A stretch of DNA of 64,000 bases. Origin: a virus (taxonomy: Duplodnaviria; Caudoviricetes). Of this stretch, positions 1 to 64,000 are shown one piece after another. Under the pieces are notes generated by a model that made no database searches, was not told where the DNA came from, and saw only the letters and a program-made list of their open reading frames with translations. Position 1 is the first letter of the stretch, and each line of letters starts with the position of its first letter. Both the position numbers and the translations under genes were made by a program. The stretch covers positions 128,001 through 192,000 of the IMG/VR virus record IMGVR_UViG_3300035696_000004. One strand, 5' to 3'.

Positions 1-126
1 GTCAGCCGCAGCCAGATCCACCGGAGCTTCCATCACCAGGAGTTCTTCTTCTTCCATCGACAGGGTGTACATACCACCGACGGGAAGATGTGCGGATTCA
101 ACCGCGAGATTCAGAATCGAACGCAT
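1..126 (-). CDS. Internal head protein paralog, 5' part only (runs off the window)
   Basis: Read manually: ATG at 126 gives MRSILNLAVESAHLPVGGMYTLSMEEEELL..., preceded by AAGGT. Same MRSI start as the 200..1504 protein; acidic leader with AVE/SME prohead-protease-type sites. Confidence 0.75.
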   Translation of the reverse strand, partial: MRSILNLAVESAHLPVGGMYTLSMEEEELLVMEAPVDLAAAD

Positions 127-157
127 GTTTCGTTTACCTTGTATCGAGAGAGTGATT

Positions 158-182
158 GGGAGAGACTCATCGAGTCTCTCCC
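158..182. other. Intergenic stem-loop between internal-head paralogs (terminator or processing/stabilising hairpin)
   Basis: GGGAGAGACT-catcg-AGTCTCTCCC, perfect 10-bp stem. Confidence 0.6.
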
Positions 183-199
183 TCTGAAGAGGTGCTGGC

Positions 200-1504
200 T
201 TACTTCTTGCCGTATTGCTTCAGCGACTGTTCGCCGTAGGCCAGGAACGCCTTGGTGGCGCTCAGGGTGTACAGGGCAAACTTGACGTACGGCTGATCCA
301 CGATGTTCGGGAAAGCCGAAGCGATCTTCTGAGCCTTTTGGATGTTGGCCTTCTTGGCTTCGTCGGCTTCCTTGCCGGCGGCGCCGTCCAGCTTTTCAGC
401 AGCGGAGATGGCCTTCTTCTTCAAGTTGCTGGCGGCTTCCTTCGAGGAACGATAGTTCTTCAGGATGCCGGCGATGGCTTTCGCTTCCTTGGCCAGCGCG
501 ATGACTTCTTGCGAGGTCAGGGTCTTCAGTTCGAGTTCCGGTGCCTTGGAGCCCTTCTTGAACTCGGTCACCGTACCGCCTTGACCGGCCAGGCCGTCGA
601 TGTTTTCGGCTTGGAAGAACAGGACCGCTTTCCCGCCCGGGAGTTCGGGGGTGGACAGGAGCTTGGTGTTCGGACGCGCTTCACCGTGACCTTGGTCGGT
701 GCTGGCGGCGGTCAGACCGGCCGGGGCATGGGACGAGAAGCTTTCGGTCGGAGCAGCGCCACTGGTCGCGATGGCTTCCAGAGCGGTGACAGCGGCTTCA
801 CCCGCGGTACCGGCCATCGCCTTCCAACCGTTGAAGATTTCTTCAGCGGTCTTCTTCAGGACAGCCATGCCGGCTTGTCCGGCGGCGGAGCCGATGTAGA
901 TTTCCTTGACGATGCCGGGGCTGGCGAAGTTTTCCTTCTTGTCGCCGGTGGTCTTGGCGGCAGCAGCCAGCAGCGCATCAGCACGCTTGTCGAGGGTTTC
1001 GTAGGCACCGAACAGTTTGTTCCAGTGGTCTTCGATGAACTTCCAGGCCTTTTTCAGAGCCTCGATGATCTTCTTCCAGATGTCTTTGATCTGGTCGCCG
1101 ACGGCTTCCAGGGCGAACTGCGTCGCACGCGTCCGACTGGAGGCTGCACCGAAGTCTTCCAGAGCCGGCATCGGCTTCACGGACAGACCCAGGCGACCGA
1201 CTTCACGTTGTACTGCCACTTGGAAGATGCGGGCGCCGTACTTGTCGAAGCCACCATTTTGCAGGGCTTCTTGAGCGACTTCTTCCAGTTCACCCAGGGC
1301 GTCGACGGTTTCGCCGGCTTCTTCGGTGTTGGCTTGGTCGGTTTCGACTTCGACGTCGGAATCGTTCACTTCCAGGACGTCGTCGGACAGTTCAGCGCCG
1401 GTCTCGGCGACTTCAACGGCTTCAGGGGTGGAACCGCCTTCGAGTTCACGACGACGTTGTTCTTCTTCCAGGGCAACACCAAAACTTCTGCGAATGGAAC
1501 GCAT
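200..1504 (-). CDS. phiKZ-like internal head (inner-body family, gp93/gp162-like) protein
   Basis: 434 aa. Acidic propeptide with repeated A-x-E sites, then ALE|AVGDQIKDIWKKIIEALKKAWKFI, typical of this paralog family; Ala/Lys-rich; strong codon bias. Confidence 0.8.
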   Translation of the reverse strand: MRSIRRSFGVALEEEQRRRELEGGSTPEAVEVAETGAELSDDVLEVNDSDVEVETDQANTEEAGETVDALGELEEVAQEALQNGGFDKYGARIFQVAVQREVGRLGLSVKPMPALEDFGAASSRTRATQFALEAVGDQIKDIWKKIIEALKKAWKFIEDHWNKLFGAYETLDKRADALLAAAAKTTGDKKENFASPGIVKEIYIGSAAGQAGMAVLKKTAEEIFNGWKAMAGTAGEAAVTALEAIATSGAAPTESFSSHAPAGLTAASTDQGHGEARPNTKLLSTPELPGGKAVLFFQAENIDGLAGQGGTVTEFKKGSKAPELELKTLTSQEVIALAKEAKAIAGILKNYRSSKEAASNLKKKAISAAEKLDGAAGKEADEAKKANIQKAQKIASAFPNIVDQPYVKFALYTLSATKAFLAYGEQSLKQYGKK

Positions 1505-1613
1505 TTGAATCTCCTATTGCAATAGGTACAGCATTTGATTAATCAAGGGTAAAGGAACGACAGTACGCGCGCGGTACTTACAACAAGCGATGGTTCTAAA
1601 ACCGCTATAGTAT

Positions 1614-2219
1614 TTAGTCACGCACCCCGAAGAGGATGTGCAACGACAACAGCATGTCTTCAAAACCACCACATTGGGTCATCCACACCTGAATCAGGTG
1701 AAGGATGGAAAGACCTTCGGACTCGCTAGCCACAAGCCTGAACACGTCTTTAGCGATTTGGGTGCGCTGCATGTCTTCTCCGGATTCGGAAGCGATCGTC
1801 AAGAGCGCCATCCAGGTCTGGAGGTCCATGGAGCGGTGTCCGGTCATAATAAACCGAAAGGTATCGTCCAGAAAGTCACGATGCAGTTCGGAGCAGGTCG
1901 GTGATGCCATCTGGATATCGTACCAGATCGGGACCAGGCGCTGACCAAAAGCCTTGAGCGCGACCTTAAATACGCATTCACGGAACTCGAACATATCCGT
2001 GATCAGACGGTTTTTCAAATACCGCTGATACAGCTGATCGAGCTCCGCGTTTGATTGGATTTGTTCCGGGTTCGTATCTTGGAACAACCGCAGTGTGGGT
2101 TCCACACGCCGGAGACGAGCCTGTGCAGGAGAAATGGGCTTGGGCACCTCACACGGAAGTGCCCTCCCAACAAACCCCCGCGGATAGATCTGTAGATCCA
2201 GAGCGCCAGGGTTAGGCAT
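1614..2219 (-). CDS. Conserved chimallivirus hypothetical protein (head module)
   Basis: ATG at 2219 with GGAG 7 nt upstream, overlapping the upstream gene's stop; lies between the gp90-like and internal-head genes. Confidence 0.65.
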   Translation of the reverse strand: MPNPGALDLQIYPRGFVGRALPCEVPKPISPAQARLRRVEPTLRLFQDTNPEQIQSNAELDQLYQRYLKNRLITDMFEFRECVFKVALKAFGQRLVPIWYDIQMASPTCSELHRDFLDDTFRFIMTGHRSMDLQTWMALLTIASESGEDMQRTQIAKDVFRLVASESEGLSILHLIQVWMTQCGGFEDMLLSLHILFGVRD

Positions 2220-3114
2220 ACTTTTGCTCCATGCGGGTGATGTCAGCATTCAAACGCTTGATGCGCTCTTCTGCGTACATGATTTGTTTTTGGACCGATG
2301 CGTCCGGCTTGCCCTGGGAGATCTTTTCCAGATTCAGCTTTTGCAGCTGGACCAGCTTCAGTTCTTCCCGAGCCGCGTTGTAGCGTCGAACTTGCATTTC
2401 GGCAATGCGCATCCCGAAGTGGAAGAACGGGTTCAGGACCACCGAGACGAAACCCATTTTCAACGGATCCACTCGGTTCATCCCGACCGTTTCCGGTACG
2501 GTGTGAACGTTGTCTTCCGTGATCTGGATATCCGGAATGGCTTCCATCTTCTTCTTGACGTCGCCATCCGTCCCTGCGCACACATTCAGCGCCGTCACGA
2601 AGTTCACGAAGTTCTGATCGATCCAGTCGTAATCTGCCGGCGCCATGGCATCCGCAACATTCAGTTCGGCATCATCTTGAGCCGATGCGGTTTCCATGAC
2701 GAACGTATAGATCAAGAAGCGACGCGCGTAACGCGCCACGAAACCCGAGAACTCGACGTATTGAAGGAGCTGTGCCTTCATGAACGTCAAGCCACTAGCC
2801 GCGGTAGTCGGGGTGAAGACCTGTTCAGCCAGATGCTCCACATCGATCAGGTTCCGCAGCACTTCGGGTAGCAGCGAATCGATCGTATTGATGATGTTGC
2901 CGCTCTTCTTGTTGATCAGGGAGTTGAACGAGCCGATCTTTATTTCCATCTGCTCGGACTTGAACTTCCAGGACTTGAGCAGCGGTAGCGCGACCCGGCT
3001 GTAAGCGGGAATCGTTTCCTTCTCGAGTTCTGCTTTGATCTTGATGATCTCGCCGAGGATCTCATCCTTTTCGAGCATCGGAACCAAAGACTTCACGAAT
3101 TTATCGATTTTCAT
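2212..3114 (-). CDS. Virion/head structural protein, phiKZ gp90-like
   Basis: ~300 aa, coiled-coil C-terminus; synteny in the gp84-gp93-like block; AAGGT upstream of ATG 3114. Confidence 0.65.
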   Translation of the reverse strand: MKIDKFVKSLVPMLEKDEILGEIIKIKAELEKETIPAYSRVALPLLKSWKFKSEQMEIKIGSFNSLINKKSGNIINTIDSLLPEVLRNLIDVEHLAEQVFTPTTAASGLTFMKAQLLQYVEFSGFVARYARRFLIYTFVMETASAQDDAELNVADAMAPADYDWIDQNFVNFVTALNVCAGTDGDVKKKMEAIPDIQITEDNVHTVPETVGMNRVDPLKMGFVSVVLNPFFHFGMRIAEMQVRRYNAAREELKLVQLQKLNLEKISQGKPDASVQKQIMYAEERIKRLNADITRMEQKYA

Positions 3115-3130
3115 TTGCACTTACCTTGTA

Positions 3131-4459
3131 TCACAGGGCCGGACTGTGACCCAGACTGTAGGCCTTCAGAATGTCCGATACATCCGGACCCGAGGATTTC
3201 GCGCTCATCTTGAGTTCACGGGACGACACTTCGGTCTTCTCGTTGATACCGCGAGAATAGAACGTGATGCGGTCCAGGCTCTTGTCGATGACGACGATGA
3301 ACATGAGCGACGTCGGTTCGAATAGCTTTTCACGAACCTTGAAGTCCTTGATCTGACCGTTGATTTCCAGTTCGATCTTGGCCTTGGTCGTTTCGGACAT
3401 GATGACCATATTCGAAGCCGTCGCGACGGACGGGTTGCCAGAGACCAGGGTAGCGAGTTGGTTGGCACGCTTACGCATCAGGATGTTGGTGTACGCACCA
3501 TCCTTGTCAGCCATCAAATGGCGACGGTGTGCTTCGATCACGTCCAAGCAGAGCACGATGTCACGGATGAAGGCCAGGCGGCCCGACTTCCAACCATGGT
3601 AACGTTCATGCGCGCTCGTATCCTTGCTGGAACTGGATAAATTATGAACCAACGATTCAGAAGGAAGCGAACTCGTGACCAGACGAACCGAAACAGGGAT
3701 CGTGGTACTCTGATTCCCGTCCTTCAATTCGACAGCCAGCATCTTGCCGACGGCGAGGTTGGAGAGTTCCTTGAGGGATGCCAGCGTATCGCGACCAAAC
3801 GAGACACCTTGGTCGTGACCGTACATCGCTTCGAGGAATGTCTCTTTCTCGGTCTTGTTCCCGCTGTTGGCGTTTCCGGTGGAGCCTTTACCTCCGCCAC
3901 CATTACCGTTGCCATTGCCCTTACCGCCACCGAACATGCCGTTCGGAGGACCGCCAGCGGCTGTCGTGGCGTTGTTGACCTTCTCGGCTTCGTCCTGCGC
4001 TTTTTTCTTGGCATCGGCACCCGAAAAACGACCGGCATATTTTGCCGCTTGCGCGGCGCTCAACGCTTCAGCAGCGTAGGTGTCACCAGGTGTGGGAAGA
4101 CCGAACTTGTAGCTTTCTTCGGCAAGCATGTAGCCTGCCAGACTCGTCCCCGAGCTCATCAACGCATCGCCAGGATTGCGGTGCGGATTCAGCTTGTCGA
4201 GCTGTTTGATCACGTCGATACGACCGACCTGTTGCGAAATCGCAACCCCTTGCAGGTAGAAGCCTGCAAACCGCGAGAGCAACGTCTGCAACAGATCGTG
4301 CAGGCATTCTTCGTTCATGCAATCGGTGTCGATCAGAACGATAGGTTCAACACGCGTCGGTCTCGTGTAGTCGATGAGCGAATCCGATTTACCGCTCCGC
4401 CACAGATCGCCTATGCGACGCAGAGCACTGATGCCGATGGTGGCAAGGTCGAAGGACAT
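3131..4459 (-). CDS. Virion/head structural protein, phiKZ gp89-like
   Basis: 442 aa; recalled family motifs (DSLIDYTRPTRVEP, LDKLNP.R, RYHGWKSGRLAFIRDIVLC); synteny. Confidence 0.7.
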   Translation of the reverse strand: MSFDLATIGISALRRIGDLWRSGKSDSLIDYTRPTRVEPIVLIDTDCMNEECLHDLLQTLLSRFAGFYLQGVAISQQVGRIDVIKQLDKLNPHRNPGDALMSSGTSLAGYMLAEESYKFGLPTPGDTYAAEALSAAQAAKYAGRFSGADAKKKAQDEAEKVNNATTAAGGPPNGMFGGGKGNGNGNGGGGKGSTGNANSGNKTEKETFLEAMYGHDQGVSFGRDTLASLKELSNLAVGKMLAVELKDGNQSTTIPVSVRLVTSSLPSESLVHNLSSSSKDTSAHERYHGWKSGRLAFIRDIVLCLDVIEAHRRHLMADKDGAYTNILMRKRANQLATLVSGNPSVATASNMVIMSETTKAKIELEINGQIKDFKVREKLFEPTSLMFIVVIDKSLDRITFYSRGINEKTEVSSRELKMSAKSSGPDVSDILKAYSLGHSPAL

Positions 4460-4495
4460 AATGGCTTTCCTTACATTTCAAGATTGGAGATTTAA

Positions 4496-5590
4496 ATGAG
4501 TACGACGCCTATCGCTCTTCCGAATGTTTCTACAATACTGGGGTCGTCGACAAGCAGTGATTTGAGTAATCTCTTTCAAACACTGCCCTCTGGCCGGATG
4601 GCGACTCCAATCGGTGACAGTTTCTGGGGGATTAACCAACTCAGTCAACCCCCAGCAATCACCATCAACCGGGACATGCATGGTCTGGTGTTTTTCACAC
4701 GTCCACGACTCAACCTGACCAATGACAACATGAGTAACGTCCGTATCTTCACGCCGCTCATGAGCACCAACCAAGACAGTATTCAATGTGCGCTGCGTTC
4801 GTATCTGGATCCGACGCTGGCACTTTCGTCATCGAACGCGATTGCGTCTTCTGTCGTTGACCCGCATCAGGCCTTCATACCTATTCTCTCAAACCACATC
4901 TTGTCGGCAAACGGATGGCCTGATCTTGATGCAGGGACATTCGTTGCACACGAGGGGGTTTATAAAGAAACATGGAGTTTTATCGATAGCATCGTTCGGA
5001 ATTATTCGACATACGATATCACGGCCAATTTCCGCAATATCCCCGGCGATCCGATCACTATGTTGATCTTTTATTGGTTGCATTATGCTGAGAATGTGTA
5101 TCTCGGAGATATGTCTCCGTATACGGATGCGCTCTTGCAAAATGAAATCGATTATACGACCCGGATTTATCGACTCGTCTTGGACGCAACCAAGACCAAA
5201 GTCCAGAAGATCGGTGCCACAGGTGCAGCGTTTCCGATCTCGTGTCCCGTGGGAGCATCGTTTAACTTCGAGTCGTCTCATCCGGTCAATGCAAGTAATG
5301 ATCAAATCCCCATTACGTTCCGTTGTATTGGTGCCATGTATCATGATGACATGTTAGTGCATGAATTCAATCTGACGGTACAAGCATTCAATGCCGGGAT
5401 GAAAGACGCCAATCGAACCAATTTGTATACGCAGATCCCGATGGCGTATCTGAGTCTGTTCAGGAACCGCGGGTATCCTCGTATCAATCCGGACAATTAC
5501 AATCTCGAATGGTGGGTCAGTACCTCGGCTTACAACACGGTAGTTGCCAGTCTGAATTCATCTACCATTGCTTCCAGTGAAAACTACTAA
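4496..5590 (+). CDS. Virion structural protein, phiKZ gp88-like
   Basis: 364 aa; motifs HGLVFFTRPRLNL and IDYTTRIYRLVLD; co-oriented with the gp87-like gene. Confidence 0.65.
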   Translation: MSTTPIALPNVSTILGSSTSSDLSNLFQTLPSGRMATPIGDSFWGINQLSQPPAITINRDMHGLVFFTRPRLNLTNDNMSNVRIFTPLMSTNQDSIQCALRSYLDPTLALSSSNAIASSVVDPHQAFIPILSNHILSANGWPDLDAGTFVAHEGVYKETWSFIDSIVRNYSTYDITANFRNIPGDPITMLIFYWLHYAENVYLGDMSPYTDALLQNEIDYTTRIYRLVLDATKTKVQKIGATGAAFPISCPVGASFNFESSHPVNASNDQIPITFRCIGAMYHDDMLVHEFNLTVQAFNAGMKDANRTNLYTQIPMAYLSLFRNRGYPRINPDNYNLEWWVSTSAYNTVVASLNSSTIASSENY

Positions 5591-5607
5591 TCTCAATAGG
5601 TGGTAAA

Positions 5608-8562
5608 ATGGCTACGGAAACCATTAGTGCGTTGTTGAGCAATATGGACAATTACAAGTTCAACCCTGCGCTGATCCAGCAAGACATGTTCAGTCATTTG
5701 AACTATGTGACGAACGGCGATGTCACCATCGTTGATCCGAGTAACCCATTTGTATTTGCCATGGAGGCAGCGTGTGTTCTGACCGCAGGTTTCATGGCGC
5801 AGGACGAAGTCTTGACGCGACGGCAGTACCCGTCACTTGCGCAGACGGTCGATGATCTCTATTACCACATGTCGGACAAGGACTACATCAATCGCTTTGC
5901 CAGTCCGTCCAAAGTAGCGGTACAGTTCATCTTCAGTGAAACGGAACTGGCTGCCCTCCTGGTGGAAGATACCAGTACGGGGATTTACAAGATCGTTATT
6001 CCTCGCAATACGTACGTCACCGTGGGAGGCGCGACGTTCAGTCTCCAGTATCCGATCGAGATTCGTCAAATGCCTCACGGCGGCTGGCAGGTGGTCTACG
6101 ATACGACCACGGTATCACCCCTCCAGACGCTCTCGACCAACGTCATTGACTGGAAGCTCGTCAACAACAATGACGTCACCTGGATGTGGTTTGAAGTCGA
6201 TATGTACCAATTCGACATCATCACCCAGACGGAAAGTGTGACAGCAGCGAGTGCGGTGAATGTCAATGTATCGTTGACATCGGGTATGCAATATTACTAT
6301 TGCCGTGTCTGGTATCAAGATACGACGACATCCGAGTGGGTGGAAATGGCGACGACCCATAACCCACGCGTCTACGACCCGCTCACGCTGACGGCTGTCT
6401 TGCAGTTGGATTCAGGGACACTGAATGTCACCATTCCGGAAATCTACATCACGCAGTCTCTGCTGAGCTCGCATATCCGGATCGACGTCTACGAGACACA
6501 AGGCAATATCACACTGGATCTGAGCGTGTACGACCAGTCGAGCTTTGTGACGACGTTCTACTGGGTCGATACCAATGACTCTACGATTTACGTAGCGCCA
6601 TTGACGAAACTCAAAACGTACAACGCCTTCTCGGACGGGATCACTAATGGCGGGACAGACGCTTTGTCATTCAGTGATCTTCGAACACAGGTCATCACGA
6701 ATGCGATTGGTTCCCCGTCGCTACCGATCACCAACGTCCAGCTGGCAACCGCTGCGCAAGAGAATGGCTTCAATATCGTAGCGAATGTCGACAACATCAC
6801 GAATCGTCGATTCCTAGCAACGCGACTCTTGCCAGCACCAACAGAAGACACGCTCATCACTGCGGCGAATGCCAGTATCGAAACACTCGTAACAACGATG
6901 GCAGCCGCAACGAAACTCGCCAGCGTCGTCGATAACGACACGAGTATCACGATTACACCGGATACGCTATTCCTTGACAAGAATGGCTCCATCTCCCTGG
7001 TGCAAACCGCCGTCGTGAAAGCACTGTTGGCCATGACGCCTGAGAACAGAGCAATCGCTGTGACGGGTGCAGGCTATTACTACACGCCGTGGCACTATGT
7101 GGTGGATATGTCTGGGAGCGAACTGGATGTCCGTCCTTACTATCTGGATGGTCCGACCGCAGGACCCAAGGTATTTGTCGGTGAGAACGACACGACGTTG
7201 TTGACGGTGAGTGCAGATACCTACGGGATCTCCAGAACGGATACGGGTTACAAACTGACAGTGACGACGACGTCGAATACAGCGTTCCAAGCACTGAAGG
7301 ACGATACGATCTATGTCCAACTAGCCTACATCCCGTATGGCGAAACGACGTATGCTTATCTGAACGGTGTCTTCCAAGGTGCTACAGGGACCACAGGTGC
7401 TAGCGAGCGGATCTACACGTTTGACCTTTTGACCAACTTCAATGTGACGTCGGATGACAATCTCCAGTTGTCCAAGTTCACGATGACGGACACCACCGTC
7501 CGTACGACGGATTGCCCGCTGACTCAGACGTTTGAGTTGCTTTGGGCGACCTCGGCGACGTTATCGAGCACGTACACGAGTGACACCATTGACAACTACC
7601 TCGGTAAGTATCTGCTGCCGACGAACATCAAGGGCGTGACGCATGAGCAATTGACGATTGTCTTTGGTCAATCGCTTGATGCATTGTGGAGTACCTCTCG
7701 GACGACGGCTTCGTCAGTGACGTATGAAACGTATTCGGTGAATGTTCCGAATTACTGGAAGGAGGATGTTTACAAGGTTCAGGACACGGCCACGGGTAGC
7801 ATCATTGGATTCAACTCAGATGGTTCGATCCTGATGGAAAAGCTTCACTCTATCGGGGATCCGGTGCTGGACAGCAATGGAAATCAGACCTATCTGCATT
7901 TGGCTGGAGACACAGTGCTGGATGCTTCGACAGGACTCCCTGTTGCGGCGTCTGTAAGGGGGCTAGAACAACAGATTGATCTCATGTTGATCGATGCTGT
8001 CTACTGGTTCGCTACGGACTCCACAGCGGTCTCCTATCGGTCCGAACTGATCAAGACGTATCTCAGCTGGATCGTTACGGACTTGCCTGAAATCCAGAGC
8101 TATTGCTTGGAAGAGACGGAAATCTACTTCCACCCGCAAGCGACCCAGGGTCAGATCGCTGTATTGCCAGCAGGTGGTGTTCAGCAAGAGATCGATGCGG
8201 CTCAAAGTTTTGTGGCGAACTTGTATGTTTCCAAGTCTGTCTACAACAACTCGAGTCTGACATCGAAGTTGTCGTCTACGACGATCTCGACACTCGCAAC
8301 CGCACTACAGAGTGAGACGGTATCGATGAGTTCGATCATCGACACGTTGTCGGGTCTCTACGGGTCGGATGTTATCAGCTTCTCGATCTCTGGTCTCGGG
8401 GGTTCGAGCAACGACTTCAACGCTGTCACGGTGGTCAATGGGGAAACCCGTTTGAGTCTGGCGAAACGCCTGACAGCTCAAGCGGACAACACGTTGATTG
8501 TGGAAGAAGCGGTGACGGTCAACTTCATTATTTACAAACCGTCAACGACGTCGGTTAGCTAA
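5608..8562 (+). CDS. Large virion (probable baseplate/tail) structural protein, phiKZ gp87-like
   Basis: 984 aa, Thr/Ser/Val-rich beta-type composition; N-terminal VDPSNPFVFAMEA motif; synteny. Confidence 0.7.
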   Translation: MATETISALLSNMDNYKFNPALIQQDMFSHLNYVTNGDVTIVDPSNPFVFAMEAACVLTAGFMAQDEVLTRRQYPSLAQTVDDLYYHMSDKDYINRFASPSKVAVQFIFSETELAALLVEDTSTGIYKIVIPRNTYVTVGGATFSLQYPIEIRQMPHGGWQVVYDTTTVSPLQTLSTNVIDWKLVNNNDVTWMWFEVDMYQFDIITQTESVTAASAVNVNVSLTSGMQYYYCRVWYQDTTTSEWVEMATTHNPRVYDPLTLTAVLQLDSGTLNVTIPEIYITQSLLSSHIRIDVYETQGNITLDLSVYDQSSFVTTFYWVDTNDSTIYVAPLTKLKTYNAFSDGITNGGTDALSFSDLRTQVITNAIGSPSLPITNVQLATAAQENGFNIVANVDNITNRRFLATRLLPAPTEDTLITAANASIETLVTTMAAATKLASVVDNDTSITITPDTLFLDKNGSISLVQTAVVKALLAMTPENRAIAVTGAGYYYTPWHYVVDMSGSELDVRPYYLDGPTAGPKVFVGENDTTLLTVSADTYGISRTDTGYKLTVTTTSNTAFQALKDDTIYVQLAYIPYGETTYAYLNGVFQGATGTTGASERIYTFDLLTNFNVTSDDNLQLSKFTMTDTTVRTTDCPLTQTFELLWATSATLSSTYTSDTIDNYLGKYLLPTNIKGVTHEQLTIVFGQSLDALWSTSRTTASSVTYETYSVNVPNYWKEDVYKVQDTATGSIIGFNSDGSILMEKLHSIGDPVLDSNGNQTYLHLAGDTVLDASTGLPVAASVRGLEQQIDLMLIDAVYWFATDSTAVSYRSELIKTYLSWIVTDLPEIQSYCLEETEIYFHPQATQGQIAVLPAGGVQQEIDAAQSFVANLYVSKSVYNNSSLTSKLSSTTISTLATALQSETVSMSSIIDTLSGLYGSDVISFSISGLGGSSNDFNAVTVVNGETRLSLAKRLTAQADNTLIVEEAVTVNFIIYKPSTTSVS

Positions 8563-8572
8563 CGGCATAAAC

Positions 8573-8596
8573 GCCCAGAGGCCTAGGCCTCTGGGC
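8573..8596. terminator. Bidirectional stem-loop between convergent genes
   Basis: GCCCAGAGGC-ctag-GCCTCTGGGC; flanked by GGCATA and TATGTC. Confidence 0.75.
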
Positions 8597-8602
8597 ACTA
8601 TG

Positions 8603-10108
8603 TCACTTCTTGAAGAAGTTCCTGAGTTTCATGCTGAAATTCTTGCGCTTCGAGTCCGTTTCTTTCAGGCTTGCTTGGAAGTCGTGCATGGCCTTTTCAG
8701 CCGCAATATTCCCATTGCCTTTAATCTCCGAATACATCTTTGCGCAGAATCGCGACCCGAATGCAATCACTTCGCTCATGTAGTACATGTAGCTCAGCCG
8801 ATATCGATTGACTTGGTCATAGACCACGTGCAAGTCAATCAGGTCACCGTGGATCGCGTAGAGAGCGGCTCTCAACGGACGAGCATGCTCTGCTGGCATT
8901 CCCACGGCAGTCGGATCGGCAGCGGCGTTGCCAATGAAGATTTCAAGGTCTTCGATCGTCTTTGTCAGGAGTTCGACTTGACCAACCGACTTCGGAACCC
9001 AATCCATCAGTTTGATAAAGGCGCTATTACGATCCGAAGCACGAGCGGCTTGATTCAGGATGCCTTCTAGGGTCAGTTTCTTCGTGACGACCTTGCCTTT
9101 CAACGAATTGGCCTTGGTCACCAAACGTTGATTGACTTCTTGCAGGGTCAGATCTCCTCCATCGAACGATACCGTAATCTTCCCGGTGATCGAAGCGAGT
9201 TGCTTGTTCGCCACAGCGAAGTTGGCTTGCTTCTCATCATCCGGTTGGTTCTTCATGGATTGCTTGAAGATTGCCAGGATCGCTTTGACGCGAGAATCCA
9301 TTTGGACCAGCATCGACTTCGAGGCGTCAGCAAGTCGTTTGACTTCTTGGGTGTATTCACCTTCATCCAAGATATCATGCATCATGGCGTCGCCACTACG
9401 CAGCAGGTCACGGAAAGCGGTTCCCATGGAACCATCCGAGATCAACTTGTCGACGATAGCATCGATCGAGTTGACGTCTTCCGTAGCGCCTTTGCTATCG
9501 GCGATGGTCACACCGCGACGAACTTGGAACTCGACCTCACGCGCCGCATCTGCCGCCTTCTTGAGATCGACGCCCATGTCCTTGGCATCACTGGCATCGG
9601 TCTGACATTCCTCTGCGAGCTCTTGAGCATCCTTTCGGATCTCTTGAGCCATTGCAGCGACACCTTTGTCTTTGGTGGCACCATCAGCCTTCTTCCCGAG
9701 CATCCAACGGATGAGGCGGTAGAGAAGATACATAAGAGCTGCGGACGCTGCCACAATAGCAGCCCAGATCCCCCCGGTAATCGCTTCCAGAGAAACAGTG
9801 TAGCGTGTCGCGGTCGGTTCCTTGGTATAGAATCCAATCGGAGACCCGTGATCGAAGTCAGGGATCAGACGTTGGGCCTCCATCGCGAAGGATTGCGACA
9901 TACCGCCAGCTTTCAGGATATCGTCCAGCAGATATCCCAAATCCTCCAGGGCGTGACCGGCATCAGTGAAATCCCCCATGTCACCCAGATCGAGTGGTGC
10001 CAACGGAATACCGCCAGAACTCACCATGGAGCCGGATTCTTCAGGAATGAGGGTCTCTTCATGCTGGGTGATATCGTCCACCCAGGAATTCAAGTTCCCA
10101 TCAGTCAT
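8603..10108 (-). CDS. Head protein with cleavable propeptide, phiKZ gp86-like
   Basis: 501 aa; acidic leader ending SLE|AITGGIWAAIVAA followed by a hydrophobic helix, as in chimallivirus ejection/head proteins. Confidence 0.65.
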   Translation of the reverse strand: MTDGNLNSWVDDITQHEETLIPEESGSMVSSGGIPLAPLDLGDMGDFTDAGHALEDLGYLLDDILKAGGMSQSFAMEAQRLIPDFDHGSPIGFYTKEPTATRYTVSLEAITGGIWAAIVAASAALMYLLYRLIRWMLGKKADGATKDKGVAAMAQEIRKDAQELAEECQTDASDAKDMGVDLKKAADAAREVEFQVRRGVTIADSKGATEDVNSIDAIVDKLISDGSMGTAFRDLLRSGDAMMHDILDEGEYTQEVKRLADASKSMLVQMDSRVKAILAIFKQSMKNQPDDEKQANFAVANKQLASITGKITVSFDGGDLTLQEVNQRLVTKANSLKGKVVTKKLTLEGILNQAARASDRNSAFIKLMDWVPKSVGQVELLTKTIEDLEIFIGNAAADPTAVGMPAEHARPLRAALYAIHGDLIDLHVVYDQVNRYRLSYMYYMSEVIAFGSRFCAKMYSEIKGNGNIAAEKAMHDFQASLKETDSKRKNFSMKLRNFFKK

Positions 10109-10556
10109 TCTCGCGCTCCTTCAGGAGAAATTCCAGCTCGTTGGCCAGACTGAAGATTTCATCGTTCCATTTGTTCAGGAACTCGATCTCTTCCGGCGAT
10201 ACGACCGAAGCCACACCGATCAAGCTCGAGAAGAAGCAGCTGTTAGCCTTCTGGGTGATCAAGAAAGGCTTCGGGAAGGCAGCGTTGTAACGCACCTGCC
10301 AGAAACGCTTGGTGAGCTCTACCGCCCACTTGGTGTTGAAGACAGAGCCTTCATTGACGTAGTCGATCAGGTCGTAGCTCTTCGACATCCCGTTATCCAT
10401 GAAGTACCCGTGGATATCCGTCGTTTCAGCAGAAGGCAGACCCACTCGCTTGGCCGCGACCGTGGCGACAGCAGCCGCCAGCACCTTCTGGCGCTGCGAA
10501 GCATCTTGGACGAGCGTATTCAGGCGCTGGTTGAATTTGATCATAATCGGGTTCAT
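10101..10556 (-). CDS. Virion-associated conserved protein (gp85-like)
   Basis: 151 aa, overlaps the start of the next gene; synteny. Confidence 0.6.
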   Translation of the reverse strand: MNPIMIKFNQRLNTLVQDASQRQKVLAAAVATVAAKRVGLPSAETTDIHGYFMDNGMSKSYDLIDYVNEGSVFNTKWAVELTKRFWQVRYNAAFPKPFLITQKANSCFFSSLIGVASVVSPEEIEFLNKWNDEIFSLANELEFLLKEREND

Positions 10557-10568
10557 TCTTGTCTTCCT

Positions 10569-11867
10569 TTATGCCAGAATGGTGAGTTCTTTTGCTTTGA
10601 CGAAGAGGTCGTTGGCGACCAAGCTTTCGAGTTCTTGTTGGAGGGTTTCGGCGGAGAGACGCTTCTTCTGACTGGACGAGAAGAAACCCCATACCACATC
10701 GAACCACTGACGGCGGTCATTGACAGCCTTCAGGTATTCATCCACGATAGCGATGTCCTCGAGGATCTTTTCGATGGCCTTTTTGTCCAGACCCTTGACC
10801 TTGAGGTTTTCGACCATCTCGTTGCGAATACGTTTTGCTCGCACGCCAGGGCGATCATAGATCGTCGAGCCCAGACCATCCACTGCCGTAAAGATCATCC
10901 AGCCAAACGCCGTGTACATACTCAGGAGTGTCGCTACGCCACCCGATACAGCCAGAGCGATCGTCAAGATGAGCAGGATCGTCTTGAGCGCTTCCATCGC
11001 AATGTACTTGCCTGTCGTACGGAACGAGATGTGACCCGCTTCCCGGCTCAACTTGTCCAGGAACGTCAGGAGATGGCGACCTGCACCGTAACGACCAGCG
11101 TACTGGTCAGCGAGTTGCTCCCAGTTGTTGGCGTCATAAATGTTGGTGCCGAGTGCGGAGATGGATTCTTTCACCGCTGCATTGACGATGACCGTTTCCA
11201 CGACCGTCTTGTTGTTCGACTTGGTGAGCTCTTGGACATCCAGGTCGGAGAGCTTCATGGCTTTGCGTGCAGCGATCAGGAGCGTTTCTTTTTCCGGTAC
11301 GCTATACGAACCATCCAGACCGCGTGATACCCCTGCCAAGACTTGGTTGTTCGTCATGGAACGACTGATGTACTCGAGGTACGTCATCAAGTGACCGACT
11401 TCATGCAACGTTGCTGCTGCAAATTCTTCGGACGTGTACTTCTTGTTGAGGAGCAAAGCGGACGATACGTAGATACGGGACTTCATTTCCGAGAACACAC
11501 CCGTCACCCGACCCGTCTGGATGTTGACCGATCCCCGAGCCATTTGTTCGGCATTCTTCACCATGGCCAGACCTTCACGGTCATGGAAGTAATGACGAAT
11601 GTAGCTATTGATCAGAGGGTTGTTGCGGTTGATATCCGGGATATCCACTTCAAAACCACCGTAGCCCAGTACGAGCTCGACATTCAAGCCGCCTTCTTTA
11701 CCGCCGGTGTGGTTCTTGATAATCGCTTGGACCATCGCGAGTTCATCAGAACCTTCCAGTTGATCAGCCGTCAGCGCCCGGATCTCATCATACGCCAGGA
11801 CGAGTTCCTTAAAAAACAAATCGCTCTGAAACGCTACCGCTTCAAAGCCCATTCCAAATTTTCTCAT
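10569..11867 (-). CDS. Virion protein with zincin metallopeptidase motif (gp84-like)
   Basis: 432 aa; AAATLHEVGH (HExxH), downstream EQLADQYA, and a C-terminal hydrophobic segment. Confidence 0.7.
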   Translation of the reverse strand: MRKFGMGFEAVAFQSDLFFKELVLAYDEIRALTADQLEGSDELAMVQAIIKNHTGGKEGGLNVELVLGYGGFEVDIPDINRNNPLINSYIRHYFHDREGLAMVKNAEQMARGSVNIQTGRVTGVFSEMKSRIYVSSALLLNKKYTSEEFAAATLHEVGHLMTYLEYISRSMTNNQVLAGVSRGLDGSYSVPEKETLLIAARKAMKLSDLDVQELTKSNNKTVVETVIVNAAVKESISALGTNIYDANNWEQLADQYAGRYGAGRHLLTFLDKLSREAGHISFRTTGKYIAMEALKTILLILTIALAVSGGVATLLSMYTAFGWMIFTAVDGLGSTIYDRPGVRAKRIRNEMVENLKVKGLDKKAIEKILEDIAIVDEYLKAVNDRRQWFDVVWGFFSSSQKKRLSAETLQQELESLVANDLFVKAKELTILA

Positions 11868-11950
11868 GATGAAATCCTGGGGGACTATTTAAAAATTATC
11901 AAACGGTCTTATCGTTTGACTGAGAATTATCACAGAATTAAAGGGCGGCT

Positions 11951-13681
11951 ATGGCTAAAATCCCAAAAGATGAGATTGCAGGTTACGAGTGCCGATTCGC
12001 TGTACACATCCCTCCACCTCCGGGGGAACACAACGACTACCACTTGATCAAAGAAGTCATTCACCTCAAGGATGGCTCTCGCGTCCCAAATATCCGCATC
12101 AAAGAGAATTTCAAACGTTCCTTCTACGTCACCAAGAAAGGGTTTCAAAACCACAAGAGCAAGAAGGAATGGGAAGACATCGATAAGCTCAACAAGTTCG
12201 AGTGCACGCAAAGTGAACTCCAATTTGCTGTCGCTAAAGCCCTGGGTGCAACAGGCAAGATGGACAAATGGGTACCGACCCCGATGCAAGTCGGTAAGAA
12301 AGGATCACGTAGCCCATATCTCTACGGTAGTGACATTCTCTCCACGGCGATCATCAAACGACAATACGCGGAAGCCTTCCCGACACTCAACACACCCTAT
12401 TCGGTAGCCTGTTTCGATACGGAAACCGATATGGAGAATGGCACCGGCGAAATTATCATGGCGACGCTCTCTTTTGGGAGTAAAGTCGTTACGGCTGTTC
12501 GGCGTGACTTTCTCAATGGTGTCGCGAATGCAGAAGAACGTGCTCGCGAGATGTTTCAACGTTATCTCGGCAATATCACGGATAGCGATGGCAATGTTAC
12601 AAACCTCGTCGAGAGTCGAAAGATCGATTGGGAACTCAAGATCGTCGACACAGAGATCGAGATCATCACGACGTGCTTTAAACGAGCACACGAGTGGAAG
12701 CCGGACTTTGTAGCTATCTTCAATATCGACTTCGATGTCCCGAAGATGCTCGATGCCTGCAAACGTGCCGGTGTAGATCCCAAAGATATCTTCTGCGATC
12801 CTTGTATACCGAAGGCCTATCGGTTCTTCAATTACGTTCAGGGACCGCGCCAAAAGAAGACAGCCAAAGGGGACATCACTCCGCTCAAACCCCATGAGCA
12901 GTGGCATACGGTCTTTTGTCCGGCGAGTTTCTACTTTATTGACGCGATGTGCGTCTATAAAAAGATCCGGAACGCTGAGCAGGAAGAGCCCTCGTACAGT
13001 TTGGATGCGTTGCTCAACAAGCATCTTGGGTTGCGTAAGCTGAACTTTACGGTGGCAGATGGTTTTGTTAAGGCCGACTGGCATATCTTCATGCAGACGC
13101 AATATAAGCTCGAATACGTCATTTACAACGTGTTCGACTGCGTCTCGATGGAGTTGCTCGATGAGAAGACAAAGGACTTGTCGATCGCGATGCCGATGCA
13201 GTCGGGAAGTTCTGACTTCTGCAACTTCAAGTCACAGCCTCGCCGTACGGTTGACAACTTGCATTTCGTCTGCCTGATGCGAGACAAGGTCATTGGGTCG
13301 ACGTCTGATGAGATGTCGGACGGATTCGATGGGTTGACTTTGGGCCTTGACGATTGGATCGTTACCCTGCCGGCACACTTGGTGATGGATAATGGTCTTT
13401 GTATCATCGAGGAATATCCGGCGATGCGCACCAATTGCCGGGCGCACATAGGTGATTTGGACGTTTCGGCAAGTTATCCAAATGGCGAGTGTGTCTTCAA
13501 TGTTTCGAAAGAGACGACCCATACAGAACTCTGTTCTATTGAGGGTGTGGACGAGGAACTCCAGCGATTGGAAGGTGTCAATCTCAGTGCAGGGCCAACG
13601 AATGCACTTGAAATTTGTCACCATCTAATGGGGATGCCCACGTTGGATGAGCTCCTCGAATCATTTGAAGATGCTGCCTAA
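11951..13681 (+). CDS. Split family-B DNA polymerase, exonuclease plus motif-A subunit (phiKZ gp82-like)
   Basis: 576 aa; Exo I CFDTETD, Exo II FNIDFD, Exo III YNVFD, PolB motif A DLDVSASYP. Confidence 0.85.
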   Translation: MAKIPKDEIAGYECRFAVHIPPPPGEHNDYHLIKEVIHLKDGSRVPNIRIKENFKRSFYVTKKGFQNHKSKKEWEDIDKLNKFECTQSELQFAVAKALGATGKMDKWVPTPMQVGKKGSRSPYLYGSDILSTAIIKRQYAEAFPTLNTPYSVACFDTETDMENGTGEIIMATLSFGSKVVTAVRRDFLNGVANAEERAREMFQRYLGNITDSDGNVTNLVESRKIDWELKIVDTEIEIITTCFKRAHEWKPDFVAIFNIDFDVPKMLDACKRAGVDPKDIFCDPCIPKAYRFFNYVQGPRQKKTAKGDITPLKPHEQWHTVFCPASFYFIDAMCVYKKIRNAEQEEPSYSLDALLNKHLGLRKLNFTVADGFVKADWHIFMQTQYKLEYVIYNVFDCVSMELLDEKTKDLSIAMPMQSGSSDFCNFKSQPRRTVDNLHFVCLMRDKVIGSTSDEMSDGFDGLTLGLDDWIVTLPAHLVMDNGLCIIEEYPAMRTNCRAHIGDLDVSASYPNGECVFNVSKETTHTELCSIEGVDEELQRLEGVNLSAGPTNALEICHHLMGMPTLDELLESFEDAA

Positions 13682-13691
13682 GGTGACATAT

Positions 13692-14069
13692 ATGGAAGAC
13701 CCTTACAGACTTTGGACAATTCAAATGGGTAGTTGGCGGGTAGCGAGGGATAGAGGGATCAAGTTTCTCGATATCACGGCAAAATCCGGCATTGCGCTGT
13801 TTGCTCCTGATTTCTCATTAGTCATGGGGTACAAGAACGGTTCTGTTAGTGAGGAGGAATACACTCGGCACTATCTAGACAAGATGATGAGGAGTCAGAG
13901 AAGCGCTCCTAATTACTGGAATAACCTGCAACGTTATCACGACATTGCGTTCGCGTGTTACTGTCCACCTGATGTCTTTTGTCATCGGCATTTGTTTAGA
14001 GATTTAGCAAGTGAACATTTGATCAAATTAGGTCACTCTGTTGAATTGATGGGTGAGTTACAAAAATAA
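13692..14069 (+). CDS. DUF488-like protein
   Basis: ATG 13692 after AAGGTG; FAPDF...EEEYTRHY and CYCPPDVFCHR motifs. Confidence 0.6.
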   Translation: MEDPYRLWTIQMGSWRVARDRGIKFLDITAKSGIALFAPDFSLVMGYKNGSVSEEEYTRHYLDKMMRSQRSAPNYWNNLQRYHDIAFACYCPPDVFCHRHLFRDLASEHLIKLGHSVELMGELQK

Positions 14070-14098
14070 ACAAAGAAAAAAAAGAATGGTGGTGATTG

Positions 14099-14126
14099 CC
14101 CCCTGAGAGCCTAGGCTCTCAGGGGG
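14099..14126. terminator. Bidirectional stem-loop between convergent operons
   Basis: CCCCCTGAGAGC-ctag-GCTCTCAGGGGG, 12-bp stem; A-tract upstream gives a U-tail on the minus strand. Confidence 0.8.
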
Positions 14127-14135
14127 TGTATGACG

Positions 14136-14306
14136 TCAGTGCAGCTTTTGTAGCGCGCATCGGCGCGCATTGTTGATCAGGAGGGTACGTTCCAGACCCG
14201 GCAGGGTAGGTAGGAGCGTTTGTTCGTAGGCACGGAGATAGTCGGCTAGGGCTTCACCGACACGGCGGTCACGGAACTTTACGGAGGTACGATCAGTAGG
14301 TCTCAT
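14136..14306 (-). CDS. Small hypothetical protein (56 aa) absent from the ORF track
   Basis: AAGGAG 5 nt before ATG 14306; MRPTDRTSVKFRDRRVGEALADYLRAYEQTLLPTLPGLERTLLINNARRCALQKLH; ends just before the terminator. Confidence 0.7.
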   Translation of the reverse strand: MRPTDRTSVKFRDRRVGEALADYLRAYEQTLLPTLPGLERTLLINNARRCALQKLH

Positions 14307-14371
14307 GATGACTCCTTGACGATGAAATGACCGCGATCAGATATAGTCACGGTCGATCTAGCAGAATGATT

Positions 14372-15079
14372 TCAGAACCCCATTGACATCATGAGGTCTA
14401 TGATTGTCCGAGTACCCGTGCGACCCAGATTCGGGAGCTTGAGCAGCGCTTCTTCTTTCACCACCATCAAGTCCAGCAGGTTGTTGATTCCTGCTGCGAT
14501 GAGGGTATTTTTCACCCGTTGTTGCAACGGCAGCCGTTCGACAGGTACATGGGCCAGCAAGCCGACAGGGATCGCACGACCCTGCACTTGACGCAAGGTG
14601 CGTTTCGTTTCATCGTACTCGATGAAACCGGACGAGTAATACGGGGCTTCGATCGTAGACGAACCCGTCAGGGTGTCCAAAACACGTTCCAAAGCCTCTT
14701 GAGTCGGGTAGAAGTACCGGACCCGTTTATCTTCGGCAGGCCCCAAAACCATGGCGGCATTTGTGTCGTCCTTGGCCGACGGGTCGATCTGACCTGCGTT
14801 TACGACCTTGCTCAGGTCCGACGCACTGATGATGCGTTTCAGATCTTCGAGGGGGATGTGGGTTTCGCTGGCCGCGATCCCATCCACATCGGACTGGGAG
14901 AGGACGTACAAGAACGGGAACACGCTCTCGTCCATATAGGTCAGCAGATGCATACCGCATTGCTTTTCGAGCTCTTCAATACCCGCTGCGTTTTTCACGT
15001 AGTAGGTGTTTTCGAAGACCTTGACACACGCGTCACCTGCCAAGATTTTGAGCAGGGGGGAATTGTTAGTTTTAGCCAT
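14372..15079 (-). CDS. Protein with C-terminal RNA polymerase alpha-CTD-like domain
   Basis: C-terminal PVERLPLQQRVKNTLIAAGINNLLDL...LLKLPNLGRTG aligns by eye with RpoA CTD ([26 protein letters not shown]...LLKTPNLGKKS). Start ATG 15079 after AAAGGA. Confidence 0.8.
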   Translation of the reverse strand: MAKTNNSPLLKILAGDACVKVFENTYYVKNAAGIEELEKQCGMHLLTYMDESVFPFLYVLSQSDVDGIAASETHIPLEDLKRIISASDLSKVVNAGQIDPSAKDDTNAAMVLGPAEDKRVRYFYPTQEALERVLDTLTGSSTIEAPYYSSGFIEYDETKRTLRQVQGRAIPVGLLAHVPVERLPLQQRVKNTLIAAGINNLLDLMVVKEEALLKLPNLGRTGTRTIIDLMMSMGF

Positions 15080-15092
15080 GGTGTTTCCTTTG

Positions 15093-15545
15093 TTAGATGA
15101 TGGAGGTGAGATGGTGAACATACGGGAAGCGCTTGCACTTCATGCCAAAACGCCCGTGGTCGGCCGGTAAAGGTTCGAGCGTGGCCGGATTAAAGCCGAG
15201 CCAAGCGATAATGCTTTCCCGGGTGAAGAAGTGGACAGTACCTTTGTACTCGTCGTAATTCATCGGGGTGACTGCTGCGCAGACCAGTGACACGATATCG
15301 ATAGGTCCATCGACTTCGAAGCTGTACATGCCGCGAGCCACCCCGTAGATGTTCTGGTCTACCACTTTATACAGGAAGGTGTAACTGGTGTCGCAGAGCG
15401 CCAAGACTTCAACAAGTCGCCGCTCCGGGGCGGCGAAGAGCTCCTGGAGATCATCACCGGGAAGAACCTTGTAAGAACACTGTACCGACCGGACATTGTA
15501 AATGCAATCGATGCGGTCCCCGACAGAAATCAGTTTGGTCATCAT
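15093..15545 (-). CDS. Hypothetical protein
   Basis: 150-aa ORF co-oriented within the operon. Confidence 0.7.
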   Translation of the reverse strand: MMTKLISVGDRIDCIYNVRSVQCSYKVLPGDDLQELFAAPERRLVEVLALCDTSYTFLYKVVDQNIYGVARGMYSFEVDGPIDIVSLVCAAVTPMNYDEYKGTVHFFTRESIIAWLGFNPATLEPLPADHGRFGMKCKRFPYVHHLTSII

Positions 15546-15575
15546 TTTTTAGATCTCTCTTATTAGACAGAATAG

Positions 15576-15601
15576 CACCCGGGGACCGAAGTCCCCGGGT
15601 G
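15576..15601. terminator. Intra-operon stem-loop
   Basis: CACCCGGGGAC-cgaa-GTCCCCGGGTG; UUCG loop on the minus strand. Confidence 0.65.
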
Positions 15602-15612
15602 TCGTGATGTGA

Positions 15613-15801
15613 TTATTTCTTGGCGGCGATGCTCGACAGGAACGCCTTGACGTAATCGTCAAGAAACTCGTTTTCACGAATATCCCTGAACTTGAGAACG
15701 AACCGCTTCAGGGTATCTTCCCGTAGCCCGGGGTGCACTTTAATCGCGGCTTCGAGTAGCGACTTGAGTGCGAGGGCTTGCGTTGTTGTCGATCTGCTCA
15801 T
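15613..15801 (-). CDS. Small hypothetical protein (62 aa)
   Basis: ATGA coupling with the upstream ORF. Confidence 0.65.
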   Translation of the reverse strand: MSRSTTTQALALKSLLEAAIKVHPGLREDTLKRFVLKFRDIRENEFLDDYVKAFLSSIAAKK

Positions 15802-16016
15802 GGTGCGGTTTCGGCCTGCTGTTCTTTCTCCAGCAGATCCGCGTACTCCGTGAACATTTTTGCATCGCGAGAAAACTTCGAGTACGCGATATCACCCGGA
15901 CCGCAGGCCTCTGCCATTTCTTTCGACATGTTAGCCAGATCGCGCGCTTCGGCGAGGGTGAGACCGGGAACCTTGGATTTGTAAAGGACGAGACAACCGA
16001 GTTCGGCTGGAGTCAT
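15798..16016 (-). CDS. Small hypothetical protein (72 aa)
   Basis: AGGAG RBS before ATG. Confidence 0.7.
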   Translation of the reverse strand: MTPAELGCLVLYKSKVPGLTLAEARDLANMSKEMAEACGPGDIAYSKFSRDAKMFTEYADLLEKEQQAETAP

Positions 16017-16042
16017 TTTGTTCTCCTGGTGTTAGATAGGGT

Positions 16043-16531
16043 TCAGTTGAAATGGTCGTGGGCTTCTTTCAGACCACATCCCATGGTCGCGCGGTAAAAT
16101 TTCACCGCTTCGATCTTTTTACCTTGTGCGATGAGCTCTTTGCACTGGCGGTCGAGGTCGTCGACACTGATGGTGCTCGCAGGTAGCATCTGCTTACGCA
16201 GTTCATCAAGCTCACGGCGATAGCTGTTGATCACCGTGCTGAGGAGGCTCTCGTATGCCATCTTTTCTTCCATGGTCGGAGGATTCGATGCGAAGGGGAG
16301 TTGTTCGACCTCCTTTACCGTTTCTTGAAGAATCTTGACCAGAGAGTTCGGACTGTCGGTCAGATCGTACGGTCCCGGGCTCACGTGCTTCTTGACGAGG
16401 GCGCCTAGGACGATCAGAGGTTTGGCTACCTCGAGCTTCTCCTCGAGCTCCATGGTTTTGGCAGCTTGCTTGGCCAACTGCTCCCGGACTTCAGCGAGGG
16501 TGAGGCAGGTTGAAACAAAAGATTCGGACAT
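16043..16531 (-). CDS. Coiled-coil protein with C-terminal ribosomal L7/L12-CTD-like motif
   Basis: KKIEAVKFYRATMGCGLKEAHDHFN resembles bL12 K.I.VIK.VR..TGLGLKEAK; AAGGAG RBS. Confidence 0.7.
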   Translation of the reverse strand: MSESFVSTCLTLAEVREQLAKQAAKTMELEEKLEVAKPLIVLGALVKKHVSPGPYDLTDSPNSLVKILQETVKEVEQLPFASNPPTMEEKMAYESLLSTVINSYRRELDELRKQMLPASTISVDDLDRQCKELIAQGKKIEAVKFYRATMGCGLKEAHDHFN

Positions 16532-16563
16532 TGGGTACTCCTTGTTAGTAGAGAGTGGTGCCG

Positions 16564-17010
16564 TCAGTGGTCGAGTGACCGGGTAATGACAGCACCGACC
16601 AGGCCGGCGAGCGACAGAAGCTCACCTTCCAGTGCCCGCAAACGACGCATGTCGTCGTCGGTGTATTTGGAGGGATCCGAGGGGAGATCATCCACGACCC
16701 CGTGGACGATTTCTTTGAGCGGGAAGCGGACCTCGAGGACGACCTCTTGACCTGCGTCTTGGCTCGTATCGGCGTACGCCATGACGGTCCGGTGCAGCAA
16801 TCCGTCGAGGGCGTTGCTGTCGGTGAGTAGGCAGTCGTAACCGGGTTTGTTCTTGTTCTTGACGTAATCGACGATGTCGATCGTTGCCACGAAACGAGCA
16901 CGACCGCTATCATCAACCGGAAGGATCCTTTTCGAAATGGCGTCATCGCCAGAGGCGCTGTCTTGATCCGAATTCTGAATCGGGGGTTTCTTCATGAAAC
17001 GTTTGAACAT
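16564..17010 (-). CDS. Hypothetical protein
   Basis: ATG 17010 after AAGGA; 148 aa. Confidence 0.65.
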   Translation of the reverse strand: MFKRFMKKPPIQNSDQDSASGDDAISKRILPVDDSGRARFVATIDIVDYVKNKNKPGYDCLLTDSNALDGLLHRTVMAYADTSQDAGQEVVLEVRFPLKEIVHGVVDDLPSDPSKYTDDDMRRLRALEGELLSLAGLVGAVITRSLDH

Positions 17011-17020
17011 GGTTTTCCTT

Positions 17021-17572
17021 TCACCACTTCGTGTTTTCAGACCAGGTCGATCCTTCAAGAACTTCCATCGACCATGGCTTGTTACCAGCATAGTGCCACC
17101 CGAGGTCCTTAATGTATCGAGCCGGAAGGGTGCTGCCTTGTTTGGTTCGGATCACGACACCGCGGTCTGTGTCGGGATAGGTAGTTTTGCACGGCAAAAA
17201 CCCGGCCCGCAATGCGCTTCGCACGGAGACCGGAGTGAGTTGGTCACCCACAACCGCGAAGAACATGTGGGGCGGACTCGACAGTGCCAGTGTGACTTCT
17301 TCAACCTCCTTCTCTTCCGGGGACGACAAGTTGGTCATGAGCGCAGAGAGATTGCCGAGACCCAGTGCGTTGGCTAGGAGCTCGAAAGGGTGTTGGTTAT
17401 CCCAACCACGACCCGTTCGGATCTCGGACGACTCGACCCGATCAATCGATTGCATGAAGTCTGCGAATGCGGTACGGAATTCGGATTCCGTTTCACCTTC
17501 ATGCGGCTGACGGAAGTTGCGCAGCTCGGCGCGATCTTTGAGGGATTCAAAATCCGGGAAAGACATCGGCAT
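17021..17572 (-). CDS. Hypothetical protein
   Basis: 183-aa ORF in the operon. Confidence 0.65.
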   Translation of the reverse strand: MPMSFPDFESLKDRAELRNFRQPHEGETESEFRTAFADFMQSIDRVESSEIRTGRGWDNQHPFELLANALGLGNLSALMTNLSSPEEKEVEEVTLALSSPPHMFFAVVGDQLTPVSVRSALRAGFLPCKTTYPDTDRGVVIRTKQGSTLPARYIKDLGWHYAGNKPWSMEVLEGSTWSENTKW

Positions 17573-17586
17573 GGTGAATTCTTTCT

Positions 17587-17889
17587 TTATTTGAGTTGGT
17601 CGGCCAGGGCTTCCGAAGGATCACGGATGAATTCGTAAATGGCTTGGTTAGCCGCGGCATCGAAGGCAAAACCAGCGGCTATTTTATCCATGAGGTCCAT
17701 CTTGTTGCACAAGGTTTCGAAACGCTCCATGTATGCCGAGCGGTGTGCAGTCAGCAGGGTTTTTAAAGCCCGTGCGAATTCGACATAATCCTCCAAATAG
17801 AGGAGTGTGGCGATCGCATCAGAGGCGATATGGGTCTTGTACAGCTCGACGAGTTTCTCGAGTACTGTACGTTGTTCGGGGGTCAGCAT
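17587..17889 (-). CDS. Hypothetical helical protein
   Basis: AAAGGA upstream of ATG 17895/17889. Confidence 0.65.
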   Translation of the reverse strand: MLTPEQRTVLEKLVELYKTHIASDAIATLLYLEDYVEFARALKTLLTAHRSAYMERFETLCNKMDLMDKIAAGFAFDAAANQAIYEFIRDPSEALADQLK

Positions 17890-17899
17890 GACCATTCCT

Positions 17900-18295
17900 T
17901 TAGTAGACGGGTTTGCTGAGCCGTGCAAGAAGATCCGTCACCATAACAGCAACGTCAGAAGGGTTCTCGGTATTGTGTTCGATCCAGGTTTCCAGCTGTT
18001 GGGCAATCGCTAAGGAAGCGATCGCTGTCAATTTCGAAATGACGATTACTCTTTCCAGAGCAAAACCCTTTCCAATACCGTCGAAAAAGGACGGGTACTT
18101 CAATTGAGTTCTGTCGCAGCACAATTGTGCGATTATCTCGAGTTTCCCGGAGACTTCGCTTGCCAGCACACGCTGGTCGGCGGCGGTCTTGACGAAGTCG
18201 TAGTCCGTTTTCTTGAGAAATTCTTCGAGAGCATACACGAGGGACTTTGCATGGTCTTTTTGGATATGCTCGAACAGCTCTTTGTCAAACGACAT
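17900..18295 (-). CDS. Hypothetical protein
   Basis: 131 aa; GAGG RBS. Confidence 0.7.
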   Translation of the reverse strand: MSFDKELFEHIQKDHAKSLVYALEEFLKKTDYDFVKTAADQRVLASEVSGKLEIIAQLCCDRTQLKYPSFFDGIGKGFALERVIVISKLTAIASLAIAQQLETWIEHNTENPSDVAVMVTDLLARLSKPVY

Positions 18296-18307
18296 GAGAT
18301 CCTCTTT

Positions 18308-18694
18308 TCAGTGATTGCTGGACACTCGGCCGAGCAGTTCTTTCATGGTGGCGTCCGCAGCGGCGATGTTGAGATTCTCCAGTCCCTTTATTTTTTCAAG
18401 GAGCTTTTGATGCATGATCGCCATCGTCTGGGTCTGAAAGAAGACCGCCACGTAGCTGAACTCAAGACCGTTCATCTCGTCGCGATTAAGAGTACCGTTG
18501 ATAAGAAGCTGCTTTGCAACCTCTTCACCGGCACCGTAGAGCATCCCCATGATCTGGGTATTGACCATTTTTTTGTGTTCTTTCGAAACGAGCATTTCGG
18601 GATCGAAAGAACCCAACAGTTGATCGATGGTGGGGATGAGCGCTTTCGCCCCCATTGCGCAGATTTCATCCAGTTTAGTAAAATCGATGTTCAT
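18308..18694 (-). CDS. Hypothetical protein
   Basis: 128 aa; AAGGAG RBS. Confidence 0.7.
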   Translation of the reverse strand: MNIDFTKLDEICAMGAKALIPTIDQLLGSFDPEMLVSKEHKKMVNTQIMGMLYGAGEEVAKQLLINGTLNRDEMNGLEFSYVAVFFQTQTMAIMHQKLLEKIKGLENLNIAAADATMKELLGRVSSNH

Positions 18695-18737
18695 GTTCGT
18701 TACTCCTTATTAAAGTGGCAGAGACAGGTCAGGTGAT

Positions 18738-18923
18738 CTAGCGCCAGTCAGACGGGCGATGTACGACGCCGCCTTCGGGTACGTAATGGACACTACCGGG
18801 TTCGCAGTAGGCGCAGGTGCGATATCCCGGTCCGAGGTATACTTGGCGCGCCGGAACAACAACGCAGCCTGTGAAGAGGCTGCAAAGCAGCCCAATGAGC
18901 ATGATCTTAAGTGCGGTTTTCAT
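18738..18923 (-). CDS. Small predicted lipoprotein
   Basis: MKTALKIMLIGLLCSLFTG|C: positive N-terminus, hydrophobic core, lipobox; GGAG RBS. Confidence 0.7.
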   Translation of the reverse strand: MKTALKIMLIGLLCSLFTGCVVVPARQVYLGPGYRTCAYCEPGSVHYVPEGGVVHRPSDWR

Positions 18924-18927
18924 GGCA

Positions 18928-19218
18928 TTACTCCAATCTGTTTTTGGTGTTGTGCACGTGGCGTTTTACACACCACGGTGCTTTATCTTCGTTCGATTTC
19001 AACTGAACGCCCTGGATAGTCTTGAACGCTTCGATGGCGTCAGCGAGTTGTTTCCGAGCAGCGTCGATGAGCTCGGCGTACTCTTCATCACTTTTATCGC
19101 TCGCGTCATCAAAGTTCGTATTCGTAACGACCCAGCGCTTCAACTGATCGTCGTACTTGAACTTTACGTTGTAAAGCTCGTCCTTGTGCTGGACCTGTAC
19201 TTGGATTCCAAGCGACAT
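18928..19218 (-). CDS. Hypothetical protein
   Basis: 96 aa; AAGGAG RBS. Confidence 0.7.
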   Translation of the reverse strand: MSLGIQVQVQHKDELYNVKFKYDDQLKRWVVTNTNFDDASDKSDEEYAELIDAARKQLADAIEAFKTIQGVQLKSNEDKAPWCVKRHVHNTKNRLE

Positions 19219-19227
19219 GATAGCTCC

Positions 19228-19650
19228 TTAGCGATGAAATCGACCGTCTTGAAGAAGGGCGTTTTCTACCGCTTCTTTCGTGAGACCCGAGATCTTCACG
19301 AAGTGGTAGGCTTTGTACTTAGCCCAGAAAACTCCCAGCGTCCCAAGGCAAACCATGGCTTGAAGCTCACTGTGTCCGTTGGAGATATACAGATACAAGA
19401 AGGAGGCAAGGGTGATAATGATCGGGTTCCCCGATACATACATCACGTTACCGACGAACTTGCTGCGCTGTGTGCGTTTGTTCAGCTCCGGCCACCGATA
19501 CATCACGGAGGCCATCACGACGAATGCAGACCAGTCGGCGCCCTTTTGGGTGAAGTATTTGTAGTTCGAAATAATAATCCCCGAACCAATGGCGGTCAAG
19601 GTAGAAAGGGTCCAACCAGACAGTAAAAACACCATGATGAACTTAGACAT
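19228..19650 (-). CDS. Predicted multi-pass membrane protein
   Basis: ATG 19650 after GGAG; three to four hydrophobic segments. Confidence 0.65.
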   Translation of the reverse strand: MSKFIMVFLLSGWTLSTLTAIGSGIIISNYKYFTQKGADWSAFVVMASVMYRWPELNKRTQRSKFVGNVMYVSGNPIIITLASFLYLYISNGHSELQAMVCLGTLGVFWAKYKAYHFVKISGLTKEAVENALLQDGRFHR

Positions 19651-19736
19651 GATTCGATACTCCGTATTAAGGTTAACAACGAAAAGAAGGTCTCTATGGA
19701 AAACCACCGGGGCTCGATGGTCTTCGGTCGAGAGCC

Positions 19737-20159
19737 TCATGCGGCTACCGCGACAGTCTCCAAATCGCGACTACCGATGAATCCGTAATCATCGAAGTCC
19801 AATTCGGAATAGGTGACTTGTTTGGCGTATAGCCAATGCAGTTCGCTCAGCAGGTGCTGGGCCTTTTCGGGCAGGGCGATACGCTGTGCCTCGAAAACGT
19901 AGTAGTAGGTATCGTGGTCGACACAAATGTCGCCATGGACGATACCCATACGGGTTGCTCTCGGGTACAGGCAACTCTCGATCTTGCCGCCGCGAGCAAC
20001 TTCACGTGCCAGGTTCATGAAGAAGAGCGGTAGCCTGGCCGCCCACCCCCCTGTTTTGTAAAAGTGCACCTTGACGGACTTTCCGTCATCGACGTAGGTG
20101 ACTTTCTTTACGTCTTGGAGACGAATCTCCAGATCGCGTATGACATCACTGGCATCCAT
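19737..20159 (-). CDS. Hypothetical protein
   Basis: ATG 20159 after GGAGG. Confidence 0.65.
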   Translation of the reverse strand: MDASDVIRDLEIRLQDVKKVTYVDDGKSVKVHFYKTGGWAARLPLFFMNLAREVARGGKIESCLYPRATRMGIVHGDICVDHDTYYYVFEAQRIALPEKAQHLLSELHWLYAKQVTYSELDFDDYGFIGSRDLETVAVAA

Positions 20160-20160
20160 G

Positions 20161-20670
20161 TTACCCTCCGGAATTCTCAGGTTTGTTGAAAGCAGCGTTT
20201 TTGGCTTCCGTGAACGCTTGTTGAAACTCCATACCACCGTTGAGTGCTTCGATGCGAAGTTGCTCTTCGCGATCCCGGCCCGTACGGTAGATCTCGGGGT
20301 CGAGCGAGAAATCGTAGTACCAGTCGTGATTCTCGAGCTTCTCCTTGAACAGATCCAGCGGCGTCATGAAGCGCCGAAGGTCCTTGAACTTGGCTTCGTA
20401 GTACTGCCGGAGCCGGTTCAGTTTGTTGACGTAGCGATCTTCCATGAGTCGACACGCCGATTGAGCACGTTCATCCATGGCGAGATCCTGGTGCTCGATG
20501 TATTCGAGGATCCCTTGCAGACCGTGGTGCCGGGCCGCTTTGAACAGGTTGGCTTCTTCCTGGGCGCTCTGGAACAGATCGTAGAGCGTATCCGTTTCGA
20601 AGACCCAGCGATGCTTTTTGAGCGCTTCGATCAAAGCTTCGAGCGTATCGATTTGTTGAGGGGCAGGCAT
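20161..20670 (-). CDS. Hypothetical protein, first gene of the accessory operon
   Basis: 169 aa; AAGGAG RBS; C-terminal HDWYYDFS motif. Confidence 0.7.
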   Translation of the reverse strand: MPAPQQIDTLEALIEALKKHRWVFETDTLYDLFQSAQEEANLFKAARHHGLQGILEYIEHQDLAMDERAQSACRLMEDRYVNKLNRLRQYYEAKFKDLRRFMTPLDLFKEKLENHDWYYDFSLDPEIYRTGRDREEQLRIEALNGGMEFQQAFTEAKNAAFNKPENSGG

Positions 20671-20750
20671 GATTGTTACTCCTTACTATCGTGGTAAAAG
20701 ATCGACATTAGTTGTACGTTCTTGCATGATTACTACCTAAAGTCATGCGA

Positions 20751-20780
20751 GTAATATGTCAGTGAAATAATCTGGAATCG
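20751..20780 (-). promoter_or_regulatory. Phage early-type promoter motif
   Basis: Minus strand CGATTCCAGATTATTTCACTGACATATTAC; matches five other copies and ends in a TATATTAC-like element known from phiKZ early promoters. Confidence 0.7.
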
Positions 20781-20796
20781 TCCTTTTTGAGGGCAT

Positions 20797-20822
20797 AGAG
20801 GGAGGCCTCGCGGCCTCCCTCT
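20797..20822 (-). terminator. Stem-loop downstream of the macrodomain gene
   Basis: AGAGGGAGGCC-tcgc-GGCCTCCCTCT. Confidence 0.7.
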
Positions 20823-20823
20823 T

Positions 20824-21282
20824 TTACTCGTAAATCTCGATTTCCATCGGCAAATCATCCAGCCACTTCACCATCAACTCCTTCACACCACCCCATCCGA
20901 GTTTCCCCTTACCGCAGCCAAGTCTAGGAAATGCAATTCGTTCCACTCCCCAGAATCGCCAGAGTCGACAAAACTCCTGAAGACCTTCATCAATGTATTC
21001 CATCTTGGATGGATTTCTCCAATCCACCTTTGTTGGAAAGAGCAAGATACGTTTACCGTTCCACGTTGCCTGACTGGTCACCATGATACAGCGTAACGTT
21101 TCATCGCCATTGCGAAAGTTGTTGATGTTGCAGAAGCCTTTATAGATCGCCTCCAGTCCATCGTACCGCTGTTTAAAAGCGAGGGCGAGTCCGTTACCCA
21201 TAGTCCCGACAATGTTGACAGGTACGACCAATACATCCATGTTGGATTGGAAGATGTCTCCATTGGGGACAAAGGTAATCAT
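20824..21282 (-). CDS. DarG/TARG1-like macrodomain (ADP-ribosyl glycohydrolase)
   Basis: GDIF...VNIVGTMGNGLALAFK, FPTKVDWRNPSKMEYIDEGL, IAFPRLGCGKGKLGW: the full DarG-type macro signature. Confidence 0.85.
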   Translation of the reverse strand: MITFVPNGDIFQSNMDVLVVPVNIVGTMGNGLALAFKQRYDGLEAIYKGFCNINNFRNGDETLRCIMVTSQATWNGKRILLFPTKVDWRNPSKMEYIDEGLQEFCRLWRFWGVERIAFPRLGCGKGKLGWGGVKELMVKWLDDLPMEIEIYE

Positions 21283-21668
21283 CTCTGCTGCTCCAGTTTC
21301 TTCTGTAGGGCTGCAAAGGCCGAGGCCTCCTTATCGATCTTCTCTTGCTTGACCAAACTGATGCGCATGATCTCCTCCACGATATACGTGGGTTGAGCAA
21401 GGAGTTCGAAAATAGAGCACCCGAACTTCTCCGCGACTTTCCGTTCTTCGAACTGTGCTATTCTGTCGAACAGAGGGGATATCTTGACAGTGTCCTCGCA
21501 GTCATGATGCGCGACCACTTTCATGGTGTGCGGATCCCTGTCGTTGATGTGGTCGTAGATCCCGTAATCGGTATCGTACTTCTCAGCCATGTACAATCTG
21601 GCATCCGTAGACACGAGATTCACATTGCTGATATCGAAGGCACGAGATAGCTCGGCTTGATGATTCAC
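21279..21668 (-). CDS. Conserved protein, probably also the -1 frameshift extension of the upstream gene (tail/baseplate chaperone T-like)
   Basis: GTG start with weak RBS; its frame stays open back through a T8 run in the upstream gene. Confidence 0.65.
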   Translation of the reverse strand: MNHQAELSRAFDISNVNLVSTDARLYMAEKYDTDYGIYDHINDRDPHTMKVVAHHDCEDTVKISPLFDRIAQFEERKVAEKFGCSIFELLAQPTYIVEEIMRISLVKQEKIDKEASAFAALQKKLEQQR

Positions 21669-21712
21669 CTTGCTTCCGAATAAAGGATCTATTGCGTGCT
21701 GACCACCCCCTT

Positions 21713-23329
21713 TTAGCGTAGGTAGATTCTCTCCGCCGCCTGTTCGACCAGGATAAAAAAAACGCTCACAGCATCGATCGGGACCAGGTGCGGATGGCGC
21801 GGAAGCTTGTTCTCTTCCCGTTCATCTACCGACGGAACAGCGATGACGGAGTAGCAGGTGTCGTCGATGAAATCCCGTACACCATCGAAGAACTTTTCAC
21901 GAGCCTCGTCGTTCGAACTGAGTTCCGACAGGACATTGTTGATGTCTTCGCGGGACTCAATCACCCCGTTGCCAACTTCGATCGACGCAACAAAGTGCGC
22001 GTAATCGCGCATGATTGTCGCTTGACCTTGGCGCCAGATGTATCGGTTGCGTTCGTCGGGGTCTTGTTGCAGACCGAAGGCACGATCGACCATCGTAACG
22101 ATGCCGTCCACCCACTGCTGACCGCTGTCGAGGTGTTCGCGAATGGACGGGCTCTTCAAGTTAATGGAGAGCACTTCGTTCAGTTCGAGCTTACGACCCT
22201 TGTCGAGGGCAAACTCGTCGCGATACTTCTGGATCGATGCCAGAGTCATGGAGCCGGACGTACGCTGGCTCATGTGTTGCTTCTGCCATTTCGTCAGCGA
22301 ATTGCTGTCGGTCCATTGGAGACGACCCAGTGCTACCATTTCTTTGACGGTATAGTCCACCTTCCCGCCTTCACCCAGGATGGAGCGGCTGTATTGGAAG
22401 CCGTTCGGGTAGATAGCGAGTGCAAAGCCCCACGCCAGATGCTGGAGATCCTGAGCCGTGATCAAGTCCAGAACCGCAGCACCTTGCTTTTCTTTGATCG
22501 TCGTATCGAAGATATGTTCGATCACCGTCTGGACGAGGATGTTAGCGATGAACACACCCATGTTCGAGAACACGGCACCGTTGGTCATGCGACCGAGACG
22601 GATCTTCTCATCCGCGATGCGGCGCTCCATCTCGAGTACGGTACTGTCACTCGGGGTCTTGAGGGTCAGCCAGAAACCCGAATGCCACAACGGGATCTGT
22701 ACGACGCCCCCAAGACCGATGGATTGACGAACACGCATGACGGCGGCTTCACCGGTGAGCTTGTTGTCGTCACCGACGAAGTTGACCTTGGGAGGCGCTG
22801 CCCGCATGCGGCCGGCTTCACCTTCGACGTATTGGAGCCATCTCGAATCTTCACGATCGACGGAAGCCGTAAAGCTTTCCTTGTCCGGAAGCCCCGGAGA
22901 GATTCGGAAACCTTCCTGGAGAGTCTGCATCCACTCTTGGCCGGGCTCAACGTTGGGGCGTTGTTCGGCTTTTCGTTGGACATCGACACGTCGACCACTC
23001 GGCAGCACCAGCGTAATGGCGTCTTCGTTCCACTTCTTGCCTTCGGCGAGAGGGATCAAACACGCGTAATCTTCTTGCGTGGTTTTGGAGTCCGTTTGTT
23101 CGATCACCGGTGCGGTGATATCGATGGATTCCTCGTCATCCTGGGGACTGGGAATGACAGGCATTTCGGCTTCTGGGAGTTCCGACACCAGTCGACCACG
23201 ACCATGGTGTCCGTGGTGTGCAGGGGTCTCGGGGCCTGGGTCTTCAGCCTTGCTGGGTTCTTGCGCACTCGATACGAGCGTGATCTCGGGGGCTTCGCCG
23301 AATTCATCCTGGCGATCGGTCTCTTCCAT
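21713..23329 (-). CDS. Conserved chimallivirus protein, putative tail/baseplate assembly chaperone (G-like)
   Basis: 538 aa; acidic disordered N-terminus; QIPLWHSGFWLTLKTP motif; AAGGAG RBS. Function inferred. Confidence 0.6.
   Translation of the reverse strand: MEETDRQDEFGEAPEITLVSSAQEPSKAEDPGPETPAHHGHHGRGRLVSELPEAEMPVIPSPQDDEESIDITAPVIEQTDSKTTQEDYACLIPLAEGKKWNEDAITLVLPSGRRVDVQRKAEQRPNVEPGQEWMQTLQEGFRISPGLPDKESFTASVDREDSRWLQYVEGEAGRMRAAPPKVNFVGDDNKLTGEAAVMRVRQSIGLGGVVQIPLWHSGFWLTLKTPSDSTVLEMERRIADEKIRLGRMTNGAVFSNMGVFIANILVQTVIEHIFDTTIKEKQGAAVLDLITAQDLQHLAWGFALAIYPNGFQYSRSILGEGGKVDYTVKEMVALGRLQWTDSNSLTKWQKQHMSQRTSGSMTLASIQKYRDEFALDKGRKLELNEVLSINLKSPSIREHLDSGQQWVDGIVTMVDRAFGLQQDPDERNRYIWRQGQATIMRDYAHFVASIEVGNGVIESREDINNVLSELSSNDEAREKFFDGVRDFIDDTCYSVIAVPSVDEREENKLPRHPHLVPIDAVSVFFILVEQAAERIYLR
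21755..21763 (-). other. Candidate -1 programmed frameshift slippery site (U UUU UUU)
   Basis: G-TT-TTT-TTT-ATC near the end of the 538-aa ORF; the -1 frame is open and joins 21279..21668. Confidence 0.6.
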
Positions 23330-23335
23330 GTTTTG

Positions 23336-23911
23336 TTACTCCTTGTTTTCAGCAGCCGGCACGTCTTGTGCGGATTCGGTTTCGGGTTTTGCTTCTTCGG
23401 CAGGTTCCGTGAAGCGCTTGACCGGGTCGATGCCGGCTTCGACGTCTTCGACGATCTGGGTAAGCGCTTTGAGACGCAGCTCCGCCGCATTCGTTTGTTC
23501 GAGGATGTGATTGACCGTCGGGGTCAGGACGGATTCCGCCTTCAGGGCGAAGGCGCTGTAGAGTTCCAGAATCTGGAAGGGCACGGTGGAGAAGACTTCT
23601 TCCATCGTCGTGTCACGGCGACCGTATTCTTTGTGTTGGTCGTAGATTTGGTTGAGCTCAAGCGCCATGGATTCGATGTCACGACGCAGGGTGCGGACGT
23701 TGATCAGGAACGTGGCCCCGTCGGCGATTTGTGCGATCAACTCTTTGCGATTCAGCACGATGCCGAGGGCGCTTTGGGACGCCAGACCCAGCGAACATTT
23801 CTTGTACATGTCGTCCAGGTCGCGCCACAGATCACGGCTTTGCGATTCAGCGAGGTCCGCTTTTTTCTTCTGTTCGTCACGCTCCATGCGGTTCAGCGAT
23901 TTCTTGGTCAT
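23336..23911 (-). CDS. Conserved hypothetical helical protein
   Basis: 191 aa; GGAGAG RBS. Confidence 0.7.
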   Translation of the reverse strand: MTKKSLNRMERDEQKKKADLAESQSRDLWRDLDDMYKKCSLGLASQSALGIVLNRKELIAQIADGATFLINVRTLRRDIESMALELNQIYDQHKEYGRRDTTMEEVFSTVPFQILELYSAFALKAESVLTPTVNHILEQTNAAELRLKALTQIVEDVEAGIDPVKRFTEPAEEAKPETESAQDVPAAENKE

Positions 23912-23928
23912 TCTTCTCTCCAGGCGAT

Positions 23929-23956
23929 GTGAAATAGGTATCTTAAATGAGAATAC
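23929..23956 (-). promoter_or_regulatory. Possible degenerate copy of the early-type promoter
   Basis: Plus strand GTGAAATAGGT...AGAAT resembles the 55118 copy; lies in a divergent intergenic region. Confidence 0.35.
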
Positions 23957-24042
23957 TTTGATTGAGTTTAAAGAGCAGTGACACTCGGGCTATACCATGC
24001 CCGCGCTCTGTATTTTTTAACGATTACTGGGAACTTACTTCC

Positions 24043-24879
24043 ATGCAAGCGGATATCAGAGAATATTTAACAGCGACGGTGACACCCGAACTCTTAACGG
24101 TGATCGAAGAAGCCCTCGATATGTTCGAACGGGTCGGTCTCAACGATTGCGACAGTCAGTTGCAGGAAATCCTGTTGTCTGCGAGTGCGATGGATATGCA
24201 CGAGCCTAACGATGCAATTATCGATCTGATCAATTCCAGTCAGGTGTTCATCCTGAAGCAACATAGTATCGTTTTAAATGATGGGGCACCGATTACGGTG
24301 AGGACCCAGATTATCAATGGTCTCCTGGATCTCGAGGATTATGAAAGTCCTGAGATGGTCGTCCTGGCCGCCCGGATTGATGGTGATCCGGTCGAGCGTT
24401 TGGCTGAAGTTCTGAGCCTGACTACGCTCTTTACAGCAGACGAACTCGCCCCGTATTTTGAGGATGTCTCTGTCAGTCTCCTCAATCTCATCATCGATCA
24501 AGCGACTCTCAAAATCAACGTCCAACTCGATGAAGAACCTGCTGCTTCGTTTGATGACAAACCTGCCGCAAAATACTTCCTGGATCTCGGTGCACCTGAT
24601 CTCATCATCATGCGATACATCCGCGACGGGATGCATATCGGATATCCGCTCAAAGTGTATCTCGACCAATTTGGTCATGAGCTCGAAGACCTACCGGTAC
24701 AATCGATCGCACAAAATCTGATCATGACGTGTCTCGTTTCGTCCGATGCCAAAGACACGATCAAAGCTTCGATTGACTTGTGTATCGACATGTACATCAC
24801 GGACATCAATGTCATCACTCGCGTCGGGCAAGAAATCAATACGCAACTCGCCAGGATGGTGAACCATGAAAAAGTTTGA
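24043..24879 (+). CDS. Conserved hypothetical protein upstream of the virion RNAP subunit
   Basis: ~278 aa, acidic and helical; start uncertain (TTG 23962 or ATG 24043). Confidence 0.65.
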   Translation: MQADIREYLTATVTPELLTVIEEALDMFERVGLNDCDSQLQEILLSASAMDMHEPNDAIIDLINSSQVFILKQHSIVLNDGAPITVRTQIINGLLDLEDYESPEMVVLAARIDGDPVERLAEVLSLTTLFTADELAPYFEDVSVSLLNLIIDQATLKINVQLDEEPAASFDDKPAAKYFLDLGAPDLIIMRYIRDGMHIGYPLKVYLDQFGHELEDLPVQSIAQNLIMTCLVSSDAKDTIKASIDLCIDMYITDINVITRVGQEINTQLARMVNHEKV

Positions 24880-26173
24880 CTATTTCATTGCAGCCTGCCG
24901 ATCTGAACTCTATCGCCGTAGAGCCTGGGTAATCTCGGCGTTTGCAAAAACATTCGAAGGTCCGGATGCTTGGAAGAAAGACCCGTATCCGTATCGGATT
25001 GTTCAGACCCCGGCGGGTCATTTCTTTATCGACCCTGACAAAGACATGACATTGACCAAACTCGAGGATGCTGATCCAAACAAACCCCCCTTCTATATAA
25101 AGGATAGAATCAAGATTGATGGCCGGATTGTTCCGAACGTCACGAAAGAGATCGAAACCAACTACGGCAATCTGTTGGCGAATGCGATCTTGCTGATCTA
25201 TCCTTTCGGAAAAAAGATCAGTTATCTGGAAGGTCGATTCTCAGCGTCGGATATCGAAAACATCATTCTTCCTCGTTTGAAAGACTCGCCAAAAGAAGGT
25301 GCTCCTCGAAACAACGATGACATTTACGTGGACGAGTATTTGAAGTATACCAATGCTGCTATGTACATTCAGGCGTTCATGCAGCTCTGGTGTCCTGCTG
25401 CCAGTCCAAAGACCATGACACCTCCTCCGGGTGTAGCTGAGTTGAAAGCACGACTCCTAGCGGAAAATAAAGATCACCTGAATGAACCCGCCACGATCGC
25501 CAAGATCATGAAGGAGTTGATCAAGTACGATTCCGAATGGCTGAAGGGTGATATCGCTGAGCGCTTTCTGGCAGACAGCGGCAAGCTTCGCAAGAATGTT
25601 CGGGCGAAGTTGTTCTTGATGCAAGGTGCTGTGGATGGTTTCGAAGATGGTGTTGATGTTTCCTTGATTCGCAACTCTCTGGTGGAAGGTTGGGATGTTG
25701 ACCAGTTTGCGGAACTCAACAATGCTTCCCGGGTCGGTTCGTTTAACCGTGGTGCCGAGACCATGCTCGGTGGCGAAGCTGTTAAGTGGTTGCTTCGTTC
25801 TTCGTCAAACATGGCGGTGACCAAGGATGATTGCGGATCTCGTCTGGGGATGCCTGTTTTCCTCGATGAATCCAAAAAGAAAAAGTACACGGGTTTCAGT
25901 GTCGTGACGCCGACGGGTCACGAGGTATTGAGCGAAGAGAACTTTGCAAAGTATCTCGGCAAAAATGTGCTGATTCGAAGTCCCCAATTTTGTAATCTCG
26001 GAAAGACCGACTATTGCGCGTGTTGTGTCGGTCCGCGATTAGCGGCAAGTCCGACAGCAATCTCGTCGGCTGTGTCGGAATATGGGAGTACTTTTTTGAA
26101 TTTGTTCATGAAGAAGATGCACGGGACTTCTCTTGAATTGGCCCATATGGACTATAAAACGTCCATTACGTGA
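24866..26173 (+). CDS. Virion RNA polymerase beta-prime subunit fragment (phiKZ gp80-like)
   Basis: 435 aa; bridge-helix region SRVGSFNRGAETMLGGE, DDCGS, and zinc site RSPQFC...YCACCVG. Confidence 0.9.
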   Translation: MKKFDYFIAACRSELYRRRAWVISAFAKTFEGPDAWKKDPYPYRIVQTPAGHFFIDPDKDMTLTKLEDADPNKPPFYIKDRIKIDGRIVPNVTKEIETNYGNLLANAILLIYPFGKKISYLEGRFSASDIENIILPRLKDSPKEGAPRNNDDIYVDEYLKYTNAAMYIQAFMQLWCPAASPKTMTPPPGVAELKARLLAENKDHLNEPATIAKIMKELIKYDSEWLKGDIAERFLADSGKLRKNVRAKLFLMQGAVDGFEDGVDVSLIRNSLVEGWDVDQFAELNNASRVGSFNRGAETMLGGEAVKWLLRSSSNMAVTKDDCGSRLGMPVFLDESKKKKYTGFSVVTPTGHEVLSEENFAKYLGKNVLIRSPQFCNLGKTDYCACCVGPRLAASPTAISSAVSEYGSTFLNLFMKKMHGTSLELAHMDYKTSIT

Positions 26174-26265
26174 GTGGCTGTATTTTACAGCCCTCCCTCT
26201 ATCTTGTAGGTGATGAAGCGCGCGCAAGTACTTGTCACCTACTGTTAACTACTCTGGAGTGCAAT

Positions 26266-27990
26266 ATGACCGATCCCGTTGTTCAAACGAATAGCGAAGT
26301 GTTCGCTGTTCAAGGTGCGACCGATACGTCGACAGTGCAGGTAGCGGCCGCTACCCCTGCTGCGGCTGCCTCTGTTGCGACTGACACCACCCAAACCCCT
26401 GCTGCTGCCGATGCCTCGACTGTCGCAGCTACTCCTGCTACTGATTCGGCAAGCACCACCGATCAAGTTGCTACCACCGCGGCCGCTGCCGCCAGCACGG
26501 ATTCCAGTGCAACGACTGCGGCTACGCCCGCATCGAATCCGGATGCAACGGCGACCGTAGATGCGACCGCGGCGGCTACTCCGGTGGCTTCGCCGGACCC
26601 TACGAGTGCCGCCGATGCGACCACTACCGCATCGGGAGACACTGCCTCCTCGACGGATGCCAGTACTGCTGCGTCGGTAGCAACGGCTACCGATACTCCG
26701 GCTACCGACACCACCCAAGCGGCGGCAGCATCGACTACCGCTGCGCAAACGACGACCGACGCGTCGTCCAGTTCGACGCAAACCGCAGCCGCTACTGATA
26801 CCAGCGGCTCTACGGATGCCTCGGCATCGGAAGCTGACCAAGGGGTATCGACCAGTCCGACACCCAGTAGCGTGCCGGATGTGGAAGGTGTTCCGGATGA
26901 AGCCGAACCGGATACCGATGAAAGCCAAAGCACGACCAGCGCCGCGGACACTGCCGCGGATTCCTCCAACGAACCGGCTGTACCCCAAATACAACCCGGT
27001 TCCGTGGTTGAAACCAGCAGTGATAACGCTTCTTCTGGGGCAAGCAGCGACGCTCCTGATTCTCTTTCTGCAACAGGTGAACAAGTGACTGATGCAAACA
27101 CGACCTCCTCGGCTGATGCTGTGGCTACCAGCCAAACCGATCAAACCGCTGTGGCTGGTGCCACGAGCACGAGCACTGACCAAAGCGCAACGACGGCCAC
27201 CGAACCCGCCGCTGTTTCCGATACCGGGGATACCGCTACCCAAACGAGCGGAACTGATGCTTCGGCTGACGCAAGCGGGGACGCCTCGACCCAAGCCAGC
27301 GCTGATACCAGTACCGATGCCAGTACGGGTCAAGCTGCAACGGGTGATTCCGGATCCGTACAAGATCAATCGGTCGCGGCTGCACCGAGCAACGATGATG
27401 CTGCTGTGCCGACTGCTGCCTCCGGGGCAACCGTGGTAGGTGTCGCCGACGACAGCGAACCCCTACTGCCGGATACGGGTTCGAGCGGTGTCGAAGTCGA
27501 CCAAGGCGATGCAGTGGACGAATCGGAATATCTGTCCGCTGATCAGCTGAGCGATATCAAGGAACAGTTGTCTGCTCCGGCCGCCAACGACCTGATCGTC
27601 ATCCAGGACTACATCGCCACGATGGCACCGGGCATTCCGATGGAAATGCTCGAAGGCTCGCGCCGTCAAGTGCGGTTCTTCCGTGCACTGCTGCACGCGA
27701 TCAACAACACCGATGTGGACTTCCAACTGCTGTTCACGACGATCCTGGGTCTGTTCAAGAAGCATGAAGATACGGTCTTCCAAGCCGGGTACGTGTTCCG
27801 TTTCTACGCGGACATGCCGATGTCGAAGTCCGAACTGATCGCATTCAAGAACATCATCAGCCTGCTGACGAAGACCGCTGATCCGCTCAGCCGTCGTCTG
27901 GTTCTGAAGCAAGTCGACATCGAAAAGGCTCTGTCTCACGGTATCACCGAGCAAGGCCGCAAGAACCTGTTGACGTTCTACAAGCTGTAA
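26266..27990 (+). CDS. phiKZ gp79-like protein with ~420-aa Ala/Thr/Ser/Asp-rich disordered N-terminus
   Basis: ATG 26266 after GGAG; folded C-terminal ~140 aa (IQDYIATMAPG...RRQVRFFRAL...VFRF). Confidence 0.75.
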   Translation: MTDPVVQTNSEVFAVQGATDTSTVQVAAATPAAAASVATDTTQTPAAADASTVAATPATDSASTTDQVATTAAAAASTDSSATTAATPASNPDATATVDATAAATPVASPDPTSAADATTTASGDTASSTDASTAASVATATDTPATDTTQAAAASTTAAQTTTDASSSSTQTAAATDTSGSTDASASEADQGVSTSPTPSSVPDVEGVPDEAEPDTDESQSTTSAADTAADSSNEPAVPQIQPGSVVETSSDNASSGASSDAPDSLSATGEQVTDANTTSSADAVATSQTDQTAVAGATSTSTDQSATTATEPAAVSDTGDTATQTSGTDASADASGDASTQASADTSTDASTGQAATGDSGSVQDQSVAAAPSNDDAAVPTAASGATVVGVADDSEPLLPDTGSSGVEVDQGDAVDESEYLSADQLSDIKEQLSAPAANDLIVIQDYIATMAPGIPMEMLEGSRRQVRFFRALLHAINNTDVDFQLLFTTILGLFKKHEDTVFQAGYVFRFYADMPMSKSELIAFKNIISLLTKTADPLSRRLVLKQVDIEKALSHGITEQGRKNLLTFYKL

Positions 27991-28023
27991 ACCTCGAAAC
28001 ATGTTATGATAGCCCGGTCCCTG

Positions 28024-28046
28024 CCCTAGGTGCGAGTCACCTAGGG
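28024..28046 (+). terminator. Stem-loop terminator
   Basis: CCCTAGGTG-cgagt-CACCTAGGG, T-tract about 11 nt downstream. Confidence 0.6.
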
Positions 28047-28093
28047 TGGTGATTGGGTTTTTTATTACTCTATGTAAAAAAAGGGGTTTGACA

Positions 28094-28945
28094 ATGGATC
28101 TTTATAAAACGGTGGCTGGGTTTTTTGTGCGTGGATCCGATGAAAAAGACACGGTACCTACAATGGCAGGTGTTCCGACTGTTGACCCCAACAAGACACT
28201 CGTGGTTGAAAAACCCGCTACCTATATCAAAGCGCCCAAAGCGCCTGATAAGCGGGACAGGATCATCAAACGACTGGATGTGTTTCAGCTGATGCAATGT
28301 TTGCCGATGCCGGAAGAACGTGCCAAAAAGTACTTGAGCAGTCTTAATGTTGCTATTGAAAAATACAGCATCAATACCGCAAAGCGCCTTGCGGCTTTTC
28401 TGGCTGTCATTGGGGATGAATCGCAGAACCTCGAATGCATGACGGACCCAATGAACTATTCGGCTCAAGCTCTAGCTGAGCGATGGCCACAGATGTATGC
28501 GGATCGATTCTCCAAGGCGAATAACAACGCCATCACACCGAATGGTTTGGCCAAGAGCATTTCTGGAACGGCACAACCCATTGCCAATGTGACGTACGCC
28601 GATAAGCTCGGGAACGGCGGACCGAGTTCGAATGATGGTTGGAAGTTCCGACCTCGTGGCCCGATGAAAGTGGTAGGTCGTGCGTTTTACACACACTTTG
28701 CTCAACATCTCGGGGTCGATGTCGTAACTAACCCGGACCTGTTGACTGAACCTAGCTACGGGATGTTGGCTGCTGGGGCGTTCTGGGCTTCGTACGGAAT
28801 GAACTTCTACCTGGCTCACGACCAATTCGAACAACTCTGCTTGGCGATTGAAGACATCAAGGGAGCAGGAGCGGTAAAAGATGTGATCGGGTTAGAGATC
28901 AAACTCGAGTCGTATCAACGTTGCTTGGAAATCCTCACCAAATAG
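28094..28945 (+). CDS. Glycoside hydrolase family 19-like (endolysin-type) protein with degenerate motifs
   Basis: RLAAFLAVIGDES...MNYSA, YADKLGNG...DGWKFRPRG, NPDLL...AAGAFW follow the GH19 pattern. Confidence 0.75.
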   Translation: MDLYKTVAGFFVRGSDEKDTVPTMAGVPTVDPNKTLVVEKPATYIKAPKAPDKRDRIIKRLDVFQLMQCLPMPEERAKKYLSSLNVAIEKYSINTAKRLAAFLAVIGDESQNLECMTDPMNYSAQALAERWPQMYADRFSKANNNAITPNGLAKSISGTAQPIANVTYADKLGNGGPSSNDGWKFRPRGPMKVVGRAFYTHFAQHLGVDVVTNPDLLTEPSYGMLAAGAFWASYGMNFYLAHDQFEQLCLAIEDIKGAGAVKDVIGLEIKLESYQRCLEILTK

Positions 28946-28954
28946 CGTCATAGG

Positions 28955-28978
28955 CCTCAGGAGCGTACGCTCCTGAGG
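28955..28978. terminator. Bidirectional stem-loop between convergent genes
   Basis: CCTCAGGAGC-gtac-GCTCCTGAGG; flanked by CATA and TATG. Confidence 0.75.
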
Positions 28979-28992
28979 TTTTATGCTGCCAG

Positions 28993-29487
28993 TTAAGGCC
29001 AATACTCGTTTAAGAGTTTGATGCGCACAGCGGGGTCTACAGCCGTATTTCTGGAGAGGAGCTCAATGGCTTTCTCTCTGTCGTAAAACTCATACTTGGA
29101 TGAATCTCCAGCTCTCCCCAAGAGACCTTTGTTTCTTGCCGTCGCTTGTGCTGTATAGAAACGCGTCAGACTTCCGTTGTACCAACGACCATCATCATCG
29201 ACTGCCATCTCTCGTCCTGTGTGATTCTGAATCAATGAGGTTTCGGAGATGCTATCCAGATCAAGCATAATGGCGACTTCTTCGAGACATTCCTTTATAC
29301 AGGCGACTTCGCCTTTGTCTCCATCACGACCACCTCCTGGAAATCCATACCAACCACCGCCATCAACAATCAAAACCCGATCCCCGTAGAAGACAGCGAC
29401 CTCAACACGTTCTCGGATCGCCGTATTTTCCTCTTCTAATGCTGCACGCAATAATGATGTCATTTCAAACCCCATGAGTTCTATCAT
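28993..29487 (-). CDS. NUDIX hydrolase
   Basis: FPGGGRDGD...IKECLEEVAI Nudix box. Confidence 0.75.
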   Translation of the reverse strand: MIELMGFEMTSLLRAALEEENTAIRERVEVAVFYGDRVLIVDGGGWYGFPGGGRDGDKGEVACIKECLEEVAIMLDLDSISETSLIQNHTGREMAVDDDGRWYNGSLTRFYTAQATARNKGLLGRAGDSSKYEFYDREKAIELLSRNTAVDPAVRIKLLNEYWP

Positions 29488-29515
29488 AATAGTCTAAACA
29501 GAAACAAAAAAAAAA

Positions 29516-29531
29516 GGAGCCCTAAGGCTCC
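29516..29531 (-). terminator. Intrinsic terminator of the lipoprotein operon
   Basis: GGAGCC-ctaa-GGCTCC followed by a U10 tract on the minus strand. Confidence 0.7.
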
Positions 29532-29561
29532 CGGACCACAAGACCCTGAGGGGTCCTGTAG

Positions 29562-30209
29562 TCAATTGGGGACGTCAACTTCAACCGGGTCGGTGGCATC
29601 CGGGTCCTCGGAAGTGACGAGAGCCTTATGGGTGCCGCTGACCGCGGGGTTGGTCTGAGCAACACTACCCTGTTGGGGATCCTGTACCGGCCCTTGAAAG
29701 ACAGGCGCCTGCGGAACCATTTGAGCAGGTTGCACCAAATGCGGTTGCTGATATTGTTGTTGTTGGTACATCGCCAGCCGTTGGCGTTGGAGCTCACGGG
29801 TATGGGTCAAGTACTGTGCTTCCTGTACATACCGACCCACACTCGGATCGTAATAGATCCGGGGTTGTTCGGGAGCGTAGTGCACGACCCGTTGCGGAAC
29901 AACCGCCGGGTAGTTCACCGACGTTACGGGCGCCACGTATTGCGGCACCACGTTGTTATACGACGGCGCAGCCACGTTGTTGGGTTGGCTGTTGTTGTTG
30001 ATGATCGGGGTCGGGGTCGTGATGTTGTTGTTCACGACCACGTTCGGCTGTTGGGGTTGTTGGTACTGCTGTTGCTGCTGGCGCTCCATCATGGCGCGCT
30101 GGTAGCCTTCTTGATATCCGGGCTGTTGCCACGCTTGTTGGGGTTGGGAAGCGCAGCCAGTCAGACCAGCGACGAGGGAAAGAACAGCAACAATGAAGAG
30201 GGTTTTCAT
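29562..30209 (-). CDS. Predicted lipoprotein with Gln/Asn/Pro/Tyr-rich low-complexity body
   Basis: ATG 30209 after AAGGA; MKTLFIVAVLSLVAGLTG|CASQ lipobox. Confidence 0.8.
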   Translation of the reverse strand: MKTLFIVAVLSLVAGLTGCASQPQQAWQQPGYQEGYQRAMMERQQQQQYQQPQQPNVVVNNNITTPTPIINNNSQPNNVAAPSYNNVVPQYVAPVTSVNYPAVVPQRVVHYAPEQPRIYYDPSVGRYVQEAQYLTHTRELQRQRLAMYQQQQYQQPHLVQPAQMVPQAPVFQGPVQDPQQGSVAQTNPAVSGTHKALVTSEDPDATDPVEVDVPN

Positions 30210-30273
30210 GATGAGAGTCCTTGGTATTAGACAGGTTACCGGACGACCGAATAGCCGCCCGGAGGATTCATGG

Positions 30274-30798
30274 TCAGTTGTTGTCTTCCAGGAGGTCCTT
30301 GATGTTGTCGACCTCGCCGGCGATGGTGTAGAGCCTGATGTATTCGGAAACGGGAATCTGGGAATCGGACAGGGACTTGAGGGCCTGACGCGCTTGACTT
30401 TCATCATCTTCACGGAAACGACTCGCGTTCGCGGTGTCTTGCGCGAAGAACATCAAGATCGCCGGCAAGCCGACGGCGCCGCTGGTCGGGATTTTCGTTT
30501 CACGCGTCAAATGCATGTAGATCGACAGCCGGCGAGCGATGTTGGTGACGTACACTTCATGCAGATGATTCGTGTAACGTTCGAGCATCACCAGGTTGCC
30601 TAGATGCGTACCGAGCATGATCCCCTTGCGACCGTAACGATCGACAAACTTCACGATCTTCAGCGGTTCCAGTTTGGCGGCGCCGATGGTCACGAGTCCG
30701 TCAAGGTATTCAGTGGCATTATAGTGCTCATCGGTCAGTTCGATGGTGTCCTCGATTTTGTCGAAGAGGGCGGTAAAGAGGGTGGTGACGGTGTTCAT
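30274..30798 (-). CDS. Hypothetical protein
   Basis: 174 aa; AAGGA RBS. Confidence 0.7.
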   Translation of the reverse strand: MNTVTTLFTALFDKIEDTIELTDEHYNATEYLDGLVTIGAAKLEPLKIVKFVDRYGRKGIMLGTHLGNLVMLERYTNHLHEVYVTNIARRLSIYMHLTRETKIPTSGAVGLPAILMFFAQDTANASRFREDDESQARQALKSLSDSQIPVSEYIRLYTIAGEVDNIKDLLEDNN

Positions 30799-30849
30799 GG
30801 TAGTTCCTTTATACGGTGTGATAGGAGAGTTCGACTGTGGGTCAATGCA

Positions 30850-31119
30850 TTAATGCAACAGGTCGCTTACTGCAAGAGCCCGACCATTCGGATGGCTCTT
30901 TACCCAGGCAGCATGCTGCTCGAGGATATTTTTCTGGCAGTACGGGGTGTTGGCCGGGTTCCCGAGACCGTAATGGTCCACACGTTCTTTTACGCAGTCC
31001 GCGTACTTCGTTGCGTAACTGGTTTCAAACTGACTCGTGAAGGCTAATACTGCGAGAGCCACAATGGTCAGGAAGACAATGAAGGGGAGCGAAACGGCAC
31101 TACTTTGAGAATGATGCAT
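30850..31119 (-). CDS. Small membrane-anchored protein
   Basis: N-terminal TM helix (FIVFLTIVALAVLAF), two Cys; AAAGGA RBS. Confidence 0.7.
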   Translation of the reverse strand: MHHSQSSAVSLPFIVFLTIVALAVLAFTSQFETSYATKYADCVKERVDHYGLGNPANTPYCQKNILEQHAAWVKSHPNGRALAVSDLLH

Positions 31120-31191
31120 GGTGTATTTCCTTTTTAGGTTGTGTTAGACATTTCTTGAGACGCCCTCGTAAGAAGGCGTCTGGGGAAAGGT

Positions 31192-31899
31192 TTAGTTCGG
31201 TTCAACAGCCTCGGCGAAACCCAGGCTGGCGGCGGCCGTAGCAAAATCCTGACAGTCCGCGAAACCTTCCTTGCCAAATGTCCGGGCATTGCTGCAAACC
31301 AGCTTTGCGGCCGAACCCGCTTCATTGTTGGTCATCGCCAGACCGAGGAACCCGTGATCACCCGTTTTCCGGACCAGGTAAATCGAGGTCTGGAATTGGC
31401 TCGTTTTGGTAGCGATGATTTCCACCGGTGTGCAGGGCTCGTACCCCGACGTATCGGATGCGTAACCGAACTGACACGTCGTTGCTTCGACGTATTCTGC
31501 CGGGAACTTTTCGCGGTGGAGGGCCAGGAGAGCCGGTTTGACGAGGGTCTTCACGGACGACATCGTGGTTTCGAACACCGAGATGAACGCACCGATGCTG
31601 TCGATGATCGGTTGGGAAACGCTGATCACACCGGACCAGAACGACAGGTACCGGATGGTTTCTTTTTCCGGGATCTTGATCGAGATCTGGCTATTGGCAT
31701 ACTCGATTACAATCGGCTCCTGACCGGGCTTGCAGGTCGGCGTGTAGATGCCTTTGGTGAGGAGTTCATTCACGATTTCGAAGGCATCGTCAGCGATGTC
31801 AACATCGAAATCAAAACCGCGCAGGATGTCGGTCAGCTGGCAACCAATCTTGCGGGCTGCTTCAAATTCGGAGAGTTCGATAACGATTTTCATGATCAT
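31192..31899 (-). CDS. Hypothetical protein
   Basis: 235 aa; AAAGGA RBS. Confidence 0.7.
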   Translation of the reverse strand: MIMKIVIELSEFEAARKIGCQLTDILRGFDFDVDIADDAFEIVNELLTKGIYTPTCKPGQEPIVIEYANSQISIKIPEKETIRYLSFWSGVISVSQPIIDSIGAFISVFETTMSSVKTLVKPALLALHREKFPAEYVEATTCQFGYASDTSGYEPCTPVEIIATKTSQFQTSIYLVRKTGDHGFLGLAMTNNEAGSAAKLVCSNARTFGKEGFADCQDFATAAASLGFAEAVEPN

Positions 31900-31965
31900 T
31901 CCTTTATGCGTTTATTAGACAACAAGAAAGACAGGATAGCATGATTGCTACTCAATGTCAATCCA

Positions 31966-31995
31966 GTTATATAGGTTTGAGATATTCTGGAATCG
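31966..31995 (-). promoter_or_regulatory. Phage early-type promoter motif
   Basis: Minus strand CGATTCCAGAATATCTCAAACCTATATAAC. Confidence 0.75.
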
Positions 31996-31998
31996 CGA

Positions 31999-32505
31999 TT
32001 AAACGTCCACGGTTTCTGCCTCTTCGCAGAGCAGGTCAATAATGCGTTTGACTGTACTACGATGCAACGGCATGAGGCGTTCCAGAAGCTCGAGCGCTTC
32101 TCTGGGGACGAACCCTTTCCAGCGAGCGGCCAGCGCCTTGAGTTCTTCATTCATGGCAAATTCGCTTTCCGCAAAGATCTTCAGAAGGGCCTTCGATTCC
32201 AGCACCATCTTCAGAAACAGCCCGATCCGATCGTCGAACTTATGCGGGAGTTTTTCTCGCCATGTGGCGATGGCCTGGTGTTCTGTCATTCCCAGACCTT
32301 GGAAGTATGCCAACTTCCCGCGACGGACCAAATCCCGGGTTCGGGCATTGGTTGGAACCAAGATTCGGCGTTCTTCGTAATCGTAGTACGTCACGATGAT
32401 CCGTGAATCCCAATCGGTATCCGGGGAAAAGGCTTTGTTGAGATCCGGAACAAACCCAAAGTTCCGGATGGCGATGATATCGAGATCTTGTTGTGAATAA
32501 TACAT
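31999..32505 (-). CDS. Hypothetical protein
   Basis: 168 aa. Confidence 0.7.
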   Translation of the reverse strand: MYYSQQDLDIIAIRNFGFVPDLNKAFSPDTDWDSRIIVTYYDYEERRILVPTNARTRDLVRRGKLAYFQGLGMTEHQAIATWREKLPHKFDDRIGLFLKMVLESKALLKIFAESEFAMNEELKALAARWKGFVPREALELLERLMPLHRSTVKRIIDLLCEEAETVDV

Positions 32506-32527
32506 GGAGTCTCTTCCTTGTCATTAA

Positions 32528-32552
32528 ACCGCCCTCCGCAAAAGAGGGCGGT
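32528..32552. terminator. Intergenic stem-loop
   Basis: ACCGCCCTC-cgcaaaa-GAGGGCGGT. Confidence 0.6.
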
Positions 32553-32561
32553 CAGAGGGTT

Positions 32562-33107
32562 TTAGTTCAGACGACTATCAGCCCAGTACCACAGGGTCGG
32601 CCACTTTCCGCTATCGCAGATTTTCTTGATGGTGCGCGGGTCGTGATGCGAACTCCGTACCGCTTCCATGACACTCGGGTAGTAAATGCCGTTGACGACC
32701 ACCGGCTGCTTTACGGTGGCTTTACCCGGGCCCGCAGGGTTGGGTGCAAACTTCGGGTCGCGGCCATTATTGATAGCACGCGGTGCGTCTTTCGGAGGGG
32801 TATCGAGCTCGAGGGCGGATTTCCTGCCAGTCTTCTTGGACACCTTTTCCTTCAGTTCCTCGGTCGGTTCCTGGGTAGCTTCGGTTTTCGGTTTCACCTT
32901 CCTGACCTTCTTGGGTTTCTTTTCACCCGCTTCCGGTTCAGGCGGCATGTCTTTCGGTGTAGCCGGAAAGAGTTCGCTCTTCGTGAATCCGTAGGTCGCG
33001 ATGGCGGCCAGCGTATTCTTCAGCGCTTGCTTGCGCTTGGCTTCGATGAGTTCGCCAACAAAGATGTGGAGCCCTTGGAGCTGTTCGAGAGTGTATTTCT
33101 TCAACAT
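32562..33107 (-). CDS. Chimeric protein: H-NS-like oligomerisation N-terminus, Lys/Pro linker, NUMOD1-like DNA-binding C-terminus
   Basis: TLEQL...LIEAKRKQAL...AIATYGFTKSELF resembles BpH3/Bv3F/HvrA N-termini; C-terminal KQPVVVNGIYYPSVMEAVR. Confidence 0.65.
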   Translation of the reverse strand: MLKKYTLEQLQGLHIFVGELIEAKRKQALKNTLAAIATYGFTKSELFPATPKDMPPEPEAGEKKPKKVRKVKPKTEATQEPTEELKEKVSKKTGRKSALELDTPPKDAPRAINNGRDPKFAPNPAGPGKATVKQPVVVNGIYYPSVMEAVRSSHHDPRTIKKICDSGKWPTLWYWADSRLN

Positions 33108-33180
33108 ACGCGTATTCCTTTTTAAAAGATATTAAACAGTACAACACATTACGACATGATTATTATTCAATGTCACCTGA

Positions 33181-33210
33181 GTTATATAGGTTTGAAATAT
33201 TCTAGAATCG
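33181..33210 (-). promoter_or_regulatory. Phage early-type promoter motif
   Basis: Minus strand CGATTCTAGAATATTTCAAACCTATATAAC; near-identical to the chimallin promoter copy. Confidence 0.75.
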
Positions 33211-33243
33211 TTTATTTTGACAAAGAAAAAATAGGGGCATAAA

Positions 33244-33267
33244 CCCCCGCTCCTTGAGGAGCGGGGG
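33244..33267 (-). terminator. Stem-loop terminator
   Basis: CCCCCGCTCCT-tg-AGGAGCGGGGG; flanked by GGCATA and TATGTC. Confidence 0.7.
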
Positions 33268-33271
33268 AGCC

Positions 33272-33781
33272 TTATGTCTCATAGTGAATCCAGTCTGCTT
33301 CTTTGTTGAGGATGAGAGCTTCTGTTTCTTGCCACGTTTGCTCAAGGAACTTGGCAACGGCGTTGACAGATCGAAAGCGAATGCCGTTGAGAATAACCGC
33401 ACGCATCTTACGACGAGAGGGTGTGGATGCGGTCGATTCGGATTTCTGTGGTTTGATGGCTTTCCATCCAGGCCCTAGTTGAAGAAACTTCTTTCTTACA
33501 GGGGCTTCAGGTGGACGATATTCGGCTTTTGCAGGGGGCGTCTTCTCGTTGAAGATCGCTTCAAGTAAAGAATCCACCGTATTTTCACCGGTGGTTGATG
33601 CGGTCGTGATGGAGAGAACCTCTTCACCCTTTTCTTCAGGTGCCGGAAAGAACGCGCTGATGAATTCGGATCTCATGGATTCGAGCTTCATTTCTGCGCC
33701 AGCAATCAACGAACGAGCATAGCGCAAATCATTAGCGAGTTGGCAAAAATCATTCACGAGTGCTTCTTTGGTCTTAGCCAC
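33272..33781 (-). CDS. Hypothetical protein with C-terminal NUMOD1-like HTH
   Basis: GTG start after AAGGA; RAVILNGIRFRSVNAVAKFL motif. Confidence 0.65.
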   Translation of the reverse strand: MAKTKEALVNDFCQLANDLRYARSLIAGAEMKLESMRSEFISAFFPAPEEKGEEVLSITTASTTGENTVDSLLEAIFNEKTPPAKAEYRPPEAPVRKKFLQLGPGWKAIKPQKSESTASTPSRRKMRAVILNGIRFRSVNAVAKFLEQTWQETEALILNKEADWIHYET

Positions 33782-33858
33782 CGTCTTTTCCTTGTTATTA
33801 GAGGGTCAGTAAAGTGAGCGAGCTTTACCGATCCCTATTCCACACATTCGTTGCCATT

Positions 33859-35391
33859 CTAGATCCTCATCCCCGAACGCTCAATATTACATTTCAGGGC
33901 TTCGTCTTTTAAGAGTTCCAATTTGTGGCGATGGTAGTCAATCGCTTTCGGAACATCTTCGCACACCAAGTACGCAAAGTCTGGTGTTCGGCCATCATTC
34001 AACTCTCTCAAACGGCCAGCGCCTTGGATGTTCCCTTGGCTACTGTTGAGTGCGACAGTCAACAAGACACGTTTGAGACCCGGTATATCGACGTTTGTCC
34101 CTGCCGACCCGAGTGTTGTCACACTGATGTCCATTGTCATCAAGTTGCTGTACGGATCACCCTGGACGTATCGCCCTATATTGAATTCGTAGTAATAGCT
34201 CCTCAATTGATTAGTCAGGTACGTGCAAAATTCAACAGTCGAAGCGTAGATGACCATTCGATCTCCCCGGATGTACTCGCCCATGAACATCCCGTCTACG
34301 CACTTGATAATCAAATCGACGTACCCTTTCAGAGCCTCTTTGTTCTTCATGATACTTTGTTCAAATGCAACATGAGAGTAACGAGTATCACCGGGTTGGG
34401 TCGTACGAATTCGATCGGGATGCTTCAGATGGTACATGATGGCGGTGGCACGGATGAACTTGTGTACCGTCAACGGAACAAACCGCATACTCCCTGGGTA
34501 AGCCACCTCGTACATCTTGTTCACGAAGTCGTCGTCTGACTTCAATGTTCCGGACAACGAGATCGAATATGGCGTATGCGTGTAGAGATCAATCTTGAAG
34601 TTCAGGTGGAAGTCTTGGTGCAGCTCGTCCACGACCCGGCAAGACTTGATGTGTTCGAACAGATCCTCGGGCAGGCATGCGTAACCGAGATCCAGAATCT
34701 TTGCACCTTCATGTTCGTACAACTTCAACCAGTTTTGAATGGTCTTGTTGGAAATCAGGATGACCTTGGCATCAAGCGCATCAAGAGACGCTAATTCCAG
34801 CAGCGCCTTTAGCTGCTTCGAGCCTTCGACCGTCATGACATCTTCAGGCTCAATATCGAGCGTCTTGACAGCGTCCCGAACCCATTTATCAATGTAGCCG
34901 GGTCGCAAGACATACGCTGGACGATACCCTAAGTCATGCACAATCTGCATCGAACAGTAGGATTTACCACCACCCGGTTTCAGAGTCAGGACTTTACTGG
35001 CTTTGTGAACATCCTTTTTGGCGTACGCAATTGCCTCAGGTTGATCTCGCTTCGGATCAGGTACCCAACCATCACGGATAGGGAGATCGAAGTGTGGATA
35101 GCTCGGAATGGGTCGTGTGACGTACTCTATCATGCTTTCTTTGATAAAGTCTGCCGCCATGCACGCTTTAAAATCCTCCAGTGTGTTAATGTGGAAACGG
35201 TACTCTTTTCTGTTTTTACTGCGGGCAGCGAACACTTTCAACATCTTGTAAATCATTCGCCTACCCTTGCGTTCATATCCCCACTGTGCATAACGCTTTG
35301 CAAATCTCTCCACAGCCGAGTAGGCCCGTGGAGAGATCCGTGTACACACAAAGTGGTGAGACGCGATGGTGACTCGCAACTCAGCCATCAT
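33859..35391 (-). CDS. uvsW: SF2 DNA/RNA helicase, UvsW-like (phiKZ gp75-like)
   Basis: Walker A LKPGGGKS, VVDELH, SLSGT, GTNVDIP and QGAGRLR. Confidence 0.85.
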   Translation of the reverse strand: MMAELRVTIASHHFVCTRISPRAYSAVERFAKRYAQWGYERKGRRMIYKMLKVFAARSKNRKEYRFHINTLEDFKACMAADFIKESMIEYVTRPIPSYPHFDLPIRDGWVPDPKRDQPEAIAYAKKDVHKASKVLTLKPGGGKSYCSMQIVHDLGYRPAYVLRPGYIDKWVRDAVKTLDIEPEDVMTVEGSKQLKALLELASLDALDAKVILISNKTIQNWLKLYEHEGAKILDLGYACLPEDLFEHIKSCRVVDELHQDFHLNFKIDLYTHTPYSISLSGTLKSDDDFVNKMYEVAYPGSMRFVPLTVHKFIRATAIMYHLKHPDRIRTTQPGDTRYSHVAFEQSIMKNKEALKGYVDLIIKCVDGMFMGEYIRGDRMVIYASTVEFCTYLTNQLRSYYYEFNIGRYVQGDPYSNLMTMDISVTTLGSAGTNVDIPGLKRVLLTVALNSSQGNIQGAGRLRELNDGRTPDFAYLVCEDVPKAIDYHRHKLELLKDEALKCNIERSGMRI

Positions 35392-35402
35392 TTCCCGATC
35401 TT

Positions 35403-37421
35403 TTAACGACGTTTACTGAAAACCTCAAACGGCATGATGAGACCATCCATCGGGTGGTTGGCTCGTTTCGGATTGAGATACGATTCCGGTGACGTGAAAG
35501 CCTTGTGGTGATGTTCGAACGCCATGAGGGGAGCAGCACTTCGTTTTTCCATCGTGGCGCGCATGACGCCGAGACCCGAATCCGTCCCTACCTTGGGCAA
35601 ACGATAATCCTCATCCTCTTCATCGGCGCTTCGAATCATGCAACCATACATGATCACTTCAAGAACTTTCAAGTTGACATCCAGTTTGCTATTGACCAAG
35701 TCGAAGAACTCAGTCAAGAACGCATCTGGAGAAATTACTTTGTCACGTTCATAGAGATTCTCTACGGACGACTCAAGCAACTGGGCAATCTCGTTGGAAT
35801 AATCGCTCATGTTGGCATGCTTGAGAGGGAGCGTCAGAATCTCTTTAGACCAATCCCAACCCTTCATCGAGATGTTGTAATTCCCCATCTCGTCGATTTC
35901 ACGCTTACCGTCTTTGATCGCGTGGTTCAGGAGAGCATACGACATAGATGCCATACGTTTTTCAACAGCGACTTCGAATTCCACGAAGGTTTCGCAATCT
36001 TTCTCCTTTACCAGGAAGCCAATGACTGGCATTTCAGAAACGCGAGTGATGCTGTGGTCCTCGGGACGACCCGATGCAAAGATGTCTGTCAGACCAGTAG
36101 CGAACTTCGGAATCACCACTAGCGTAACATCGCGACCTTTCAGGTTGTCACTCAACAGATAGGAATATCCGTCAGGAGATACCTTGAGATAGCGCGACAT
36201 GTGATCATCAGTAATCTTGATCTGCTTGACCACCGCATTACCATCCAAGTGCTTCACCGAGATCACCGACTGAGATTGCGGCTCGCACATTGTGACGGTA
36301 CACATGTGTCCCAGATTCGTTCCTTCCGGGACATCGTCACTCAGACGACCAAAGCAGACGGAACAAACGCCATACGGGTCAGGGTGCTGACAATGGTGAA
36401 CGGAACGCATCTTGATCGTTGTTCCAATCAGGTGCGTATCCGTTGACATGACCTCCTCCAGAACCCCTTCATCAGACATGTAGAATGCGCCGACGATATT
36501 CGGGAGATCACCCTTCACCAACACTTCCCCTGTCTCATCATCCACCTGTCGAGGTCGGATATGGAAGTGCGTATAGGTCGTGCTGCCGCAGTCACAATGA
36601 TGCAAGTTCTGCACCACTTGATCCATCAGTTGCAGACGCCTTGAGAAATACTCAGCCTTTTGCAGCGGAGATTTCGCAAAGATCGACGCCTTCCCTGCTG
36701 ATCGAGACTCCATCATGGAATCACACAGCTTACGGAACCCTTCGGCATAACCTCGTTTGATCGGATGACGGAACGTGATCGAATCCAGTTCTGTCAAGTT
36801 ACCTCGTGGTCCGATACATTGCTGCACCTGACTGCTCTTGACAATAGAAGATCGCATCCCTTTAGAGATCGGGTTGTCCGGAAAGAGCTCCGCTGACGCA
36901 ACGGTTTTCATCACCGTGTTCGTCGCCCACTCGATAGACTTCTGCGTGTCGTTCATGGCCATCTTGATTTTCAGGATCTCGGGATGATCCAGAATCTCAA
37001 TGAAGTTCAAGATATCCAACGACATCTGCATCGGCCGTGCCCGATTACGGAGATCGTTGTACATCAGGTTGAACAACTGATACACACGCTTGGATAGAGC
37101 ATCCCGGGAGGTTGGTCCCGAGTCATTCTGATACTTGTCATACGTCGACCACATGCAGTTGCCGAGAATTTCCAGGTGCGTGCCGCTGTTATACCGTTTA
37201 CTGCCGAGAATCTTTGTCACGTGATGCTTCATCAGCATCGGTGTGTTTCGAAACTCGCGATGGAACTCCCACGCATATGAGCTATAACACGTAGAGATCC
37301 AATCGACTTCCATTTCACCATCGTCGAAGACCAGGATAAAACGCCCTACTAGGCTTGTCCACAGATAGTCTGTTGAATAGTCCAGCAGGGTTCTGGCTAA
37401 TATTCTTCGCATTATTACCAT
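35403..37421 (-). CDS. Non-virion RNAP beta-prime middle/C-terminal subunit (phiKZ gp74-like)
   Basis: AEYFSRRLQL, DCGS, RSVHHC...CSVCFG zinc site, CEPQSQSVISVKH trigger loop. Confidence 0.9.
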   Translation of the reverse strand: MVIMRRILARTLLDYSTDYLWTSLVGRFILVFDDGEMEVDWISTCYSSYAWEFHREFRNTPMLMKHHVTKILGSKRYNSGTHLEILGNCMWSTYDKYQNDSGPTSRDALSKRVYQLFNLMYNDLRNRARPMQMSLDILNFIEILDHPEILKIKMAMNDTQKSIEWATNTVMKTVASAELFPDNPISKGMRSSIVKSSQVQQCIGPRGNLTELDSITFRHPIKRGYAEGFRKLCDSMMESRSAGKASIFAKSPLQKAEYFSRRLQLMDQVVQNLHHCDCGSTTYTHFHIRPRQVDDETGEVLVKGDLPNIVGAFYMSDEGVLEEVMSTDTHLIGTTIKMRSVHHCQHPDPYGVCSVCFGRLSDDVPEGTNLGHMCTVTMCEPQSQSVISVKHLDGNAVVKQIKITDDHMSRYLKVSPDGYSYLLSDNLKGRDVTLVVIPKFATGLTDIFASGRPEDHSITRVSEMPVIGFLVKEKDCETFVEFEVAVEKRMASMSYALLNHAIKDGKREIDEMGNYNISMKGWDWSKEILTLPLKHANMSDYSNEIAQLLESSVENLYERDKVISPDAFLTEFFDLVNSKLDVNLKVLEVIMYGCMIRSADEEDEDYRLPKVGTDSGLGVMRATMEKRSAAPLMAFEHHHKAFTSPESYLNPKRANHPMDGLIMPFEVFSKRR

Positions 37422-37436
37422 CCCCCTTTTTCTTTC

Positions 37437-38372
37437 TTACTTCACGTTCTTGTATACGAATTTGATACCAGACGTCGACAGCAGGTGTTTAACCAGCTGT
37501 AGCGGGCGAGAACCACCCAGAGGGATTTCTTTTCGATTGACCAGACTCTCCACATTGCTCGGCATGACAGCCGACATGAGATTGTGCAACAGGTGCCGGT
37601 GAGTAAACGGGCTGTTGTTTCGATCCAGTAGTTCCGCTGTCACCTCAGGTCCTACGTACGAGGTATACAGACGGATCTCAGCTTCACCCAATGCTCGAAC
37701 GGCATTGTTACGGCACGGCATGGAATACTTATCCGTGTTGGTTACCTGAGACAGGACACCAAAGTGCTGGTACTTACCGGACGATACGGCAGCAGCATCA
37801 TCACCGATCTTTTCAAGCAGCATCATGTACACACTACCGATGCGCACAGGGGTCTCTGTAACACCAGGAACCCCGTACTCATCTACATAGGTCACAGGTC
37901 CGTAAACGGGTGCATAACCTCGACTTTCACAATGTCGAATGATATCGGAATATTCATTCTCGTTGTCGGTCGGGTAGTAGATATAGATGCCTTTCTCAAC
38001 AATAGATGCCAGATGGCCTCGACGACGAGCAAGTTTGTCCGGTCTCGCCATGATCAAGCTATGCATCCGGGCAGAAACGCACTCGTAGTAGCCCATGAGA
38101 TAGTCCCAGATCCGATTGAGTTCATCGGGTTGCTGAGTTTCCATCTGAACAATGCGTTCGAGAGCGCCTTTGTAGTCGCCTTCCTGAACACCCAGCATTC
38201 TACGCACACGCTTGGAGACATCACGACTTGCTGCGTTGATGTATTGCTCGTAGAGACGGCTCACGTTCATCCGATTGACGGTTGAAAGGCCGTCCATCAC
38301 GATGTCTGCACGATTACCTTCCGAGTCCACGGGCATTTCTTCGGGTTTGGCAATGTAGCAGATGACGCCTTT
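37437..38372 (-). CDS. Non-virion RNAP beta C-terminal subunit, exon 2 (phiKZ gp73-like part)
   Basis: Starts KGVICYI; contains NRADIVMDGLSTVNRMN and RALGEAEIR (RFGEME homolog). Confidence 0.9.
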   Translation of the reverse strand, partial: KGVICYIAKPEEMPVDSEGNRADIVMDGLSTVNRMNVSRLYEQYINAASRDVSKRVRRMLGVQEGDYKGALERIVQMETQQPDELNRIWDYLMGYYECVSARMHSLIMARPDKLARRRGHLASIVEKGIYIYYPTDNENEYSDIIRHCESRGYAPVYGPVTYVDEYGVPGVTETPVRIGSVYMMLLEKIGDDAAAVSSGKYQHFGVLSQVTNTDKYSMPCRNNAVRALGEAEIRLYTSYVGPEVTAELLDRNNSPFTHRHLLHNLMSAVMPSNVESLVNRKEIPLGGSRPLQLVKHLLSTSGIKFVYKNVK

Positions 38373-39750
38373 CCTTTTGTCCACTTGATCCGTTGTGTCT
38401 CCCGACACGCTCTATCAAGCCGGTGCGATTCCTGGCACCCGCCTCAGGCTTTCCCTGAGGAGCAGACTATATCTTCACCTCCAGCATGACCTGGTAAGGT
38501 GCTTCCTATTTCCCCGGAGATGGCTATCTCCCGTGCACCTAAGCACTGACCCACTTGAGTGGTACACCGTGGTAAGCGGTTAGTCGTTGAACTCCTCCCA
38601 TTCTCGCTGTCGTAGCGAGGGCAGGGGTTAGCTGCGGATTACCCAATCTTTGCCTCTTTTACCGTACCTGAATGATTAGTTCAGCCCTCACGATCATTTC
38701 TAATCATGAGTTGGTGTGCAAAGCTCTCAGGGACTTCCCGTCAATTAAAGAAGGTTTCATTAACTATTTCTAATTAATGAGGCGGGTTGTGAAAATCCAT
38801 CCATCCAGATTCTTGTCGGTATCTAATCGACTTAAAATACTGGAACGATCGACATTAAAATGCCTAGCACATTGAGTCAACGATCCAAACTCCATTGTTT
38901 TCCCGCCTTTACTAGCGCACAGCGGGATTGCGCTGGTGCCCTTCAGACCGCGATCGTAGCGATACGGTGTTTCTGAATAGCTGTCTCGAACGTTGAATTC
39001 TTTATCGGGATAAATCTCATTCCCGTACTGCGCTAACACAGGGATTGATTTTCCTGGAGCCCCGTATAACTGGTGGCGCTTCAGAAGTTCCCTTGTCGAA
39101 TAAACTTCCTCTATGGAACCGTTCGAATCTTTCACTGTAACCATGTACCTCGACGGGGGTACCAGTTCAGTTCTATTTTCATAAAACCACGGTTCAGGGT
39201 CATTCGCACACCGGAACTCATACTTCCCGGCGACTAACTTCCCAAACATTTTTGGTCGCAGATCTACTATTCTGACGTCTTTCCCTAATCCCATGAATTC
39301 AGCAGCTTGAGTTATCGAGTGGAAATAGGACACTTCTCCTGTGAAGTAATCTCTAACTCTACACGGGATGTTGTCCCGTCTCAACCCGCTATTGACAGCA
39401 TGGTAATTATTCCCGGAGTAGCTTGTCCATTCGAGGTTTTCGTACCAGTTATTTCCTGGATGAGCGTCGATATGGTTCACAACGGTAAAATTATCAGGAT
39501 CGGGATTATAAACCCATGCCAAAGCGACTGCTCTATGCACGGGCAAGGTCTCTGTCTTGGATCCTCTGAAAGTATCCACGGCGAGATAGCCATTAAGAAG
39601 ATAAGGGGTGAGCATTATCTTTCGTTCTACTGAAACGATTGTGCCCACTCTGTCCACGGCATAATGTTCATATCCCGGAATTATCCGAAACATTTCATCT
39701 TCCATTCATGCTCCTTTCAACTAAAGGGATGAACGGACTTTCACAATTCC
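38373..39750 (-). mobile_element. Group I intron (1378 nt) with HNH homing endonuclease, in the nvRNAP beta gene
   Basis: 5' exon ends in U, intron ends in G; splicing restores DTAGG|KGVIC. P1 with GUGA tetraloop and U.G pair. Core elements AAUUGACGGGAA, AAUCCGCAGC, GUUCAACGACUA and AAGAUAUAGUC. Confidence 0.9.
38770..39705 (-). CDS. HNH homing endonuclease (NUMOD4-like + HNH + NUMOD1 repeats)
   Basis: VHRAVALAW...VVNHIDAHPGNNWYENLEW; FHSITQAAEF and FGSLTQCARHF repeats; own AAGGAG RBS. Confidence 0.9.
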   Translation of the reverse strand: MEDEMFRIIPGYEHYAVDRVGTIVSVERKIMLTPYLLNGYLAVDTFRGSKTETLPVHRAVALAWVYNPDPDNFTVVNHIDAHPGNNWYENLEWTSYSGNNYHAVNSGLRRDNIPCRVRDYFTGEVSYFHSITQAAEFMGLGKDVRIVDLRPKMFGKLVAGKYEFRCANDPEPWFYENRTELVPPSRYMVTVKDSNGSIEEVYSTRELLKRHQLYGAPGKSIPVLAQYGNEIYPDKEFNVRDSYSETPYRYDRGLKGTSAIPLCASKGGKTMEFGSLTQCARHFNVDRSSILSRLDTDKNLDGWIFTTRLIN

Positions 39751-40962
39751 ACCACCAGCCGTATCAGTCAGCTTAAACCCGATGTTCGGCGTGATCTCGT
39801 ATTCAATGACGAATTCGATTCGCCAATCATCCAGAGCTTCCTTGCGGTAGTTCTTTTTGATCGGGTCACGTTCGGCCATCGTATTGTGGCCGACTACCGA
39901 AATGGCTTCCACTTCCATCCGATGAAGTTCCCGGGTGATGTTCAACTTCCCGTGACGCTCCCTTCGGATGCGGCGCAGCTCATCCAGAATACCTTGGTAA
40001 AACTCTCGACGACCTTTGTCGTACTTGAGCAACTGGGTATCCATTCCGACGGGTAGGCCGACCGTATTGCTTCGGTTCTCGTGCCAGACACGGATATCTT
40101 TGATGCGACCACCCGGTCCCGCGGCATAAACGAGGTCATCGAAGACATAGTTTATTTTCCGCAGACCATAGGCACTTTGCTCGACCAGTGCAAGATCCAA
40201 GTCATAATCTCGCAGCGCCAGCAAGAGTCCGTCTGGTCTTACCTCTTCCCCAATATCAGGGAATGCTTTGAAAACCTCGTCTGTCCCCATCAGGTTAAGT
40301 GGGAAATTATTGAGCCCAAAGGAAGCCGACCTAACTTCGTACGTCTTGAACCGAAGCTCTGGCAAGACATCCTCGCAGATCATGATTCCGTCTTCAGCGA
40401 CGGCTTCATGTGAGAGATAGGCGATATTGAGCTCACGCCCAAAGCAATAGTTTCCGTTCTCCGTGACAGCCGGGGAATCAAGAAAGATTTCTCCTTTTTT
40501 GATTTCTTCTCCTCGACGGAGTCTGGAGTACGGTTTTTTCTTGACGTAATCGAAACCGAAATACTGATGCTGAGAACAATAGTTCGTCAGATTGATCATC
40601 CCAATCTCGTTATTGTCCTCTCTTTCGTACAAGACCACCGTTTGCGGATTGATCTTGATCGAGTCAACATCATTGGTTCTCTGATATCGTTCGATCTTTT
40701 TCAGGATACGCCCCTGATGAGGCATCTTCACTGAGAAGGTATATTTCCCGAATTCACGTTCCATCCCTGTTTGAATTCGGCGTTCCGTCATCCCCTTTAT
40801 GATCAGGTACTGTCCGATATGGCTTGCAAACATCTGGACCCGTGAACTGGAAATCGCTCCAATGAACGGATTCAGGCCGCACGTATCGAGAAACTCCCGC
40901 CGGAGTTGGTTCTGTTCTCGATACCATGGCAAATCACTATACGTCAGCGTTTCTTGACTCAT
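39751..40962 (-). CDS. Non-virion RNAP beta C-terminal subunit, exon 1 (phiKZ gp71-like part)
   Basis: SSSRVQMFASHIGQ, GRELNIAYLS, AEDGIMI, IGFKLTDTAGG. Confidence 0.9.
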
Positions 40963-41016
40963 TACAGAACCCTTGTTTAGGTTTTGAATCTTCTTACTGG
41001 ACACAACTACTAATTA

Positions 41017-41045
41017 GTAATATGTGTCTGAAACATTTTGGAGAG
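41017..41045 (-). promoter_or_regulatory. Early-type promoter motif variant upstream of the beta gene
   Basis: Minus strand CTCTCCAAAATGTTTCAGACACATATTAC. Confidence 0.55.
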
Positions 41046-41049
41046 TTTT

Positions 41050-41397
41050 ATGGCGACCGATATTAGTAACCTCATGGCAGGTACGACACAGCTCGTATAT
41101 TACGATGAAGATTTTCGAGCGGTCTTGGAAGACCACATGACGATACTCCAAACCTACACCAATACCGTGAAGGTCGCTATTCAACCTGGCGATGCGGCGA
41201 CCTTTGTGAACGACTTCTACGGGCTCATGGCGTATCTGGGTGAGCCTCCTCAACGGCATTGGCTATTGATGCGGATGATGGGATTCACATCCCCTGACCA
41301 AAGCGATGAAACGCTCACCTATTACTTGAAGCCCGATACGACGTTTGTGGAGCGACTTCGCTCGTACTACATGACCAATCATACCGTGAAGGCTTGA
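41050..41397 (+). CDS. Conserved small chimallivirus protein on the opposite strand
   Basis: ATG 41050 after GGAGAG; RAVLEDHM...DFYGLM...HWLLMRMMGFTSP. Confidence 0.7.
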   Translation: MATDISNLMAGTTQLVYYDEDFRAVLEDHMTILQTYTNTVKVAIQPGDAATFVNDFYGLMAYLGEPPQRHWLLMRMMGFTSPDQSDETLTYYLKPDTTFVERLRSYYMTNHTVKA

Positions 41398-41448
41398 GTT
41401 GGGTTAATACAAAGTATGTATGGTGAAAGTAAAAAAGAAAAAGACATA

Positions 41449-41474
41449 GGAGAGAGGGGCGAACCCCTCTCTCC
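41449..41474. terminator. Bidirectional stem-loop between convergent genes
   Basis: GGAGAGAGGGG-cgaa-CCCCTCTCTCC; flanked by GACATA and TATGCT. Confidence 0.8.
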
Positions 41475-41494
41475 TTATGCTCTCACTTTACGAC

Positions 41495-42796
41495 TTAGAA
41501 CCCAGGACCGCGACGACCGCGACCGTACGGATCAGGACGTCCAACGCCACGACCCGCGGTTTGACCGCCATTACTCAACGTGGCACGCCCGGCGCTCGGA
41601 GGTGCACGACGCAAGACCTGGCCACGCCCCAGCCAGGGTTGAGCGGCTTGCTCGTTTTGGTACGGATCGTTGTACGGATCACGTTCATACCGTTGCTGCT
41701 GGTATTGCGGCTGTTGCCGAGCGAGGTGACGTGCGGCGAAGTCCGCGAAGTCCGCACCGCCCTTTGCCGTTTTCGCAGGAGTGACCGGTTCGACACGGCC
41801 ACGAGGTTCCGGAACAGCCATCCCGATTTCAGCAGCCGTCGGTTCAGCACGCTGTTGACGAGTGACGACCGGACGATCTTCTACCTCCTTGGCAGCTTGC
41901 TTGATCTTGTTGAAAGCCGGTGCACCTTCATTGCCAGGAAGCATCGGAATCATCCGGATCTGGTTGAGCAAGATCTTCATGTCTTCGGCAGTAGGTACCC
42001 AAGCCATGTCGAACTTCAATGCATTCATGCCGGGGATGCCATCCCCGAACAACTCACACTGCGCATTGATTTCTTTTGCCAGATTCCGACCCAGTAGCAG
42101 CAACGATTCGAAGTACGGTGCAAACTTCGAATCACTCCCCGCGTAGTAGTTTTCGGGATGTTCGAGGTCCGGGAAGAGATACTCGAGAACCCCCAAGAGC
42201 GTATCGCGGGCTTTATTGCTGATCTTGACGCCGTGGAATTCTCCTTTGGCTGCCTTCAGTGCTGTGTAGAACGGGAAAGATACAATCCCCGCGCGAGCGA
42301 ACACCTGCTCGCCGATATGACCGCTTCGCTTCAGGTAGATCTTGACGAAGAGTTCATCTTCCTTGGTGGCCGGAATCTTCGACATGATGCTCTTGAAGGC
42401 CTGGATGGTCTTCTCATCGGCTGCCGACGCTTTCGACAGAAAAACTTGCTGAGGCGTCGAGAGCTTGGTTTGTTCAGCAGGCGAGGCGGCCAGTTCGAGC
42501 AGCAATTTGACCTGTGCGCCGATCACCTGGTTGAACCGGATGTTCATGGCCTTCCTGAACCGAGTCAGGACTTCAGATTCCCCGCAGGAAACCTCCTCCC
42601 AGCCCGGATGGAACGCGACACGCTTCGACCAATCCGAATCTGCCATGTGCTCGCGACTCGGCAAAACGAGTCGCTTACCACTCATGGTGAACGGGCGGTG
42701 GTTACCGTTTACATCTTGGGTGGATAGGCAGTCATCGCTGGTGACATGAAATCCAGCGAAGGTCAGGACACTGCGATAAAACTCGATCAGATCCAT
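41495..42796 (-). CDS. Chimallivirus core protein (phiKZ gp70-like) with RG/Q/Y-rich disordered tail
   Basis: 433 aa; synteny between the PicA-like and beta genes. Confidence 0.65.
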   Translation of the reverse strand: MDLIEFYRSVLTFAGFHVTSDDCLSTQDVNGNHRPFTMSGKRLVLPSREHMADSDWSKRVAFHPGWEEVSCGESEVLTRFRKAMNIRFNQVIGAQVKLLLELAASPAEQTKLSTPQQVFLSKASAADEKTIQAFKSIMSKIPATKEDELFVKIYLKRSGHIGEQVFARAGIVSFPFYTALKAAKGEFHGVKISNKARDTLLGVLEYLFPDLEHPENYYAGSDSKFAPYFESLLLLGRNLAKEINAQCELFGDGIPGMNALKFDMAWVPTAEDMKILLNQIRMIPMLPGNEGAPAFNKIKQAAKEVEDRPVVTRQQRAEPTAAEIGMAVPEPRGRVEPVTPAKTAKGGADFADFAARHLARQQPQYQQQRYERDPYNDPYQNEQAAQPWLGRGQVLRRAPPSAGRATLSNGGQTAGRGVGRPDPYGRGRRGPGF

Positions 42797-42814
42797 TTTC
42801 TTTTCCTTGTTGTC

Positions 42815-44287
42815 TTAATAGCCGCTAAACTGCCGACCCGATTCATAACCACTACCGGCGAAATCTTGCGGGAGCGATATTGTCGGAAGAACTTCGTTGA
42901 TGAAGTTCTCAAACCGCTCGGCTGTCGCTCTGACGTGCTGATTGTTGTACGCGAAAACCGGGGTGGCCAACGAGTTACTGAACGACGGCGCCACGAAACG
43001 CTCCGTCGGATAACCATCCAGCTCGATATCGATGATGGTATCGCCCATGAGGTCGAGAGTCATTTCGATAGCAAAGCCAATTTCACCTTGGTAGCAGATA
43101 TCGTTCAGTACTTCGCAGATGGTTCGAATCCGGAGATTCTCGGCAGGATAGGTCAGATCCATGTTCGAGAAACTGCGCAGACCCATGGGTTGGAAGGCCA
43201 CTTGGGAGTTCATGGTTCGATTGGTGGCTTTGAAGGCAGCCCACGTCAGACCCGATTCCATCATGATGCCCGGGATCGATTGACTCAGGATGCAGGCGAC
43301 CTGCGTGATACGGTCCCGACCGTCCCAAGGACTGGTGTCACCAGCATGATGCAGCCGGTTCCGTTCCAGATTCGGCATGATGATCGCTTCGGTCACGTCT
43401 TCGTAACCCGGAGACAACCGTTCCAGATCACGCAACGTGAAGTAGTTCGTCGAGGCCACACCTTGGATACTGGCCAGCGATTTCAGGAACGTGTCGTTCA
43501 TCACAGCGGCTTCAGCGACCTGATCGCCATTACGGGCATCGCTGAAGATCGAACCGCCTGTTTTCCCGAGAGCCATCAGGGATTGAGCATCACGATAGCT
43601 CGACAGGATACGGCTGGTATAGACCGCCGAATTGGCGTTGCCATAACGGCTCTTGCGGGGCGCCGCTGTGGACATCGTACGACCATCGATCACATCACCT
43701 TCGTCGTCCGGAAGATGTGTGGTTTGCATCTGAGCCAACAGGTCGGTCGGGCGCATCATGACCTGGTTGTTGGTGTCGATGACGTTTGCGTAGCTGTTGT
43801 TGGCGAGCAGTTGGCTGGAGTTGGCGATCACCGACCGGGGTTGCGTAACGCCATGGACGCGCACCATTTCTTCACGGATGAGGGTCGTCGAGTTGATGTA
43901 GAACTCGAGATCCGGATTGATGGTTTGTTGCAACGTGATGTCGCGCGATGCGCTGTACCCCATTACCAGCTCGGTGATCTTGCTCCCGCGAAGGTTGTCC
44001 GTTTCGACTTCCATCATGAAACGGAACCGCGGCTCATTCCAACCTTCCGGAATCGGAATGATATCCTTTTGATCGACAGCGATGGCTGGTGCCAAAATCT
44101 GATTGGCCAGGCCCGATACCGCCATCGAGCTCAGATCCTGATTCTGCTCGATGCGTTCCGCGATCTGATTCACGGCGTCGTGGGTAAAGTGCGCTTCGAA
44201 AGGACGCGAAAACTGCGCCCCATACGTACCCGTTTCGTGGATGAAAAAACGGGTGATTCGAACACTGCTGTTATCGTCGAAGAACAT
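42815..44287 (-). CDS. picA: Phage-nucleus protein import factor PicA/Imp1 (phiKZ gp69-like)
   Basis: 490 aa immediately downstream of the gp68-like gene; ETGTY..QFSRPF and GW.EPRFRFMMEVE motifs. Assigned mainly by synteny and size. Confidence 0.7.
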   Translation of the reverse strand: MFFDDNSSVRITRFFIHETGTYGAQFSRPFEAHFTHDAVNQIAERIEQNQDLSSMAVSGLANQILAPAIAVDQKDIIPIPEGWNEPRFRFMMEVETDNLRGSKITELVMGYSASRDITLQQTINPDLEFYINSTTLIREEMVRVHGVTQPRSVIANSSQLLANNSYANVIDTNNQVMMRPTDLLAQMQTTHLPDDEGDVIDGRTMSTAAPRKSRYGNANSAVYTSRILSSYRDAQSLMALGKTGGSIFSDARNGDQVAEAAVMNDTFLKSLASIQGVASTNYFTLRDLERLSPGYEDVTEAIIMPNLERNRLHHAGDTSPWDGRDRITQVACILSQSIPGIMMESGLTWAAFKATNRTMNSQVAFQPMGLRSFSNMDLTYPAENLRIRTICEVLNDICYQGEIGFAIEMTLDLMGDTIIDIELDGYPTERFVAPSFSNSLATPVFAYNNQHVRATAERFENFINEVLPTISLPQDFAGSGYESGRQFSGY

Positions 44288-44330
44288 GGGGTTTTCTTTC
44301 GTAGAAACGTGTTATCGTTAACTGCGCTTT

Positions 44331-45929
44331 TTAAAGTTGTTGAGTTCGGCTCGCCAGCGCTTGATCTCTCTGGATCTCTACCATCTCGAGAGCGAAACGT
44401 GCCAGATTGATCTTGAACTCGTAACTCAGGGAATAGTACCGAGAATTCTTGTTATTGGTCACGGTACTCAACCATTCATCCGGGATTGTCAGTAACCATC
44501 CGTTGGCTTTGAATTGTTTTTCCAACGAATCTATCGCTTGGATTGCATGGTTTTTCTGCAAGTCCAGCTTTTTGCCAGACGTCTTGCGGCGATACGGATA
44601 AAACTTATCGAACTCTTCGAGCATGCTCTTGGGGATGCGCGCCCGACTGTCGTCCAACAGCACCGTCGGTTGGTCAAACGACCTTCTTCGATTGGTGTTA
44701 ATGGCCGTGATCAGCGCAGCCAGCTCGTAATGACCACGATGCCAGAGAATGGCTTGTGCGACAGCCAAGAATTCCACCAACGTCGAGACATCGAAGTGCT
44801 CACTCGAGTGGGTCGGGATCCGAATCGACATGACCATTTGAGCGATCTTCTCTTGGCAAGGTTCCAAGGTCTGACCAATGAGGGCTCTTGCCGATGTCAA
44901 GGACGCAGTCACCAACTCTTTCGGGATACCAGGCGCCAGCGCCTCGGCCAGTTTGTACGGCTTGTGGATAGGAGATTCGATAATTGCGATATCCCCATCC
45001 GTGACCTTCATCTTGATCTTGACGTTTTCCAGACCCGAGAGATTGCTTTCATCATTCCCGTTATCCGTCGGAGCACGCTTGTCTTTGATAGCACCTTTGA
45101 AGTTGGTATCGATCCCTTTCAGTCGATTGCAGACGAACTTGAAGATGACCTTCCCAAAGGCCTTCTTCGGATCAATACCACGGATATCCATGCTGGAAAT
45201 CTTTCGCACAATGAGGAGTGCGAGAATCCATTTTGGGATATCTTCGGAACTGATGCCGGCGATAATAGCACTCGCTAGCTTCTTTCGATCCGCCGGGAGC
45301 GAATCGATCACGTAGTCACGCAACCGAACCATAGCACCCGAGTTATAGAGCGGCGTCTTGCCCAGGAGCTGGTACGCCTCGTACTCTTTCCAGTTCGTCC
45401 CGGCACTGCGTTTGATCCGGGCAATGTACTCACCCCAGACCATATAGATCGGACGTAGGATAACCGACAAGGCGAGGATTTTCTTGTAGTCGTCCCGCAG
45501 GATGGTTTTGGTTTTGTTACCAATCATCCCATCAACGAATTCATCCGCCAGATCCGTTGGGATCGTGATACCAGATCGGAAATACACCCAATCTGCCAAT
45601 TTGGCAGGATCGTGGAGTTCGACGAGCTCGGCGATATCGTCCATGAGCACGAGGGAGAGATCGTGTTCATCGAGAATCGATTCGAGGTGGTCTTTGATCT
45701 TCGACATCGAATTGAAGATGTCGCCCTGTTGTTCGTTCGGTAACGTCGACCAATAGGCGTTGATTTGTTCGAACGGGTCGTAATCGTTCGAGTCGTCATC
45801 GTCGCGGCTATTGGTATTTTTTTCGATCAGAACAAACGTAACACGCTGTTCGTTTTTATTCTGGTCGAGACCAATGAGATGTGCTTCATTGGCGACGCTA
45901 TCAAATAGTACCCCCACTTTCAAGCGCAC
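44331..45929 (-). CDS. Non-virion RNAP sigma-like promoter-specificity subunit (phiKZ gp68-like)
   Basis: FEQINAYWSTLP...DY...LRP...WGEYI...WHRG...YP match the recalled gp68 sequence; 532 aa. Confidence 0.85.
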   Translation of the reverse strand: MRLKVGVLFDSVANEAHLIGLDQNKNEQRVTFVLIEKNTNSRDDDDSNDYDPFEQINAYWSTLPNEQQGDIFNSMSKIKDHLESILDEHDLSLVLMDDIAELVELHDPAKLADWVYFRSGITIPTDLADEFVDGMIGNKTKTILRDDYKKILALSVILRPIYMVWGEYIARIKRSAGTNWKEYEAYQLLGKTPLYNSGAMVRLRDYVIDSLPADRKKLASAIIAGISSEDIPKWILALLIVRKISSMDIRGIDPKKAFGKVIFKFVCNRLKGIDTNFKGAIKDKRAPTDNGNDESNLSGLENVKIKMKVTDGDIAIIESPIHKPYKLAEALAPGIPKELVTASLTSARALIGQTLEPCQEKIAQMVMSIRIPTHSSEHFDVSTLVEFLAVAQAILWHRGHYELAALITAINTNRRRSFDQPTVLLDDSRARIPKSMLEEFDKFYPYRRKTSGKKLDLQKNHAIQAIDSLEKQFKANGWLLTIPDEWLSTVTNNKNSRYYSLSYEFKINLARFALEMVEIQRDQALASRTQQL

Positions 45930-45981
45930 ATGTTCCCCCTTTACTCCGTATTAGAAAACACTGGATTACAAGCTCATTTCA

Positions 45982-46010
45982 GTAATATGTGATTGAGATA
46001 TTCTGGACTC
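45982..46010 (-). promoter_or_regulatory. Early-type promoter motif upstream of the gp68-like gene
   Basis: Minus strand GAGTCCAGAATATCTCAATCACATATTAC. Confidence 0.7.
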
Positions 46011-46029
46011 CTACCTAAAAGACATGAAG

Positions 46030-46061
46030 GCAAATCCCAAACCGTGAGGCCTGGGATTTGC
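46030..46061 (-). terminator. Stem-loop after the 137-aa gene
   Basis: GCAAATCCCA...TGGGATTTGC. Confidence 0.6.
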
Positions 46062-46080
46062 ACATCAAGACGTATGCCGA

Positions 46081-46494
46081 TTACTTGGCGGCTTTGGCGT
46101 AGGCGACTTCAGCGGCCACGTAAGCAGCCAGAGCAACAGCACCGGCAGAGCCAGCTTGGAACTGGCTGGCATTGCGGCGCGTCACACCCAGACGCGCGGT
46201 CAGGGACTTGCCTTGGTAACCGGCGGCCACGTTCGCCAGATAGGTACCGGTGTTTTCGTCCCAGTCGACCGTTGCGACGGACAGTCCGCGGCGATCGAAG
46301 ATCTGGAGACCGTTCGGGGTTTGAATCCCCGAGAAGGAATAGTCCGGATTCCCGGACGAGGTGACGATTTCGAGGAACACGACTTCAGCGATCGTATCCT
46401 GGACAGCAGCGTTCTGCGGCGAAGCTTCGTCCGCGGTCAGCGAGATGAGGTTGCCGGTCGCGCCCGATACCAGCGGAAGGGAAAGCAGTGCCAT
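46081..46494 (-). CDS. Hypothetical beta-rich protein located in the core block
   Basis: 137 aa; AAGGAG RBS; strong C/T third-position bias. Confidence 0.75.
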   Translation of the reverse strand: MALLSLPLVSGATGNLISLTADEASPQNAAVQDTIAEVVFLEIVTSSGNPDYSFSGIQTPNGLQIFDRRGLSVATVDWDENTGTYLANVAAGYQGKSLTARLGVTRRNASQFQAGSAGAVALAAYVAAEVAYAKAAK

Positions 46495-46546
46495 TTGGAG
46501 CTCCTTTGGTTAGGCTCTTTGGGTAAAGAGCCATACGATTTTCAGA

Positions 46547-47287
46547 TCAGAACGGCATGTCGTCATCGATCTCTTGTTGTCGCTGACCACCGCCGTTGTT
46601 GTTGTTCCAGTTGCTGCCGCCACCATTGCCACCGTTGTTGCTACCCTGGTAACTGCCGTTGTTGTTGTTGTTGCCGCCTTGATTCGGGCGCGGACGCGGC
46701 GGAACCAGTTGTTGGGTCGCGATCGTGGAGAGCAGACGTTCGAGCACATTGCAGCGGCCGGTAGCATCCAGAACGGACATCTCGGCTTCGCTGAACTGTT
46801 CGCCAGTTTTGTGGTAGTACGCATGCCAGTCGTTGGTGCCGAACTTGAAGACGATCCGCGGACGGGACTTGTCGTACGCAACGATGCAGATGTAGACGAC
46901 ACCATTGGCATCCTTGCCGACGTAGGTGGTCGACTCGACCATTTTGCCATCGGGTTTCTTCTGGACCCAGCGCTGCTTCAGGTTTTCGATCTTGAAGCCG
47001 ATTTCTTTCTTTTCCGGTGTCGGCACGAAATCGATCGCATGGCGCAGCAGGATCAACATCTTTTCGAAGTTCGGAACATCCATGTTGGCCGAGATGCGAC
47101 CACTGTCGGCATCACCTTCCACATTGGTCCAGACGGTGATCCGCGGTTCACCTTTGTTGAAGCCAAACCGCAGTTGGGCTTTCTTCCCGTGATCATTGTC
47201 GGCGGTCATGATCAGTTTCGGGTTGTCGAAGCCGGTCATTTCTCGTTGCTGACCGCCATTGTTGTTGTACTCACCAGCCATGCTCAC
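46547..47287 (-). CDS. chmC: ChmC-like nucleic-acid-binding shell-associated protein with an SSB-type acidic tail
   Basis: 246 aa; Asn/Gly-rich disordered termini around a folded core; position between gp66-like and gp68-like genes; ends EIDDDMPF. Confidence 0.6.
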   Translation of the reverse strand: MSMAGEYNNNGGQQREMTGFDNPKLIMTADNDHGKKAQLRFGFNKGEPRITVWTNVEGDADSGRISANMDVPNFEKMLILLRHAIDFVPTPEKKEIGFKIENLKQRWVQKKPDGKMVESTTYVGKDANGVVYICIVAYDKSRPRIVFKFGTNDWHAYYHKTGEQFSEAEMSVLDATGRCNVLERLLSTIATQQLVPPRPRPNQGGNNNNNGSYQGSNNGGNGGGSNWNNNNGGGQRQQEIDDDMPF

Positions 47288-47340
47288 TCCCTTCAGGTAA
47301 CTTGATTCGCTGTATCATTAGATATCTCAGCGACGTATTT

Positions 47341-48216
47341 TTACACGATGATGGACTTCACGAGTTCTTTGGCCCACGGATTCTTGAGCCGATCAACGCA
47401 CAACCGAATACGATCCGTCGTGGTCGTTTGATTCCAGTTGCTGGCAGTGGCAAGTTCGACCAGATCCTTTTTAAGGGATGCTGCCATAGGTCGAAAGTGC
47501 TCACTGTCTCCAAAGATCTGGATGAAATCTTCCCTGAACGGAATCATGGAGAGGTCTTTCCCATTCAGATATTTGGTATACCATAATGCTCGCGGTTTGA
47601 GGGCACCTGTATGACTTTCCAACAAGACCAGTTCCCCAAACTCAGGGTACGACAGCAGATCATACGCGTAATGCGTCATGATGAGCGTCTTTTTCTTGCT
47701 AGTGGGACGGAGCTTCAATGGAAAGGTGCACACATCGTAATCTTGTCGTTTCACCCCCTTTAGTGAATCGAGGACGTGCTGTACTGCCTTGTGAAGTGTC
47801 GACGTGTAGATTTGTTGCTTGGGCGTTGAGTCGACCCTCAACGTCGCTCGCGGGTACTTCTTGTCCATCCTTTCGTAATTACTCACATAGAACACCACAC
47901 GCGTTCGTTCTGCGGTCTCATGGTTCACGATACCGGCGATCGTCTCCATTTCTTGGAGAATCGCGTCTCCGATATGGTTCGGCATGGCCGACATCGCGTC
48001 TTCGCGATTCAGCGATCCATTGAGGTTTCGAAAGAGTGTTCGGATGTTGATCCAAACTTCCTGAAACCCCATGGTGAGTGGTGGTGTTTTGTGTTGGATG
48101 TCGGGATGGATGTTCAACAGGCTTTCCAAGCCAAGGCTCGAACCGATACTGACTGGTAATTGTCCGACTTCTCGGCTCGAGATGACTTCAGATGAGGCAC
48201 TAGCGGCCATCAACAA
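47341..48216 (-). CDS. Chimallivirus core protein (gp66-like), possible 5'-3' nuclease/PIN-like fold
   Basis: WINIRTLFRN, THYAYDLL, LLESHTG and QIFGD motifs; fold inferred. Confidence 0.6.
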   Translation of the reverse strand: MLMAASASSEVISSREVGQLPVSIGSSLGLESLLNIHPDIQHKTPPLTMGFQEVWINIRTLFRNLNGSLNREDAMSAMPNHIGDAILQEMETIAGIVNHETAERTRVVFYVSNYERMDKKYPRATLRVDSTPKQQIYTSTLHKAVQHVLDSLKGVKRQDYDVCTFPLKLRPTSKKKTLIMTHYAYDLLSYPEFGELVLLESHTGALKPRALWYTKYLNGKDLSMIPFREDFIQIFGDSEHFRPMAASLKKDLVELATASNWNQTTTTDRIRLCVDRLKNPWAKELVKSIIV

Positions 48217-49322
48217 ATCCTTTCAATAATAGAGGAAGCCAAATCCAGCACTTCCGCTCGAGTCCCCTTTCCTGCCATTCGTTCCAATAGCAAACTTTGG
48301 ATATTATCCCGAGTGATAGCAATTGGATCAAATAGCGTCTCGTTTTCAATGATGATTTCTTTTTCTTCGGAAGCATCGCTGGGGTTCTTTGACCAGTTGA
48401 ACAGAGGATGTCGTCTGATCAATGCATCCATATTGGCAAAGATCGGGTTAGTATACTCACCCACAACACGTACATGCGCGCCAGCTTGAAGCTTCTCGAC
48501 TTCACGATCAATTTTCTCGATCGTCTCCTCCAAACTCAACTCACCGCAATGTACCGTAACAAACTCAAGAGCACCGTCATTATCGACGAATCGAAATTCA
48601 TCACGACCGTTGGCTCTGAGTGTTGCTCGAACATATCCCTTCTTCCCTTCTTCCCCGTGGGACATTCGATCAAATGAACCCTGGGCAAAGATATGCTCCC
48701 GTCGAGAACGGACATGGACGTGACCGATGCTGATGAATCGCTTCACCAACTTCAGGTATTCATCCCCGTTGTGTCTCGGGATAGAAGCAGGTGCCGCAGG
48801 CGGTAGCTGGTGATCAAACTGCCCGTGCATGATAGCGATATCCACTGACGTCAGGCCTTTGGCTCGAATCAGTTCTTTCACCTGCACCAGTGTCACATCT
48901 GTAGACGGATGCCACTCATCGGGTACGTAGAGGACGTTATATCCTTTTATGTTCTCGATATGCAGCGTTTTGACGTACAACACGTCCGCATGTGCTCCAC
49001 TGATTGTGTTGAGCGTTTCGAAACGCCGAGATTGCTGCCAATCATGCGACCCTGTGCCTTCAAGGATGCGGAGCATGACGTCATGTTTCTTGCACAGCCG
49101 CAACAAATCAGAAATCCAGAAATCAATTTCTCTAAGGTCGTCTCCATTCGACACCAAGAGATCGTCAAAGACGTCTCCGGCTAAAAAGAGAACATCTAAA
49201 GAAGCGAATTCAGCGTTGTCGCTGAATGGTTTCCCTAGATTCTGTATCATCATTGAGACAGGGTTACGGCGATGACCCAGATGCAGGTCGCTCGCCGATG
49301 CCAGGTTGAGATCAGAGTTCAT
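48210..49322 (-). CDS. sbcD: SbcD/Mre11-like metallophosphoesterase nuclease (gp65-like)
   Basis: SDLHLG, AGDVFD, GTGSHD, MHGQF and IGHVH motifs. Confidence 0.85.
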   Translation of the reverse strand: MNSDLNLASASDLHLGHRRNPVSMMIQNLGKPFSDNAEFASLDVLFLAGDVFDDLLVSNGDDLREIDFWISDLLRLCKKHDVMLRILEGTGSHDWQQSRRFETLNTISGAHADVLYVKTLHIENIKGYNVLYVPDEWHPSTDVTLVQVKELIRAKGLTSVDIAIMHGQFDHQLPPAAPASIPRHNGDEYLKLVKRFISIGHVHVRSRREHIFAQGSFDRMSHGEEGKKGYVRATLRANGRDEFRFVDNDGALEFVTVHCGELSLEETIEKIDREVEKLQAGAHVRVVGEYTNPIFANMDALIRRHPLFNWSKNPSDASEEKEIIIENETLFDPIAITRDNIQSLLLERMAGKGTRAEVLDLASSIIERIC

Positions 49323-49968
49323 CGAATTCGGTATAATCGAGGAGAGGTGCCGGTTTCACTTCTTCGGTAGCTTCTTCCGGGCTACCGATCTTTTCGAGAT
49401 CAACCGGTGTGACCAGGTTGTACTTCTTGAAGATCGCACCCCAGCGTTTCAGGTATTCAACAGCCGGACCGTCACCCTTCATGACGTTGAAGTGGGAATG
49501 CAGACGACTATCCAGATACGCCTCGGCGTTTTTGGGACTTTGGTTCATGAGCTGTTGGGCTGTTTTGACCAGGTGCCCTACACCACCCAGGACACCGAAT
49601 CGCGCCTTGATGTCGGATGGCTTGATGGCTTCACGATCGTACAGAGGCGGTACCGTGAAGAGAACAGGGCCGCCGATATATTCGACGACGTCTACTTCTT
49701 TAAACGTCCCGGACAGGTCGGTATCCGCATCGCCACCCGATGCAGTATGGACCCAGAGATCGATGTCCCCGCCATTGGGGCATTCGTACGTGGTACCAGT
49801 CAGATGGTTGGCCAGAATCGGTAGAAACACGCCGACGAAGATCCGTTCGATCACTTGGGCATTTCCGGTGCGCCTGGTGGCATCATCAAGCAGTCGCTTG
49901 GTTCCTTTGACATCCAGCGAATCTCTCTGCGATGCCAGATTTCCGAAATTGATTCCCGATACCGCCAT
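49312..49968 (-). CDS. Conserved hypothetical protein
   Basis: 218 aa in the core operon. Confidence 0.7.
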   Translation of the reverse strand: MAVSGINFGNLASQRDSLDVKGTKRLLDDATRRTGNAQVIERIFVGVFLPILANHLTGTTYECPNGGDIDLWVHTASGGDADTDLSGTFKEVDVVEYIGGPVLFTVPPLYDREAIKPSDIKARFGVLGGVGHLVKTAQQLMNQSPKNAEAYLDSRLHSHFNVMKGDGPAVEYLKRWGAIFKKYNLVTPVDLEKIGSPEEATEEVKPAPLLDYTEFDEL

Positions 49969-49970
49969 GA

Positions 49971-50393
49971 TTAGGCACTCCCTGTATTGTTGAGGTTTTC
50001 GACAATGGAGAAGACAGAGTCTCTCGCTTGGATGGCTTTACCAACCGAATATTCGACGCTTTGGTACGTCACGGTGATAGTGATGACTAGCGTCACGCTA
50101 TTGGTCACGTTGGAGCTCGACCAGGCATCACTGGTGATTTCGACTTGTGCGGAACTGTAATACCGCGCAAACATCGCCTCCAGCGCAGACCGGAGAGACG
50201 AAATGGTTGCTGAGATATCCAGAGGTTTTTGAGCCAAGAGATACTGAATGCTCGTAATCGCACTCGGGTAAATATACGTCTGGAGGTAATCCGTTTCGAA
50301 ACAGTACGTGAACAACCGATCCAGTTGCTCCTCGATACCATATACCCAGCCACGATCATCCATCGTCGGGACCGGAATTGAATTAGTTGTCAT
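49971..50393 (-). CDS. Conserved hypothetical protein
   Basis: ATG 50393 after GAGGA; 140 aa. Confidence 0.7.
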   Translation of the reverse strand: MTTNSIPVPTMDDRGWVYGIEEQLDRLFTYCFETDYLQTYIYPSAITSIQYLLAQKPLDISATISSLRSALEAMFARYYSSAQVEITSDAWSSSNVTNSVTLVITITVTYQSVEYSVGKAIQARDSVFSIVENLNNTGSA

Positions 50394-50496
50394 GGGGGTT
50401 TCCTCGATATGATCACAAGATGATACCGGGGTGTAAAAAAGCAAGAAAAAAAGTACGGTATAAAAAGGAGAAGCCCGAAGGCCTCCCCTTTTCGGT

Positions 50497-51135
50497 TCAC
50501 AGTTTATTTCTGTAAATGCTGGACGGATCTTCTGCACCTTCCCGCAGCGCAATCTCGATCGCGTTCCAAGCATGGTTCTTGATATCGGAAACTTCCTCAC
50601 ATGTCAAGTCACGGTCACCTTCAACCAAATCCTCAACATAGTGCGTTATTTTCCAATCCGGACCTTCTTCTCCTTCCGATACCACCAGATCTTCCACGAC
50701 ACCGTCCATGACTCGCCGATAGTCGTAGTGGTCCTCACCGATTTGACCCGGATACAGATCCACATAGCTATCGGAATAGCCATCGATCTCTTGATCGAAG
50801 TACTTTCGTCTCGCGTACTTGTTCGCCATCAGGTAACGTTGCATCACCTTAGGCGCTTCTTGCAGTTGAGAGATATCCGTCAAGGCTCGAATCGTGTTGG
50901 GTGAGAACAGCATCTTCGTTCGTCTGAGCGCTGCTTTGCCCTTACGAACCGCTTCACTTCCGTGGAAGCTTTCGAATCGCTCTCTGGCAGAACTCATGAA
51001 GGCACGCCCGGCATCGGTCAACGTATTCGAAACCGCGCTGAACTGCTGCTCGATATACGAAATTGTACCGGGATGATCGTCACCGTAGACAAGGTAGTTG
51101 AACGCCTCCATCCCACCTGTCGAAACTTGAATCAT
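50497..51135 (-). CDS. Conserved hypothetical protein
   Basis: 212 aa; MQRYLMAN...GYSDSY...DYRRVMDG motifs; GAAGGA RBS. Confidence 0.75.
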   Translation of the reverse strand: MIQVSTGGMEAFNYLVYGDDHPGTISYIEQQFSAVSNTLTDAGRAFMSSARERFESFHGSEAVRKGKAALRRTKMLFSPNTIRALTDISQLQEAPKVMQRYLMANKYARRKYFDQEIDGYSDSYVDLYPGQIGEDHYDYRRVMDGVVEDLVVSEGEEGPDWKITHYVEDLVEGDRDLTCEEVSDIKNHAWNAIEIALREGAEDPSSIYRNKL

Positions 51136-51152
51136 TCCTTCACCTCGTTTAG

Positions 51153-51377
51153 CTACGCTTCGGGTATTTCCATAAACCTCTCGAAAGCCCCTGGGGTGGT
51201 GTTTTCTTTTCCGCTATGGATCAAATTGGAGATTGACGCCACAGTAGGTTTTGGCATAGCCAGGTTGCCTGTTACCTTTCGGGGTTTCTTCAAGTCAAAC
51301 ACGCCTTTATGGGGCGCTAGATTTTCGTGCGCTCTGGCCATGAAATTATCAAGACACAGAGTGAAGTTGAGCTGATC
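51153..51377 (-). CDS. Non-virion RNAP beta-prime N-terminal subunit, exon 2 (gp56.1-like)
   Basis: Begins with D of the catalytic DFDG|D motif. Confidence 0.85.
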   Translation of the reverse strand, partial: DQLNFTLCLDNFMARAHENLAPHKGVFDLKKPRKVTGNLAMPKPTVASISNLIHSGKENTTPGAFERFMEIPEA

Positions 51378-51805
51378 CAATATACATTGTACACATTGCT
51401 GTGTTTTTATCAGGACGTGACTCCTGTCGGGACCGATTCCAGTCGGTGCCTGTCCGATGATTTCGCACCGGTTGAGGTCATATCTTAGCCTATACTACAG
51501 CTCTTTCCGTTTGGGGCGCACTTGCTACCCTACTCTACTCGCTTTAATCGTCGTGTCACGACGACCACCTGACTTTATACAGATGTGATTATGCTTTCGC
51601 AATAGCTTTCGATGACCGTCGAACACACTTCCCAGTGGGAAGCTTCGTTGCGGATTGCCCGACACATGCCTCTTTTACCGTACCTGAATGATTAGTTCAG
51701 CCACATTCCTATTACTAAGAATGTTTGGTGTGCACTGTCATTTACGGATGCTCAGTCCGTGGGTGTCCCCGTCAGTTAGAAAAGTTTAACGATGGCAATC
51801 AATTC
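51378..51805 (-). mobile_element. Group I intron (428 nt), no endonuclease ORF, in the RNAP catalytic motif
   Basis: GAUGGU|...GCCAUC P1 with U.G pair; P10 UGAUU/GAUCA; terminal G; core AACUGACGGGGA, AAUCCGCAAC, GUUCGACGGUCA and AAGAUAUGACC. Confidence 0.9.
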
Positions 51806-53074
51806 ACCATCAAAGTCGCAGTTCATCGCGACGACGGCTAGGAACGATATCGAAACGGTCGGATCACTCATGTCTGTCTTGACACGCGAGATCCCTACAG
51901 CTTGACACGAGCCTCGATTCAGACTCGGGTTGCGCTGCATAGTGGCCGGAATAGCTCCGCCAGGTGCTTCGGCTATCAGTTCCTTAAACAACTCATCCAG
52001 GAGCGGATGATACTGCGTGGTATATTCATTCAACAGCGCGAAGATATCATTCGGGCTGAATCCACGTGCTTCTAGCTTATTTGCCAAATGCACGCGCAAT
52101 ACCGTCACCGCCAAGTTCCACGGGATATGGATCTCGTCGTAGAAGTGCGAACCCGTCAACGATGATACGACAGCCCGGAAACTGAAGTGGGCTCTCGAAC
52201 CGAACACGTGTTTACGAAGGATCCCTTGCTTCTTCCCCAACGTAAAGCGATAGACCGACTCGTAATACGCGGCGAGCTGGACAATCGTTTTCAATGTTCT
52301 GTTCTCTTTCACCTGGACGGTGAAGTTGTTGAGATCAGAATCAATCCCCGCCATCGTCTGGATCGCATCGATCGAATCCAGAATGATCGGGTCCATGTAG
52401 CGACCCACATTCGTATTCTCTACGACGAGTAGGGCGCGATTAGGTAGCGGGATATAGTCAGAGAAGATGGCATCCCGGTATCGTTCCAGAAACTTCTTGA
52501 AGCTGGTCTTCTTTCGGCCAGGCTTCGCGAAGAGCCGCATCGAATAGAGTCCATCTATAATGGCATCGAAGTTCTGGATGAACGCGTTATAGCCTCGCCT
52601 TACATTGAGGCCCATCAGCATTTCATTGACAGCCGTGATGTATTTGCTTTGCTTCGAGGATACCTTGTAATACGGATCACAAATCCAACGAATGACTTCG
52701 AAGCCGCCTTTCGTGAACTCCCTTTTCATCATCGTCCAGACAACAGGGTTGATTAACTTTTCAACCCCATTAGGACTACGGATCCAGAGGAGCGGATCGA
52801 TCTTCTTTTCAAACTTTGCAACGACCGGAGTGCCGCACTCTGGGCAGATGACAGGATCTTCTGCATTCAGCTTATGCTCACCAAACGTCGCATTACACGA
52901 GCAAGCTGGGATGTTGGATAACACATCCCCTTCAGTTGCCGTATAGATGAGTTCGTTGAGTTGGCGTTTCGAGTCTTCTGATTGATTGTTGTAGTCATTC
53001 AGAATAATCGGGATGTGCGCGGTCTGCTGCTGGAACAACAGGTCATGATTCTCGAGACTAAGCGATACCCCCAT
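51806..53074 (-). CDS. Non-virion RNAP beta-prime N-terminal subunit, exon 1 (phiKZ gp55-like)
   Basis: Zinc-binding CSC/CPEC, LRKHVFGSR, RAVVS, QRNPSL, MNCDFDG. Confidence 0.92.
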
Positions 53075-53108
53075 TTTCAATCCTTTTTTACAAATTGAGG
53101 GAAAAAAA

Positions 53109-53130
53109 AGCAGACCCCGAAAGGTCTGCT
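53109..53130. terminator. Terminator after chimallin
   Basis: AGCAGACC-ccgaaa-GGTCTGCT with A/T tracts on both sides. Confidence 0.8.
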
Positions 53131-53147
53131 TTTTCAGTGCTCAGCTC

Positions 53148-55025
53148 TTAGCGGCGAGCCCAGCGGCCGAATCCGGCTTGGCTGACGGTCTGGCCGTTTT
53201 GACCATATTGCGATGCGAACATGCTGCCCGAGTCGCGGCCGCCGATGACGGCGGACTGACCATAGCGAGCGGTAGCGCGCGGTTGGCCGGCGTTTTCGAT
53301 CGTCGGCAGTTGGATGGAAGCGTTCAGGCCAGCGGCCAGGGCGCCACGTACCAGCGCTTCGAAGAAGGCCGGGTTGAACGTTTGACGACGGTACATGCCG
53401 GTGATGGTCGGACGAACCAGCTTGCGGATGATGTTTGCCCGCAGCGAGTTCAGAACCACTTCCGGAGAACGGCGATCCAGCAGCGAGTCGGACCAGTCCT
53501 TGACGACGGACAGATCGGTATCACCGGTGGCGTTCAGAACGTACAGGTGATCGATTTCGCGCAGGTCGCGCATCACGCCTTCGGCATCGCGGAAGAAGCC
53601 CTGATGGATACCGACCGTGTGATCCAGGAACACAGCACGCGGATGGTCACCGTAGATCTTCAGGAACTCGCCGTTGGTGAGGAAGTTGGCCGTGTCGAAG
53701 ATGCGATCGATTGCATCGGTGTCACCCGAACCCGCCAGACCGAATTCGCTGGTCAGCCAGGTGTTGGCGCCGGCTTCGGCGACGTCGATGGATACCAGCA
53801 TGCCGGGATGGAAGTACGCCGCGATCATGTCGTGGTGGAATTCCGGGCGATAGGTATCCGACTTGGTCGGGACACGTTCTTCCACACCGTCGATTTCCAG
53901 ACCGATAGCGCCGATGTCCTTGAAGTCCACATCGGACGTACCGAACTGAGCCGGACGGAAGGCTTCAGCCCACAGGTTGTTTTCGGCCAGACCGAATGCG
54001 GGGATCAGTGCCAGCAGCTGGCTGCCGAGGGACGGCAGTTGGGCGCAGATCATTTCGGTGATGACGTACTCGGCACGGTAGGTTTGTTGGCTCAGGACTT
54101 GGCCGGTGGAGCGAGCGAACGGGTTACGTGCTTGCGCATTGGCCGGTTCGTAGACCAGGTTCATGAAGCCCTTGACGGTGGTGATCACTTCGGTGCGGTC
54201 AACGACAGCGTTGCGGCGATCGCGTTGATTTGCGGAGGCCACGAGTTGTGCGATGGTTTCACCACGGATCGGCAGGCCGACGGCATCGGTTTCGGTCGGT
54301 GCGTTGAAGGCCGGCTTGATCACCAGCTGAGCATCGTTCTTCGCCAGGGCGATGTTCAGGCCGGGGAAGTTGCCCGAGATTTCTTCCAGCGCCATGCAGC
54401 AGGCTTGCAGCGCGTTGGCGGTGGTGCGGTGAACCAGCTTGTCGTCTTCGATGTTGTAGTCGCGCGGAACGACTTCGATGTCGGCATCGAGTTGACGCAT
54501 GTTCGGGTACACCAGGGCAACAGCGTTGCGCACTTCATCGATGAAGGCGCCGTCGGCGGCAGCCGATGCGTAACGCGGGTCTTCGAAATTCACGCCGTTG
54601 TGCGGAACGAACTTCGATTGGAACGGATCGGAAGAACCTTCCAGCAGCAGCGTATGGAACGCGACGGCCGTCGGCTTTTGTTCGCCGACCGGGCGATAGG
54701 TGACAGCGACGATCAGGGCAGACAGGGCGATGTTGCTGTTGTTGTTCTTGTCCAGTTCGAGGAAACGCATTTCGAACAGGTCGGAGAGCTTCTTGGCCGG
54801 TTCCGCCATGGCTGCGCGCAGGCTGGAGAGGATGGCCGATGCGGGATTGGTACCGATACCGCGATGAGCGACATCGCCGAGACCGGTCCAGGAGAACGTC
54901 GAACCATCATCTTGTTCGGCGGTACGACCACGAGCAGAGCCGCCCAGCGGACGGCGAGCAGCGCCCAGTTCTTCTTCGGCAGCGGCATTGGCGGTGGTGG
55001 TTTTTTGGTTTACTTGCAGTACCAT
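53148..55025 (-). CDS. chmA: Chimallin, major phage nuclear shell protein (phiKZ gp54-like)
   Basis: 625 aa directly upstream of the nvRNAP beta-prime N gene (canonical synteny); strongest codon bias in the window; own early-type promoter and terminator. Confidence 0.88.
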   Translation of the reverse strand: MVLQVNQKTTTANAAAEEELGAARRPLGGSARGRTAEQDDGSTFSWTGLGDVAHRGIGTNPASAILSSLRAAMAEPAKKLSDLFEMRFLELDKNNNSNIALSALIVAVTYRPVGEQKPTAVAFHTLLLEGSSDPFQSKFVPHNGVNFEDPRYASAAADGAFIDEVRNAVALVYPNMRQLDADIEVVPRDYNIEDDKLVHRTTANALQACCMALEEISGNFPGLNIALAKNDAQLVIKPAFNAPTETDAVGLPIRGETIAQLVASANQRDRRNAVVDRTEVITTVKGFMNLVYEPANAQARNPFARSTGQVLSQQTYRAEYVITEMICAQLPSLGSQLLALIPAFGLAENNLWAEAFRPAQFGTSDVDFKDIGAIGLEIDGVEERVPTKSDTYRPEFHHDMIAAYFHPGMLVSIDVAEAGANTWLTSEFGLAGSGDTDAIDRIFDTANFLTNGEFLKIYGDHPRAVFLDHTVGIHQGFFRDAEGVMRDLREIDHLYVLNATGDTDLSVVKDWSDSLLDRRSPEVVLNSLRANIIRKLVRPTITGMYRRQTFNPAFFEALVRGALAAGLNASIQLPTIENAGQPRATARYGQSAVIGGRDSGSMFASQYGQNGQTVSQAGFGRWARR

Positions 55026-55117
55026 TTTTCGTTCCTTGTTTACTGTGGAGAGATTATACTACTTTGTTACTTCGTCGACGAGGAGAAACCAAAATTCTTG
55101 GTTCAGTTCTCAGGTAT

Positions 55118-55147
55118 GTGATATAGGTTTGAAATATTCTAGAATCG
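55118..55147 (-). promoter_or_regulatory. Early-type promoter of chimallin
   Basis: Minus strand CGATTCTAGAATATTTCAAACCTATATCAC. Confidence 0.8.
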
Positions 55148-55277
55148 ACCTCAGACCACAAAACTGATACCATAGCTCCCAGCCGGCGAAGCCGACGGGT
55201 GGTAAGAAGATTTCTCTTCTCTATAGGATAGAGGTATATCCTGTAAAAAATAACTTAGTCTTCTTACCGGGGGGGCT

Positions 55278-56858
55278 TTATTCACGGTTAAGTTCAGTCA
55301 CCCGAACCTGTGCATCCAGCTCATAACCGAGCACGAGGTGGGTCTTGATCACTTGCCCGGCATCGTCTACGATCTTGAAGTAGACTTCAGCATTACCGAG
55401 CTCAAGACCGATCAGTCCCTTTGCCTGGACGAAGAGCTTGTCGGACCCCGGTATTTCAAATACATGATCAAGAGTCAAGGTCCGGTAGTTTCCGACCGGG
55501 TCTTGAATAAATTCCCCAGAGACTTGGTATCTCGAAACCTCTCCGGTATCCGCCAAGACATCGATAGCTTTCAGCCGGATCGGTTGTTCGAGTGCCATTT
55601 CGTAGGGCTCGCGGATTACCCCAACACTTGCCAGACCAAGAAGGTTCGTCTTCGAGTTGGCTTTGAGCGGTTTGGTCGGAACAACCCCACCAACAGCATT
55701 CATGACATGCTTAACTGGGATAGCGTCCACGAAATGATGCGCAGAGATCTCCTGATAGTACGGGATGAACTCCACGATTTCCGAATCCGTCAGCCGCACA
55801 TACCGCGGCTCAATTAACGCCGGTTTGGATTCGTTGTGCAACACGGGTTCGAACGTGACTCTTCGCGCCGACAGATTGTAGCCCGCGACCACGAGGTTGT
55901 CCTCAGTGGGTAGAGCTTCAAACTTCATCTCGAGATCGCCGGTTTCGAGATTCAGTTCCCCATCCACATAAACATCGACCGTTTTGAATTGACCATCGAT
56001 CAACAGTGCAGAAGGGCGACCGTAATGCAGTTCCAGTGTTTTGAACTCATGGTTCGCACTGAAAACGAACTGACTCGCGGCGAGATCGTCGGTATGGCTG
56101 ATCTTGAAAAACGGACCCGTCTCCTCGTGACCTTTCTTCGAAAGGTAGAGGGTTTTGAGTCTGACTGACGGATCAACTTGATCGCCAACAGATACCGCCC
56201 CAGAATCAATCAGCTCTTGGGTCTGAGAGATCGCGAGGAGATTCACTTTTACGCCGGCTTTCAAGGGCCGGGTCGTTATTGGCTTATCGGAACCCTCGAT
56301 GAATACCACGGATTGCTCGGAGTTAGCCAGGAGGTGACCGTCGTGTTCCGGATTCCAGATAGCGTGCAACTCTTTTGCTGTGACTCGGATATACGATTGA
56401 TGATTGACCCACTTTGCCATATCTGGCCTGTAATCCCGCACCTCATCCCAGGTAGGGTCCAACACCACCTTGTGCTCTTTGGCAACTTCATGCAGCGCAT
56501 CCGACCAGCCGTCGGGGTGTTTGCGGTCCTCAGAGACCACAGCGGGGATAACAACCGGTGCTCCTTCGACCATGGCACGATAGATCAGATAGCACCGCGT
56601 GTCTTTACTGATGGTTTTGTGGAGTGCTTCCATTTCGCCTTCGAACATCCAGTCCGGGATCTTCCCTTCGATCCGACCCAAATGTTTGAGTAGTTCGCTG
56701 AGTGTCCGGCACCCGAGATCGAAAGCGGTCATGATGTTTCGAGCAAGCCCCGAATACATTTCTTCTGTCGGGACCAGCGGAACGAGTTTCAGATTGCTGG
56801 ATTCACACACCAGATGGTCTCCTACGAGGTTGCCGAAGTTGTCGGTGATATTAGTCAT
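55278..56858 (-). CDS. Protein with two tandem major-capsid-protein insertion-domain-like repeats
   Basis: TTRPLKAGVKVNLL...DQVDPSVRLKTLYL...GYNL and PTKPLKANSKTNLL...PIRLKAI...GYEL; both resemble a recalled phiKZ gp120 segment (TTAPLKANVRLDLM...DTIDPAGRLKNLFV...IGFELD). Confidence 0.6.
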   Translation of the reverse strand: MTNITDNFGNLVGDHLVCESSNLKLVPLVPTEEMYSGLARNIMTAFDLGCRTLSELLKHLGRIEGKIPDWMFEGEMEALHKTISKDTRCYLIYRAMVEGAPVVIPAVVSEDRKHPDGWSDALHEVAKEHKVVLDPTWDEVRDYRPDMAKWVNHQSYIRVTAKELHAIWNPEHDGHLLANSEQSVVFIEGSDKPITTRPLKAGVKVNLLAISQTQELIDSGAVSVGDQVDPSVRLKTLYLSKKGHEETGPFFKISHTDDLAASQFVFSANHEFKTLELHYGRPSALLIDGQFKTVDVYVDGELNLETGDLEMKFEALPTEDNLVVAGYNLSARRVTFEPVLHNESKPALIEPRYVRLTDSEIVEFIPYYQEISAHHFVDAIPVKHVMNAVGGVVPTKPLKANSKTNLLGLASVGVIREPYEMALEQPIRLKAIDVLADTGEVSRYQVSGEFIQDPVGNYRTLTLDHVFEIPGSDKLFVQAKGLIGLELGNAEVYFKIVDDAGQVIKTHLVLGYELDAQVRVTELNRE

Positions 56859-57049
56859 TTTTCATCTCTCCTGATCGACTCCTTTATAAGGGGGTCGCAT
56901 TTCTTGCACAAGTATCGATTTACTCCGCCCATGAAAATAGCACCACACCCGCTACACTTATTCATGGAGTCGCCATTTTCATACTCGAAATCTTCCTCGT
57001 AGTCGTGTCCCGGATTACGAGGCGTATTGTTCGTTGCTGTCAGCGCCAT
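56855..57049 (-). CDS. Small zinc-ribbon protein
   Basis: CSGC-x12-CKKC; coupled to the downstream gene by ATGA. Confidence 0.65.
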   Translation of the reverse strand: MALTATNNTPRNPGHDYEEDFEYENGDSMNKCSGCGAIFMGGVNRYLCKKCDPLIKESIRRDEK

Positions 57050-57091
57050 TTCACCGTCCTAATCGTATAGACAATCTTTTTGGCCTGGGTC

Positions 57092-58189
57092 ATGTACAAC
57101 ATCTTCAATTTGATGCCTGGCGCATCGCTACCGGTTCTGTATGCTCAGAACTGGAACACCGTAAGCGCCGGACTTAGGCGCAATATCGAAACCGTCACGA
57201 ATTACTACCATGATAATCCGATGGCCGTACAAGGCGATCATTTTCTGGTGCGTTTACTTGGTACATTGGATATTCCATTGGCGTTAAATATCTACAGGTT
57301 TTACGATTACCTCTCGTACTCCTCGTTGGATTTGTCAATGGCGTTGAAGATGACTTCCTCTATTTATAAAGGAAGTGTCTTTAATGGTGTCTTTTATGGA
57401 CCCGGTACGACTGAGGTCTTAATCGCTCATAGCGAGGACTTTGATCCTGTTGATGCTGAGCGTAACTGGGAGACCTTAAAGCCCATCAGGGTGCTGCGCC
57501 ATCCTCGCAGTGACCTGATGATGAATATCTTGGACGGTTCCCATACAAGCCGAGAAACTGGGTTCGCTGTCATCGCGATTAATATCCCGATGTTGGCTAT
57601 TCAATTTCGAGCGTTCCTGAAGCGGGAAGAAGAGATTGCTGAAAAGACGGGGGACTCGACCTACTCTGTCCTTCACTATGTCCGAATGTATGCACTACCC
57701 AGCATGATTGAGAGTCATTTGGATTATGTGCTATTTAATAGGATCAACAACCTATTAAATGGTCGTGACAATCACAGGAGCCTCAAGAAACATTCCTTTG
57801 TGATTCCCGACTACTCGGATCGACTGGATGCCATTCAAATGGTCATCTTGAGGAATCTGGCTCATGTCGGAAAGACCTTCACGGGTATTCTGAGAAATGT
57901 GCCTGCGCTGAGTCGCAAGGATATGGACCAAGTCATGCTCGTACCCGATATGGCTTTGACTCGGCAGGTTCTCTGGGCGTTGAGTGTATCTCGATTCCCT
58001 GCCATTGATTTCATGCTGACGGCATCCAGGGAACGCCCCGATACTCGAAATGGTCAAGAGATCAATCGTTTACTCCAAGCGCTGCGCAATATCAAGACCA
58101 GTAATCTGATCACCTCTGTGCTTCCTAGCCAGATCAGTGATCTGCTTCAAGACGAGATGGACACCATTAGCCGAAAGCTCAGGTCATAA
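57092..58189 (+). CDS. Virion/head structural protein (phiKZ gp52-like)
   Basis: ~365 aa; GLRRNIETV..YY...HFLVRLL and GVFYG..T.EVLI motifs; start uncertain. Confidence 0.7.
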   Translation: MYNIFNLMPGASLPVLYAQNWNTVSAGLRRNIETVTNYYHDNPMAVQGDHFLVRLLGTLDIPLALNIYRFYDYLSYSSLDLSMALKMTSSIYKGSVFNGVFYGPGTTEVLIAHSEDFDPVDAERNWETLKPIRVLRHPRSDLMMNILDGSHTSRETGFAVIAINIPMLAIQFRAFLKREEEIAEKTGDSTYSVLHYVRMYALPSMIESHLDYVLFNRINNLLNGRDNHRSLKKHSFVIPDYSDRLDAIQMVILRNLAHVGKTFTGILRNVPALSRKDMDQVMLVPDMALTRQVLWALSVSRFPAIDFMLTASRERPDTRNGQEINRLLQALRNIKTSNLITSVLPSQISDLLQDEMDTISRKLRS

Positions 58190-58191
58190 CG

Positions 58192-58213
58192 CCCCGGGGC
58201 AAATGCCCCGGGG
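58192..58213. terminator. Bidirectional stem-loop between convergent genes
   Basis: CCCCGGGGC-aaat-GCCCCGGGG; flanked by CATA and TATGCC. Confidence 0.7.
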
Positions 58214-58223
58214 TCTATGCCGT

Positions 58224-58385
58224 CTAGTGGCCGTAATTGAAGCCGATGACGAATCGTTTGCCTGTCACTGTGTTCTCTACCTTTCGATCAATGAAACCGC
58301 AGCAGCCCTGCGCGAGGGCTCGACTGTACGCTTCCGAAGGCTTGTTATTTCCATCGAGTCTCGAGTTAAACGTGAACTCGCTCAT
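58224..58385 (-). CDS. Small protein (53 aa) with GCCG...IGFNYGH motif, absent from the ORF track
   Basis: GAGGA before ATG 58385; MSEFTFNSRLDGNNKPSEAYSRALAQGCCGFIDRKVENTVTGKRFVIGFNYGH; fills the gap between the polymerase gene and the hairpin. Confidence 0.7.
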   Translation of the reverse strand: MSEFTFNSRLDGNNKPSEAYSRALAQGCCGFIDRKVENTVTGKRFVIGFNYGH

Positions 58386-58388
58386 GGG

Positions 58389-60527
58389 TCAATCCTCAAA
58401 CATGTAGTCGTAATCGCTTACCAGACGTGTCAGCTTCTTGTTGTCCATGTAAACACCTAGTGACTCCAGGATGATATAAAAAACCGAGCACGTGTCATGC
58501 ACCAACTTACGAATACCGGCGGCTTCGAGGATCTCTTTTGGCATCCCTTTGCTCGAGACGATCTGGTCCGGAACATACAGGGTACCAATGTAGTTTTTCT
58601 TGTTCCGTTCGATCCATTCGGTAAATCGTTTTGCTAAGTCACGGTCTTCCATATTGGCGATCCATTCCCGAGTCTTTGCGGAAGAGTTCACAATGGTGGT
58701 GACTTTACGACACGTGTACGGTGGAGGATCCACAAAACCATACTTCGGGCCAAATACATCGTTCCAAAGCGTGTAGTGTGCGTAATTGGATTCCGTCTCA
58801 CCTTTAGTGTAGGCCTCAGCGGGTTTGATCTGAGCGCGACGTAAAAACGTCGTGCTGCCTTTTTCAATATCGGCAATCATAGCTCGCTCGGTCTCACAGA
58901 TATGTTTCAGAATCGCTTTGATCTTGATCTTCTCACCATTGATGATTGACATCATTATATTTGACATCATTTTCTTCGCATCTTTGATGATCTCTACCGG
59001 AGCATTGGAAGACTTCAGATGCACACCTTTGATTTCCTCCTTGAACTTTCCGAACACATTCCCTTCTTGGCAACTGATGAGTGCAAAGTAGTGCTTTGCG
59101 ACTTGTGTCGTAACAAAGGCATCAAACTTGAACTCATTCTTCATGGCGATCTGATGCAGGCGCTTCTTCTCAACACCGAAGTTAGCGGACATCTTTGCCA
59201 GGATGTGCGTGATGGTCTGCGATGCGAGCCAAATCATCGTAGCGGCAGTAGCCATACAGGGTTGATCAAAACCAATTTGACCACGATGCCATTCTACCCA
59301 GTCCTGAACTGTGAAGATGGTCGAGTCTGTGTCAGAGGTCACTGCGCAACGACGTACACTGCGCGGAAACCAACCGACAGAAGCGGGGACATTGTCTGTA
59401 ACCCAGAACGCTCGGATGAAATCACTATACCCGCTGATGGTTCCCCAAGCATTTTCGACCGTGGCTGCAATCAGCTGTTCCGTCTCCGTCCCAACGATCT
59501 CCTTCTCTTCTTTACCTTTGGTCTCTTCGCAGCAAATCTGAACAGCCAGGATTTTGTAATCCTCATGGCGACTCTTAATGACTTCGCTTGGCTTCTCAAA
59601 TGTGCCCGTCCCTTTAGCCGTCAGTTTATCCAGGAAGGTTCTGACGAATTCAGGGTTAAAGACGCGCAGGAAGTACATGTCACCCACGTACACGAAAGCC
59701 GAGCGTTCGATATCGTTGAGTTTTCCGATATAGTTCTCAATCTTCTGCATCGCGACCCGGTTCCGCCAGTACAGTTTGGCAGAGTACTTGATGCAGTCGA
59801 CTGTTTCCTTTACCGAAGGTGCGCGGATACCGTACTTGATCATCACACGTTCGAGTTCAACCAGATCCGTTTGGGTAATGATGGACGTGATATTATTCGT
59901 AACGATCTCGGGCGACCAATAATGCCGGTTGCCGCAGAGGAACTTTTCGTTGTTCGCATTGCCATACCCTGAGGTAGACCGGCAATTTGATGTCAACGTG
60001 TTGTGGGCAGTCTTGTTGTACAACGGTGTCGATGGCGTGACGTGTCCACCAGAGATAGCATTGTTCCCGAGCTTCTTGTTGTTTTGCTCGTGATTCTTGA
60101 TATCTTCCAGTTCCTTGTTCTTAGCCATCTTGGCAGCGAACATTTCTTTCTTTGCCTTTTTACGGGCAGCTACGCCATCATCGATATACAAGCTTAGCAA
60201 CGACTGTTTGACGGTGCAGTTCAGATACGTCGTCAGCGTCGGCGCAATCAGATCACCATTATTGATAGCACCTCGAATGTACCCCCAGAGCGTTCCTTCC
60301 TTGACTTCACGGTCCCCGTTCTCTTGGCGCTCCAAATACATGACATTCGGATCTTTGAAAGGGCGTTCGCCGGTAGGGGAAAGCAAATTCTTGATATGGT
60401 TCTGGCAATCCTCAAGAGGTCTGCCTGTCATTTTGTGCAAATACAGAGAACCTTGCTTGAGATAGTGGTTGAGGATACCAATATCTCGAGTATAGTCCTC
60501 TGATGCTAATACGAATGGGTTATCCAT
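58389..60527 (-). CDS. Split family-B DNA polymerase, polymerase subunit (phiKZ gp50-like)
   Basis: KLGNNAISG (motif B) and SDTDSTIF (motif C); KGVHLKSS. Confidence 0.88.
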   Translation of the reverse strand: MDNPFVLASEDYTRDIGILNHYLKQGSLYLHKMTGRPLEDCQNHIKNLLSPTGERPFKDPNVMYLERQENGDREVKEGTLWGYIRGAINNGDLIAPTLTTYLNCTVKQSLLSLYIDDGVAARKKAKKEMFAAKMAKNKELEDIKNHEQNNKKLGNNAISGGHVTPSTPLYNKTAHNTLTSNCRSTSGYGNANNEKFLCGNRHYWSPEIVTNNITSIITQTDLVELERVMIKYGIRAPSVKETVDCIKYSAKLYWRNRVAMQKIENYIGKLNDIERSAFVYVGDMYFLRVFNPEFVRTFLDKLTAKGTGTFEKPSEVIKSRHEDYKILAVQICCEETKGKEEKEIVGTETEQLIAATVENAWGTISGYSDFIRAFWVTDNVPASVGWFPRSVRRCAVTSDTDSTIFTVQDWVEWHRGQIGFDQPCMATAATMIWLASQTITHILAKMSANFGVEKKRLHQIAMKNEFKFDAFVTTQVAKHYFALISCQEGNVFGKFKEEIKGVHLKSSNAPVEIIKDAKKMMSNIMMSIINGEKIKIKAILKHICETERAMIADIEKGSTTFLRRAQIKPAEAYTKGETESNYAHYTLWNDVFGPKYGFVDPPPYTCRKVTTIVNSSAKTREWIANMEDRDLAKRFTEWIERNKKNYIGTLYVPDQIVSSKGMPKEILEAAGIRKLVHDTCSVFYIILESLGVYMDNKKLTRLVSDYDYMFED

Positions 60528-60590
60528 TTTCTGTCCCCTTTATGCACAACATGAGTCAGCAATATAAAAAATTAAATGAGGGCATAAAAA

Positions 60591-60608
60591 GCGAGGCGTT
60601 AGCCTCGC
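60591..60608 (-). terminator. Stem-loop terminator
   Basis: GCGAGGC-gtta-GCCTCGC with U5 on the minus strand. Confidence 0.6.
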
Positions 60609-60640
60609 TCAAATAAAGAAAAAAAGAATAAGAAAAAATA

Positions 60641-60960
60641 GGAGAGACCCGAAGGTCTCTCCCGTAACTTCCAGCGAACCCCATCACTAAGTTGAAACAG
60701 CCAGGCAGAGATCAACCAAGGAACTCACGAAAGGGGGGAACGTGAGCCAGTATCGTCCGGTGCGTGACGGACAACTGTTTAATCCCGATTAGACCTCAAA
60801 GTCCGCCGCTAAACAAGGTATGGAAAACAGCGCACCAACCTGGCGTTCAACAAAACAACTCCTTGGTTCCCACCAAAGTTCACACTAACCTTCCGCGATG
60901 ACTCAGCGTACCAATCAGTGTAAGGACCGTTGCGTGCCCTTCCTCAAACAATTAGACAGA
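60641..60960 (-). ncRNA. Candidate structured non-coding RNA ending in an intrinsic terminator
   Basis: ~320 nt without an ORF of 60 aa or more; several local and long-range stems; GGAGAGACC-uucg-GGUCUCUCC plus U-tract at the 3' end. Confidence 0.4.
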
Positions 60961-61004
60961 ATGATAAAAAATCACCCGCCTAATCTACTCTCCACACAGT
61001 ATAT

Positions 61005-61409
61005 CTAACTCGATACCGTGAGTGTGACGGAAGTGAAGCCGTTTGCACTCAAAGCGTTCTTGATATCGGTCAGCTGATCCGGTGTGACATTCCCGATGAC
61101 AGCCGTGATGGTCTTCATCGAGTAAACCACAATCGATGAAGCATTGACCCATGGCACGCCTAGATATTCGATGTTTCCATTGGCGTGTTTGATCTTCAGC
61201 CAGTTGTACTGGGTCGGATCGTCGGGTGTACCAGAAGGCAGATACGGATACATCCGGGTGTGTTCGGCGTAGGTGTCCGTAAAGAGATTGGCGGTCGCCT
61301 GGTCAAAGACGGCCATGACGGTAACGCCGGTGTAGTCTGTGCCGAGTAAGGTGGAAGGGTATACGCCAAACGTATACGCGGTTCCTACCTGAAAATCATA
61401 CGCTGCCAT
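61005..61409 (-). CDS. Conserved chimallivirus small protein, possibly virion-associated
   Basis: 134 aa; AGGAG RBS; YP..LLG...H...YPYLP..TPDDP..Y pattern. Confidence 0.75.
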   Translation of the reverse strand: MAAYDFQVGTAYTFGVYPSTLLGTDYTGVTVMAVFDQATANLFTDTYAEHTRMYPYLPSGTPDDPTQYNWLKIKHANGNIEYLGVPWVNASSIVVYSMKTITAVIGNVTPDQLTDIKNALSANGFTSVTLTVSS

Positions 61410-61442
61410 GGCGGCTCCTGTATTGAATGTATGTTTCTAAAT

Positions 61443-61805
61443 CTACGCGAGTGACCTCACGACGATATCACCCCCCTCGAGAAGCTCATGAAAAGCAAAC
61501 ATCAACGAGGGTTCGCCGTCTTCATCAATCGAAAATGCGTTGAGGTCATTCAAATGGTCATATAAATTCAGGGCGACGCTTTGTGCGCTCGCTACCATTT
61601 GGGCGACTTCTTCATCAGGTGCCGGATTCAAGATGAGTTTGTCAAAATTCGGAAACTGATCTAAAATGACGTCCTTGAAGTTGTTCAAATGGAAAACCAT
61701 CAAATCAAAAATCTGCATGATGATCTCGACGACGTCGTCGTCCGTCAGACATTGGCAATCACACAGAATCTCCACGGCTTCTTTACTGTCTAAAATGAGG
61801 AGCAC
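61443..61805 (-). CDS. Acidic hypothetical protein
   Basis: 120 aa; GTG start overlapping the upstream stop. Confidence 0.65.
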   Translation of the reverse strand: MLLILDSKEAVEILCDCQCLTDDDVVEIIMQIFDLMVFHLNNFKDVILDQFPNFDKLILNPAPDEEVAQMVASAQSVALNLYDHLNDLNAFSIDEDGEPSLMFAFHELLEGGDIVVRSLA

Positions 61806-62257
61806 GATACATTCCTTAATCGATTGTGAGGAATCCTCGACAACACAATGATTTCGTCGTTATGGAAGTAATAGAGGTACGGAAAGTATTTATCGTTTCT
61901 CACATGAGTGAGGGGGTCGTCGTAGCCCCGTATTGTTTTTATCGTGTACGCTAATTCTTCCATCCCTTTAATGATCTCGTCGTAAAACGAATCAAAGATT
62001 TTATTCAACGCCTCACTGTTGAATAAACTAGGGTCACGTACTTTGTATTTCAATGTATCAACTGCCAACCCTACCGCCGCTTTGAGGGATGCGGTGTGGT
62101 CTTCAAACACGATGGCTGAAACAAACTGGTCGAGGAGAGCAGCTTGATCAAACGAGTGATAACGACTGAGGTGTCGAAATACCCACATAAGGCCCGCCGG
62201 CATATCGAAAACGATATGCTTGGGCGGGAATTTACGGTCGGATTCGAGTACTGGCAT
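61790..62257 (-). CDS. Hypothetical protein
   Basis: 155 aa in an overlapping operon. Confidence 0.65.
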   Translation of the reverse strand: MPVLESDRKFPPKHIVFDMPAGLMWVFRHLSRYHSFDQAALLDQFVSAIVFEDHTASLKAAVGLAVDTLKYKVRDPSLFNSEALNKIFDSFYDEIIKGMEELAYTIKTIRGYDDPLTHVRNDKYFPYLYYFHNDEIIVLSRIPHNRLRNVSCSSF

Positions 62258-62666
62258 GGATAATCAAACTCGTGTCTAGCCATTCCACATAATGCGGATC
62301 AATGAAGAATGGCTTTGTGTTGAACAATTGGTCCATCATTGATTTCACGTGGGATTCAATCTCGGTTACAGCATGCTCGACATTCGAGAGTTCAGAGAGC
62401 GCATAAGCTTGTTCTGCGGCGGTCACCTCTTCAAAATCGTATTGAGAATCGCAATATCGTTCTACGACTTCTTGCATGACAAGAGACCGCACCTCGAGTC
62501 CAGTGAAGTGCGTCTCTTCTATTTTTATCTTGGCCCAGTCTCGTGATTGAGAATGGACCGACCACTGAATGACATCACGAATTCCGTCGTCCAGGAACGC
62601 AAGCAAACGCTGCGAACCTGAGCAGGCTTTTATGATGTCATCTGTGGGAAGAATGATTCGGGGCAT
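62232..62666 (-). CDS. Hypothetical protein
   Basis: 144 aa; GGAG RBS. Confidence 0.65.
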   Translation of the reverse strand: MPRIILPTDDIIKACSGSQRLLAFLDDGIRDVIQWSVHSQSRDWAKIKIEETHFTGLEVRSLVMQEVVERYCDSQYDFEEVTAAEQAYALSELSNVEHAVTEIESHVKSMMDQLFNTKPFFIDPHYVEWLDTSLIIHASTRIRP

Positions 62667-63039
62667 CTGGAAACTCCACCGTAATCACCAGATCAAAGAC
62701 ATTCTCGATCGCAGCTGCCTTGATCATCGGGTCATTGAATCGGATCCCTGGGATGAGATACGCGATGTTTTCAATCAAGATCCCATAGGCGTTATGCACG
62801 CTATCGTGCGCGTCCTCAGGAGGGAAACCATGCGATTCAAGAATCGATTTAGACTCTTCCAGAAACACCCGGGTACCTTCTGAGCCCAATGTCTTCTGGA
62901 ATATGTCGTTAACAATAGCCTGAACGACAGACTGGACCGGGTCATGATCGGCGAATTCGGGATCTGACGAAATCGTTTTCGCCCGTTCATTGATCACATT
63001 GAAGATTTCTGAGCACGAGATGACAAACTGTGTTTTCAT
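62638..63039 (-). CDS. Hypothetical protein
   Basis: ATG 63039 in an ATGA overlap with the upstream stop. Confidence 0.65.
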   Translation of the reverse strand: MKTQFVISCSEIFNVINERAKTISSDPEFADHDPVQSVVQAIVNDIFQKTLGSEGTRVFLEESKSILESHGFPPEDAHDSVHNAYGILIENIAYLIPGIRFNDPMIKAAAIENVFDLVITVEFPDAPNHSSHR

Positions 63040-63764
63040 GCTTTCCATTCTCCTGACGCCATACGGCGTTCCCAATCGTTGATCCGATAGTCGCGGTGCC
63101 GCTCTAAATAGAGAGTACCGTTATCCATTCGGAACTGATGGACGATCCAGTGGTTTTTGCCGAGGGTATCCAAAATTTCTTTTTGTACGCCACTCATCGC
63201 ATACGTGATGTGCTCGAGTAGCTGATGGCGTTCTTCCACGAGATCCGGACAAATGCGTTCTTCTTCCGGGACCGATCGTTGGCTGGCGTAGGATAGCGCC
63301 ACCACAGGTTCGAGGATCAATGACTGATCCGGATAGACAACCTGGATAGGGTACAGGAAGTCATTGATCGCGTTGTCATGCGCATGGCAGCAGAATCGAG
63401 GTTTCTTAATCCATGCTGCATGGGAATTCAACATCACCTTCACGCAGGCAGCGATGATCTCGATTCCTCGAATCGGTCGGGTAGGGGTGTCCAGTAATTT
63501 CTTGGTTTTCGCAAGCGGTAAGATGATTTCACCGTATTCATTACGGACATCCGCAATGATCTTGCTTTTGTCGTTGATGAACCCCGCTACACCGTTTTGG
63601 TAGTAGATCGTGTTCTTCCGGATAACGGGCTCGGTACGCCCCGGAAGAAACAACCCGCAAGCCAGGTTGAGGCAATCCAGAGGAAGCAACCAACGATCTG
63701 CGACGAGTTCGATTTCACTGGCTTCTTCGTCGATGGCAAAGGAAAAGATTTTCTCGGGTGTCAT
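63036..63764 (-). CDS. Conserved chimallivirus hypothetical protein
   Basis: ATG 63764; ~242 aa; C-terminal DYRINDWERR. Confidence 0.65.
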   Translation of the reverse strand: MTPEKIFSFAIDEEASEIELVADRWLLPLDCLNLACGLFLPGRTEPVIRKNTIYYQNGVAGFINDKSKIIADVRNEYGEIILPLAKTKKLLDTPTRPIRGIEIIAACVKVMLNSHAAWIKKPRFCCHAHDNAINDFLYPIQVVYPDQSLILEPVVALSYASQRSVPEEERICPDLVEERHQLLEHITYAMSGVQKEILDTLGKNHWIVHQFRMDNGTLYLERHRDYRINDWERRMASGEWKA

Positions 63765-63783
63765 TTCTTGATGCCTTGTTGGG

Positions 63784-64000
63784 TTATGCGTAATAGTACC
63801 AGATATACAGATCCATCCCTTCGAGCGAGACTCGATTAGGTTTGGCGTTGTTATACACTTTCGGGACTTCAACAAATCCAGACACCAACCGACTCAGACT
63901 CAGACAGGTACATCGATTCTGGACTCGGTCGTAAACTTCCATCAGGGCATTCGTGACGGGGAGTTGGTTATCCGATACGAACAAATGGATCCGTTCGAGT
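63784..64000 (-). CDS. 3' part of a gene entering from beyond the window
   Basis: The frame of the 66-aa ORF stays open to the window edge (LERIHLFVSD...). Confidence 0.55.
   Translation of the reverse strand, partial: LERIHLFVSDNQLPVTNALMEVYDRVQNRCTCLSLSRLVSGFVEVPKVYNNAKPNRVSLEGMDLYIWYYYA

Follow-up and report, generated by a model that had tools for sequence, protein, structure and literature searches.

Tandem insertion domains of the major capsid protein in an accessory gene product of a peat chimallivirus

An uncultured peat chimallivirus, a giant nucleus-forming phage, carries an intact accessory gene, here termed ORF X, whose product consists of an N-terminal domain (N-domain), a linker and two tandem insertion (I) domains of the major capsid protein (MCP). 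The gene occupies positions 55278–56858 (minus strand; 526 aa in the ORF list) of the window, the 64,000-nucleotide stretch of IMG/VR record IMGVR_UViG_3300035696_000004 analyzed here. Capsid proteins are usually regarded as shell builders only. In ORF X the outermost capsid domain stands apart from the shell protein, shortened, present in two copies and attached to a domain of early genes. Such a protein probably acts by binding the capsid surface or by mimicking it, and not by forming a shell.

Domain content of ORF X

In genome coordinates ORF X lies at 183,278–184,858, 126 kb from the true MCP gene (55,014–57,257) and, as originally predicted, outside the head module. Where they cover the gene, contigs from three other peat metagenome runs are identical to it, with zero differences in ORF X among the DNA contigs of the four runs. 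Two stretches match Pfam family PF25620 (PhiKZ_MCP; 5.1e-19), and the PHROGs match is phrog_3231 (9.6e-17). Full-length relatives were not found in IMG/VR, a search of 5.8 billion clusters returned only ORF X itself, and the three-part architecture occurred nowhere else among the matches listed from 1.84 billion representatives. By tblastn, ORF X matched 16 phage records, none covering 80% or more of the query and the three best at 27–30%; ten of the 16 carry a capsid or head protein annotation, and two labeled 'hypothetical' were confirmed as MCP. Single-sequence AF2 modeling of the whole protein gave a mean pLDDT of 30.7.

The original prediction described an internal repeat at about 56277–55850 and 55680–55290, marked by the motifs P-L-K-A...NLL, RLK and GY.L, and related it to the middle of the phiKZ MCP gp120. 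BLASTP of residues 1–340 against 341–526 placed the repeat at residues 194–335 and 393–521 (56279–55854 and 55682–55296 in nucleotides), with 36 of 147 positions identical (24%) and an E value of 2e-5 that applies to that single comparison only. The quoted motifs are present in both copies as T(R/K)PLKA(G/N).K.NLL, (V/I)RLK and GY(N/E)L. Judged by these alignments, the repeat is more than a chance resemblance, and each copy separately matches MCP I domains. HMM envelopes delimit repeat 1 at residues 151–339 (55842–56408, minus strand) and repeat 2, the more diverged copy, at residues 348–526 (55281–55817, minus strand). When searched by BLAST against the phage's own MCP, repeat 1 aligned with residues 263–400 (E 3e-12) and repeat 2 with residues 218–351 (E 1e-6), with identity to the MCP I domain of only 28%. 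Repeat 2 found its best outside match, among those listed from 1.84 billion representatives, in P0120 (E 4.2e-7). The correspondence with gp120 was confirmed: the I-domain profile covers gp120 residues 246–469 (PDB 8y6v) and also matches three other solved MCPs, phmmer equated ORF X residues 192–243 with gp120 residues 284–335, and a passage of the phiKZ capsid paper sets the I-domain limits at residues 248–472 (PMC11297242). Homology between the ORF X copies and the phiKZ I domain (8y6v, PF25620) extends over the whole domain, both linker strands included.

Comparison with MCPs recovered the I domain and nothing else, in agreement with the predicted absence of the HK97 core. Aligned by hhalign with a 20-MCP profile (738 columns), ORF X matched only between MCP positions 258–398 and its own residues 190–311, with a probability of 97.9% for repeat 1. 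BLAST of ORF X against the phage's own MCP likewise returned I-domain matches alone, and the PF25620 match is limited to profile positions 141–264 of 635. The MCP segment between the N-arm and the P domain is present twice, whereas the elements of the HK97 core (N-arm, P domain, A domain and C-terminal arm) are missing, the 150 residues ahead of repeat 1 being occupied by another domain. The propeptide x-x-E cleavage site, at which E141/A142 are invariant in the MCP alignment, is missing as well, in that MCP residues 1–217 have no aligned counterpart in ORF X; phiKZ propeptide cleavage is placed after Glu163 in a passage of PMC11297242. Lacking the N-arm, P domain and A domain, ORF X cannot build a shell. 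Relative to a phiKZ-type MCP, its I domain is doubled, free of the HK97 core, shortened by two deletions and accompanied by an unrelated N-domain.

Free-standing I-domain proteins and the origin of the ORF X copies

I domains outside shell proteins are not confined to ORF X. The 150 matches listed include at least ten stand-alone I-domain proteins of 171–223 aa, plus 484-aa and 645-aa forms, and a separate search yielded 14 clusters of free-standing I-domain proteins. Extra I-domain genes were present in 6 of the 15 other chimallivirus records scanned (RP12, RTH11, FLC9, G001, G006 and G007), although G007 is FLC9-like and not independent of FLC9. A scan of the sequence collection with an I-domain alignment subset gave 28 loci, comprising 26 MCPs, the stand-alone P0024 and one 474-aa open frame. 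Among cultured phages, free forms are found in RP12 and RP31 (phrog_36436; ORF214 and ORF211, respectively), FLC9 (gp87 and gp132) and RTH11 (WJJ55076). All free I-domain proteins are annotated as 'hypothetical protein', and literature searches of listings, abstracts and passages found no published work on them. The motifs T.PL..G...LLG.SQT..L...G..D.TD.IDP, GNYR, VNLE.G and GY.L.A.RVN are kept in capsid and free forms alike; in repeat 2 of ORF X the G..D.TD.IDP motif is degraded, with most of D.TD.IDP gone.

Profile scores and shared deletions indicate that the two I domains of ORF X come from a rare, 'minimal' family of free-standing I-domain proteins and are not fresh copies of the phage's own MCP gene. 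Both repeats lack the equivalents of phiKZ residues ~373–395 and 426–449, as do the minimal free forms P0024, P0120 and P0026. With HMMs built without ORF X, the stand-alone I-domain model scored 8e-36 (112.5 bits) for repeat 1 and 2.8e-21 (65.0 bits) for repeat 2, compared with 9e-23 (70.0 bits) and 6e-10 (28.0 bits) for the MCP I-domain model, a gain of 42 and 37 bits, respectively. Phylogenetic analysis placed the ORF X copies within the minimal group with support of 87/82 (not starred) and on long branches, and a clade with the phage's own MCP was not rejected by the AU test (p 0.136). ORF X is not itself a member of this single-domain group: the minimal forms have one I-domain copy and no N-domain, whereas ORF X has two copies and an N-domain. 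The exception among the free forms is P0058, which also has two I-domain copies but a different C-terminal extension.

The same comparisons indicate that free I-domain copies arose more than once in nucleus-forming jumbo phages. The RTH11 free copy is the sister of RTH11's own MCP (support 91/88), and the forms of RTH11 and FLC9 have retained loops of the MCP type and give higher scores with the MCP HMM, so they arose separately.

The N-domain and genomic setting

ORF X had been predicted to carry a unique N-terminus of about 190 residues. An added N-terminus is indeed present, but its length is closer to 150 residues, because the repeat 1 envelope starts at residue 151, and it is not unique, since residues 20–100 belong to a widespread family. 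This N-domain (56559–56801, minus strand) is a small helical domain without a database name that is common to small early-region prophage proteins. Nine-tenths of the 150 matches listed from 1.84 billion representatives (135) cover the N-domain only, with 42–55% identity in those checked. Aligned with 21 members at 35–52% identity, it shows invariant L38, L60, P68, W70, K85, R88, A95 and M96, and ORF X carries the conserved pattern VP.EPTE.QW.GLAR...KGTR..IYRAM. AF2 modeling from an 83-row alignment gave pLDDT values of 85–98 over residues 21–100. Searches with the model found no fold match in the PDB by Foldseek (best E 2.3), in VIA wide (best Z 4.5) or in BFVD (best E 0.52), and in the ESM Atlas unnamed clusters only (scores 0.79–0.81). 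At the sequence level, the family had no match in Pfam, NCBIfam or PHROGs, and neither tblastn of the N-domain in 50,697 phage records nor a word search with the N-domain alone gave a match.

In two prophages, relatives of the N-domain are encoded in the early region: one lies between the CII and primase genes of a Pseudomonas genome, the other between the exonuclease and integrase genes of an Acinetobacter genome. The domain occurs alone or with a Lar, DUF551 or R67-DHFR-like module; P0043 joins it to a Lar module for restriction alleviation and P0070 to DUF551. ORF X and these small early Lar (PF14354)/DUF551 proteins of Pseudomonadota prophages have the same N-domain, at 40–55% identity; the combination with a capsid domain was seen in ORF X and in none of the 150 matches listed. 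The linker that follows (residues 101–150; 56409–56558, minus strand) has AF2 pLDDT block means of 75, 58, 74, 55 and 45 and no family match. P0002 (2608 aa, 27 stretches), considered as a linker match, was dismissed as a tandem-repeat artifact unconfirmed by BLASTP.

ORF X sits in a variable accessory slot. The slot is bounded on one side by a divergent conserved gene (57080–58189, plus strand; phrog_3938, 2.7e-83) and on the other by the downstream neighbor of ORF X, the gene for the nuclear shell protein chimallin (53148–55025, minus strand; PF25677 1e-30; phrog_4795 2.3e-73). Homologues of the phrog_3938 gene flank the slot in FLC9 and RSF1, where the space up to chimallin holds 12 small unrelated ORFs and is empty, respectively. 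Related-locus searches with the phrog_3938 protein and with chimallin did not reveal any phage closely related to this one. The start of ORF X overlaps (ATGA) the stop of a 64-aa zinc-ribbon ORF (56855–57049, minus strand; CxxC...CxxC), which has a weak phrog_10481 match (5e-4) and weak zinc-finger Pfam matches below cut-off. A Lar-like identity for this small ORF was discarded, as BLASTP did not relate it to the Lar module of P0043.

Consistent with the predicted location of ORF X directly upstream of the chmA promoter, an early-type promoter motif (ATTCTAGAATATTTCAAACCTATATCAC...) serving chimallin is found at 55112–55145 (minus strand), with one mismatch to the 24-nt consensus and 116 nt upstream of the chimallin ATG. 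Scored with a promoter matrix, 18 sites exceed 10 bits; all are on the minus strand and none on the plus strand, and the chimallin site ranks first (46.3 bits). The motif resembles predicted early promoters of EL, 201phi2-1 and phiKZ in Table 2 of PMC7058600. The best matrix score in the 3.9 kb upstream of ORF X is −3.5 bits, and ORF X probably does not belong to the earliest class of transcripts. Because ORF X lacks an early promoter whereas chimallin is served by its own, the two genes are not co-transcribed from the chimallin promoter. A search for a middle or late promoter motif by k-mers and by words shared upstream of the ORF X operon and other genes, with the MCP upstream region compared by eye, gave nothing convincing. 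A pair of hairpins in the stretch from the ORF X stop to the chimallin promoter (55182–55268, minus strand) forms a candidate terminator. RNA of region 55145–55280 folds at −42.4 kcal/mol (z −1.84), with 10 of 200 shuffles folding equally well; a terminator scan, which like the sigma-70 scan performs at chance level, listed none on the minus strand.

Proposed capsid-surface mimicry and alternative roles

We tentatively favor, at a probability of roughly 35%, a reading in which ORF X would be a soluble mimic of the capsid surface. One or both of its I domains would bind MCP or capsomers and thereby tune or disturb the assembly or handling of capsids, either the phage's own or those of a co-infecting relative, and the N-domain would supply a second binding partner. 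The reading is suggested by the only known contacts of the I domain, which are with capsid protein itself. Passages of the phiKZ capsid paper (PMC11297242) and of the Goslar preprint describe the I domain as docked on the junction of the P and A domains and the linker of a neighbor, and as paired with another I domain at two-folds. Against this reading stand the low identity of the copies to the phage's own MCP I domain, the loss of most of D.TD.IDP from repeat 2 and the limits of the tree placement given above. The two ORF X deletions also remove surface segments near residues named in the phiKZ I–I contact; the four named I–I salt-bridge positions are unconserved even among MCPs, so no reading is possible from them. 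Furthermore, the docking sites of a finished capsid are already filled by neighboring subunits, as described in the same source (PMC11297242), so binding by ORF X would need unassembled protein, another site or something else. The conserved I-domain block may be simply the core of the fold, and the setting of the N-domain in prophage early regions and Lar/DUF551 fusions fits a host-directed role equally. Complex prediction with mature MCP (residues 142–747) and ORF X residues 160–526 returned a score of 0.00, that is, no answer. P4 Sid, SaPI CpmB and PICI Ccm, the last a capsid-protein homologue, are non-shell satellite proteins that engage helper capsid protein and alter its assembly. ORF X may by analogy work in the same way; the likeness is one of mode only, as these proteins belong to satellites whereas ORF X belongs to the phage itself and lacks the HK97 core.

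Capsid-surface mimicry has to be weighed against roles away from the capsid. It is possible, if doubtful, that the I-domain fold has been put to new use as an all-purpose scaffold for binding, for instance, a phage enzyme, a host protein or some component of the cell envelope, in a role unrelated to capsids. In the free copies two surface segments are gone and divergence from MCPs is wide, ORF X joins its I domains to an unrelated N-domain, and P0132 has an I domain fused to a phrog_2428 domain, the same domain being encoded by the gene adjoining FLC9 gp132. The free genes also have mixed neighbors: in RP12/RP31 they adjoin those for RtcB and thymidylate synthase, in RTH11 that for ribonucleotide reductase and in G001 that for a virion protein. 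Nonetheless, the strongest conservation between free and capsid forms falls in the same block, and new free copies keep arising from MCP genes, as in RTH11, a recurrence more easily explained if a capsid-related property is selected. An unlikely alternative, one of two functions offered in the original prediction, is a decoy or sponge, the soluble I-domain tandem soaking up a capsid sensor that the N-domain holds or disables. The I domain does form the exposed outer layer of the shell (passages of PMC11297242 and the Goslar preprint), the N-domain family resides in prophage early regions and is joined to the restriction-alleviation and DUF551 modules noted above, and the gene occupies a variable slot. 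RP31 ORF211, the one free paralogue with virion proteomics, is missing from the 32 virion proteins given in Table S3 of PMC5468394, a gel-band LC-MS/MS analysis of limited depth, and is a distant paralogue of ORF X. However, a trigger mimic would be expected to set the sensor off unless activation needs an assembled lattice, and no anti-defense family in Pfam, PHROGs or NCBIfam was matched. Passages of a 2026 review (PMC13282480) name no capsid-sensing defense against nucleus-forming phages and have Juk, Avs5, Dionysus and Ophion acting on early or vesicle proteins rather than MCP. Neither does ORF X have an early promoter, though a late decoy would still be timely. The word 'decoy' in 10.64898/2026.01.04.697583 is a mass-spectrometry term. 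More speculative is a 'bait and disarm' arrangement, in which the I domains would bait a capsid sensor and the N-domain disable the catch, or in which such proteins would poison a rival's capsid assembly; we regard it as a long shot.

A stable minor capsid or decoration protein on the finished virion shell would fit three observations: jumbo phages have dispersed structural genes, certain free I-domain genes are close to the MCP gene (~6 kb for FLC9 gp87 and G001, ~13 kb for G006), and ORF X lacks an early promoter. Such a role is nevertheless improbable given the distance of ORF X from the MCP gene, its position in a variable slot and the absence of RP31 ORF211 from the virion set, subject to the same limits of depth and relatedness; in addition, no decoration protein resembling the I domain is named in passages of the capsid papers on phiKZ and Goslar. 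The original prediction had also offered a factor for docking capsids on the phage nucleus; a role of this kind, working with chimallin, is in keeping with the location directly upstream of chimallin and with the capsid-like domains. We consider this very improbable. The adjacency is not conserved in RSF1 or FLC9, no free I-domain gene located in another phage is a neighbor of chimallin, and co-transcription from the chimallin early promoter is lacking. Moreover, ORF X was unique to one phage in the searches made, and thus cannot serve a core step, and docking is assigned to ChmB pores in a passage of the 2026 review (PMC13282480).

Besides ORF X, the analysis defined an extensive domain family, so far without annotation, from the early regions of prophages, together with the early-promoter set of a peat chimallivirus. 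Cultured phages with simpler versions of the protein (FLC9, RP12/RP31 and RTH11) make the question of its role testable. If free I-domain proteins bind capsid protein, they would provide a handle on the assembly, chaperoning and sabotage of giant capsids. If their targets are instead host sensors, they would represent the first use of capsid mimics in counter-defense and, were baiting and disarming to prove true, free I-domain genes would constitute a new class of structural-protein mimics directed against immunity.

Tandem capsid insertion domains next to chimallin

ORF X (window 55278–56858, minus strand) encodes a 526-aa accessory protein in which two copies of the insertion (I) domain of phiKZ-type major capsid proteins (MCPs) follow an N-terminal domain (N-domain). 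When the first 340 residues were compared with the remainder by BLASTP, aa 194–335 aligned with aa 393–521 (24% identity, E 2e-5), the same coordinates at which the original prediction had placed an internal repeat. That prediction assigned the repeats to the MCP insertion domain, lacking the HK97 core, and called for comparison with chimallivirus MCPs. Both copies matched PF25620 (PhiKZ_MCP, 5.1e-19), limited to profile positions 141–264 of 635, and both aligned with residues 218–400 of the phage's own MCP (E 3e-12 and 1e-6). The I-domain profile also covered residues 246–469 of phiKZ gp120 (PDB 8y6v) and the equivalent stretch in three other solved capsid proteins. Passages of PMC11297242 on this domain place it at phiKZ residues 248–472 and describe it as extending the HK97 E-loop, resting on a neighbor's A/P junction and dimerizing at quasi-two-folds. 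With a 20-sequence MCP profile, hhalign aligned only the I domain of ORF X and none of the HK97 core. Because all these matches are restricted to the I domain, ORF X contains two I domains without an HK97 core, as originally proposed. Its position outside the head module also held, the true MCP gene (747 aa; genome 55,014–57,257) lying 126 kb away.

The source IMG/VR virus record (219,772 bp, of which bases 128,001–192,000 form the window) has direct terminal repeats and is rated 100% complete. Its nearest cultured relative is Burkholderia phage FLC9 (37.7% chimallin identity). DNA of the phage is present in four peat metagenome runs, with contigs free of differences across the ORF X stretch. 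Transcription order runs from a 64-aa CxxC...CxxC zinc-ribbon ORF (56855–57049, minus strand) through ORF X and a 252-nt gap to chimallin (minus strand; PF25677, 1e-30; phrog_4795, 2.3e-73) and then, in the same direction, the non-virion RNA polymerase beta subunit (phrog_2987). The stop of the 64-aa ORF overlaps the ORF X ATG (ATGA), by which the two are translationally coupled. Upstream, on the opposite strand, lies a conserved gene with a family match to phrog_3938, and past it the DNA polymerase gene. Only ~30–42 nt separate the 64-aa ORF from this divergent gene, so both promoters must fall within coding sequence. The interval from the phrog_3938 gene to chimallin is a variable slot: empty in phage RSF1, with 12 small ORFs in FLC9. 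A 647-aa open frame antisense to chimallin (53178–55121, plus strand), without family support, was taken as spurious; it exceeds chimallin in length, and gene calling by longest ORF alone was misled by it.

The N-domain family

The N-terminus had been described as unique and ~190 aa long. Neither point survived: the I-domain envelope of repeat 1 already starts at aa 151, and aa 20–100 are common to many other proteins. Searched exhaustively, 1.84 billion representatives yielded 276 proteins at E <= 1e-3. Among the best 150 of these, 135 covered the N-domain stretch alone (~40–55% identity), 13 matched the I-domain part, one was the ORF X protein and one, P0002, was discarded as a repeat artifact. 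No Pfam, NCBIfam or PHROG model was found for the family, and tblastn over 50,697 phage records gave no N-domain match. In reference genomes, a pattern-limited scan turned up two loci, each within the early region of a prophage: in a Pseudomonas genome, flanked by a CII-like activator and a primase, and in an Acinetobacter genome, with exonuclease VIII and phrog_3657 genes on one side and an integrase on the other. N-domain coordinates are 56559–56801 in the window, 4001–4270 in locus L025 and 4001–4234 in locus L026. No Pfam domain was detected in 27 of the 31 longer family members scanned; in the remaining four the N-domain is joined to Lar_restr_allev (P0043), DUF551 (P0070), an R67-DHFR-like module (P0098) or a sub-threshold DnaJ zinc finger (P0065). 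An AF2 model from an 83-row alignment gave a confident helical domain at aa 21–100 (pLDDT block means 85–98), for which fold searches yielded no outstanding match. This large, confidently folded and annotation-free family, met in small proteins encoded by prophage early regions, deserves its own family model.

Free-standing I domains and the origin of ORF X

The 13 I-domain matches among the best 150 of 276 comprised ten bare I-domain proteins (171–223 aa), a 645-aa protein in which an extension accompanies two I domains, a single full MCP, and P0132, a 484-aa metagenomic protein with an I domain and a phrog_2428-type C-terminus. An I-domain profile search limited to 98–352 aa gave 14 clusters, the named ones all "hypothetical protein". 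Scanning with PF25620 found extra I-domain genes in 6 of 15 other chimallivirus records: FLC9 (gp87 and gp132), the FLC9-like G007 (two), RP12 (ORF214, phrog_36436), Xanthomonas phage RTH11, G001 and G006. A tblastn search with a single stand-alone protein as query showed the MCP alone in phiKZ, 201phi2-1, PhiPA3 and Goslar; a second matching place was present in 4 of the 107 records. The I domain is already known; bare copies are present without comment in GenBank phages, and no description of them was found in the literature at title and passage level. FLC9 gp132 (L022:3689–4441) directly adjoins gp131 (L022:2654–3670), which has the phrog_2428-type domain of P0132; this adjacency and the P0132 fusion link two modules annotated without function. 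A 144-kb IMG/VR contig has an MCP-like frame of just 474 aa (L036:3942–5363; I domain aa 119–353), which may represent a capsid gene that is split, truncated or interrupted by an intron.

Relative to gp120, the two ORF X repeats, like the metagenomic stand-alone proteins, align with gaps at phiKZ residues ~373–395 and ~426–449, whereas the RTH11 and FLC9 free forms retain these segments. Against HMMs built without ORF X, repeat 1 scored 112.5 bits with the stand-alone model versus 70.0 with the MCP model, and repeat 2 65.0 versus 28.0; for the database protein P0058, the RTH11 free form and FLC9 gp132 the MCP model scored higher. A 43-row tree, omitting L027 (identical to P0024) and the partial-domain matches of RP12 ORF214 and FLC9 gp87, joined the two repeats on long branches (93/21) within the stand-alone group (87/82, not starred) and placed the phage's own MCP in the FLC9 MCP clade. 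In RTH11 (L018 and L014), the free copy grouped with RTH11's own MCP (91/88) and, with its MCP-type loops retained, is a separate, apparently younger release from the capsid gene. The AU test did not reject the alternative of placing the repeats in one clade with the own-MCP group (p 0.136); therefore the indels and HMM scores bear the weight of the argument for a stand-alone origin. In our reading, I-domain genes became free-standing on more than one occasion, and ORF X joins the N-domain to a tandemly duplicated I domain of the trimmed type. This combination appeared in no other protein across phage tblastn, 5.8 billion clusters, the best 150 of 276 matches from 1.84 billion representatives, and IMG/VR, and the three-part architecture is unique within these searches.

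Expression and possible roles

The genome carries a 24–34-nt motif, TCTAGAATATTTCAAACCTATATTAC, at 18 places that exceed 10 bits with a matrix derived from 14 of them; every one is on the minus strand and the plus strand has none. Six lie in the window (55145, 46009, 41044, 33208, 31993 and 20778) and 12 elsewhere in the genome. The motif resembles predicted early promoters of EL (WTTTYAAACCTACATTATY), 201phi2-1 and phiKZ (TATATTAC) as tabulated in PMC7058600 (Table 2), and the 18 early-promoter-like sites map the phage's early transcription units. Beyond ORF X, the top site (46.3 bits) sits 116 nt 5' of the chimallin ATG, bearing out the proposal that ORF X lies directly upstream of the chmA promoter. 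Unitigs of other peat-run assemblies end at the motif copy before chimallin. Across 3.9 kb upstream of ORF X no score exceeded -3.5 bits, which by this matrix scan would place ORF X and its coupled 64-aa ORF outside that early class. A sigma-70 scan, k-mers and words shared among upstream regions revealed no promoter for the pair.

We tentatively favor, at a probability of about 0.35, a role in which ORF X would be soluble, imitate the capsid surface and bind capsid protein, because the domain's only contacts known from the sources consulted are with capsid protein and because the motif block common to capsid and free forms is retained in the alignment. Against this, the ORF X copies are strongly diverged from the phage's own MCP, surface segments are missing from them, and passages of PMC11297242 indicate that native I-domain docking sites are already filled in finished shells. 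Reuse of the I domain as a scaffold for an unrelated role is a possible, if doubtful, alternative.

ORF X may alternatively be a decoy for host sensors, at a somewhat lower probability than scaffold reuse. The modules that accompany the N-domain fit such a role, and RP31 ORF211, a distant paralogue, is not among the 32 virion proteins identified by gel-band proteomics (PMC5468394, Table S3), but the defenses against nucleus-forming phages named in passages of a 2026 review (PMC13282480) act on early or vesicle proteins. A stable decoration protein is less likely still, and a part in nucleus docking is highly improbable: in RSF1 and FLC9 no such gene adjoins chimallin, the free I-domain genes of other phages lie elsewhere, the protein occurs in this phage alone within the searches above, and the same review credits docking to ChmB pores. 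Through ORF X, the recurrent and unstudied exaptation of a capsid domain becomes a testable question.
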